DNA of 56,107 nt, counting the filler, from Porpidia crustulata (Eukaryota): NCBI GenBank assembly GCA_964255105.1. It is 6 parts of 6 records of this genome, joined end to end, with 100 filler letters (N's around TTAATTAATTAA, not from the genome) between each part and the next. Parts side by side here need not be neighbours in the genome. Positions count along the whole stretch, not along the records: positions 9,376 to 18,647 come from CAXUWE010000965.1; 5 more parts are not named here. One strand, written 5' to 3'. The notes beneath the pieces were generated by a model. That model was given only the letters and a program-made list of their open reading frames with translations, searched no databases and was not told where the DNA came from. Shown here piece by piece: positions 1-56,107 of this stretch. The translations under genes were made by a program, and so were the position numbers. Position 1 is the stretch's first letter, and every line of letters starts with the position of its first letter.

Positions 1-700
1 GAGTCGGATTGGGGGTCTCGCAGGGTTTCCCATTTTGTGCTTTCGGCGTCTTTGATTTCGTCTTCGGTGCGGTGGCGGATGAAGACGGGTTTACCGCGCC
101 ATTTGATGATGACCTGGATAACGCGTGAGTTCGTATACCCTATTTCATGAGAGATTCGGAAGGGCGGAAGATGGGAAATGAGGTCACGTACGTTTTTGCC
201 CAGGGGGATGGCGGCCAGGTCGACTTCGACTTTGGCTTGGGCGAGGACGTCCGCCGAGGCGGCCATGTTGACGAGGAAATCTGATCGAAAAAAGGGATCA
301 GCCGTTGCCAGTTCCCTTCCAAATAGATTTTCTAGTAGAAAAGGCGACTCAATGGCCTGCAGCAAAACCACTCACCCTGCACCGTCGCCTTCGCCCCCGC
401 CGCCGCCAATAATCCCATTGATCCCACCATGAAATACTGAAATGTCCGATTACTCGTCTCCCCCTTCTTACTCATGTATTTCGTAAAGCTCGGGATCTTG
501 GTTGTCGGCGCGGCCCCTCCGTCCGCAAACGGGCTGACGTGCGAGGTGGACGTTTGGTCGTATTCTCCCGATGTTCGTTGGATTACGTCGGCTTTGGTCC
601 GCCGTTGCTGCGTCGAGAGGGTTGTGATTGGAAGAGCGGACAATCGCTGCCGCGGGCAGAGGCGGAGCATTGTGCTAGCGGTGGAGGTAAAGGGCTTCAT
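1..700 (-). CDS. RIP1: Rieske iron-sulfur subunit of cytochrome bc1 (mitochondrial precursor), 3' end truncated at the window/contig edge
   Basis: ATG at 700; exons 700-376, 280-192, 113-<1 with GTGAGT/CAG and GTACGT/CAG introns. Spliced protein ...[68 protein letters not shown]... is the classic Rieske TM/hinge/WRGKP signature, preceded by an Arg/Ser/Thr-rich presequence. Confidence 0.96.
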
Positions 701-1075
701 GTTGGTGGTCTGAATGGCTGCGCGCATCGACGGAAAAAAGGTGGTGACGAGGGTGAGGTTGATGGAGGAGCTAGTGATTCCAGCTAGCGTAATATTACGT
801 TGTTTGAATATGATCTAGTATCTTGGTCCAGGGAATTCAAGTCCAGACGATTGCTCTGGTGTGCACCTCAAAGTACATTTGAGTGGGATTTCAATTATGA
901 TAGTTCAAATCAATGCTTTAATGGCTCTTGCTGTCACTTCCGCCGTGAAGCAAGATCTATCAAAACATCGATTGTCATAAGGTACTCGACGCTCAATATG
1001 CCGATATGCCACTGGTTTCGCATGATTTTTCATATCTCTAACGTGATGGGGTATCATAAGCAAATTAATGTAACA

Positions 1076-1841
1076 TCATCCCATATCGACATCGCCGGAT
1101 TCATTTCTCCTAGCAGAATCATTCGGCGGTTCGTAATGCTCAAACACAAGCTGGCCGTTGGTGGTAGGTGACTGAAATTCAGCTTCCTCCGCATCTTGCT
1201 CTTCAATCGTCTCATCCGGCGAAAAGTTCCTTTCGTCCACGCCCTCCTGACTAGCAACAATAGGCCCTACTGGACGCGTAGGCAGCGAATGTCTGACATC
1301 TAGGGTTGTCTGGCCGTTCGGCAAAGGCACGTTACTTCGTACTGTCTTTGCCTTCTTCTCCTTGTATTCTTTGTAGGTTGTGGTCCGAGGGATGACATCT
1401 GAGAGGAATTCAAGATTATCAATACGGGCAACGGCATTTGCTATAGAAATCTCTATTAGCAGCGTCTAAATTCCGTTAATTCGACCGTACCTAAGTCCTT
1501 GTACTGAATATTTCTTCGAGGTTTTCGTTCTGATTTGACAACGTTCAATGCTTGCTCAGCGAGATACCGTATAAACATTTCCTGTCTCTGATTAGACGGT
1601 GGCCTCTCAACTGCCATACATGAATAATCAAAATACCGTTGCAACAGTGATCACAAAAGCCGCATTATTCGAGCATTGACTGATCTCCTCATCTAAGTGA
1701 AGTATTCGCTTTACTCGAGCCACTGTGATATGGGTGATCAGCCAGTCACACCCTTCATTGACCATAGGAGTCCTTACGTGGTAACGATGCTGAGCCCGTG
1801 ATCTCCTCGGGAGGTGGGATGGCGGCGTTATTGTAAGGCAT
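1076..1841 (-). CDS. DPB3: H2A-like histone-fold protein, CBF/NF-Y family (Dpb3/Dls1/POLE4-like)
   Basis: Four exons reconstructed: MPYNNAAIPPPEEITGSASLP|LARVKRILHLDEEISQCSNNAAFVITVAT|EMFIRYLAEQALNVVKSERKPRRNIQYKDL|ANAVARIDNLEFLSDVIP...GDVDMG*. LPLARVKRI and EFLSDVIP are NF-YC/Dpb3 hallmarks. The exact paralog is uncertain. Confidence 0.85.
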
Positions 1842-2321
1842 TCTTGTAATCAACCGCACCTCCTGGGCCGTGGATACGTCTGATGTGCCAATCTGAACCT
1901 TGAATGTAGTGAACAGCCCAAATGGAACAATCTGCTCTGTCACGGCTGAAGTAAAAGCCGGTTTATTGCCGTCGAATCGCGTGAATGCTGGCCTACGTTC
2001 AGCGTGCGCTTTGAAACCCGTTCCTGATGAAGGGTAAGTGGTATCCGTTTGTGTCATGAGTGCAATCTCGAGAGCTGGGATATAATTGAAACATACATCA
2101 GACTGTGGATAGGCTGGGCTGCCGGAAAATGGTACTTCTCTTATGGTGAATAATCCTGAGGCAGTAATAATAGCGTTCGCAATTCCCATATCTCAAAACC
2201 GTGTAATTTATTACGTCAGGCGGCACCTTTGACTTCCGCAACGAAGCATGTGGATTGGTAAGGCTGACATCCGAACCTAGAAAATGCCTCCAACCTATCC
2301 ACACTGCCATGACCCGATGTT

Positions 2322-5185
2322 ATGACCTCTCGTGCATCCTCCACCTCCGTGCAGCCTCCGCGACGACCCTCTCTAGCAGACCGAGCAATATCGCGACGGC
2401 TTTCGGCAATCTCAAGCGCTGAGTCGGGGCGGAATGGAGCTGCGGCAGGAAGCACGGAGCACGAACTCACAGAAGAGATTGAGGAGATCAAGCGCTATGA
2501 AGACTTTACTACGATAGACTGGGTGCAAGATTCTGCGCGGGAACAGATCAGGAGAAGAGCAAGGCGGCAAGAGAACGCTGGCTTCTTTGAACGGGACGGT
2601 CGATTGGGGTGGAGGAGGAAGTTGCAGGAGTCTTACGACGCCGGGCAGGCATGGATTGTTGTGACTCTCGTTGGCGCAGCCATTGGCTTGAACGCAGCTT
2701 TCCTCAACATCGTTACGGAATGGCTATCCGATGTCAAGCTCGGCTACTGCACGACAGCTTTCTATCTAAACGAGAACTTCTGCTGCTGGGGAGCCGAAAA
2801 TGGTAGGGTAGATCCACCGAAGATGGTTCTAGTCACTGATGATAATAGGCTGCAAGGAGTGGCATAGGTGGAGCTCGCTATGGCCTATCAATTACCTACT
2901 TTACCTCCTTTTTTCGGTTTGGCGAACGCTCTTAACAAACCGAAATACCGCTGAACACAATTTAGATACTTTTCGCTCTTACTTCCGCCAGCCTCGTCAA
3001 GTCCTTCGCTCCCTACGCTGCTGGATCAGGAATATCAGAGATCAAGTGCATTATCGCGGGATTTGTCATGAAAGGTTTCTTAGGCTTTTGGACTTTACTT
3101 ATAAAATCCATTTCTCTCCCTCTTGCCATCGCATCAGGCCTTTCAGTCGGAAAGGAGGGCCCCAGCGTTCATTACGCAGTGTGTACGGGGAATGTCATCT
3201 CGAAATTCTTTGGCAAATATAAACGCAACGCGGCCAAGACTCGAGAGATTCTCAGCGCATGTGCTGCAGCTGGCGTCGCGGTGGCATTTGGGAGTCCTAT
3301 CGGTGGTGTTTTGTTTTCCCTGGAAGTCAGTGGCCTACCTATCAAGTTTTCTATGGGCAAAGCTTATGAGCTTAGGAAATGTCTTCGTACTTCCCTTTGA
3401 AGACCATGTGGCGGAGCTACTTCTGCGCGTTAGTGGCCACGGCGGTGTTAGCGGTAAATTTTGCTTGATCATGCCCACCTGGAGATTTTGCTGACGATAG
3501 AAACAGGCGATGAATCCTTTCCGGACTGGACAGCTCGTTATGTTTGAGGTGAGATATGATAGATCGTGGCATTTCTTTGAGATGATTTTCTTCATCTTTA
3601 TCGGCGTTTTCGGAGGCCTCTACGGAGCCTTCGTAATGAAATGGAATCTACGAGCTCAGGCGTTCCGGAAAAAATACCTTTCAAAGTACGCAATTCTAGA
3701 GGCTACACTTCTTGCGGCAGCGACTGCCATATTATGTTATCCCAATATGTTCTTGAGGATCGACATGACGGAGAGCATGGAGATTTTATTTCGTGAGTGT
3801 GAGGGAGGTCACGACTACGATGGTCTTTGCGAGTAAGTACAGCTTCTTTTAGAATGCATGGCAATGCTGAACAACGTAAGATCCAGGAATCGCTGGACCA
3901 TGGCTTTATCATTAGCATTTGCGACAATAATGAGGACATTCCTTGTCATCATCTCGTATGGTTGCAAGGTGCCAGCGGGCATCTTCGTGCCATCCATGGC
4001 GATCGGCGCATCCTTCGGAAGGATGATCGGGATTCTAGTGCAAGCTCTTCACGAATCCTTCCCCCATTCACAATTCTTTGCAGCCTGCGAACCCGATGTG
4101 CCATGTATAACGCCGGGCACATATGCTTTTCTGGGCGCCGGGGCAGCCCTTAGCGGGATCATGCATATTACCGTGTCCGTTGTGGTGATCATGTTCGAGT
4201 TGACGGGGGCTTTGTCGTACATCTTACCCACAATGGTATGCATAGGAAAGAATGTAGTAATCTTCAAATGGCTGACGCCGTTTGACAGATTGTTGTTGGT
4301 ATTACCAAAGCGGTCGGTGATCGGTTCGGTAAAGGTGGTATAGCAGATCGAATGATCTGGTTCAACGGATTCCCGTTTTTAGATAATAAGGAAGAGCACA
4401 CTTTCGGCGTTCCGGTATCGCAAGTCATGACAAGCGAAGTCACATCGCTCCCGTCTTCTGGTTTAACGCTTCGAGCACTGGAGACAATCATGAATACAAG
4501 CAAGTATCAAGGTTTTCCAGTGGTTGAAGACATTAGCTCCAAAGTCCTCCTTGGTTACATTGGACGCACAGAGCTCCTATATGCTATCAACCGAGCCAAG
4601 AAGGAGGGTCACATATCTCCAATGGCCAAGTGCTTTTTTGCGCAACCATCGTCGATTGCGATACAGACACCTTCGGCCGCTGCGCCGCCGGTGACATTCG
4701 ATGCTATCGAGTCAGCCTCTGGCCAACAGAGAGTTGACTTTAGCCGCTTCATTGATCCTACACCTTTGGCTGTTCACCCGCGGCTGGCACTGGAAACAGT
4801 CATGGAGTTGTTCAAGAAAATGGGGCCACGGGTGATCTTGATCGAGTACCGGGGTCGTGTAGCGGGTCTTGTGACGGTCAAGGACTGTCTCAAATATCAA
4901 TTCCGAGTCGAAGCTCATGAGGGTTCTCGCGAAGAGACGACGGTCGACGAGGGACAAGAGCGACTGTGGCGTGTTATGAATCGGGCAGCGGATTGGCTGG
5001 CGGATCGAATCAACAGCATCTCTGGAGGAAGGGTGAAGCTTGGAGCGGGGCGGGCCCCTAGCTTGATGGCGGCGGAGACGGCAGACCCTAGAGATCACCT
5101 GATTCCTATCCAGCCAGCTTCGTGTTATGGCATCCTGGATGGAACTGAAGACGATGATGCAGGAGTGGAATTGCAGAATCGATGA
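2322..5185 (+). CDS. GEF1: CLC chloride channel / Cl-/H+ antiporter with C-terminal CBS domains (Gef1-like)
   Basis: Multi-exon gene containing the CLC signature motifs [19 protein letters not shown] and GIFVP, N-terminal YEDFTTIDW, and a CBS pair (YQGFPVV...; GLVTVKD) in the last exon. Confidence 0.93.
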
Positions 5186-5783
5186 TGTCGTTCCTAAGTT
5201 GGAATGATTTAGTTAATTCATACTAATTCAATGACCCACTGCGAGTGGGCAGTGCACAAACGTGTACGTCCATTTTTTTTTTGGAATTCGTAAACACTAG
5301 TTCGTGGCGCCAATACTACCACACTTACTTAGCCGGGCCACATTGAGGCGGTGAAGGAGGCCAACATCAAAGGCTGTGGCAGGGTTTGACTAAGGCATAC
5401 ACTACTGCAGGTCGAACAGCTCAGACCTTCAGGGGCGCAGTAAAGATACCTTACTACTGTATGGTTATGCATGAATCCAGAGGATGAAGAACCGTCGTTG
5501 TCCACTTTCCATTAATTGGGACAGCGTGCTCATACGTGGAGACGGGAGGAAGAAAGAGAGTCAAGAAATTGTAAAGAACACTGGTGACTGGATATCATAG
5601 ATGGTCTCCACTATACTGTATATAGCCTAGCGTATCTCGATATAATTCCTTCGGAGAGACGTCCGGGGCTTCTTAAGCATTCACATACTCACTTCGCCCA
5701 TCGAACCAAGGCAATACACGCAAAAACTGCTTTTTCCATCAACAAGACAGTCAAGCAACACATAATCGAAAAACCTCGCCAGT

Positions 5784-6177
5784 ATGCTTCACGACCTTAT
5801 CACAACTATCCTCACGAATGTCAAGGGATTTTTCGCTGGTGAAATAGTCGACAATCGCCTCAATCCTGTTCACCTTGTCAGATACATTACATATTCCCCA
5901 TCGGATTGGCTTCTTCTCGCCTGGCCCACCCCGTCTCCAGGTGCATCAGGCTACATCCTTCATCGTTGTGATGCTCGGATACTGCTTTGCAATCGTCTCG
6001 GGTGGCTTCGTAATCTTCTTGGTCAGATTGTGCGGGGTGCCGAATTCTTTACGGCTAGGTGCACCGATTTTGTCAATGTTAATGGCTTATGCGGTTATTC
6101 TCTGGGTTGCAGAGTGTTGCGACCGTCGCCGCGTACCAGGGTATGAATGGAAGGACTGGAAGCTGCGGAAGGATTGA
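5784..6177 (+). CDS. Small hypothetical membrane protein (~116 aa, two predicted TM segments)
   Basis: ATG 5784; a 43-nt intron 5839-5881 (GTGAAA...TCAG) joins MLHDLITTILTNVKGFFA in frame to DTLHIP...SFIVVMLGYCFAIVSGGFVIFLV...ILSMLMAYAVILWVAECCDRRRVPGYEWKDWKLRKD*. TATA-like sequences at ~5618-5646. The donor and branch site are weak. Confidence 0.55.
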
Positions 6178-7748
6178 TATTGAGGACTGCCAATGATTAC
6201 ACAGTCTGTAGATGACTTGCATCTATCCACTCACACACCATACGAAGACGACACTCAAATTTGACCTTTGCCTTTCAGGGTGTAAGATACTCGCACCTTT
6301 CGATCTTTCCGTCTCAAAGAACCACGAAGAGAGTTGAGAATCAGGGTGCTTGGGGAGCTAGGCACCAGCCTAGTCATGAGTTGAAGCATCACATTCTGCT
6401 CATGTAGGACTCTTAAGCATCCAGGTCCGCATGCATGAGTCTCATTCACTATGGTTGTAAGTCTACTCCGAATATAAAGACAGACAATAGTTGCGAGGCA
6501 TTGACTCCACACCAAACAGGGAGTTGCTGTCCATGACGACACAACTAATCCACATATATCCAATGTGCTGTTATGACATCGTTGGCTCTGTAAAGCTTTC
6601 TGCGTTGTGCTTCCCACATCTTGCATCCATAGCGAGTAGGGTTAGAGGCTGAGCACGGAAGAGCGAGAGGAAGCACAGGTTGAGCATGGAAAGATACACA
6701 GACAAGCGAGAAGCAAAGAAATCCATATCGCAAAACTCGATCTTCATCAATAAAAGTCAGATTTGAAGATTATTTCACAAAGACTTCTCGACGATTCTAC
6801 GTAGTCTAACAGCGTGTCGTTCGACCTAACTTCGTGCGCTCATCGTCATTTAACTTGATGACGTTCAGATGATGTGTTCTATAGATTCAGTAGTAAATTT
6901 GATGAGAACCGAGTTTTGCGATATGGACTGTTCTGCCCCCCAAGAGACAGGGAGCATCAGATAAGGTACTTGAGGGGCGCTAGCGCAGGAGTGAAGTAGA
7001 GAGGCCTTAGTCAGGTAGAGAGGGCGTTTTCATTATTCGGGGGTTTCTTCAACTCCAGACAGCAGATGGCTTTGTGTGGATTCGATCCACAAATGCGGTG
7101 GATGAAACACACGGCATATGGAGAGTCTATTTTCCTCCATGGCCAGTTGGGCGCTTGGAAGTGAAGAGGGTCTAGTAGGGTCTAGTGGAGTCTGGCTGGA
7201 GGCTAGCGAGTCTAGTGCCGCTGAAAAAAGGTTAACCGTCCATTTCTAAACCCATTAAGACGTAGATCGCTAGCCATACATGGTTAAGAGAGATAAGAGA
7301 CCCCACCTTTTTCTCGACGATTGGCCAGTCACAATGAAAGAATCGTGAAGCCTGGCACGCTAAGCTAGCGGTAACAGTGGTCGGTCTTGCAACCATCAGG
7401 GAATTCCAGTTAATTACTTGCTTACTTGCCCCTCCCCCGGCCATTCCCTTCCACTTCATATCTTCTACACAACTACTGCCTCTTCCTCATCATTAACTCT
7501 TCATCCCACCCCGTTTCCATCTAATTCCGTACCAAACTTCAGACCTTTTCGTTCACTCTCTTGGATCGCAATTCAATCAATTCAATCAATTCAACCATCA
7601 AAACAAACCACACTATTCCTACTGTATCATCGACCCAGATTTCCCTTTGTTGTTGTTGCTCGATTCCGCAAGCGACCGACGTCTGCCGAACCAGCTTTCT
7701 TGGAAAGCACAGACCTAATCCTTTCAAACCCGCATCGTCCACACGAAT

Positions 7749-8445
7749 ATGTCAGCGTTCTACTACGGTCCTCAGCACCATCAGCCTTCTTCTGCGTCAT
7801 CGCACTCATCGTCGTCGTCACATAATCACCATGGCGGCCGATCGCGCAGAGCACCTCGCTTATCAGCTTCTCAAAACTCGCATCGCCAATTCCGAGGGGT
7901 CCGTAGCATGAAAGAGCTGACGGAGAGTCCGCCAGCCTCTGCGTTTCGGATTAGCTTCGAGGCCGGAAGGTCCTTTGATCTGGATGATGATCTCGAGTTC
8001 TGTCCTGGCCTGTTGACTGAAGACGATGTAAGTGCTCTGCGCATCCTTCGACCGCTTAGTATCGCCGTTATCATACTATTTGCCGATCGTACAGCACGCT
8101 GACTTCACTCGTTCATAGTTGCAATCTATCCGTTCGTCATCTTCCGACGGTTCTTTATCCAGTGGATCACCTCAATCGTCCCCACTCCAGCAACAGATCC
8201 AGCCATCCCAGCAAGTCATGCCAAGCTTCTCTCTATCGTCCGCTTCGAATAACTCCTACAATCCTGCCACCGGTTTCCAGTCGAATAATAACCATCATCA
8301 AATGAAGATCCATCAGCCTTCTGCGTTACGTAGCCGGAACGCGATCCCCATCGTCAACCCAAGTACGGGAATGCGAGTTCCTAGCCCTCCTTCCTCCATT
8401 TCGCCAGCCCTGATGCAGCAGCAAACGTATGCGCGGCGCTGGTAG
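7749..8445 (+). CDS. Ser/His/Gln-rich hypothetical protein (~200 aa, probably disordered)
   Basis: Two exons, 7749-8027 and 8119-8445, with a canonical intron (GTAAGT...GCTGAC...TAG). Non-low-complexity blocks RQFRGVRSMKEL, FEAGRSFDLDDDLEFCPGLLTEDD and RNAIPIVNPSTG; pyrimidine-rich 5' leader. Confidence 0.8.
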
Positions 8446-8911
8446 CAAAGTCACAGGTGACAACTACGCACAACGCTTTTGACAAGCCATTTACTGCTCT
8501 ATCTTACCTTCACAAGGGCTATGGACACTTCTTCGACTACCTTGGTTTCCCTCACTCTCTCTACTCATTACCCGGCCTCCCTTTCTTGTATACAAACGGA
8601 TACCCCCGTGGATCGACAACGTCGCCGCGATATTGCCCTATCAACAAATACCCTGTTTTGACGTAAGGTGTTCTCGGAACCGATTCTAGATATGATGTGC
8701 AGCGAATGAAATGTGCAAAGCGTTGGTCGGAGCTTTTCTTCTGTAATTTGCTTTTAAGCGTGTGTGACGATCAGGATTGCATGGAAAGGGAGACATAACA
8801 TTACCAAGGGAGTCTGCTGCAATTTGGTGATTCCCAGCATGAACGGTGGTTGGGTAGATTTGGTTGGTTTCGGGATACCATGTCTACGATTTGTCAACAG
8901 GAGTCGACTTA

Positions 8912-8941
8912 GTTTGCACAATGTTTGCACAATGTTTGCAC
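8912..8941. repeat. Short tandem repeat, 11-bp unit GTTTGCACAAT x2.7
   Basis: Read directly: 8912-8922, 8923-8933, partial 8934-8941. Confidence 0.8.
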
Positions 8942-9275
8942 GACTTGGGGATGCACTTTTGCTCATATGACGAGGTCGTTGGCTTATTCATAGGGGTTTG
9001 CTTTCGCACATATGAGGATTCTTACGAGGTCGAAAGAAGGCGCTGTCTTGTTTTGGTGTCTGGGCTTAAGAGCAACTGTATTCTACGAAAGATAAATAGA
9101 TCTACGAAGCTTATTGTTCACTCCGGAACTGAATCATGTCTACCCAGTCGCAATTATTACCGTGGTTTCGATAGGTAATCAGCAACTACCATACTGCTTT
9201 TCGTACCCGTTGCTCCATAGGTAACGTCCGTCCCTGTGTCGCGGAAAACCCACTGTGCCGGAAAATATGAGAGGT

Positions 9276-9375
9276 NNNNNNNNNNNNNNNNNNNNNNNNN
9301 NNNNNNNNNNNNNNNNNNNTTAATTAATTAANNNNNNNNNNNNNNNNNNNNNNNNNNNNNNNNNNNNNNNNNNNN
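9276..9375. other. Artificial contig spacer (N44-TTAATTAATTAA-N44)
   Basis: 100-bp spacer with stops in all six frames, identical at five positions. Confidence 0.98.
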
Positions 9376-10267
9376 AATTTTCTCCGAGGGATTGGAGCGG
9401 CTTTGAGGGTGAAGTTTTGGAGGGTATTTTGAGTTTCGTTGAGGCTTCTGTCTTCGCCTTAAATTTGCCTTATTTTCACTTGCTGCCTGGTATTAAATAC
9501 ACTGGAGTTTCCGCCCCGTTCCAAACTTTCTGCTGCTCAACTTGCTCGATTCTGCCTTGGCGATTTTGTTACATTTCGACATGTGCAGTTGACATGTTCT
9601 ACTGGTCTTGCTACTAGCACCTGGTGTGGCGATGAAGCCGACAACTGTGCCTCGCGGCGTGTTGACACCTTGGATTTCCCTGGCAGTGATGGTTACTGTG
9701 ACGCTTGCCTCAGCCTCGTGACGAGAGGTTCTGAAACTTGAAGGAACTGTGAAACTGGCGATGGATACTGATAACGCTACCTAATGATACAGACGCCAGA
9801 AGGATCATAAAACCTCGCCGCTGATGCATAAGATTGAGAAAGCCAGGGACTACCAGATGCACATGCAATGCAAAAACCATTGCGGCAAGAGTAAAATACA
9901 GAAAACATGCTGTGCTAGATGTGGTGCTAGAATTTTGGGGTATTGCGAAGGAAATCAGCTAAGATCAAATACGATATACCGCTAGGGCTTTGAGAAAAGA
10001 AACTGGATCGATAATGCTGTCGATAGTTTTTAAAGGCGGTAACTGACAGCTATATTAGCAATCCGATTCAACATAACCGGAAGCAGTACGATCTACCTGT
10101 TCGGCCCGTTTTCTTTCCTTCGCCAAATGAAAGCATCGCTCATACAAGAGCACAAGTCGATAGTAGCCATTAAAATCGATGCTTGCAGATTCGAACATTG
10201 ATGCCAAAGTTGAGAAATCCAGAGGATGATGGGCAACGCGTAAGAATCAATACATCGAAATGGCGGT

Positions 10268-10435
10268 TTAGCGACGAGTCGTGATGCGGCCATAGGACGA
10301 ATATGTGTCCTTTTTTTTGTGACAATATATGCAGTATTCGTGAAGGCGTACGGTCATTGGCCCCTTCCCGCAGTTTCCACAATACCATCGGGTATAATCT
10401 GTGTAAACAACAACCGTCGGCGTTGGCGTCGGCAT
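10268..10435 (-). CDS. 55-aa Cys-motif (zinc-ribbon-like) microprotein, array member A
   Basis: ATG 10435 to TAA 10268: MPTPTPTVVVYTDYTRWYCGNCGKGPMTVRLHEYCIYCHKKKDTYSSYGRITTRR*. Upstream TATAAG (~10629-10624) and a C/T-rich leader; shares the motif of the two neighbouring ORFs. Confidence 0.7.
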   Translation of the reverse strand: MPTPTPTVVVYTDYTRWYCGNCGKGPMTVRLHEYCIYCHKKKDTYSSYGRITTRR

Positions 10436-12129
10436 TTCGATGTGTATTGCTCTGATTGTGGATTTGGCGAGACGACGAGGATTGCAAAAATGGACGAGGA
10501 CAGTAGCCTATGAGTGGACGCTTGGTATCGAACTTCTTTGTGAGTGAGGACTGGGATAGTGGATCTTGGATAAGTGAGATGTGATAATTTGAATAAGATG
10601 ATTAGTGAGACATGAACTCCTTCTTATATCTTTGAGTCTCTCTTGACCGCACTCTGACCCTTCAGTAGTTCCCTATTACTTCTTGCTTACCGGAGCTTAT
10701 CGTGGGCATTGCCCCATCGAAGCAACGAATTATCTGTCATATTGCTTTGGCCAAGGAGAGGAAGAGCCATTTAGACTGTTTCCGAGTTTTACTGTTAGCT
10801 TGATGGGAAATTGGGAAGATGGAAATCGTGAAACCCGAGTGGCAGCTCCGCTTTGCTGGCGCAGTGATCCTTCTCAGGTCAGCAAATGCTTGCCTTGAAG
10901 AGTAGGTAGACATGAAGAAGCCTGAGGTATCTGTATGCATTCGTATTATTTGGACGTCCTGAGGGCGTTCTAGTGAAGCTTAGTGCCCATCTACATATTA
11001 TATCGCTTCATAAAACAATTTTTGTAAGTCTGTCGGAGCCTGCCGGTGCTAGATAGAGCGAGGCTTCCGAGGCTGTGTTCATCAGACTTTGGCTCGATAC
11101 AACTTGATATTGTGACTGTAAAGTCAGGTGGCAATAATAGATTGACCGAAAGGATCGCAGCTTCATCAGACGTGGTACAATGTGGAAGAATTAGAGCACA
11201 AGATTTAATCATGCATGCCTTATGCATGCAAAACATACCTGGCTGCGTCGTTACCAAATTCAGTGCGTTAGCCATGTGTCTTTCGGCCGCTTATCGAAGA
11301 TCTTCTTCCAGCTCATTACTTAATTGGATGCAGATTCCCGGTGAATGGTGTATCGCCGCACGGAAGATTCTCTGGCTCGCTGCAAATGCCACATAGCCTT
11401 CCTGTGCGTGCTTATGTGTAGGCAGCTTCGAGCTAATTCCATACTTTGCTCACTGTATATATCCCCTTCAACCGAAGTATTAAGTAAGGCAACTGACTAT
11501 TGTTAGAATGACGCATAAAGACATGGGAGGGCACCCAACGCAGGTTTGACAGCCGCGGCGGGAGTGTTTAAACAGGATCCCTCAACCAAAAATTGACATC
11601 GTGCTGTTACATGAATGTAAGCTGAACTTAGTTAAATTGCATCAACCGTCATTTTAATGAGGTAGCTGTATCTCATGGTTGCCGCACAATTAAGCATGCA
11701 AAGATTGTATTGAACCGAGGAGAAGCGTAGAGCCTGTACTATCGCTACCAGCGAAGTGGAATGCAGAGATCGCCCGAGCATCCGTCTAATCCTTCAAACC
11801 GTTTCGCGTGTGCCAATAATATACAAAGATAGGAGTAGCGAGCCACATCTATGCCTCAAAACTAACGCCAACTTAGGCAACAGTTAACGAAAGTAGGAGT
11901 TGGGTTTTGCATAGGAAACATCGAACGATGGTAGGAAGAACATAAAGAAAGCAAAGACGTCCATCCAAGGCTCAAAAGTAGATACCAGTAGCAACCCAAT
12001 CATGGATAGATGAAGGCACACCATCGAATTGTCCGCGAACACATATAATCCACGACTCTGGATGGACTCCAGTACGCATTGTGGTCGTCCGCAACAAGCT
12101 CTGTCGGGTGATTTCCCAACAGCGATCTT

Positions 12130-12575
12130 CTATCCTTCGATCCGACAAGAGGTGCATCTCTCATGATTGCAATGGCACTTCGGCTCAATTTTAATGGACT
12201 TCGGGCCGTCGTGGCAATGACCTGGCAAATTAGCTTCAATGTCTTACAGTAGGAGGGGAAAGACGTACAGCAGTACCAGACTGCAGATTTTCCGCTAACG
12301 AAACACCTCCCTGGAGATTGACTGACCGCTCGATGTTCGAAGAAATACTCATCATCAGTATCGCTCTCATTTTTGCAGACATTGACGGAATCGAAGGAAT
12401 GATCAGCGTCATGGGTATATGAGGTATTTCCATCGAGTGTTGAAGTAGACTGAAGTGGCTCTCGAGTATTGACCGCTATTGAAATAGTAGCAGTCAAATG
12501 GTCGATAGCAAATATGGACCGAGATACGGATGCCTGCCAGGTCTTATTCCCATCAGGACAGTTTTTGTCTGGCAT
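12130..12575 (-). CDS. ~132-aa protein with C-terminal Cys-rich WYCC..GP module, array member B
   Basis: Exon 12575-12269, 47-nt intron 12268-12222 (GTACGT...GCTAAT...CAG), exon 12221-12130. Splicing gives ...AVWYCCHCHDGPKSIKIEPKCHCNHERCTSCRIEG*. The start codon is tentative. Confidence 0.7.
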
Positions 12576-14329
12576 GTTGAGGGGAAGGGGCAAGTTGAAT
12601 ATACAGAATCCTCTTAAAGTTAGGACAAAAGTGAACGCAGATATACTTGATATTTCACGTCAAGATTTGAAGACCAAGGTGGAGAAGAAAATAAGCTGTA
12701 TAGACATCCGAAATTCATCAAGAGGGGGCATCAACAATACCTTATGTATTTCAGCCAAGAGAAACCTCGGAGTTTTCACTCAAAACGGATGGCTCCTGAA
12801 TCAATCCCATACTCGCTATGAGGTAGTCCCACAAGGTAAGATTGACTTACAACTGTACGGGAAATCACTACTCAGCTGTGAAATCCAGCGCGGCAACGTG
12901 GGATGAGGTGACAGCCACCAAATGAGGTTTATGAAACCACTGGTAGTTCTCTGCGCTCTTCTGACGGTGATCTTTTGCCGAAGTCAGGAATGTAGGCGAA
13001 GCACAACAATTGTGACAGAGCTACTGCCGTCCCGCATCCTCATGCTGAAAGCTCAAGCACTTTTTGATGGCACAGTTGCCAGAATGAAGGGACTTGCAAT
13101 CCTGACCGTGAGGATCGATTCTGTAGTGGGCTCAGCTTGACAGTCTCTACATCATGACTGCAGTGAGGCAACCCATTCTGCACAGAAGTAGGCCTCAAAT
13201 ATTATCACTGCACTCAGGCACGGTCAGCCAGGATGGGTCTCTGGCCTTCGTCTGCGCAGGCTCGCGTGGAATGCTCACGTGGAAATCTCCAAAGCCGTTG
13301 TCCCGGTAAACGCCTCAGAGAGCTCGGAGAAATTTTAAACCAACAGCAAACGAATCCGGGGTTGTGACTACCTACTACAACAGAACCTTATGCAACGATC
13401 GACACCGGAGCTTGAGGTATTGTCACGGAAAGGGTAGGTACAAGCTGCATTAGTGTGTTGCTGTTTCAATTAGCACTCGTATCATCACAGCAGAGGGGGT
13501 GACATGAGTCCACAGTGGAAACCAGTAATTTTGCAGATGTGACTGACGATATCAGCGGCAGGATCCTGTGCGACATTGGTGACTTTCACTCTTGCAGAGC
13601 AAATAAGTGGTAATATCTTATTACGCCCGCACATAGCCTCTGCAGGACGCCTTTTGTTAATCTAAGAGTAGCATTTACAGATTTATTGAGCGGATTAAAT
13701 TCAATGTTTTTTCTAGTCCTGGATCTGCGTATCGTAGTCCCAGTGACAAGGTCGACATCTTGTATGAAACTGAGGACAAAGAATGATTGGCGCGTCTACT
13801 TACCCTTTCAAGACAAGAAGTGATTCTAAATGCATGAAGGCAATCGCATCTGCAGAGTGACGATCGAAAACGTTCGAAAGAGCGTGCATGTGTAGGATTG
13901 AAGAAACGAGGCAACTAGGCTACGAGAACTTACTGATGAGAAATATCCAGCAACATCCAGGTCGTGGAGGTGTCCTCCATGTGAATCATGTTTCATACTA
14001 GACAGCTGAGATTATCAAGGTTAGCTTGATTCAACATAAGTTTATGTAAGTCGTACTTTGATGACTGCATAATTGGGGTAGATAAGATGCGAGCATTTCT
14101 TCCTAGGGTATGGCATTACGAAAACTGCCTCGATGATACGAAACATTGAAACCAGGGTAGCTTGATATGTAATCGAAATATATGGGTGCAATCCCAACTA
14201 CTGAGGCTTGATCTAAGAATAAAAGGAAGAAACCTGGATTTTGCTAACGTCGGCGCGACTAATAATCTCATGACCTTATCTGCTTGTAGTTACTCCTATG
14301 ACCACCCAGGAAATTGACGATCTTGGACT

Positions 14330-14788
14330 TCAAAGTAAAATTTCGCGACACTGTGAGCACTTCTGAAACCCGCAACTTATGCAGCTATTGTATATTGAGG
14401 ATATATGTGGACCTGTGGGGCAATTTTGACAGCAATACCAGTAACGTATGAGGGTCGGTCCAGGATCTGAGCGGCGAGGGCTGGTTCTGTTGATGCTTTC
14501 TGGCAAGGTGTAATGTCCGTCATCATAATTTGTACGCCGCAGGGAATCCCTACCAAATGGTTGAGTGCTGGCATTCGAGGGGTGATGGGTTTCGGTTGCC
14601 GGGCTTCGCTGTGGATGTTGTGCCAGCTGAGAATGGGTGGTTGGTGAACGCTGAGCGACCGTCGAAAGACTCTGTTGAGCAGCTCGATGCACAGGGCTCA
14701 CATATTGAAGCTCAGTCAACTGGCTTGGCCGTCTACCCGATGGATCTGGTGGATAGAAAAAATACACTGGTGAGCTATTGTAAGTCAT
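14330..14788 (-). CDS. ~152-aa Ser/Pro/Gln-rich protein with C-terminal Cys-rich WYCC..GP module, array member C
   Basis: First ATG 14788; the ORF ends RYWYCCQNCPTGPHISSIYNSCISCGFQKCSQCREILL*. Confidence 0.7.
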   Translation of the reverse strand: MTYNSSPVYFFYPPDPSGRRPSQLTELQYVSPVHRAAQQSLSTVAQRSPTTHSQLAQHPQRSPATETHHPSNASTQPFGRDSLRRTNYDDGHYTLPESINRTSPRRSDPGPTLIRYWYCCQNCPTGPHISSIYNSCISCGFQKCSQCREILL

Positions 14789-16589
14789 ACCAGAGCGTAG
14801 CCGGCCGTCTGCTGGTTGACGACTCTGTTCCACATCAGCAGATATCACAAGAGATGTTTAGGACTCCCTACAGAAGACATTGACTGATCTGATGTGGAAT
14901 CACAGCAAAACCGAGTTGAAGTATATAAGAGTGCAGTAATAGTAAGGGATTGATCAAGGATATTAGAAAATACTTGAAAAATAAGTATATATTGAATGGA
15001 AAGATTAGACAATACTATATATGAATCTATGGTAGTAATAGCTACCGTGTGCGGATAAAACTTCAGGGCTTTGACAATAGAATACGGAAATCCCCTCTGC
15101 CAATTCCTATTCCTGACCAGGAGGGAGGAGTCACGCCAATAACGTATGCCTACAAAGCTACGCCCTCATGAGACGGAAATCGTGGATGATGCGTGTGATA
15201 CAAAAATCGGGGACTAGTTAAGCTACACCGGTGGAAAATCATACAGAAAGTCGTTGGTGCGGTGTCGTGCCGATACATTCAAGTGGCTAGTCCATCCCCA
15301 ACAGTCAGCAAGACTTGCTCTGAGGCAGACGCTTGAACCCAAGTATCTTCAATCGTCATTTCAGGTGGCTTAGATCAAGCACTTGGCCGGGTGAAATCCA
15401 ATTTGGCTGGAATCCTTGACGAGGGCGATAAAGAGATCCAGCAGTATTATACGTTCGTCCGTATAAGCCTGTAGGGGGCTTAGGGAGAAGGCAAAGGATA
15501 TAACCGCTCCCTTGCCCATATCAGGAGCTCTTGGAACCTGGTTCACGTTTCCACAGCTCATGGGAATTTGACCCCCGATACTCGGCGTCCTTGCGCTTAA
15601 TAGTAATGTGACCGCATACTTCAATTCATTTAGAACTTGGTTCAAGAACCTTCGCCTTGGCGTCGGTGTCATCGCATGATCTCAGCTTTCACGTAAAGGG
15701 GAAGTCGTCCTTGATCAAGAGCATGAGGGATGCTTTTCGCCAAGAAGTTACCATCTAGCGAAGGTGCTGCGGCATAATTGAGCGGGAGCGCCTCGTTCGG
15801 CACACGTCGTAGAAATTGAGGCATTGTTTCGGCAGCCTGAGAAAATGCCGACTCTTACCGGCGTTTCCTGAGGTTCGTACAGCCTTCTCTTTGCTCCCTT
15901 GTGTGATCAACTAGGCTTGGTCCGTCGAGAAGGCGAAGTCAAAGTATGACTGAGAGTCCGGACTATGGTGAGGCACCAAGGCTCTGTTGGTTGTAGTGTT
16001 CGCGCATCTACCTGTATGTAATTGCTACACCTTCCGAGCAGGTGCCTTATATTTGCGCAAGAGGCAGTGTAGAAACGGTTGCGCCCTGCCCAGAGGGCAG
16101 GAGATTAGCGGTTTATCATCATGTGCAATCCTTAGGCAGAAAGGTAATCCTTGACATGATCAAGCATGGAGTGACACGGAGCGACGCGAGCCAACGTGTA
16201 TAATGGATCATACAGAGACATTGACTGCAGAAGGTGCCGATCAAGTAAGGTAAAATCAGGTAGTCAAGGTATCCACGAAGGTAATATGGAAGCCGAGTAA
16301 GGTACCTGACACGTATGTGGATGACTCAGCAGAAATTGGCGGAAATAGGGAATAAGCCGCGAATGCTCGGACTTGGAGGAAATGTCAATTATCTAATACT
16401 TACCTACAGTCTATGGATTACCCAGTCTGGAACACCTAAGTATTTACGAATCTCACAAGCATTTGGGTTCGAACAAGCTAGATTCCACCCTGTCAGTCAC
16501 ATTCAGTCTCTGCCTGCTCGGTCTATCTACTATGAGCATCTACCCTGCCCGACCAGTCTTGAGCACTTGCTCTATAGATAGAGGTTCCT

Positions 16590-18373
16590 ATGGCGCCGAC
16601 GACTATTGACCAGAAAGCTGTCAACCTTTGGACTGCAAGAATCATACCGGTTGTTCTCGTCGGAATAGTGGGATATGTGACTTGGGTGGTGGTCGTGCTT
16701 GTATGCGGTCAGGAACCTTGTGAACGTCACCACGATGTGAAATTGACAGTTGACAGTTGATTATCTCCTGAAGCCACTGGTTACTGTCCGGAGTCCACGT
16801 CCTCACTCAGCAATCGGTATTCTCGTTGGATATTCCATCTTATTATTGCTCATTGCGACTACCTACTTCCGACTATTTTACGTTGTCGCGACAAACCCAG
16901 GCTACGTCCCGAGAGGTCCTCAATGGCATGCTGTGCAGAATGATCGGAAGAAGCAGGGAAGGCACACCAAGAAGAATAAATCGAGAAAGGACACGAATAG
17001 CTCCGGGACCAATAATCTCGAAGAGAAGGTGCATAGTCCCACTCGGCAAGGCGCTACTGAAGTCCGTTTGGATTCCCATCATAGTCGGGCTTATATCAAT
17101 CAACCCAGTGGATCTAGACCTTTAAGTGGAGGGGATCCGGCGCCTGATTTACGAGATTTCTACTCTAGAGATGTCTTCGCTTGCGAAGGCGATGGTCGGC
17201 CTATATGGTGTTCTACTTGTTGGAATTGGAAGCCAGATCGTGCTCATCACTGCCGTGAGTCTGGACGCTGCGTCAAAAAGATGGATCATTTCTGCCCTTG
17301 GTAAGTACTCTCCATTATATCGTTTGATTTGGAAAAGCATCGACAATGTAGTATTACACTACGGGATATTTGGAAAAATGATCTAACAGCTATAACTTGC
17401 ATAGGGTCGGAGGAGTGGTATCTGAAACTAGTTTCAAGTTCTTTTTGCTCTTCAACGCATGGACGGCAGTTTATTGTATATTTATCCTTATATTCATGGC
17501 AGTATTCGTAAATGAACAGGTAAGTCCCGATTGCCTAACATCTCATTCGCGCCCTACATGCATGAATGGCGCCCGCACACCATCCTGCAGTCCACATCTC
17601 TGAGGACAACCCTGACCCTTGAACATACCACAAACAACCTGGCCCTGTAGCACAGCAGAGAACCTTGTCTCAACATCAAGTTAAAAGCATCAGGCTGACA
17701 TTTTTGACATGTAGATCGGTCACTCCAACGTCCATTTTATCGCAGTCGTAGCTCTGTGAGTCCGACTCTTTCGTATGATTACCAACAACAACTAATTAAT
17801 TTTCCCAGCGCTGCCCTTTTCGGGCTTTTCACCATGGGCATGACCCTCTCCTCCCTCCAGTTTGCACTTCTCAACACCACTACTATCGAGAATCTGTCCC
17901 GCAAAACCAAAGTCTGGACCCTAGCGATCTACATGTCCCGCCCACCCTCACCACAGTCTCTCTTCCCACGATTCCAAATCATTACTTACCCATTAGCCCC
18001 AACCCTCACAAACACTGATGATGCAAATGTTGCGCCACCATCACTTCCATCGCCCCCTCCAGTCGGCCCAGCAAGGACATTTGCAATCCTGCACACGAAG
18101 CCCGGCCAGAATCCCTGGGATCTCGGACCCTGGCGAAACTTCAAATCCGTCATGGGCGAACGATGGTACGATTGGTTCCTGCCCATCAAACACAGCCCGT
18201 GCTCTCGCCACTCCGGAATGGAGAGCCAATTCGAGGTTGGACCGGTCGTTCAACAAATGAGAGAGGATGCGGGGATAGCGCTGCCTCACGGTGAAGATGA
18301 AAAGCCGTCCCACAGAAAAAGGAGGAGGAGGAAGAGCACGAGCCGGGGTACTAGGAGGGAGGGAGAGATGTAG
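16590..18373 (+). CDS. PFA5: DHHC-family palmitoyltransferase Pfa5
   Basis: [32 protein letters not shown]...; Cys-rich domain [51 protein letters not shown] and NPWDLG motifs in the C-terminal exon. Confidence 0.9.
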
Positions 18374-18647
18374 ACGGAGGGGGACAGGTGGAATGAAAGC
18401 CTACGTTTTGACGCAGGGGAATGTCCGAATTGCATCTTGTGGGTAGCGAATTCATGGAAGCATTACGGTAGAGATTCAACTGGGATTACATAAACACATA
18501 TAGACGAACCACAAACTTAAGGCTTAGGCGTTCTTTTTTTTACACGCCGGAATCACATATTGTGTCATTGATCAATCCAAAACGTGCACAATCATCCATA
18601 TCAGACCTTTGGCGCGTATTCTCTGTCAAATGAATCTTGGTTTTTGC

Positions 18648-18747
18648 NNNNNNNNNNNNNNNNNNNNNNNNNNNNNNNNNNNNNNNNNNNNTTAATTAAT
18701 TAANNNNNNNNNNNNNNNNNNNNNNNNNNNNNNNNNNNNNNNNNNNN
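18648..18747. other. Artificial contig spacer
   Basis: N44-TTAATTAATTAA-N44. Confidence 0.98.
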
Positions 18748-18823
18748 AGACGGGGAGAGGAGAGATAGAGACGGGGAGAGGAGAGATAGAGACGGGGAGA
18801 GGAGAGATAGAGACGGGGAGAGG
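18748..18823. repeat. Purine-rich minisatellite, 21-bp unit AGACGGGGAGAGGAGAGATAG x3.6, truncated by the contig start
   Basis: Perfect copies at 18748, 18769 and 18790, partial copy at 18811. Confidence 0.92.
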
Positions 18824-19630
18824 CGGTGAGGTAGTGATGGAATTGGAGACACTTGTTTGCTCGGACACTCATTTGCTCGCACCTGCTTTACCTTGATTTT
18901 TTGCGTGTCATTCTTTCCTACCGTGGCTTATCAGCTGCAGTTGGTTTCCAAGATAACGATTGAACTTTCCAACTTGATTTCAGTCGATCCTATACAATGT
19001 TGAAGCCCTTCATGTCTGATCCAACCAGCATCCAGAGGCATTTGAAAGCCTTGCGAATGAATACTACTGCCATGAAATCTTCTAACACAGCCAGTAAACA
19101 TAGATCCAATTGAATTGAAACCCCTTTTGATTACGCTGCTTAATGGCTTTAATTTTAGACATAAGGCGGCTTTTCGTGGTAGTCGTGATGATATGGACTT
19201 GACGTATGGAAAGATATGTATCTGGCCTTCGATCTTAAGGTAAACTCAACTTGTGATCATGAAATCTCCTTCTTGAAGTATATCCTTGAGAAAACGGATG
19301 TGGTTCGTAACCAGGCTGTTTCAGGGCTTTTCCAAGACTAAAAGCTTATCTCTAGCGACTTGCAAGCCCGCCCGTATTTGCTTGCCGATTCTACTGAGCC
19401 TCTCCGCTGCCGCCTCGAGATTTACGCTATCGTTGATTTTTAGATCGAGGCTGGGTGGCTGGTTGAGGTCTTCTCTCTATTTCTTTTTAGCGCCTCAAAT
19501 GCAACGCCAAGCTTAAGCGAGTTCTCCGCACTCCTTAAAACTAGCCTGAGAATCCGCCTACTCAGGATTTTCGACATCACAACCTTTAGCATCGCGATTT
19601 CAATAACCTCAGTAACGAAATTTCGCGACC

Positions 19631-21705
19631 ATGGTATCCACAGGGAAAGTATGCCTCGCTTACTCGGGCGGTCTGGACACATCATGTATATTAAAATGGC
19701 TACTTGAACAAGGCTACACGGTGGTTTGCTTTCTTGCAGATGTGGGACAGGTAAGGGGCATCGTAATTCGCATCAATTTGATGGCACGATTTGTGGTGAT
19801 CAAATAGAATGATTAACTGAATGGTACATAGGAGGAAGACTGGGACCAAGTCCGTGCTAAAGCAACAAAGATTGGAGCGTCGAAGATGATCATCAAGGAC
19901 ATACGTCGGACCTTCATCGAGGACTTGTGCCTCCGCGCCATCCAGTGTAACGCGCAGTATGAAGGTAGATACTTACTTGGGACGAGTCTTGCCCGCCCGG
20001 TCATTGCACGAGCTCAGATGCAAGTTGCATTAGAAGAAGGCTGTAAGTACTGCTGGGTCGTATTCAGTCAGGTGTATGCTAAGGGAGACTCGCAGGCCAA
20101 TATGTTAGCCATGGGTATGTGCCAACCGTAAATCCTCTAGAATCTCTCAGTACTTCACATTGTCCTTCTGTCAATCTCTAGAAAAATTTGAAAGATAATT
20201 TCACTAACCCCTATTTTGTAGATGTACGGCAAGTATATTGTTCCTTCGCCCTAGGATTTTGCCATCTTTGCTACCAAAAAGATGAAATGCTTTCTACTAT
20301 AGCTCCAATTCCTCCATAATGGTGGCCTCTTCAATAGCTTTAAGCTCCTTCCTCAAATTCAAATACTAACTTGCGATAACAGGGAAAGGGGAATGATCAA
20401 GTCCGCTTTGAACTAGCCTTCCTTACCATAGATCCGAAGATCAAGATTATTGCTCCCTGGCGGATACCTCAATTCTTCGAGCGCTTTCAAGGGAGGAACG
20501 ATCTTCTTGAATATGCAGCTGAGATGGGGATTCCCGTGACTTCTACTAAGGCCAAGCCGTACAGTATGGATGATAATCTCGCACATTGTAGTTATGAAAG
20601 CGGACAATTGGAGGATCCATCCCAACCTCCTCCTAACGACATGTGGACCCGGTGAGATTCTTTTCTCTTTGCATTTAGAGACATCACCTTTTGAAAGCTA
20701 ATACGCTATAGCACTAACGATCCTATGACTGCACCGTCTACTCCACAAGATGTTACCATCCGATTCACAAAGGGTATTCCGGTCAAGGTCAGCTCCGACG
20801 GTAAAGATTTTACGGATAGCCTAGAGCTCTTCATCGCCTTGCACGAAATTGGCAAACTTCACGGTATCGGCAGGATTGATATTGTTGAGGTTTGTATCGA
20901 CATTCTCGGTTTTGTGACGTGCTGACTTTCAAAGAACCGTTTTGTGGGAATCAAGTCACGAGGATGCTATGATGCACCAGCCATGACAATTGTGAGTTTC
21001 TAGGATTCGTGGGTTATAGCTTTTGTGGAGGGCTCCATATATTTCTGGCCTTAATCATCCCCATCAGTCCCTTATGTGACTCACTTTCATCTTCGATCTT
21101 TGAGTAGTACTCAATATAGAAGCTGACTTTTATTAATAGCTACGGGCAGCCCACTTGGACCTTGAAGGTCTTGTCATGGACGGAAAGGTGCGATCCCTCC
21201 GCGACCAATTCGTCACCCATTCATGGTCAGAGATCCTATATAACGGGCTGTAAGACAACGTGACGCCTTTTTTCAATTACTGGCGCTGACATTTCTCGAT
21301 ATAGCTACTTCTCGCCTGAGAGAGAATTTGTAGAGAACAGTCTCGTGTTCTCCCAGCAGCGAGTCGTATGTTCTGATCTACAGCCCTTGGGCCTCGGCGA
21401 CTAACGGTTTTCTAGAACGGCGAGGTTCGTCTTCGGTGCTATCGTGGTAACTGTTTCATTCTAGGGAGATCGTCTGAAACCGAGAAATTGTACTCTGAAG
21501 AGGAGTCGTCAATGGACTCCCTAGTAAACTTCAGTCCCGTTGATACAAGTAGGTTCAGATTCTAGGGTTGACCTTTAGTATCGTGCGTTTTCGCCTATGC
21601 TTTGATTCTGACTTTTGTACAGCTGGCTTTATCAACATCAATGCTATCCGTCTAAAAAAATACGGACTTCAGAAGTTGGAGGAAGGCAACAGCTTGGGAA
21701 AATAA
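19631..21705 (+). CDS. ARG1: Argininosuccinate synthase
   Basis: 11 exons reconstructed: [24 protein letters not shown]..., [59 protein letters not shown], ending [19 protein letters not shown]. Confidence 0.97.
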
Positions 21706-23500
21706 TAGCATGTGGGATCGAACGACGACGTGTAAGATCACTCAATAATCTGGACCAAGCAGCGAACCATCCAATGTGCCTAGAAAAATTGCAATTCTAT
21801 GATCTTTCACTGGGAATGCGAAAAGTCATGATACCATAAGCGGCCAAAAGGTCGCTAACAGATTGATACCATCGAATATTAATAATACCAAAACTAATTT
21901 CACGAACCTATCGCTCCATTTCAACTGGCGTTCGCAAATCAAAAGCGCTTTTGAAGCCGTAATGTAACAAGAGAAAATAACGATATTGCCGAATTCTAGT
22001 GTTCTCCGGATTAGACCTGTGCCGCTCGAAGTATCTCGACCTCTCGCATCCCCCTTGTATGGTGCTATGCTGTCAAATAAGCAACCCATTCTCAAACTAA
22101 TCCGGAATTCCCCGGAGCCATTTCCATCCACATTGATCCGTCCCTCAAATCTACGATCAAAAAACGTGAACAGATGATCTGATATTGATTTTCCTGGGAG
22201 CGCCGCAAAACAAACGGCCTCGCGATTTCGAGTATGAGAGCTACAAGGCCTCCTACCGGAGTGTGTCGGGAGCCGGTACCAAGGTAATCTTGAGAGTTTT
22301 TCGAGAGAGTTTGCGTCTTCTCCATTTCTACGCTGTGGTATCAAGATAGTTGTATGGCACCGAGTCCGTGCCGATGCGCGTGGCGACAGCCAATGTCACT
22401 ATCTAATACCATACTTGCAAATCTTGCATTTCATTCTTCTTTGACCCCCGAGACAACTCAAGTCATCAGGAGTCCAAAGATGGCATTTCTGATTACACTA
22501 CCTCCCTTAATTTTTCTCAAACTAAATTCTCATTCCCAAGAATGATTGGTAGCTGGGGGCCTTGAAAAGCTTTGAGTCATGAGAAGGTAGGGTAATATGC
22601 AGACCTTGATGGCTGCATCAGCTGAAAAGCACCTTGATCAGCATATCTTATCTCTTTCCCTTACTTCATCTTCTCACCTATCTAGCCAATGCGGATTTTC
22701 TTTGCGGTATTCCTTATTTCTTTATAACAAGTTGGGCTTTTTCATCGAGAAAGCCGTTTCTGGTGGTCTGAAGCTGCTTGAGGGCTGAGCAGTGAGAGGC
22801 TGGCAATGAGAAAATGTATATGCCGTCATGTATTTTGGATTTTGGATTTTGGATTTATCCTAGAGAATGTCTTCATTCTTCCGGGATTTTCTTTTTATAG
22901 GGTTCAGCTACGGTGCGAACACATTGAACCGCGTGTGTAGGAAAAAGCTCAGCTCATACCTTATCCTGATCATGTTTCATGTATTACCCCTATATATTTA
23001 AAAAAACACAACCTTGCTGTGCAACACTTTTAATGATCTCCGAGCTGTTCATTCTGCATCATCCCTCCTCAATATCAGAAGCTCATCGAAGATATAACTC
23101 CACTTCTACTAGACAAGCAAGATGGAAAGCAATGCTGGATTTTCTGAGAAGAGAGGTCTTCGTTCGATAGCATATTGTGACGTGAGAATGTGATACCACG
23201 GTTTCTCTGATCAATCCTTTCTTCAATTTTCATTTCAGCTTCAATATGATCTAGCGTTTCTCAAACCCCGAAATCCTCTCAGCAACATGAGTAAGCTGAT
23301 CGTCGAGATGACGCGGTACTACCTTGACTGGCGACTGATCTGATATATTTGGTGCAATATCCTCTACTTTTGCCAACTCGGAACCAGCAGAATCCTGTTG
23401 CGACGAGGCTTAGCATTGATAGCTTTCTATCCCTTTGCATAAGCTTCGTTCTACTCATCGTCAAAAACCCCTTTCCATAGGATTAGTAGACATGACCGGG

Positions 23501-23824
23501 TCAACCCACATTTCTTGGATACTCAGCCGCTTCCTCCACGGTTAAGAGGTCGCCCCAGAGGTTGCCTTTGCTGGGGCAGTTACCCTTGTTGGTCCAGATA
23601 GTGTAGGTTTTGGTTTTGTAATCGTCTTCTTGAGGGTTGATAATTTTCTGAGCTTTTGCAGCCTTGATCTTGATCGTCCATTCGTGGGTGAAAGTACTTG
23701 GGGGAGGCTGGATGTTGTCAAACGGTATGTGCTATGCTTTGCTTTTGAGGTTTGGTTTGCCGACTGCAACAATGCGAGCGTCATCATCACGATGAGAACT
23801 TGGCCTATTTGGTCCGGAGCTCAT
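23501..23824 (-). pseudogene. Possible decayed hypothetical gene
   Basis: A 107-codon frame from ATG 23824 is interrupted by one TAG (23734-23732). Further stop-riddled but coding-looking frames continue toward ~22600. No family recognised. Confidence 0.25.
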
Positions 23825-24382
23825 ATGGGAGTAGTTGGTGGAAAGGAAAAAGGGGGCTGGAATTGAACATAAAGTGGTCCATCTGTGGAGAAATTATCAG
23901 GATGGAAAAGTGATTCGACTGATGAATGAATCTAGTAGTGGATCTGGTCATAGTTGAGAAAATCTGCACAAGGATCTCAAGAATTGTGAAAAATTCATGT
24001 ATGTTCGAGGCAATCAAAGACGATTGTTTACAGATTCTCAAGGAGACAGTAATGATCTTCTGCAGCAGCAGTCGAGGGAAAAGTGCGGACTGAGACGGCG
24101 AATGAACAAGTTGACGAAGGACGTTCATCAAGGAGAAGAAACCGTAGCCGGAAGCTTTATACACCGCTCCAGAAACTTGTTTACTATAAATTAGGATGGA
24201 CACCAATACACTAGCCTCGGTACCTAGCTCAGCCCTGTATTAAGGTACCCGAGAATAGCGAGTCGGAGTTATCAATCGGTCGATAGAGGATTATGTCGTG
24301 CTCACCGGCCAAAAAGGATAGCTACGGCTTGTCCTGAATTTAGTCCACCTAGAAGCACGCCTGTTTTCAGAATATCCGAAAC

Positions 24383-25410
24383 ATGCCACCCAGAAGGAAA
24401 ACTCGCGTGCCGCGAGTAGCTTCAATTCCATCTGGTGATGTGGTCAAGCAAGCAACAGATGAGGTTCAAACTCCAGTGAAAGACGATGTAATGAAAGACG
24501 ATGCAATCAACGCAAGCCTTCTTCCTGATGCCTGGACAGACGAACAAGAGTCATCTCTTTTCAGAGGAATGGTAAGGTGGAAGCCGGTGGGTGCGTTCTC
24601 TGAACCTATGAGAATCACCCGACGCAAAATGTGACATCAATAACACCCATCAGGCATGCATAAGCATTTCAGAATGATTGCAATTTCTCAGCATCTGAGA
24701 AACCATGGCTACACCTCCGCGAGAGATGATCACACAAGGATCCCTGGAATATGGGACAAGCTGGCGAAAGAGTACAACCTAGATGCGCTGGATGAGAGGG
24801 TCTGTTGATCATTGCTTGATCGTTGGCAGATGGCTAAGGCGCCTTGTGATCAGGAAAACTCAATGGGCGATGCCTTCCTAGACGATGACGAGCCTATGGA
24901 CGAGTGGTTCTCTCCTTTCACGCTTCCAGAAGATGATTTTGGAGAGATGATGTTCCTGAAGCGGCTGGCGCCAGATGGCTCCTCGTCGCCGCCATCCCTG
25001 CCAAACCAGCATTCAAACGGAGGTGGAGCGGCGACACCAAGGCGAACTACGATTGAAGACACCGACGGTGAATCCTACCCATTTCCATGGTAGATTGCAA
25101 ATTCCTGATCGGCTGAACAGACCCACGCTCGTCACCAGCTACTGTGAACGAACACAAATCTACACGTACTACCCGCGCGGCAAAAGGCACAAGAACCTCA
25201 CAGCTTCAAGAAGTAGCAATACCAGCGAGAGCGGGCAGGCGAGGTAGTAAAGCCTCAGTAGGTGAGGGAACGGAAGGTAATCGAACCGAAGATGCGGACA
25301 TGGAGGACGCTGCTTCGGAACCCAAGGGTGAGAGTAAAGAAGCCTCCCGTAGTACTTCAAAGCCCACAGGGGGCAGTAGTACGAGGCGAAAGAGTGGACG
25401 GCGAAGATGA
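24383..25410 (+). CDS. EAF7: NuA4 histone acetyltransferase subunit Eaf7 (CT20 family)
   Basis: Introns 24591-24653, 24800-24853, 25068-25120. Spliced WTDEQESSLFRGMVRWKPVGMHKHFRMIAISQHL...HTRIPGIWDKLAKEYNLDALDERE and FTLPEDDFGEMMF; basic C-terminus. Confidence 0.92.
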
Positions 25411-25658
25411 GGTTTGTGTGGGCTTATAGATCAGACGTTCATCAATCATAGGTTGACTAAATACCCTTCGCGGGCAAACGGATACTTCAATTCATTATGG
25501 TACATATTTCCACCGCCTACTGCATCGTTTGAATTAGACATCATGTGCAAAACGTGTATACCTTATGCATACCGCTCACTGATGCGACCAATGACCGAGT
25601 CAAAGAGTTGAAGAAAGGGAGTCGCCGTAGGGCTCGGCTATTCACCGCCGTTGCTGGA

Positions 25659-25787
25659 CCTCGGCTTCCTGTCACGCATGATCTGGTCCGACCCACCTTC
25701 TATTTACTTAGCCATACGTAAGATATTTTACAATACCGACCGACTGGCAAGACATTCGTTTCTTGGAGATCTCCTCCTGATCCTCGG
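25659..25787. promoter_or_regulatory. Two CCTCGG (CCGAGG) elements, candidate FarA/FarB (Ctf1-type) fatty-acid response sites
   Basis: CCTCGG at 25659-25664 and 25782-25787, within 200 bp upstream of the carnitine acetyltransferase ATG. This is the known core site of Aspergillus FarA/FarB in fatty-acid utilisation genes. Confidence 0.65.
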
Positions 25788-25851
25788 CTCACCGTGCTCC
25801 TATGTAAGGAGCATCCCCGTTCCAACCTAAATTCTTCATCCAAGTCCCGGA

Positions 25852-27983
25852 ATGTTGCAAGCTGTAGCACGCAGCCGCTCAACCTTTAGGACCAACTCGA
25901 CCAAGCTTCTATCTTCCCAGGTAGTCTGAACCGGGAACTCTCTCTCTGGGCATCGCTGATAGATTCCCATAGTCATTCGCCATGGCTCCTGCAAATGCGC
26001 GGAGCAACTCCTCCGCTCTTCCACAAGGTAGCTATACTTCCACTCGTCCGATTGGGCAAAACGCGCCATGTAATTGACCCGATGTGCCTTCAGGTTATCG
26101 AGAAGACAACTCCAAAGGCCCAATGTTGCGGTTTGAAGACTCACTGCCTCGTTTGCCGGTGCCGACTCTGGAGGAGACTGCCAAACGTTATCTGAAGTCC
26201 GTACATCCTCTACTGAATAAGTCGGAATTCGCCAGTACCTCGAAAGCCGTTGCGGACTTCATCAAGCCTGGTAGCATAGGGCCGGAACTTCAGAAAAGAT
26301 TGACCGCTCGCCGTGATGACCCAAAGCACAAGAATTGGATCTACGAATGGTGGAATGATGACGCATACCTCAGCTATAGAGACCCAGTGGTGCCATACGT
26401 GAGCTATTTCTACTCACATCGAGATGACAGAAGGCGTCGGAATCCAGCAAAACGAGCAGCAGCCATGACTACTGCAGCACTCGAGTTCAAAAAGCAGGTG
26501 GACGCTGGGACATTGGAACCGGAGTATATGAAGAGACTTCCAATAAGCATGGACGTATATCAATGGATGTTCAACGCATGTCGAATTCCGGGAGAAAAGC
26601 TAGACTATCCAGTCAAGTTCAGTCACGCGGAGCACAAGTATATCGTTGTCATGCGAAAGAATCAATTTTTCAAAGTCGAATATGAGGTTGCAGGACAGCA
26701 GCTTAACGCGTCCGAATTAGAAAAGCAATTCAAGCGCATCTACGAGAAAGCAGAAAAGTCACCAGCAGTTGGCGCGTTAACAAGCGAGAACCGCGATATC
26801 TGGTACTCGGCACGATCCGAACTCCTCGCCGCGAATTCCTCGAATGCTGCTGTCCTCCAAGCCATCGAAGCCTGCGCTTTCATAGTCTGCCTCGACGATG
26901 CTGCCCCGGTCACCCTGGAAGAACGCGCCCACGCGTACTGGCACGGCGATGGCATGAATCGATGGTTTGACAAACCTCTCCAATTCGTCATCAATGATAA
27001 CGGCACTTCCGGCTTCGTGGGGGAACATAGCATGATGGATGGCACCTCAACTCACCGCCTCAACGATTACACAAACATGCTCATCTTCACTAACAAGCTC
27101 GACCTCAGCGATCCAAGCATACGCTCCGACCTTCCCGAACCTCTAGCGCTCAAATTCCAACTCAACCCGACCGTCACCAAGGAAATCCACCGCGCCACCA
27201 CTGACTTTGACGCCGTGATCGCGCAGCACGAACTCAAAGTGCAAGCCTACCAAGGCTACGGCAAAGGCCTCATCAAGAAATTCAAATGCTCCCCTGACGC
27301 ATATGTTCAATTGGTCATCCAGCTCGCCTACTACAAAATGTATGGCATCAACCGCCCCACATACGAATCCGCCGCAACGCGACGCTTTCAAAAAGGCCGC
27401 ACCGAAACCTGCCGCACCGTCTCCGACGAATCCGTCGCTTTTTGCACCTCCATGGCCGACCCCGAAACCCCCCCTGAACACTGCGTCAAGGCCTTCCGGG
27501 CCGCCCTGGACGCGCACGTCAAGTACGTCAGCGATGCGAGCGATGGCAAGGGCGTGGACAGGCACCTATTCGGCTTGAAGAAATGCCTCAGAGAAGGAGA
27601 AGCGGTCCCGGAGATTTACAAAGACCGAGCTTTCGCCTATAGCTCGACATGGCGCATCAGCTCCAGCCAGCTTAGCAGTGAGTTTTTCAACGGCTACGGC
27701 TGGAGCCAAGTCGTCGAAGACGGGTGGGGTATCGCGTATATGATCAACGAAAATAGGTACGTATTCCTTCTCTCCTACTCGATTCATTAAACAATCGGTA
27801 GTTACCGGCTTGCTCTTCAACAACAGACTGGCTAACGCGTTTCGACTGCCCTACAGCATTCAATTCAACATCGTTTCTAAAGGTCTCGGCAGCGAGCGCA
27901 TGAGCTTTTGGCTCAACGAGGCGGCGGGCGAGGTCCGAGATCTACTACTACCGACACTCGAGGGGCCGAGGGCGAAGCTGTAG
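25852..27983 (+). CDS. CAT2: Carnitine O-acetyltransferase, mitochondrial/peroxisomal (Cat2/AcuJ)
   Basis: Exons 25852-25920, 25973-26027, 26094-27756, 27857-27983. Motifs SLPRLPVPTLEET, NRWFDK, EHSMMDG (catalytic His), YESAATRRF.KGRTE, GVDRHL and SSSQL; C-terminal PTS1 AKL*. Confidence 0.96.
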
Positions 27984-28015
27984 GAGTGGCGCGCTGTGTG
28001 GTTTCGGGCGGATAT

Positions 28016-28115
28016 NNNNNNNNNNNNNNNNNNNNNNNNNNNNNNNNNNNNNNNNNNNNTTAATTAATTAANNNNNNNNNNNNNNNNNNNNNNNNNNNNN
28101 NNNNNNNNNNNNNNN
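28016..28115. other. Artificial contig spacer
   Basis: N44-TTAATTAATTAA-N44. Confidence 0.98.
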
Positions 28116-28266
28116 GTGTTTGGATTTTACTAGGGATGGGGGGGGTGGTTGGAGGTGTACATATTGCTAGGTTTTGATGGATAGACTGTATGATAGAGAA
28201 CGCCATTCCGTCCCATGTAGAAACGAGACCGCAGCTACCAAGCTAGAACGCCACTGGAACCCTCCG

Positions 28267-29302
28267 TCAACCCAAGACAGCGGCCAAGATTATGATGACA
28301 AGCACCAACGCCAGTATCAGCAGCAAACAGCAGGCCTTCGACCTTGCGCTCTTCTGGTACCGACTGGCACTCCTCAACTCAATGTCCGCTTCTCTTGTAT
28401 CTCCAACCACGTTCTGAACATTCGCATCTATCGAATCGAGCTGTGCCCCCTGTTCATGCACAATATGCGCAACATCCCGGAACAACTCATTAAGCTCTCC
28501 AACACTCTGCTCGATATTCCTGATCTCGGATTCTCGCTCCACGATCAACGATTCCTGGAAATTCACCTCATCCTGCGATGCCATACGCAGTTGCTCTTGC
28601 TCCTGCACTTGGGACTGCTGTTGCGAAGGGCTGTCGGCGTAAGGGTGTGACGAGTCCTGCGCATCAACTGCGGTACGAGCGGCGGAAGCGGAAGCTTGTT
28701 GTTTCTCGAGAGCGAGACGTTGGATGGTTTGGAACTCGGAGCCTGAGGCTTGGAATTCGCGCCATAGCTTCTGTTGAGTGTATCTTTGGGAGGCCTGCGG
28801 TAGAAACTCGTTAGACCATTTGAATAAATAGAGCGAGGAATACCTCCTACATTCAAATCCTCCCATGTCGTCAACTTCTTCACGCCTTCACCAACGTCCT
28901 TGAACCCTTCTCTCGCTTGCTACGGGTCAGATTAGATAGCGTTCCATATGCAGGCAAAGCATGGACCCACCCCAAGTAGATCGTTGACTCTTTCCCTGAC
29001 TCGTTCAGTCTCTCTTCGTGTACCAAGCAAGTTTATTTGCTGTAACAAGCGAGCGATGTTTGAGGTCTACGGAGTCTTGTAAGCGAATTGCCCACTTCTG
29101 CTTTGGTAGGCCGTAACGCGTACGAGAGAGAATAGCTTCACGGACAACTCTTCGGAGTAGCGACTGAACTCAGGATCATCGCCTAGAAAGTCAGGAATCT
29201 CTTCATAATGCCTACACGAGGTAACATACGGTATTCGGGATCCTCCCCTCTCCTCATATCGGTCGGTTGCGACTCCAAAGCGGCGGAACGATCGAAGCTC
29301 AT
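28267..29302 (-). CDS. PEP12: Endosomal/vacuolar syntaxin (Qa-SNARE) Pep12
   Basis: Five exons: MSFDRSAALESQPT..., Habc region (LGTRRETERVRERV), SNARE motif ERESEIRNIEQSVGELNELFRDVAHIVHEQGAQLDSIDANV, C-terminal TM CCLLLILALVLVIIILAAVLG*. Confidence 0.92.
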
Positions 29303-29493
29303 GGTGAGAAGTTTGAGATGTAGCAAAATCTATACGAGGGTATAACGAACGGTCGTGTATAAATGAAGCCGATGGAGGTAAGATGTTCAAGTTGTCGATG
29401 AAGCTGGCCTATCATACACCGTCGTGGTCTGAAGGTTGACGTAAGTGTCCTTGGTAGCACGTGACAGTGAGTTTTAGGCTTTCCATTTCTGAC

Positions 29494-29609
29494 TACTCGT
29501 TCCCACCCCCAAACGGTCCGCGCTAGTTAAGATTAGTCAATATAACCCTAACCCTACGCTGTAGCCCTAACCCTAGGTAGGGCGGACCGTTTGGGGGTGG
29601 GAACGAATA
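29494..29609. mobile_element. Putative 112-bp MITE (Tc1/mariner-pogo type) with ~30-bp TIRs, TA flanks and internal telomere-like repeats
   Basis: Left CTCGTTCCCACCCCCAAACGGTCCGCGCTA (29496-29525) versus the reverse complement of 29578-29607: 28/30 identical, with a 25-bp perfect core. TA at 29494-95 and 29608-09. Confidence 0.75.
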
Positions 29610-32093
29610 GGTAAGAGAGTTAACCGGGCTGCCTTATCAAATTGATTAATGCCTGAGGCACCTACAATCCAGCGTCACTTCCATTAAATGGGCATCCGAA
29701 ACGTTGTGAAGAGACCGCAAAGAATCGTGCAGTATCATCACGATGTTCAAGTTTTCTATTTATAAAATAATTGATCACAATTCATGCAAAGAGGGGAGAC
29801 AATTGTTTGTTGAATAAGTCCCACGGTGAGAATCTAACAAGATCATGGACTCAGTGATAATGAATAAACAACCGCCTTTGAGGTTCGTCAAGAAATTGAA
29901 TCATTGTAGGACTTGGTCTAAATCAACGAAAATTTCCCTTTATGCATGACTTATGACCAAGACTCTTACGGCAGAGAAGAACCTCCCCTAAGTAGAATTC
30001 GGATATTTCGGGTGACTCGAAATGTCACCGCTACCAGGATTTGCTTCATTCAACTTGACTCTTGACGACGTTTGGCTTTGTGGTTTCCAGAGTGCCGGAC
30101 CGGCTTCACACTCCTTAATCTATGCACAACTGGAAAGCTACAAGCTTCTAGATAATCCTTGAAAATAGAGTAGAATCATGACACAGCAAAGCCACGGCGT
30201 ACTGCACGCTGCCCGTAGATTCAACAGTCTGGGTATGTACAATTAGCTGCTACATTGTTGAAACTCCAAAGATTGAATGCAAAATTTGACATTGTCCAAG
30301 AAAGGGGAAATTTATGGATATTCTGTCACGAAAACTGGATAATGTAGCTTGAACGCAGATACCCAGATACTGTAAGCAGAACAAGGCGGAACCACTGTTA
30401 TTCGAGTAGACTTTGCAAAAAATCGTTCCTCTCTTCCAGGAGCGAATCGTAGATGTGCATACCTGTTTCTTTAATTGAAGACGCCAAGGACGGCAAGTCC
30501 TGCCATTAATCAGCTGGATAGCCCTTGGGGCCGTAACTAGCTGACTTGGGGCCGGTCCTAGCGCTCAGGTGCACAAAAGTTCTTTATATCCCAAAAAAAA
30601 GCGAGTGGTGGCGGGAGTATCTCACGAGGTGGCGCTGCATGGCCCCAAGCTAACAGGCGGCTCGTCACATGATTGAGTGTATAAACGGAGGGAGTGATGA
30701 AATCGACGATCTTGGGTGATTCTCGCTGTTGAAGTATTATCTCCGATTTTGATATTCATGCATAATAATGGACGTGAGCTTCTGAACCGCAACGCTTGGT
30801 AACAATCCATTGCAACTCATACACATTTCGCAGCTGACATAAAACGTCCCCCAACGACATGACTCGAGTATCAATTCTCCCCCGTTAGCTTTGAACCGAA
30901 GAACTACTGTCGTCAAGACAAAAATGCACCATCAACAATAGCCGTGCTGACACGGTTGGTCAAAGGAAGGATTTCGAGCAGATTTGAGACGCACAGAACA
31001 ACATCGCAGATAATGCGTCTGAGAGCCAATAGGAAGTGGCCGCTTGATGGACTACCTGTCAACTTGCTTGATGGATGAAAGTAGTATGCATTCGGGACGA
31101 AACAAGATGAGGCGGTGAAGTAGTCGCAGAGATATCGCTTGCTTGACTTGGAGAATTCGTTGGAGCATGTGGCGGTTCACACAAGTCTCTGCCGTGCTTT
31201 CGCACTTTGACAGATGCTCTTGTCCGTAGCGGCGATAGTAGTGGTAGTGGTAGGGGTAGTGGTAGAAGTAGTGGTCGTAATAATAATAGTAGTAGAGTCG
31301 GGTAATACGTGGATTGGTAATCCAAAATGGACTTTTACGTGTTTACATACCTAAACCCTCACCCGAAACTCAAAAGAGCCGGGTCCCATCATGCAGGCAT
31401 CTTTTGACACAAAATCTCACTCTAAACGGAAGTGGGAAATCTCATCGCCCCCAAAACCCCGCACGCCACTGCTGCTCTACCCGCCGCCTTTTGATAATCC
31501 CGATCAATTCTCCGAAAACCCCGCCAGTGCGACGTGCAGGTCATGTGGCACAAAGGAAAAGTCTATCTAAGTGCCTTAGCACCTTAGGATGATGACGACA
31601 ACGGGTGCATCGTGAATCGTCATGTAGCTTCGCAAGGGAAAATTGGAATTATTTATTTTTGTAACTCTATAGGTATCGAGATCATTCGTGAGGTTCGTAA
31701 AGTTATGTATATACAATGGAAATGGTATCGCTGTGTTGATGTAGTAACAGGTTGCATGGCCCCCTCACCATCCCCAGGAGGACTCCCTCTGGTGCTTGAT
31801 GTGGGCCGGCCTGCAGCACGAAAAAGGCGAAAAATGCAGGACGACACCAGGCCCAAGCGCCAATCACACCATTCGGCGTGATGTATGCGTCTATGTCGAT
31901 ATGCAGCTGCTATCCCAAGCAAACGCAAGGAGTGGAGTTGGATGATGGAAGATCGATATGCTCGGAACGTGCATCGAGAAGTAGACCATCACGATGCTGG
32001 TGGGTTGGAGGGTGGATGACCTTTGGGGTCTTGGTGATTTGCTAGCAGGAGGGTTGGCGTATATGTACAAGTCTTAGAGACTTTCGGTGGCAT

Positions 32094-33170
32094 TCAATCT
32101 TCCAGAGTGGGGAAGCGATGATCGCGCATCCCATTGCTTGACTTCTTCTTCCACCCAAGCATCTTCTTCCATGTGTCATTGCGACCCTTGGGACTGCTAC
32201 CCCCAATATCGCTTGATGGGGGCGTCGTTGGAGGTGTCATGGGTTCTCTGCTTGGACTCGTAGCGCTTGCTGAATCGTCAGTCAAGGTACAGTCGCCGCT
32301 CCCACTGGATAGATGACTAGGTGCCCGTGCCCTACCGCTTTTGCTGGCAGTGGCGTTGTGATTTGATGTAACAGGGTGACGACTTGCCGCCCGCGGGGTA
32401 AATGCAAGATCCAAAGACGACGTTACGGGGGATATCGTCCTCCGCGACCGGGATCGTCGTGACCTTCGCTGTTTCGAGCTGATACGCGTAGAGCGTTGAT
32501 TGTCATCAGAGTCATTCCACTCATCGTGGTAGGACTGTGCCCCTCTGACCGACGGGACCTCATTCAAGAAGGATACCAGGACCGACTCTTCCATCAGGTC
32601 ATAAATTATTTTCACGGCGTCGTCAAGCACTTCGGGTCGTGGAGGAGCGGGATGATTTGGCAGCGATAGAAGAGTTTCTCTGGCTTGGCTCGGGATGTTG
32701 ATCTCTCGAGGGCCATCAGGTACTATATAGGCAGCCAACAATCTCTGCCATAGCATGCGAAGGTATCCACAGTCTTCGAAATCAGGCGTCATTGGCATGC
32801 CAGCCATCTGTGCGGCAAGTACGTCAAATTGTTCTCGGTACCGCTCCGCGTCCATGGTGAATTCGAGATTTTCTAGGCAGTGGTTTTGTGAGAGGAAGGC
32901 CGTGAAAGCGCTTAACGTCCATGGTGGCGGCGCAGAATTGGATAATACTTCAGCCAGACTTGGTCTTTGGGGGCAATAAGGTCCGACTGATTGTATGTCG
33001 AGATTGGAGCTGGTGTCACTCATGGGTCGAGAAGAGTCGGCGTCTCCAGTTGACATTGTCTCTTCGTCGTCTGCGTCCCAATCCGATATAACAGTAGAGG
33101 AGCGAGGTGATGTCTCCGGCGAGGGAGTTGATAGATACAGTGACGGCGGACTAGCTTTCCGGCGGATCAT
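32094..33170 (-). CDS. rgsA: Regulator of G-protein signalling, RgsA/Rgs2 type (single RGS domain)
   Basis: Intronless ORF with RPSLAEVLSNSAPPPWTLSAFTAFLSQNHCLENLEFTMDAERY...YIVPDGPREINIP...IYDLMEESVLVSFL and a Ser/Arg-rich tail with PMTPPTTPP. First ATG is 33170; the frame is open further upstream. Confidence 0.9.
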   Translation of the reverse strand: MIRRKASPPSLYLSTPSPETSPRSSTVISDWDADDEETMSTGDADSSRPMSDTSSNLDIQSVGPYCPQRPSLAEVLSNSAPPPWTLSAFTAFLSQNHCLENLEFTMDAERYREQFDVLAAQMAGMPMTPDFEDCGYLRMLWQRLLAAYIVPDGPREINIPSQARETLLSLPNHPAPPRPEVLDDAVKIIYDLMEESVLVSFLNEVPSVRGAQSYHDEWNDSDDNQRSTRISSKQRRSRRSRSRRTISPVTSSLDLAFTPRAASRHPVTSNHNATASKSGRARAPSHLSSGSGDCTLTDDSASATSPSREPMTPPTTPPSSDIGGSSPKGRNDTWKKMLGWKKKSSNGMRDHRFPTLED

Positions 33171-35169
33171 GGCGCGCTTCCACAATCGTATCCTTGAGCC
33201 TTTCCAATCACTTCCCCCAGCCTTCGTAGCCTGTGATGCGTTGAGAACCGAGCTTCGATACGTGATAGGATCAAAGCGAGCCACTTTAACCAATGCCTCG
33301 AAAATCCGAGGAAGAGCTAGATTGTTGAGACTCCAGCGTACCGTTGTGAGTGATGCGTCGACGAGGTAAGGTGTTTTCGAGGCGTACAGATGCGTTCTCC
33401 GAACCAGGAAATATTATTTGCTTTGTGCGCCCGTAAAATGCACAGTTCATGGGAATGGAATCGGATTAACTCGTCAAGATTGCTCGTTGGTTTGGGTCAC
33501 GCAGGCACCCAACACTTGTCGCAAGCCCGCTGTCAAACAAACGCCGTTATCCTCCGATGTGTCACACAGTTGTGCGTCAACGACAGGTAACCACCGGAAA
33601 GCAGCAGATGTGCAAACAATTTTCTGTTGAGTCGAATGGTTGCCCAAAAGTAGGGAGTAGTTGATAAAGAGTGACGTTTGACGTATACCGATGGTGCAAC
33701 TAACAGTAGGAACAGTGTATGTCCTTTGAACTTGAGAGTCAGCGTGAGGGCGGATCTAGGTAATCCAAGTGACTTTTGATGGGAGCTTCGCACAACAGTG
33801 AGGAATGTGTGACTTGGAAAAGCGTTGTGATGTTTTGATGCGGTGCTACGGAGGAGAGGGTTGAGGCATGGTAGGCACAGGGTATGATATGTGAGACCGA
33901 AATTTGGTGGAGAATGGAAGACTAGTAGCATGCAATGGAAGGAATTTGCTTAGCGTCGAAGCTTTCTTAGCCTCCTTCGAGAACGATTGCGTCAAGCCAA
34001 TCAGCTCCTTGTTCTTTGGAATGTATTTTCTGCTGATTACTTCTGAACCCTGGCTTACCTATTGCTCCCTACTACATCACTAAAGTACCATAAGCGCTTG
34101 AAGAACCCAGTACGTCCCCGTGCCATTTATTGCCGCCAAGTCAGACAAGCAATCCTTTACTCCTCGAATTGACCCCTGGTCTACTACCCTGGATGAGGAA
34201 GCCAGACTGTCTCTCGGAGAAATAACTCCACTGTTGACTCACAGCTCCGTGTGTGTAGGGTATGTGTAGGTTTGCTCGGAAAGGGCAGGCATAATTCAGG
34301 GCTTGGCATGACTCGGTAGTGGAACATACGACGCTGCCTCGACGAATCGTCACGACAATCGTAATCCACCACAATAATACAGCGAACAGCGAATCACCCC
34401 CACTTCTTCACTGCAAACAGGGTTGAGGTCACTGATTGGCTGTAGAATTTCCAATGTCACGCGTGATTGGCCGATTGCCACTGAGCGACCGATGCCGCTT
34501 TATCCTAGGCAGCCGGCCCTGGCTTCGTGAATAATGTGTGAATAATGACTGGCTGGCTGCATGCCGAACGCAATGTTTAATCATAATTATACTCTTAAAG
34601 TAATCATTTGGCCGTCAGCAGACACGGCTTTTCCACTTATTGCGCCTATGACTATTCTAGCTTCTCCTAGTCCTTCTGGAAGACTTCCGCAGCCGGTTAG
34701 TTACGTAGATCGTCCCACGGCCAAATGCCGGCCACCCTGCCACCCTAAGGCTGCGCTTCTATCGTTGCATTGCCGCCAATAGCTACCAGCTTTCTCGGTA
34801 GTATTCTCGCCTTTCGCCAGCAGTGAGATTGCCTCGGTCATTGTTCACAATCGACTGGCTCCCCATCTGGACACCTACCGTAGCACCGCTAGGTGTCCGT
34901 CTATGCCGAGATGGCGGTACCTGTCCGACCATCCTTGCCATGGCTGACCTTGGTAAGGCTCAATTTCGCCTTGTCGGATCTGGCGAGACATCGGCAGCCA
35001 GCAATCAGGCAACACTCATGGTAGAATAAGGGCAGAGATACACGTCCCACCAACGTATATCAAACTAAGCTCGAGCCTGTGCAATCGCTTCCGGCATTGC
35101 GGTGAGACGCATCTTCGCTACCACCCTTAGCCGAGTGATCCCTCTGTTTGTCGCCAGTCGTTGTTGCTC

Positions 35170-37136
35170 TCACATCGGTGTGCCATTGGCGTGTAGCCGA
35201 ATGCGAGTACCAGATACAGTCTCAAGGTTTGCGACGCTGATATCCCATCCAGCTGCTTCGAGTCGCTCAATGCAAATATCCCAACGTTTGGACAGACTCG
35301 TCAGCGTGTCCTCGAGCAGCTCGAGTGAATGGTCAGCCGAAGCGCTTGTCGCATCTTGTTGAATGGAGCGGCGAGCTACCCAGAGGCCGAGGGCCCACGC
35401 CTTCAACTGTGATTTTGACGAAGCTCCATGCTTGAGCACAATCAAACTCATTCTATCCGAGACATCATACCATACCAGGTACTCCTCAAGGCTGAATGCT
35501 CTGACAAGCTTCATTAAAAGCAGATTCTCATCGCGTAGAGAACCTGTTGAAGTATGCGTAGCTTCCCAAGAGCTCATGAGACCTTGTAAAGGAATTCCAA
35601 TCTTGGCTTTAGCGATTGGGAATGACCCTCTCCATCGTAGCACGCCATCCCACTCGAAGATGCGCTCTTGAGCAGATACCTCTTCTGGCGTCAAGACCTT
35701 GTCCTGTTCCAAGAAAGTTGATAGTACTATGTTGGCCCTCTGCCGGTTCAGACTGTGCATGCTAACCGCTCTCACTGCTGCGTGATTCATTGCCAAGTGT
35801 ACTGCGAGCAATAAGACGAGGCAAGACCATGTCGCTGTTGAAGTAGACACGTAAGAGACCACGACACTACCCGCCTGCGGTTTGACGAATTAGGCCTTCC
35901 AATGAAAGCGTGGGAGCCGAACCTACCAACATTCCCATCAATGAAATGATCGTTTCCTGACTTGAATCTTTCTACATTGATATAGGATCAGCTGCCTGAC
36001 ATCCGAAATTCTCGTAACATATCTCCTATCTTATCTGAGGCTTGCATGACCGATGCAGCATGCCCCAAGGAAGGCGGCGGGTGTCGAAACATGACGTTGC
36101 CGCCAATCGGTCACAGACGCTATCACCGAAGACGAATGCAGTAGAAATCAAAATGAATAATCATGTGAAAATAGTGTCGCCGGCAATGGGGTTTTGCAGT
36201 GGGAGCGTCACAAGCATCGCAGCGAGTATAGTTTACCGAATGAATTAAAATCATCGGCTGTCACTCACCGCATTGAGCTCTCCTAAGTTTCCCCACTTTG
36301 CAAAATGAGCACTGAGGCTTGCCTTGGAGCTTCCAGCCGCAACGCCGCACAATGCTCTTAGTACGCTCGAGAAGCTTAACAGAAGCACCCTCGGCGCCTT
36401 TGGTAGCCTAGGACTTAGGCAATCCAAGACCATAGCCGCGTCGTTGAAGACGTCGGCGGCGAGCCTATACATTTTACACTCGGGCTCGAGCGAGGTACCA
36501 AGCTTATGCGCAAACAGGATCGTTGCTATCCTGCCCATGCTCTCTTGCAGCACGGACAAGAGGAGTGCGGCAGTGGGCGAGGCTGATGCATCGCCTACTC
36601 CAACGCCTGAGAAAGTCGTGTCAAATCGCTAGCTTCAGGGCGGCTGTAGAAAGGAAATTGCACCTTCCAGGACTGCTCTGGAGGACAGAAGCCCTGCTAT
36701 CGAGCTCGAGAATGCTTGAAGGGAATCCTGCAAGGTACGTCAAACGTGGGGACTTTCAAGGACATGGCATCAGCGTGAGCGGCTTTACATATATTTGATA
36801 CCTAGGAGGACGTTAGTATAACAATCACATCTAATCATCTTCCCCGTTAGCTCCCAGCCGTCTTGTGAAGAACCCTACCGCATGTAATCGTTCGTGACGC
36901 TGTGAGGGTACCCCGCCGGAAGGAATACACTCAGCATTCGTACCCATAAGCTGCTCTTGTTCTCAAGCCTCTTCCAATATCATCCTATCAGCTAGTGTAA
37001 CATCCGCTATCCAAATCCATTGCAAGGGTAGCAAGCTCACAATGATATCGATCCTCGCATTACCATTTGAGCGAGACTCGATATACGTGGCGTTCAAGGC
37101 TCCCGTCTCGTCATGTTCATCAATGCGAACATCCAT
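35170..37136 (-). CDS. DUF647 / RUS1 (ROOT UVB SENSITIVE)-family protein
   Basis: Spliced motifs VFLPAGYPHSVTNDY, YQIY|DSLQAFSSSIAGLLSSRAVL, GVGVGD, ECKMYRLAADVFND, NLGELNA|KDSSQETIISLMGML and HLAMNHAAVRAVSMHSLNRQRA. Includes a ~300-nt intron near 35973-36269. Confidence 0.9.
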
Positions 37137-37381
37137 ATTTATGGACGAAAGAAGCCTTCTAGAGCGCCTCGCTTGTAGAGGTGTACCTTTCTTGATTCTT
37201 CGGTTACAATTACCCCAGTCAAACAGAACCTCGCTAAGCAGTTATCGATAAGGGTGCAACTGCCTGAGGCTCACTTCGCGAACACTAAAGATTGTTCAAC
37301 AATTGGTTTTTCAGAGGATACACAATTTGCCTTTTATCCGCTGTTACCTGGTAAACTGCCCGGTGACCTTCAGACCACGCC

Positions 37382-37481
37382 NNNNNNNNNNNNNNNNNNN
37401 NNNNNNNNNNNNNNNNNNNNNNNNNTTAATTAATTAANNNNNNNNNNNNNNNNNNNNNNNNNNNNNNNNNNNNNNNNNNNN
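37382..37481. other. Artificial contig spacer
   Basis: N44-TTAATTAATTAA-N44. Confidence 0.98.
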
Positions 37482-39855
37482 GTTGTTTTGGTGGAGAGAG
37501 GGGGAGAGAGAATGTGTTTTTGCTTTTGCTTTTTCTGTGCGGGATTTCGGCGGATGATGGATCGAATACATATGTGGGCACGGTAATGTTCTACAGTGTC
37601 TGTGGCAGCACTGCTGATAAGGTATGAGGCTCGTCATACCGCGATCCTTGTGATTTGGTAGGCAACTCTACGCAGATCTCTGCTCTTGCTGCTCCAGCCC
37701 TTTTTCGTAACATAAGATCGTGCGCAATGTTCTCTTTCCTTCCTGGCGACTTGAGCAGAAGGAATCCTTCGGAGAATTGGGCTTGATTGCTGCGTTTGTC
37801 GGTGTGACTTTTCGTTTGATTCGGGCGCTGATTTAAGGTATCAATAGATCGCTATGAAGTATCTTTGGCGGTCTTTCAATGTAGCTACGACGTTGACTGG
37901 GGTGAGGGAAATATGCATGGATAGTGGAACAATTCGGAAGAGATCTCAGCATGTCGAACCTGGGTGGCCCGAGAAGCTATTTCCTTTTTTCGGAAAACTT
38001 CCGGTTGTATTCCGGTCAATTGCATGCTGCTGAAAACAAACAATAGACTCTGCCATATCTCATTCGTCGCAAAATATTCATAGACCACTAAAAGACTCGG
38101 CCTGTTCTAGGAATTGGTCGACTGAAGATTGAGCTTCGTTAGTTCAAGACGGCTATCGAATCTATGCAACTGGATGGAAGTGGGAGCGCTCCTTGTCTAT
38201 CCAGGACGCAGATTGCGCAAATTTTCTCGAAGTGAAGACGGTATCTTCGATAGCAGTCTTCGGTAGCTAGCGTCGACTCTGAGCGAGCGATAGTATAACC
38301 TTGACGAAGAGATCAACCTCGGTGGTGGCTTTGACAAAGCTATGTACGATCCAGCTGTCTTTCAGGATTGCTCAGTCCGAATATCCAATCAAGGTGAACA
38401 GCAAATCTGACCAATCACCTCTTTGACGTAAGACTTGCGCGAGAATGCAAAGAAGCTCCAGAACGGCCTAGAGAACAAATTCAATCCAACTTGAATGATG
38501 CGATGGGAGTGTTGCATCTGCTTTCTCCGGCCTGGCTCCTACGAAGGAGCCCAGACAGCGCAGCATGGTGCCTAGCCAGTCTAAGCAGAGCAGCAGGAAA
38601 TTACTAGACTGACTATGAGGACGGGCAGACTTTTGGTAGATCATCCTATACTCATGGATCTCCCTATTATTACCAAGAGCTGATGTTCAGCCCATGCTTT
38701 TATCCCGGGTAACCCATGGCCGTGCAAGTTCTTGTTCAAATTTCGGGCTCGAGAAGCCACCTGTAACCGTGAGAGGAAACCCAGGGTCGAGACTTTGATC
38801 CTCTATATTATCTCTGACGAAGGAGTAATTTGGTTTTGAGGAAGAGACTCGCACAGTAGGATCTCATAAGGCTCGTACGAGCTCTGCAGAACGAAATTTT
38901 CACATCGAAGAATAGGCAATAAGATCCGAGGGCTGAAGGATCAGGATCAGGATTAGGATCAGAAATGAGACCAATATCGAGCCTTCCTTCAATTAACGTA
39001 ACAAATCCTTAGGACGGGAACTGAGGCTGAGCAGAGCAGAATAGCAAAGTTGCCTGCACACGGAACAAATTGTAGATCTTAAAGATTTTTTGAAAAATGC
39101 GACGAGCCATTGTAATCGTGATGCGACATGTTCAAGACATGGTATCATACTTTGGTGAGTGGCGGCGGGCATTGCTGTGCCCATGAAAAGATGCCCGGCA
39201 AAACAGCATCAAAAAAATGGTGCTACTGCGATGAACTGTAAGTAATCGTACACAAATCGTTTCAAAAACTTAATCTAGAATAAGCCCAAAAATCCTTCGT
39301 CGGTTTGAAGCATAGGGGAAGGATTCCGTGTTCCCTAAATAAGTCTTGGCGCACAGGCTTTAAACCCTCGCCCGAGTTTCAGCCTCGTCCGCTCCGCCCC
39401 GTTGACACATCTCCCCACGTGACTACAGGGCTGTACTATTGATCGCACCGAAGAAATCAATATTGAGAACGGGTTACTAACGCCGTTATTGGTGGGAGTC
39501 GTATCGCAGGATCGCGAAAGTAGCTGCGGAGGATTTTGAAACTCTGGTTAATGTGTACTTGGTTCCGGCAATGTCAATCCTTCGGAATGCTCGTCTGATG
39601 TATTTTTGTGAATCGACCAGTTGTCGCATTGCGCAGCTGGCCCTCCCGAATTGTCCTTACTGTCGTTCCAGTCATTTTCATTTCCCTATATATGTAGGCA
39701 TCTGTCTTCTCAGTTACTCTTCTTCATTCCACCCAGCATCTCAACATCCTCCCGCCTCACTACACTTACATAAACCAAAACCATCGACTATCACCAACCG
39801 TCAATAAACCATAACACTCACCTCAGTCCCATCCAATCACATCACGATCGTCAAC

Positions 39856-40379
39856 ATGCAGACCAAGATCTTTGTTCTCGCTGCTCTTTTCTCTGCCGCA
39901 TCTATGGTGGCCGGCCAAAGCAGTAGCAGTGGCAGCACAAGCAGCCCCCCAACCGCTTCCCAGGTAAATTTTGTTACTCGGTCATGGTCTCGTGGCTTGA
40001 CTGACTTTATCTTTTGCAGACCTCAAAGGCCATGGCAGACATCAAATCTTACATCTCCTCAGTCACCGCCGACTCCGCTTACGCGGCGCAACACTCCGCC
40101 ATCCAGAGCGTATTGCCATCCATGGACTTGGCTGGCGCCGCACTCAACGCGAGCGCCATTGTCGGTACCGGTGGTCTCGCAGTCATCACGCCCGCTGTGT
40201 CAGTCTCCGGATTCTCCGCCCTTCCTTCGGCTCAACAGAGTTACATCTCAAGCGTTATCGCTGCGCAGTCGAGTATTGCAAGCAAGGACCTGTCAGGTGC
40301 TGCGCCCCAGGCTACTGGTATGGTCATGGCAGCCGGAGCGGCAGCAGCTGGTGTGCTTGGGTTCGCCGCCATGTTGTAA
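39856..40379 (+). CDS. Small secreted Ser/Ala-rich, probably GPI-anchored cell-wall protein (~155 aa)
   Basis: Signal peptide MQTKIFVLAALFSAASMVAG; intron 39964-40019 (GTAAAT...CTGAC...CAG); C-terminal omega-like SGA plus hydrophobic tail GMVMAAGAAAAGVLGFAAML*; TATATA at ~39687. Confidence 0.85.
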
Positions 40380-41668
40380 TTGAATGCGTTAGAGATTGAC
40401 TAAATGGTCTTTTGTGGCGTTTTGGTTTAGCGTTCGTGCGACTCCTTGTACCTACTGCGATTTTTTGATTGCGCTCTGTAATTATAGACATCTGCTATAA
40501 AAATGCGAATGATTTCCGCAACTTTTGTCACTATTGATATTTGTTGATTGTGACTCGAAAAGTCATTTGAAACGGCGTGGAATATAATTAGAACATCAAG
40601 AAAAGTACTAGTTCGGGTACGGTGGCCTGCCCTCCTGCTCGTAGGTACTAGTGTTGATAATAGACATAGCAAGAACATCTGTAACGACATGACTTCGTGG
40701 TCAACACAGAAGGTCAAACACGGACGCACATAGAATAAGCGATACGATTGAACCGCCTCCGAGAATAGCAATACTGACGCTCGCATCTATTAACAAGAAG
40801 TAAAAGTGATAAAATATTTGAGGACATGATGAACGGGCACGACGGACAGGAAGTTGTTACGCGAGGAAGGCTTGAAGGTCTGTCAGTGACTTAGTCATTT
40901 ATCTCAAATTTTGTAAACGGATACTGAGACATTTGTGCCAGGCACAATTGGTCTAGAAAATCTTGAACTTATGATTACTGAATGTGATACCGGGAATGGC
41001 CTCGAGTGGCAGAATTGAGACAGCAAAGGTCTTCTTTGGATGGCATTGAAGAAGATTTGTCGGCCTGTCGGTTGTCCAACTGGGAAATTCGCTGTGACTG
41101 GAATGACTCTCGAATGACTCGGCGTGAAACCATCATTTGCTCTGGTCTATATTAAAGTACGCGAACATGAAAGCAGGCCTGGTTCTGCTGGTTGATCAGG
41201 CGCAAACGGCCTATTGAGATGAACAGCTGTTTGAAAATGAAGCTGATCAGTAGTGATATGCCAGATTTCACGCATTGAAACTACCATGTCCAAGGAAACC
41301 ATTCCCTGGAAAACTCTTTTCACCTCGCTTCATGTCACATAACGTTTCATGGCTGGTTTGCGAGCATCTATGGCTACCAAGACCACAATACCAAGTACCT
41401 GTTGATCGATTTTAACAAGTGTCAATAAAGATGTCAAGAAGTCTACGACGGCTGCCAAAGCTAGGTACCCTACGTGATGAAATCTTGATGGATACCCGTG
41501 ACTAGCATTTACTCTTCACTTCGGACTTAAAAGTCGGCAGCGTGACTTTCATTGTTCCTTCACTGTCCAATAAACTGCCGTCTCTCATACGCAGTACACT
41601 TCAGCCCTCACTTTTTCTCTTAATTGCATTCCCACTTCGTCGTCGAGTATCTTTGAAGCCTCTTGGCC

Positions 41669-42789
41669 ATGGCGAAGACTCTGACATCCCGTGAAACATT
41701 CCCTGAATTATACATACCGAAACCGTTAATGGTCGATCCTCATTCTCGCACGCGGAAAGTGCCCATGAAAGTGCTGTGCTTGTACGTACCTTCGAAATTT
41801 GTTTTTCTGTTTTCAACGGTTTTGTACCTTTTGTCGTTTGCCGCAGACGATTGAGCTTTGACTTCCCTTTTCTGTCTTCCAACGTTATGATTCTCAGCTC
41901 TGCACGCCTTCAAGACAATGCTGACCAGGAAAACGTGAATTACGGGCATGCCTCGCACCGGCACGGCGTCAATGTGGACTGCTATGCAAATGCTTGGTTA
42001 CACTAAGTGCTATCACATGCTAGAGGTGTTTGGCAACCCACTTGACGCTGGCATGTGGCAAGAAGCCATCAATGCAGAGTTCTATGGCAAAGGAAAACCG
42101 TTTGGAAGGGAGCAATGGGATCAATTACTCGGAGATTGTCATGTACGCACGATATTTTTTATGTGGGCTAATAGACCTTAGTCTCCCGGGTATCACCTCT
42201 CTGAAAATGTTAGTTGTATTGTTGCTCATTGATGTTGTCGAATAAATAGGCAGTCGTTGATATGCCATGCGCCGCCTTCTCGGGGAGCCTTATTGCTGCA
42301 TATCCAGAGGCAAAGGTAACTCTCACCACTCGAGACCTAGACGCCTGGTATAAAAGCATGATGGGCACAATCATTGCAGCACGGCGCTCTATCCCGATAA
42401 AGCTGCTTTCTTATATCGACCCCGACCACCTTGGCCCGTTAAAACCTATGAACGAGAGTCTACTTGATGCATATTTCGAGCATAAGCCTTTTGAGGAATC
42501 TGGCAAAAGGAAATTCGTCGAACATTATAACGAGGTGAGAGAGCATGTCCCGAGAGAGAACCTCCTTGAATATAGGGTGGGGGAGGGCTGGGACCGACTT
42601 TGCGAGTTCTTGAATCAACCAGTACCAGAATCGCAATTCCCAAGGACCAACGACACTAATGCATTTGGAGACCTTATGGGCGTGGTTATGAAGCAGGCCA
42701 TGCTACGATTTCTCAAGCGAGCAGCCCCGGGCATAGGAGCTTTGGGAGCTGGAGGAGCAGCACTGTACTACTTTAAAGGATGTTTGTGA
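41669..42789 (+). CDS. P-loop sulfotransferase-like protein (Sulfotransfer_4 type) with C-terminal hydrophobic anchor; first intron has an abnormal acceptor
   Basis: RTRKVPMKVLCL|GMPRTGTASMWTAMQMLGYTKCYHM, WDQLLGDCH|AVVDMP, AYPEAKVTLTTRDLDAWYKSM, VPRENLLEYRVGEGWDRLCEFL..PVP...FPRTND. Second intron 42143-42249 is canonical. Confidence 0.85.
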
Positions 42790-43620
42790 TAGTAGGTTGC
42801 TATCAAGTCGCTTTTAGAGGAAGCCTGGCGGTATAGACTCATAGATTGGTTAAACCTCAAATTGGCTCTCTGTAGTGCACCCGTGTTTGTACACCGTGAA
42901 GTCTTTATTTACAGACGTGATAAGCCCATAAGTGGTCGCTAAGCTGTACATCTGTACTTCCCATGTTGCAGATACTTCTCGACATTTGATATTACTTGGT
43001 CTCTGTAGATACACAAAGCAGATGGGTCGAGTTGCGATATACACGCAGGTCAGCTTCGTTGAGAGAGATGTGAGGGGCGCTTGTTCTAGGATTTATTAGC
43101 TTTGTTTACGCTACTTCCGTTACCGCTGCAACCAAACATTGACATTCGCCTCCATAACGAAGGCTTACGTCAAGGTGGTACGTGTGTGACAATCATAGTA
43201 ACGCAGACCTGATTGGCAAGAGCATCAAGAAATTGAAAGGCGTTTGGGCTATGGAGATGCTGGCGCATATCTTTCGCGGGGGCTGTTCAACTGATCCCCA
43301 GCCACCATCTTACGATTTCGAAAACGAAAACGAACCACCTCAAGCTATCACCAACAACATCGACTAATGTAGCACATTGACCACTTTCACCGGACTCGAA
43401 GCTATTCCTGTCTAAGAGCTGCCAGCCGTGTATCGAGTAGAGTCAAAGAGACAGTATTCGGCGCTCCTCGCAGCTGTGAAATTGTCGTACGCCTAGCAGA
43501 GGTAATACGAGGCTTGGACCCGAATCGCAGATCCTCGAGTCCATCCATCACATATACCAAAGTTCTGTGAATGCTAGAGAAACCTCAACAAATATTATCA
43601 CGAAGCACTTGAGAAGTCAC

Positions 43621-46449
43621 ATGATGGTTTCGAAGACAGCGAAGATGCCCTTCAATGGGACCCATACAGCTGGAATATTTGCCGACATGACTGTGGATGG
43701 CCCAGAGATTGGCACGTTGGTTGTTGTAATGGATCGAGCGAAGAACCTACCGAATCGAAAGACCATGGGGAAGCAGGACCCATACTGTGCGGCAAGACTC
43801 GGCAAAGAAGCAAAGAAGACCGAAACGGACAAAAGAGGCGGACAAACCCCACGATGGTAGGCCTTCTAGTACATCAAATTCTAGATACCGCTAACGAGAC
43901 CAAGGGACCAAGAAATGCGCTTCACTGTTCACGACTCGGCTGACTACTACCAACTGAAAGTCTCTGTATTCAACGATGACAAGAAGACCGAGCTGATTGG
44001 AGAAACCTGGGTGAATCTTGAGCATGTTGTGGTACCTGGTGGAGGGAAAAATGATTTGTGGCACAATCTGAATTGCAAAGGAAGATATGCTGGCGAAATA
44101 AGGATCGAACTTACCTACTACGATACTCGCCCAAAGGAAGAAAAGGCCGAGGAAAGAAGGCAGGATGGAAGGCAAGATGCCTCCACCCAGGGGTCTCAGG
44201 ATCAAGGGAGAGAGGCCATAGGTGGACCACGACAGCTGAAGCAAGTTAAAAGAAGGCCCTTGCCAGCAGATCCGACCGAGGGTTTATCATCTCGTCCTGC
44301 AATGCCCGATCATTCTCAATCTGCACCACTACCATATACTGCCTTGCCAAATAATCAGCAATCATACGATTCTCAGCCAACTTATGTAGATCCACGACCC
44401 GACCATAGATTCGAATCTCAATCACAATTCGACAACCAAAACCAATACCAAACACCGCCTCAATTTCGAGGATCGCCGTCAGGCTACGATGGCTTTGATC
44501 AAGACCATTTTAGTGATGGCATTACTAATGTATCTCGGATGCCTGGTGATCCCCATTCAGATCAGCTGGATACCTACGATACCCACTCGCCAAGCTCGTA
44601 TCGACAAGAACGCGCCTCGGTGCAACACGGCATGTATCAAAGAGAACAAGACTTTGAACGGTCACCATCTTATGGTCAAAGATCTCACATTGCTGAACCT
44701 ACCCCAAATCGTGATCACCAGGCTTCAGATCTTGCTCAGTACTCAGGATACAATGACAGGAACGATGGGCCTCCTGCTCAGCCATTGCCTAATGGGAATG
44801 GTATTCCTTTTTCGAATTCAATGCCAGATGTTCGACCTCAACCGATATTACAACACAGTGATTCGTTGCAGCTTAGGTCGTCGCTGCCGGGGAGTAATAA
44901 TCATGATGATCTACCTGCGCAAAACTACCTTCCGCCCCAAGGTAGCCATAGATGGCAAAATCAAGCAGAAAGTCTTAACGATGGGCCTGGGCCTCCACCT
45001 CCCCCTGTCCACAGACATAGCGGGGCAAGGTCTGAGATCCAACCTACCGGGCAAGGTCAGGTGGAAACATATCCCCCGATCGCACAGCCAGCACCCTTGA
45101 GAATGAGAAACGAACGAAATAGTGTATCGAACAGTCCACTGTTTCAAGTGCAGAGTAACACATCGTACACTGACCACCTCTTATCTAATTCTCCGTCAAA
45201 TTCCAATCTCTCGCACTCCGGGGCTTCCGTTACATCTCGCTCATCTTACAGTCAGCATGACAGACGGCAGCCACAAAGCAATATATCGTCATCTCCGATC
45301 CGAGAAAATGCACAATCGATGCCTCCCAGTCTTGTAGCCGGTTACGCGCCTAGTATAGTCGATGACGAGATCGAAAGGGACATACGTGAGAGACGTATGA
45401 GCGCGAGACCGGTATATGCGAATGATTCTGTCCCGCAATATCGCCAGCTGCCCAATGGCTACGCTCCCTCTGGTACACATCTACCAATGAATCCTGCCCT
45501 GGGACCGATCAGAACTATAGAGAATGCTCACGATCGGAGAGTGCATCGATCTTCTGCCCCTGTACCTATGTCGAAGGCATCCATCAGTGATCTTCGAACT
45601 CCCATAAGAAAGTCTGTCAGTCCACAGCCAGGATCAGGGCCAGAAAGTAATCAGCGTTCTGCCATTCCCTTCTCGCCAGATTCTTACGACGCGTACAATC
45701 CCTCTGTCAGCGCTAGGTCTAGTATCAATTCCGCTGGACCCAAATACAATACTCCAGAGCAAGCCAAAGATGCGTTCAAGCAGCACGAGATAGATTCTAG
45801 GCTAGCGGAGGGTCCGATAATCGGTAGTGATGGACGAGAGATTGACCCATCCGATCATCTTCCAACGGAGACATGGGCCCCCGAACCTGAAGTAAAGACG
45901 CCCAGGAAAGGCCCACAGATCACGATGAGGTTCAGGCAGAGTCCGCTGGGTGCTCAGCCTATGCCAGCATCGTCTCGGCGACCGCTTCAAGATGCCACAG
46001 GTCGTCCTCATTCAGTATCCACGCCTATCTTCGCCCACTCGGCCGACCCAAACATCGCACCCACCGGCCGAGCCCGCCTACAAAAGAAGACGCGTTCCTC
46101 CATGGAGCAAGGAACACCGCCTCCGAATTCAAGTCCATCAGCCCCAAGAATGAATAATAGTCCTAGCCCTTTGGCACCAAGACTCGATACCAACTCATAT
46201 CATTCCACCCCAAGAGCTTCTCCATCTGCTTACCCGATACGGGAGCCCGAGAATTACAGCTACGGAAGCAGTCCTACGTATGCCAGGAGTTCGCCAAGTG
46301 GAATCCCTCCACCAATTCCAGGCAAGATCCCCATACCTGCGGGACAGGAGGAATGGGGAAGAGATGCGCTAAGCGAGGAGATGAGAAGGATCGATATTGG
46401 CGTTGGTGGGGGACAGTCAAGGGTAAGGCGAAGTAGATTTGGAGCATGA
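43621..46449 (+). CDS. INN1: Cytokinesis C2-domain ingression protein Inn1/Fic1
   Basis: N-terminal C2 domain GTLVVVMDRAKNLPNRKTMGKQDPYCAARLG...DKRGGQTPRW|DQEMRF (intron 43857-43904); long Pro/Ser-rich tail with PxxP motifs (PPPPPVHR, PPPIPGKIP). Confidence 0.88.
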
Positions 46450-46746
46450 TGGATGATGATGGTTCTAGTTGCAAGCGCTGTGGGTAATATATTGCAAGGA
46501 GGGGAGCGCCACAATTAGTGGCTACCGGCGGTGCCTTTTGGGAGTTCGGGCAGCGATAGAATCATAGACACTGGGGAACGGAAGAGACTGTGGTTCCTCT
46601 GACAAGTCTGCGGTATACCATAAGCAGCTTTGATGGATATATATAATTATACTCGGACGATAATTTCATGTCTGAAAACACGTTTTACGTGCAACACGGA
46701 ATAGGACAATGAAATATCGCTAGTACCTAATACTAATACCGACTAC

Positions 46747-46846
46747 NNNNNNNNNNNNNNNNNNNNNNNNNNNNNNNNNNNNNNNNNNNNTTAATTAATT
46801 AANNNNNNNNNNNNNNNNNNNNNNNNNNNNNNNNNNNNNNNNNNNN
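46747..46846. other. Artificial contig spacer
   Basis: N44-TTAATTAATTAA-N44. Confidence 0.98.
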
Positions 46847-47134
46847 GGGGTTAATAGATATTGTCCATTGCCATGCCATGAGTACCACAATGAAAATATG
46901 CCGTATTAGTTTCTGGCAGACTGCAAGTTTCGAACATCTCAAATAACTGATATGATACAAGAGCGAGAAATTGGAACCGCCATACGGGAAATCCATCTTC
47001 GCCACTGCACGCCAGCAATTTGGGCAAATCCATGGGCATCATTTAGCTCCACTTCAACTAAATATCCAACTTCAATGCCTTCATCTGGTAACCGCGCCCT
47101 GATGTCGTTCGGGGTGTTTCTTGCCATGTACCGT

Positions 47135-48509
<1,375 letters not shown>

Positions 48510-48976
48510 TCGCTGCAAAGTCTGTTCGAAAGATGCGAAATACGAAGATGAATAGTGATAGTTTGAACGTAACCGATGAAAACAGAGATGGATGTAACTT
48601 GATATTATTGATCCGTAGATGGTGAGAGCTTGATGCTTTTGGTGATGGCTCGGTGGCTGGGCTTCGTCAGCGGCTGCCTTGACAACCTGCATTACCGCAT
48701 AATGCAGGTTACCGTAGCACCATAGGGGCAGAGAGCAAGCTCACGCGGCACAGGAGCCAGGCGACATATTCAGGTGATTCACGAGCGTATTGTTTCGACG
48801 TCATCAATTACACTGGAAAATATTCTCTTGCTGATCAGAGCATCAGAGACAATTATTCTATGTTGTTTTACAAAGCTGCTATGGCCTCAAGATGCCACAC
48901 TAGCACTTCTACCTAGTCATGAAAACGCCCCTACGAATGTTGCTAATTTTGAAGCCTTTCGAGCAATTTACACAGA

Positions 48977-50545
48977 CTACTTGTAAAAGTCAAATCTAGT
49001 TGTAGCACGTTAGTATCGTAGTCCCGAGATGAGCGATGATTGTGTAGACTCACTTCTCCGCCTCCTGCGCTCCTTTTACCTGGCTAGAGTACGCGTCCTC
49101 TAGGTCCGACTGGATGATGTTGTATCGATTCTTTCTTACGGCTCTCAATCCAGCCTCTTGCATGATCGCTGCAATGATGGCTCCAGAAAGGGGGTCATTC
49201 CGAATTATAAGTGAATCCAAATCCACTTCTGGTGATAGCGACATGTTCGCAGAGATGGTGGTAAAGATTAGTCTCCGCTCCCTTCGATCTCGTAGGGAAG
49301 GAAATTCGATCTTTCGATCTAGACGACCTGGTCTCAGTAGAGCGGGGTCGAGCGTATCTGCTCGATTTGTTGCCATAATGACCTTAACGTTACTTGTCTG
49401 ATCAAATCCATCCATTTGGTTGAGTAGTTCCAGTAGAATACGTTGAACTTCTCGGTCTGCGCCTGTCTGCGCATCGAAACGTTTCGTGGCAATTGCGTCA
49501 ATTTCGTCGATGAATATGATGGCCGGTGAGTTTTCTCGAGCCATACGGAAAACATCACGGACCATTCTGGGACCTTCACCAAGATACTTCTGCACGAATT
49601 CGGATCCGACGACACGGATGAAATTCGCCGTCGTACTATTTGCTACAGCTTTCACAAGCATCGTCTTTCCAGTTCCAGGGGGCCCGTATAATAGGACACC
49701 CCGGGGCGGATCGATCCCTGCATAATGTTGTTAGACATATTATGGCGTTTGACTTCGAGATGACAGACCTATTTGCTTGTAGAGATCGAAATGTGTCAGG
49801 GGCAGCTCAACAGCCTCTCGAATCTCCTGCTTCTGCATATCGAGGCCACCAACGTCGGCATAAGTGACATCAGGCTTTTCATGTGCGCCAAGCATAGCTA
49901 TCGAGGAGTCGGCTTCTGGAGGAAGTATATCAACTAGGGAGTTCGAGTGACGATGGAGGGCAACGGAAGATGACGGCTTGAGCTTCTCTCGATCAAGGGT
50001 TGAGAGTATTCGTACGACATAGTTGGAGCCTGTCGACGACTGAACGATTCCCGTACTGACGAACAGTAAGCTATATCGCTCACTTCGCACCAGTATACTG
50101 GATCTCAAACAAACTTTTGATCAATAGGTTCCAAGAATTGGCCAATAACTAACGGCACGCTTTGTATCCGCTTGATTTCTTCTTGAGCTCGCACCAACTC
50201 TCTCTTTAGACTCCTAGAACAAGCTTAGCATTCCAGAACCATCTGTGCACATATGGCCAGATTATAGAAGTATGGCCCGGAGACGAGGGAGGTCTTACCT
50301 CTGCTCATCCTTGATGTACTCTTCTTGCAGGTTAATATATCTAGCATGATCAGCGGAAAAAAAGCAGTGCTAGAAGAAATGGCATACTCAAGGTGTCTTT
50401 GAAGCTTTTTTAGTGTTGAATACTCGTCGCTGTCATCGTTGTTGATACCCTCAAGGGAATCCACATTTGGTATTGCGTTCGAGGGTGGCTGTCTTTTATG
50501 CGGCGGAACAGTGTTCATCGGGTTCTCCACCAGGACATCTCCCAT
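48977..50545 (-). CDS. RPT3: 26S proteasome AAA-ATPase subunit Rpt3 (6B)
   Basis: [27 protein letters not shown], Walker A GPPGTGKT, Walker [54 protein letters not shown]; terminal exon gives ...EKFDFYK* (HbYX). Confidence 0.97.
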
Positions 50546-52473
50546 GATTACTGAGTAGGCCTGTTACTCGAGCTATAAATCGCGAGGCGCAATGTTCAAT
50601 TTTCGCGTTCAATATGTTCTGCTGTGGTGTTGCAAAGTGGCATTTAAATCAAACTGCGTTGGTAGACCATAGCTCATCCAATGCCGTAAATGCAAGGACC
50701 AAGGTCGGTCACGTGCAAGTCATATGATCCTGGTACCCAGGTACCACCTTACCTCCCCTTGCCCACTACTACAACTCTTTGCTAAGCTGAGTTTGTTGGA
50801 TACAGCCTGGCTAGAGATAAGGCAGCTAGTTTGGATGTCGGAGTTCGTTTACTGTAAGATGGCCTGTCGATTATGATTTGACTACAAGGCGTAAAGTTCC
50901 CCAGATCCTTCTCGCCTTATGGCATCTCACGGATGGGCTTATTGACTCGAGGTCCACACATCAAGAATTCGGGCTCGGTGATGAGATTACGACATGTGTC
51001 TCTCCTTGGGCATTTATTCGCACTGGAATAATTTTGTGACTATAGGACTCTGGGCATGTCTGCGGAGTGTGATTTCTAGGCTTGCTGATCCTGCCAACTT
51101 GTTCTCGATACGCAGAAATACGTCTTGTACAAGGAGTAGTAGTAGACCCTCATATTAGGAAGAGTGGTTATGACTTAGAAGGCTATATCTGGGGTGGCTG
51201 GAAACCCTCTGTTACTGTGATGCTCGGGGGAAGGCGAGAATCGGCATGGTCTTGATGTCGCGGTCTAGCCACGTCTCAGATAACGGTGCAGCAGAGAAGC
51301 GTGGATTAGCACTCGTGCGACTTGGGACGTACGCCGATGACCATTGATTGGCTGCTTCGAATGAGGAATATGCCATTGTGTGGACGGTCTGGTAGTCGGA
51401 GCTGATAATTCGGGCATAGAATGACACGGAACGATGAGAGATCAGAGGAACGCTAAGGGATCCTAACCATGGCAAATCATCATCTTTACTGCTTCATCGT
51501 ATTAACGTCGTAAATGCATAATAATCCATTTAATTATTAACATTGTCGTAAACAGTAGGAAATGGAGGTAGGCATAGTGGACTGATGAAGTATCTATATA
51601 GCCGTAAGCGTAAGTAGAGGTACTTTGCAGTGTGTGACGCTAAAGGGTGTTCGGCTTCTCCTAGTGTTTAGCCTCCTTCGCTCAAATAATGTCGTTGAGA
51701 GTCATTCCTGCTATCATTTTGCCTGCAACGCATTATTCACACACCCGCTAAAACCCCGCCCCTGGGACCTCCACGTATCAAAGGCATCTAATTATTTGGT
51801 CAAATTGTCATCCCTAGTTGTCAGAGTATTTGATAGGTGAGAAGACTTTTTGTTTGGTTCGCGCGCGTTTGCTTGCGACTGCCAGTTAGGCAGAACTTCG
51901 TTGCCACCCCCCCCCTCCTCTTCCAGAAAAGCTTCTTTGCGCGACCGACGCTCCGAATCTGCTCGGATAGGTGCCACACACTCACTTGAGTTCATTCTGT
52001 CCGATCCCTCGTGGGAATTTCCCCCATTCCATCCCAAAGGAACCAAAAGTCATCCGTCATCTGGCGCATACCCCCCCCCTCCTCACCAAAATAACCTTTC
52101 CCTGATCTCCCTTGTGCTAACGAACGCGATCGTGATGGCAGATTATTGCCGGCGCGCTGGTCATGTAAGTCATTAGTCTACCTACCGGCCTCCTTACCCA
52201 TCAAAACGGACATGCGCTCTGACTTATTATTATTTATGGCGTCCAGCGAACCGGATTGCATCCTCAGGTGAGCTTCCCCTTCCATGCGGCTCAAGTCAAT
52301 AATACCGCGCTGCTGCTTGCACAACGTTCTTCCATCGCCCTAGCCTCTCGACGACCACTCCTGTTTTTGTGTCACCCTGTCTCCTTTGATTATTATCGAC
52401 CTGTTGCCGTTGTCGTACCCCCAATGAACGTTCCGATACTAAGAACAATACTAATGGCTGGACTTCGGCGCAG

Positions 52474-52503
52474 ATGGGTCGATCCAAAGTCGAATCGATA
52501 TGA
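52474..52503 (+). promoter_or_regulatory. 9-codon uORF (MGRSKVESI*) whose TGA overlaps the SWI1 ATG
   Basis: ATG 52474 lies immediately after a CAG acceptor; stop TGA 52501-52503 overlaps main ATG 52500-52502 (ATGA). Confidence 0.5.
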
Positions 52504-55500
52504 GTATGCCCAGTTGGCTCAACGACGTCCACCCCCTCCCAGGCAATGAGAATGGAGCCTTCAATATCTCTGCCGACCCCTCTCTCGCATTTCTGCCGAC
52601 TCCCACCACATCCTCTTTGGATTTCACCCAGCTACAGAACCAGCAGCTCCAGCAGCGTATGCAGAATGGCAACGCGCGTAATGACTCGCCAGCACTGCAC
52701 AACCCTGTCTACCAGACACAACCAGTCATTCCGACGAAGAGACCTCGACAAGAGAGTCTGGGAGGGTCACCCCGGCAGAACTCGAGTGGGCCACCGGCCT
52801 CGAGATCGCAAACGCCCCAACAAGGACCTTACGCTGGCTTCCCAGGTACCGCCAATGGTGGACCCCAGTTCCAAGGAGGGGCGCCATTCCCATCGTCGTT
52901 CCAACACGCGAGCAGTAATGCCAGCCTCTCTCCGCCGATGCAAAATCAGCAGTTCAACCCTCAGGCTGTACCTCAGCGCGTGTCAACGATGTCGCCATCT
53001 CCGTTCTCACCAGCCGTTCAGAATTTCGGCTCTCGGGCCTCTCCAGCGCAATCTGACCATGGAAGTCGAGTTAACACCCCGCAAAACGGAGTCCCGTCAT
53101 ATGTCCAGAGCATGCCTTACGGTCCAAACCAACCCTTTAACCCTTCGCTCACCTCCAACAATGTAGCCCCTTCTCCATCTCAATTTGGCCAAAACCCACA
53201 GATTCTCCATCAACAACAACAACAGCAAGCGCAACAACAACACCAGCGTATGCATGAAATACGACAGCGACAGTTGATGCAGCAGTTACAAGCAAGCAAC
53301 GCTGCCGCAGTTAGACAAGTAAATCCTGCTGCAATACCCCCAGGCCAAATGCCGGCGAATCCAATGGCCACTCGGGCTCTGCAGACCCAGCAAGCGATGC
53401 TGCGACCTGCGAACCCCGAGCAATTCATGAGAAGTATAACCCAGTGGATGCAGGCCAAGGGTCTGCCATTGAACCCGCATCCTACTGTGTTAGGCCGTCC
53501 CATCAACCTGACCCAGCTGTTCGGCATTATTATGAAACACGGTGGCTCTAAGAGGCTAACCATGACATCCCAATGGGCGAATATTGCCTCCTTGTTGTCG
53601 TTTCCGCCTACACAATCTGTCGCTGCTGCTCAAGAACTTCAAAGTTACTGGCATACAAATGTCTCCGCTTTCGAGGCATACTGGATGCAGGCTCAGCAAC
53701 AGCAGGCGCAGTTCCAACGGCAAAGACAGGAGCAAATGCGAATGGTGCAACAAATGCAAGCTGGAGACGCTACTCCTGATCAATTCTCCCCGGTCAGGCA
53801 GGTCAACACGCAACTGCATGATCCGCAGGCTCAGCAGATAATGCACGCGCAAGCCCAAGCCCAAGCCGGTTACCAGACCCCGGTGAAGCAGATAACACCT
53901 CAACAGCACCATGCAATACAGTCAGAGCAGAACGGGTACATGACTCCGCAGCAAGGGCATCTATCCGGCCGGCAGATAAGTCCATACGGTCTGCCACCGT
54001 CAGGATCATCCCGCACGCCACGTGTGACGCCCCCTCAAAATCCGCAGCCTGTTGCCCCGGCAATTAAGAAAGAGCCATATCTGAACAATAGCTCCGATTA
54101 TCAACTGAAACCTCGAATAGCCCCGCTTGGCCCAGTTTTTATTCCTAAAGCCGACAACGCGAGTGACGAACATGCTCCTGTAAGTCATGGAGGAATTCAA
54201 GTCCGAGGTCTCAAGGGTACCATCGACGACCTCTTGTCGGTCAAACCCAGTGCTCCCTCTATTCGAGATCTTGGACGAATTGACATTCGGGCACTGACAC
54301 TATCTCTCCGTTCTGGGATACGAGCTGAGGTTCGCCTTGCTTTGGATACTTTAGTGACCTTGTCGGTTGAACAGAACCCACCTTCGTTAGATCAATGCGA
54401 AGATCTCTTGGAGACACTAGTCGAGTGTGCGGACGAACAGGTTGAAAGACTAGCGGAAAATGCTGCTGAGGTATCGGATGTCATGCTTGTCGATTCGTAT
54501 GAAGAGACAGTCCGCGGTTGCAAAACTGAACTCACCACGCTGCAAGAGGTCCCAGAGTTCGGAACGCTTGAATACGATTTGGATCGATCGGCCGACCGAT
54601 TAGTATGCATAACTACCATATTGAGAAACCTGTCGTTCTCCGAATTCAATCAGCGGCAGCTGACCGATCCTGTTGTCATCAGGTTTGTGACAAAGGTCAT
54701 ACGGTATCTGGGTACCCGTAGCATGCTATTACGTACCTCCACGAACACTCTTGATTTCTCGAAAGACGTCATAATTTATCTAAGCAACGTATCTCAGAAT
54801 ATCGACCTACCGGGCAAGGAAGAAGCGCTGTGCCTCCTTCACTTTCTGTTATCTTTTGCGCCAACGCCTCTTCCGACTACCGTCGGGAAAGACGAAGTCA
54901 TGTTTTCTCCCTTCAATCCGTCGATCCATCGTTATCTCCCCCCTGCCGTTGATAGCCTTGCTAAGCTTCTTGCGAGAGACGAGCCAAATCGGACCTTCTA
55001 CAAATCCATCTTCCTCGTGGACAGTGCCACATCGCCTCCATATGAGCTGCTCACCCGGACATTTGGACTCGCCGTTGCGCCATTGCCCGAGTTCGACACA
55101 CAGAGTACCAGGTCTGGCATAAAACCAATTGTCAAAGCTCGTGGGCCATATTTGGCACAAGGTCTCCTGGCTGCCGAGATACTTGTTGGGCTTTTACCTC
55201 TGGTGGAGCACGACTTGCCGCGATCTTGGCTTTCTTCTCAAGACGGGTTTGCATTGACCCTAGTCAGGATTGTCACGCATCTCGCGACCCTACCACTGCA
55301 TCAAGGCCATGCCCATCCCCAGATGGGCAAGACTCCAGAAGCCGATCTCTATTCGATGATCAATGAACGGGGGATAGCAATTCTGCGAAAGCTTGGCGAG
55401 AAAGCTAAAGATCCGGATGTGCCGACATACGGACTCCCGGCAGGAATTGTTCCCAACAAAGAAATTCTGGTCCATGCCCTACTGATACCCAATGTGGACA

Positions 55501-55547
55501 AGAGTGTACTGGGACAGCTGTGCGCGTACGAAGGATTGGATACATAG
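52500..55547 (+). CDS. SWI1: SWI/SNF complex ARID subunit Swi1/Sol1
   Basis: 1015-aa ORF: Q/P-rich N-terminus, ARID domain (EQFMRSITQWMQAKGLPL...PINLTQLFGIIMKHGGSKRL...WANIASLL), and C-terminal ARM-like region DIRALTLSLRSGIRAEVRLALDTL...ILRNLSF. Confidence 0.92.
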   Translation: MSMPSWLNDVHPLPGNENGAFNISADPSLAFLPTPTTSSLDFTQLQNQQLQQRMQNGNARNDSPALHNPVYQTQPVIPTKRPRQESLGGSPRQNSSGPPASRSQTPQQGPYAGFPGTANGGPQFQGGAPFPSSFQHASSNASLSPPMQNQQFNPQAVPQRVSTMSPSPFSPAVQNFGSRASPAQSDHGSRVNTPQNGVPSYVQSMPYGPNQPFNPSLTSNNVAPSPSQFGQNPQILHQQQQQQAQQQHQRMHEIRQRQLMQQLQASNAAAVRQVNPAAIPPGQMPANPMATRALQTQQAMLRPANPEQFMRSITQWMQAKGLPLNPHPTVLGRPINLTQLFGIIMKHGGSKRLTMTSQWANIASLLSFPPTQSVAAAQELQSYWHTNVSAFEAYWMQAQQQQAQFQRQRQEQMRMVQQMQAGDATPDQFSPVRQVNTQLHDPQAQQIMHAQAQAQAGYQTPVKQITPQQHHAIQSEQNGYMTPQQGHLSGRQISPYGLPPSGSSRTPRVTPPQNPQPVAPAIKKEPYLNNSSDYQLKPRIAPLGPVFIPKADNASDEHAPVSHGGIQVRGLKGTIDDLLSVKPSAPSIRDLGRIDIRALTLSLRSGIRAEVRLALDTLVTLSVEQNPPSLDQCEDLLETLVECADEQVERLAENAAEVSDVMLVDSYEETVRGCKTELTTLQEVPEFGTLEYDLDRSADRLVCITTILRNLSFSEFNQRQLTDPVVIRFVTKVIRYLGTRSMLLRTSTNTLDFSKDVIIYLSNVSQNIDLPGKEEALCLLHFLLSFAPTPLPTTVGKDEVMFSPFNPSIHRYLPPAVDSLAKLLARDEPNRTFYKSIFLVDSATSPPYELLTRTFGLAVAPLPEFDTQSTRSGIKPIVKARGPYLAQGLLAAEILVGLLPLVEHDLPRSWLSSQDGFALTLVRIVTHLATLPLHQGHAHPQMGKTPEADLYSMINERGIAILRKLGEKAKDPDVPTYGLPAGIVPNKEILVHALLIPNVDKSVLGQLCAYEGLDT

Positions 55548-56107
55548 GCGCATGTCATTTGGATGGTGTAAAAAGGAGTGCTGAATAAAAAGCCAGACAA
55601 CAATCCCAGTTTGGGGCGTCCTAATGATCAACGGAGTGGGTGGGCTTGGGCATTACTATGTCCATGATTTCAGGTTTTGTATATCGGAGCTTCTTTTTTC
55701 TTGATTGTTTTTTGGACTTGGAAGAATAGGAAAACGGCAGGCAGCTTGAATGGCATGGGGGGCTTGGATAGCGCTTTTGTTTTTTGGATAGACGACTTGT
55801 ACAGAGTGTATCATATAGCTGGTTTTTGAGCAGTGCTTGGGAGTATATACGGCGAACGTCCGATTATCCAGATACTTGGACTGGATATCCATTGACGTTC
55901 CTAGCTAAGTCAATTGATCATTTTTACGCAACTGACGGGAGTGCCGCTGAGCGCAGATTTCCCTGCCAAAATTTCGCGCTAGCGCGATCCAAAACACAAA
56001 CCTGATGCTAGTAAAAATGCAGACACTCATACACTCAAACCAACCACCGCAATCCCATCCACTATTTCGACATCATAATCACTCTTTTCATGGCATCTAC
56101 CCCGCTC

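Follow-up and report, generated by a model that had tools for sequence, protein, structure and literature searches.

A conserved array of three small genes with a common C-terminal cysteine module, members of an unnamed ascomycete protein family, in Porpidia crustulata

The window, by which we mean the whole 56,107-nt stretch of Porpidia crustulata DNA that was analysed, consists of six ~9.27-kb pieces with N/TTAATTAATTAA linkers between them, and entirely within piece 2 (9376-18647) lies an array of three minus-strand genes, A, B and C, each ending in one common Cys module. The three minus-strand ORFs of the original prediction, with starts at 10435, 12575 and 14788, were all found where it had placed them, and the 16, 99 and 116 aa that it gave for the N-termini hold; the start-to-start distances are 2140 and 2213 nt. 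No DNA-level repeat between the three genes was found, the module HMM described below gives nothing above 9 bits in the rest of the window, and the other five pieces have no synteny at E≤1e-8 with the flanks of the related metagenome loci that are compared below. The parts of the three genes are as follows.

10268..10435, minus strand: gene A, an ORF for a 55-aa microprotein with a single four-Cys module.
12130..12221, minus strand: gene B exon 2, the remainder of a seven-Cys(+His) module and the stop codon.
12222..12268, minus strand: gene B intron, 47 nt, phase 1, with a GTACGT donor, CTAAT branch and CAG acceptor.
12269..12575, minus strand: gene B exon 1, 102 codons and the first base of the next, ending in the second Cys codon of W-Y-C-C.
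14330..14788, minus strand: gene C, a 152-aa ORF that runs from an N-terminal linear motif through a disordered middle part to a seven-Cys module at the C-terminus.
14789..14880, minus strand: possible 5' extension of gene C, with an ATG at 14880 (M-S-S), an intron and in-frame codons at 14824..14789.

The module of gene A reads W-Y-C-G-x-C-x2-G-P-x8-C-x2-C-x4-D and scores 47.4 bits against the module HMM. The gene carries an A8 run. A third CxxC, reached through a frameshift at this run or through splicing, was sought and rejected, with none present in the other frames.

In gene B the module string that had been quoted for it does read as given, but only after the canonical 47-nt intron inside the module (12268..12222) is removed, which leaves a protein of 132 aa. 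A six-frame scan of the window gives two matches to the strict motif, one in A and one in C, and 200 shuffles give none; gene B is missed because its intron splits the module. Exon 2 (x-C-x-D-G-P-K-x7-C-x-C-x-H-x2-C-x2-C, 33.7 bits) has tblastn matches of 48-52% identity at five loci from metagenomes, L001, L004, L006, L008 and L009, and the exon 1 region matches L004 across 12231-12575. In L001-type loci, which represent the closer lineage, the intron sits at the same codon and in the same phase (GTACGT...CTGAC...CAG). Residues 5-9 of the B protein, N-C-P-D-G, are just a hint of a decayed N-terminal module.

Gene C scores 43.2 bits against the module HMM and has homologues of 38-50% identity, with a conserved N-terminal linear motif, SPVYxFYPPDPSGRRPSxLTxLQY; in subfamily alignments its protein stops ~10 residues short of its relatives. 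Upstream of the ATG at 14788 the in-frame residues DGRLRSG match '[DN]GR..[SY]GMT' of the relatives, and the ATG at 14880 opens a conserved 'MSSV' start, proteins P0001 and P0002 likewise beginning M-S-S-V. Together these features suggest a short additional 5' exon, joined through a putative 47-nt intron (14871..14825, GTAGGG...CTGAT...CAG), in which case the protein would have 167 aa.

The same gene order, C followed by B and then A on one strand and with similar spacing, recurs in 9 of 11 metagenome loci, the remaining two ending before the position where B would lie; the nine syntenic loci correspond to about two further lineages. At these nine loci the orthologues of gene A are ORFs of 52-56 aa that share start, module, end and syntenic position. 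Conserved non-coding blocks and a divergent neighbour complete the locus.

10792..10984, no strand assigned: conserved non-coding block ~360-550 nt upstream of gene A (blastn to L004, 70% over 206 nt).
12720-13058 and 13256-13563, no strand assigned: a pair of conserved non-coding blocks, both on the upstream side of gene B (66% identity over 343 nt and 68% over 317 nt in blastn against L004).
15765..15985, no strand assigned: conserved non-coding block in the intergenic stretch that separates gene C from the divergent DHHC gene (68% identity over 227 nt in blastn against L004).
16590..18400 (approximate limits), plus strand: neighbouring DHHC-type palmitoyltransferase gene, divergent from gene C.

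Since tblastn matches to the block at 10792..10984 occur in several frames and on both strands, this block is probably a promoter or UTR.

Synonymous sites are saturated against the two other lineages. Where there are enough changes to count, dN/dS, a check against orthologous loci that the original prediction had proposed, is mostly 0.2-0.4: 0.22-0.34 for gene A and 0.22-0.38 for gene C, with 0.22 for both in the comparison of the window with L001 and 0.25-0.38 within the more distant set. The one value above 1, for C between L008 and L009 (1.17), derives from very few changes, 1.5 synonymous and 5.5 non-synonymous. Gene B has a DNA identity of 71-78% between L006 and L008/L009, as against ~90-97% for its flanks, so that it evolves faster than they do. 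Comparison of orthologous sequences establishes purifying selection on the array genes and A, B and C as real, evolutionarily conserved genes. To the reading that they are chance ORFs or decaying pseudogenes, largely refuted by this conservation, we give almost no credence: while A has just 55 aa with an A8 run, C ends ~10 residues early and B diverges fast in one lineage, the shuffled sequences yield no motif match at all, intact ORFs with the same starts and stops and dN/dS of 0.2-0.4 occur at orthologous loci, and the intron and upstream blocks are conserved as well.

In order to place the three proteins we have used an HMM built from 219 modules, A and C themselves being left out, and, in the search for relatives, a profile of the module. 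A search of this kind had been proposed along with the original prediction, and it brings out a Cys-module family across Pezizomycotina together with the synteny described above. The module profile finds at least 243 protein clusters, defined at 50% identity, at E≤1e-3, of which 16 are at E≤1e-10. Word-index homologue searches are nearly blind to the family, returning 3 and 4 proteins and none for A. All of A, B and C match the HMM, carry a terminal module, are short and lack a signal peptide, and they are members of this unnamed 'W-Y-C(C)-x-C-x2-G-P' family. Signal peptides had been said to be absent, and there is indeed neither a signal-peptide-like nor a membrane-like hydrophobic stretch, the maximum Kyte-Doolittle(19) value being 1.23. 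No model in the Pfam copy searched matches, in keeping with the earlier failure to name a characterised family, and in the part of the literature that was seen no paper on this W-Y-C(C) module family was found. That gene callers would largely miss such genes holds in part: the module intron breaks several public gene models, but 8 of the 20 clusters looked up already carry NCBI/UniProt names, all of them hypothetical proteins of Pezizomycotina (Penicillium, Thermoascus, Thermomyces, Paecilomyces, Colletotrichum, Triangularia, Apiosordaria and Trichodelitschia).

By regular expression, two modules are recognised in 69 of 154 family proteins, one in 81 and none in 4; linkers contain 14% Ser, 10% Pro and 1.5% Cys. 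Many relatives are ~150 aa long, have a four-Cys module of the A type at their N-terminus and end in a seven-Cys(+His) module of the B type. The module of gene A belongs to the N-terminal type of these two-module relatives, and its top BLAST matches are the N-terminal modules of P0013, P0037 and P0010, at 54-58% identity as compared with 32-37% to B or C. Residues 47-132 of spliced B align with the linker and C-terminal module of two-module proteins P0030 and P0007. At the level of sequence, A and B are counterparts of the N- and C-terminal modules of the common two-module architecture. Proteins of other fungi resemble each of the three more closely than its neighbours in the array do, which bears out the description of the three as old, diverged paralogues. 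We considered, and rejected, a plain split of one two-module gene into A and B, because B lies upstream of A, which inverts the N-to-C order; a better fit, though an unproven one, is tandem duplication followed by the loss of different modules from the copies.

Two details of the predicted module stand in full: A, B and C all match C-x2-GP-x8-C without deviation, and four positions after the second Cys pair they have the basic residues K, R and K, respectively. Across the family, two residues separate the Cys of the first knuckle in 188 of 216 modules, and the spacer between the knuckles has 12 residues in 181 and 13 in 28. A Cys or His directly follows the first Cys in 169 of the 216, and 158 of these have a third CxxC; where Gly takes this position (32 modules) only two do. 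Of the 165 modules with a third CxxC, 120 have a His no more than three residues past the second pair. That the extra Cys and the third CxxC covary suggests a single predicted zinc site for A and a pair of them for each of B and C, the extra Cys of WYCC probably being part of the second metal site. The window copy of gene C lacks a His beyond the second Cys pair, and its second predicted site would accordingly have three Cys ligands only.

A zinc ribbon had been predicted, and AlphaFold models the C module confidently as a small zinc-ribbon-like fold (mean pLDDT 88.6; in full-length C residues ~108-152 are above 90 and the remainder below 70), while structural matches are weak. VIA-align gives no match at Z≥5, and its top score is Z 3.2, bearing in mind that a Z below 8 may mean a common arrangement only; Foldseek against the PDB gives none at E≤0.001. 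The top score belongs to the zinc ribbons of eS27 (rmsd 2.9 Å, 44 residues aligned). These ribosomal domains are, as is predicted for the module, C4 ribbons closed by flanking strands, but they have no sequence relation to it (11-16% identity over aligned residues) and occur in a different context, and Z 3.2 is far below the level for claiming shared ancestry.

By title, 10 of the 26 VIA-align matches listed are RanBP2/NZF fingers, at Z 2.0-2.6 and with rmsd of 1.9-2.1 Å over whole domains of 30-31 residues (for the Npl4 NZF, 1.9 Å over 31 of 31 residues), weak but repeated matches. The RanBP2/NZF architecture of the original prediction survives only as a weak fold-level likeness, while the 10-residue Asn spacer of that class is absent. 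Fingers of this class (PF00641; Npl4, TAB2, Nup153, RBM5, FUS) are, like the predicted fold of the module, ribbons of ~30 residues that start with W-x-C-x2-C and end with C-x2-C, often terminal or within disordered regions as the family modules are, and the first knuckle W-x-C-x(2,4)-C is present in A, in B (across the intron) and in C. UniProt has automatically named two family members 'RanBP2-type domain-containing', and an Atlas neighbour cluster of that name scores 0.84. On such grounds the proteins might be true NZF/RanBP2 fingers with the ligands of the class (ubiquitin, Ran-GDP or single-stranded RNA), acting as ubiquitin- or RNA-binding adaptors, with what we take to be xPxY-like and R-R-P-S motifs in the N-terminal segment of C as links to a ubiquitin ligase or kinase. 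We regard this as unlikely. The family spacer has 12 residues with an invariant G-P, not x3-N-x6, and the PROSITE pattern PS01358, used in the form of a W-x-C-x(2,4)-C knuckle followed by the x3-N-x6 spacer, has a single full match among 152 proteins of the family and does not match A, B or C. PF00641 gives no match at E≤10 in A, the B ORF or C, none at E≤0.01 in 48 family members, and is absent among the first 25 of the 51 families matched by at least 2 of 140 members at E≤1. The T-F dipeptide by which NZF fingers bind ubiquitin is missing, and to our knowledge the modules contain none of the known RanBP2/NZF ligand-binding residues. Finally, modules of the B and C types have residues that RanBP2 fingers lack, namely a Cys (or His) next to the first Cys, a third CxxC and in most cases a His, with three extra Cys in all in B and C; these residues probably form a second metal site.

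Sequence searches of the PDB with C and with the queries A2, A4 and A5 reach a best E of 0.011, and the best profile-to-PDB match, with this same marginal E value (19.4 bits), is the IBR domain of RNF31/HOIP (2ct7). The first six ligands of the IBR C6HC motif fit C-x2-C ... C-x2-C-x4-C-x2-C of the family, but the final H-x4-C is missing, the proteins ending 3-5 residues after the last Cys, and neither IBR nor the flanking RING1/RING2 domains reach the Pfam cutoff in the family. PDB matches to the TRIM63 B-box and the RNF4 RING (E 0.15-0.9) were set aside as sharing the C-x-H-x2-C-x2-C string only. A lead that comes from the Atlas neighbourhood alone is PF26652, Zn_ribbon_double ('probable double zinc ribbon domain', Ascomycota), carried by an Ascomycota cluster of 225-aa proteins with neighbour scores of 0.78/0.77; neighbours scoring 0.84-0.90 have no common Pfam family.

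Metallothioneins have a very high Cys content, with Cys-x-Cys and Cys-Cys clusters, few or no aromatic residues and no fixed fold without metal. That A, B and C are metal-buffering or storage proteins of this kind, or redox sensors, and not binding modules appears to us very unlikely: the Cys/His positions are conserved and there are several tandem copies, as in some metallothionein loci, but the 4-7 Cys are few for proteins of 55-152 aa and lie within a module of 36 aa, the Trp, Tyr and Gly-Pro of the module are conserved, the model has a confident defined fold and the long disordered linkers are poor in Cys.

The neighbouring gene has a Pfam DHHC match (E=2.5e-11 on 16747-17301) and lies in the same orientation in L001, L004, L006, L008 and L009. 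Conservation next to PFA5 had been named as a check, and the divergent DHHC gene is indeed retained in two other lineages. With synonymous sites saturated, this retention, the conserved non-coding block in the shared intergenic region and a fourth, two-module family gene on the far side of the DHHC gene in L001-type loci would fit an array coupled to the palmitoyltransferase, the microproteins being substrates with an S-acylated Cys-Cys pair, regulators or zinc donors to the zinc-binding DHHC domain. We nevertheless hold such coupling to be distinctly unlikely, as synteny among relatives in about three lineages may be plain inheritance, no fourth family gene is seen in L006-type loci, and by its covariation with the third CxxC the second Cys looks like a structural ligand of a metal rather than a free site for acylation. 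Quite improbable, too, is the combined proposal that W-Y-C-C...G-P...C-x2-C-x-H-x2-C-x2-C is an undescribed two-metal zinc ribbon and that the array partners a Pfa5-like DHHC enzyme as substrates, regulators or zinc donors.

The explanation that we favour, and hold to be probable with a good measure of doubt, is that the three genes are ancient paralogues in a conserved array and belong to an unnamed family of small intracellular proteins whose Cys modules serve as metal-stabilised recognition modules. The module of ~36-40 residues would be zinc-ribbon-like, with two CxxC-type knuckles 12 residues apart, closed by short β-pairing of residues before the Trp with residues after the last Cys. The four-Cys module of A would hold one metal ion; a second site in B and C would be made up of the extra Cys, the third CxxC and, as a rule, a His. 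Placed at protein termini and joined to disordered Ser/Pro/Thr-rich segments, to which the tail of C adds a short linear motif, the modules may tether or recruit a partner, protein or nucleic acid, as RanBP2/NZF fingers do; it is this placement that makes a recognition or recruitment role the most likely mechanism. We infer zinc as the metal, the number of sites, the intracellular location and the binding or adaptor role. A complex prediction for the L006 orthologue of A with the last-exon ORF of L006 B and 3 Zn, run with alignments unused, scored 0.02 against a mark of 0.34, which speaks neither for nor against such a complex.

The analysis defines a sizeable family in filamentous ascomycetes, with no fewer than 243 clusters at 50% identity, nameless and without a model in the Pfam copy searched, whose genes are short, intron-split and prone to mis-annotation, and a three-gene locus that is conserved as a unit. 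If the DHHC gene does have the array products as partners, these would be the first dedicated clients for an otherwise orphan fungal S-acyltransferase. If the second metal site is not real, the family is one further uncharacterised zinc-ribbon family; if it is real, B and C would represent a new way to add a metal centre to a RanBP2-like ribbon.

All three minus-strand reading frames of the original prediction (starts at 10435, 12575 and 14788) are present, wholly within the second piece of the window (9376-18647):

10268..10435, minus strand, gene A, open reading frame of 55 aa
12575, minus strand, start of the gene B open reading frame
12268..12222, minus strand, gene B intron of 47 nt with GTACGT donor, CTAAT branch point and CAG acceptor
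14330..14788, minus strand, gene C, open reading frame of 152 aa

The module string originally given for B is reproduced, but only once the 47-nt intron, which interrupts the second Cys codon of W-Y-C-C, is removed. Six-frame translation of the window yields two instances of the strict motif, those of A and C, and 200 shuffles yield none. No DNA-level repeat was found among A, B and C, so the duplication is old, in agreement with the idea of diverged paralogues; as also proposed, signal peptides are lacking, none of the three having a hydrophobic N-terminus, and no membrane-like segment was found in any of them. Upstream of the first ATG of C lie a conserved start, M-S-S-V, and further conserved residues in frame (14789-14880, minus strand), which point to a candidate 5' extension: a first exon of 9 nt followed by an intron of 47 nt (14871..14825). 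Without splicing, that upstream ATG would open a uORF of just 11 codons. The stop of C (14330-14335, minus strand) lies ∼10 residues before the ends of its relatives, whose extra tail after the module carries a conserved '...V-x-x-R-D-R'. Gene A contains an A8 homopolymer (10305-10320, minus strand) directly after the second CxxC (K-K-K codons); this is a frameshift-prone spot, and no third CxxC arises from an alternative frame there.

The window is fungal, with spliceosomal introns and genes for a CLC channel, a carnitine acyltransferase, a syntaxin and a proteasomal ATPase. It is built of six ∼9.27-kb pieces joined by N-run linkers (9276-9375, 18648-18747, 28016-28115, 37382-37481 and 46747-46846) with TTAATTAATTAA at the centre of each. 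When reading frames of the other five pieces were compared with the flanks (10 kb on either side) of the syntenic loci described below, no similarity reached E<=1e-8, so that the pieces may not be neighbours in the genome. Piece 1 holds a DUF4452 gene fragment (7719-8099, plus strand) and piece 5 an 854-aa open frame (43885-46446, plus strand) with no Pfam match.

Metagenome contigs were scanned with the C subfamily, yielding 11 loci (given L numbers below), and a module HMM, trained on 219 family modules, was run on their six-frame translations. The order C, B, A on one strand was recovered in nine loci, with spacings of about 2.1 and 1.6-1.9 kb, and the other two end short of the expected B position. 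Six of the nine are near-identical, with C proteins 50% identical to window C, and three form a distant group at ∼36%; independent support thus amounts to about two further lineages, not nine, and to this extent the predicted clustering and conservation are confirmed. As for the check next to PFA5 that had been suggested, a DHHC palmitoyltransferase gene divergent from C is kept in both groups; a link between the array and this neighbour is one of the less likely readings. Each A orthologue is an intact frame, 52-56 codons long, that shares with window A the type of start (M-P/S-P-P), the module and the basic tail. The B intron falls at the identical codon and phase in the closer group and is missing at that position from the distant one. 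The closer lineage also has a fourth family gene ∼5 kb upstream of C, beyond the DHHC gene (L001 4617-5078, L004 4699-5160; also L003, L005, L007 and L011), whose 153-aa product has two modules, both lacking G-P (W-N-C-C-x-C ... W-V-C-C-x-C). No such gene was found in L006-type (distant) loci or in the window piece. Downstream of A, a WD40-repeat gene occurs in both lineages, and L008 carries an NRPS-like frame with condensation and PP-binding domains (18280-20457, minus strand) ∼4 kb from its A orthologue.

Comparison with orthologous loci gave dN/dS values of 0.22 for both A and C against the closer group, where dS is about 1.5-1.8 and near saturation, and within the distant group 0.31-0.34 for A, 0.33-0.38 for C and 0.25-0.32 for the last exon of B. 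The one exception is the C pair L008-L009, whose 1.17 comes from seven changes only. Were A, B and C non-functional reading frames, a less likely alternative, such conservation would be hard to account for, and it largely excludes them; judged from sequence, the three genes are real and conserved. The B orthologue and its flanks (∼12050-12785) are 71-78% identical between L006 and L008/L009, loci that elsewhere agree at 90-97%, with dS of 0.66-0.72 for B, whereas A and C of the L006-L008 pair give 0.07-0.12; the region looks like a locally older or exchanged haplotype. Against L004 of the closer group, conserved non-coding blocks were found at:

10792-10984
12720-13058
13256-13563
13817-13867
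15765-15985

They are conserved (66-79% identity) to the same degree as the coding modules despite saturated synonymous sites; those of 200-340 nt, at 66-70% identity, lie ahead of A, ahead of B and in the intergenic region shared by C and the DHHC gene. They fit promoters or UTRs, and may also be unrecognised small exons or RNAs.

The original prediction could name no characterised family, and none emerged here. A local Pfam copy (24,736 models, PF26652 not among them) gave no match for A, B, C or 48 relatives, at most 6 of 140 aligned proteins were matched by any one family listed at E<=1, and the portions of the literature available yielded nothing on the family. The nearest Atlas clusters (0.84-0.90) have no common Pfam 38.1 family, and a cluster carrying PF26652, 'Zn_ribbon_double', scores lower (0.77-0.78). 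A module profile run against 1.84 billion representatives retrieved 243 proteins at E<=1e-3 (16 at <=1e-10). Names were found on eight of 20 clusters looked up, each a hypothetical protein from Pezizomycotina (Eurotiomycetes, Sordariomycetes, Dothideomycetes); UniProt has automatically named two of them 'RanBP2-type domain-containing protein'. Such entries show that gene callers, which had been expected largely to miss these genes, do not overlook the family altogether; the original point is partly borne out by public models broken or read through at the module intron (P0033, P0082, P0083, P0142, P0145).

Of 154 collected proteins, a regex assigns two modules to 69, one to 81 and none to four. 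A recurrent architecture is a ∼140-190-aa protein that opens directly with a four-Cys module (W-Y-C-G-H-C-x2-G-P-M...C-x2-C-x-R-x-x-D-x-Y-A-T-Y-E), continues with a linker rich in Ser, Pro and Thr (median length about 80 residues) and closes with a seven-Cys module at the extreme C-terminus (W-Y-C-C-x-C-x-D-G-P-K...C-x2-C-x-H-x2-C-x2-C). A is of the first type, best matching N-terminal modules of P0013, P0037 and P0010 (54-58% identity, versus 32-37% to B/C). B is of the second, its residues 47-132 aligning also with the linker of two-module proteins, and C represents a third subfamily, in which a conserved linear motif at the N-terminus is followed by a disordered stretch and then by the terminal module. 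Simple fission of a two-module gene into A and B is unlikely because B lies upstream of A; we conjecture that tandem copies each losing one module would fit.

A residue of Cys or His after the first Cys is accompanied by a third CxxC in 158 of 169 modules, and Gly there in 2 of 32; of the 165 modules that have a third CxxC, 120 carry a His after the second pair. From this covariation and the His we infer a single Zn(Cys)4 site for A and, for B, a probable second site to which a Cys, a His and two further Cys would contribute; the putative second site of window C would have three Cys only. A metal-buffering role for the proteins is considered less likely than recognition.

The AlphaFold and Foldseek check that had been proposed was carried out. 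The C module model is confident (140-row alignment; mean pLDDT 88.6, 32 of 46 residues >=90) and pairs a short strand before Trp with one after the last Cys, and full-length C is confident at residues ∼108-152 only. Foldseek found no significant match in the PDB. VIA-align over 48,161 chains scored highest, yet weakly, with eS27 ribosomal zinc ribbons (Z 3.2); ten RanBP2/NZF fingers are among the 26 rows listed (Z 2.0-2.6), several spanning the whole 30-31-residue target at an rmsd of about 2 Å. Scores of 2.0-3.2 indicate a common small zinc-ribbon arrangement, not membership. The RanBP2/NZF architecture originally assigned survives as a weak fold resemblance only. The family's spacer differs from the one defining RanBP2 fingers, being 12 residues long and containing G-P in 181 of 216 modules, and the PROSITE RanBP2 pattern fits 1 of 152 family proteins. 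Among solved structures the best sequence match is the RNF31 IBR domain (E=0.011), but the end of the IBR motif is missing from the family.

No functional name could be drawn from locus or family. The best reading is of a recognition module, stabilised by metal and carried on a disordered tail, that would act like RanBP2/NZF fingers. The family is a real, conserved and unnamed one of zinc-ribbon type that probably has an extra metal site. It does not amount to a novel type of system, and modest follow-up is worthwhile.
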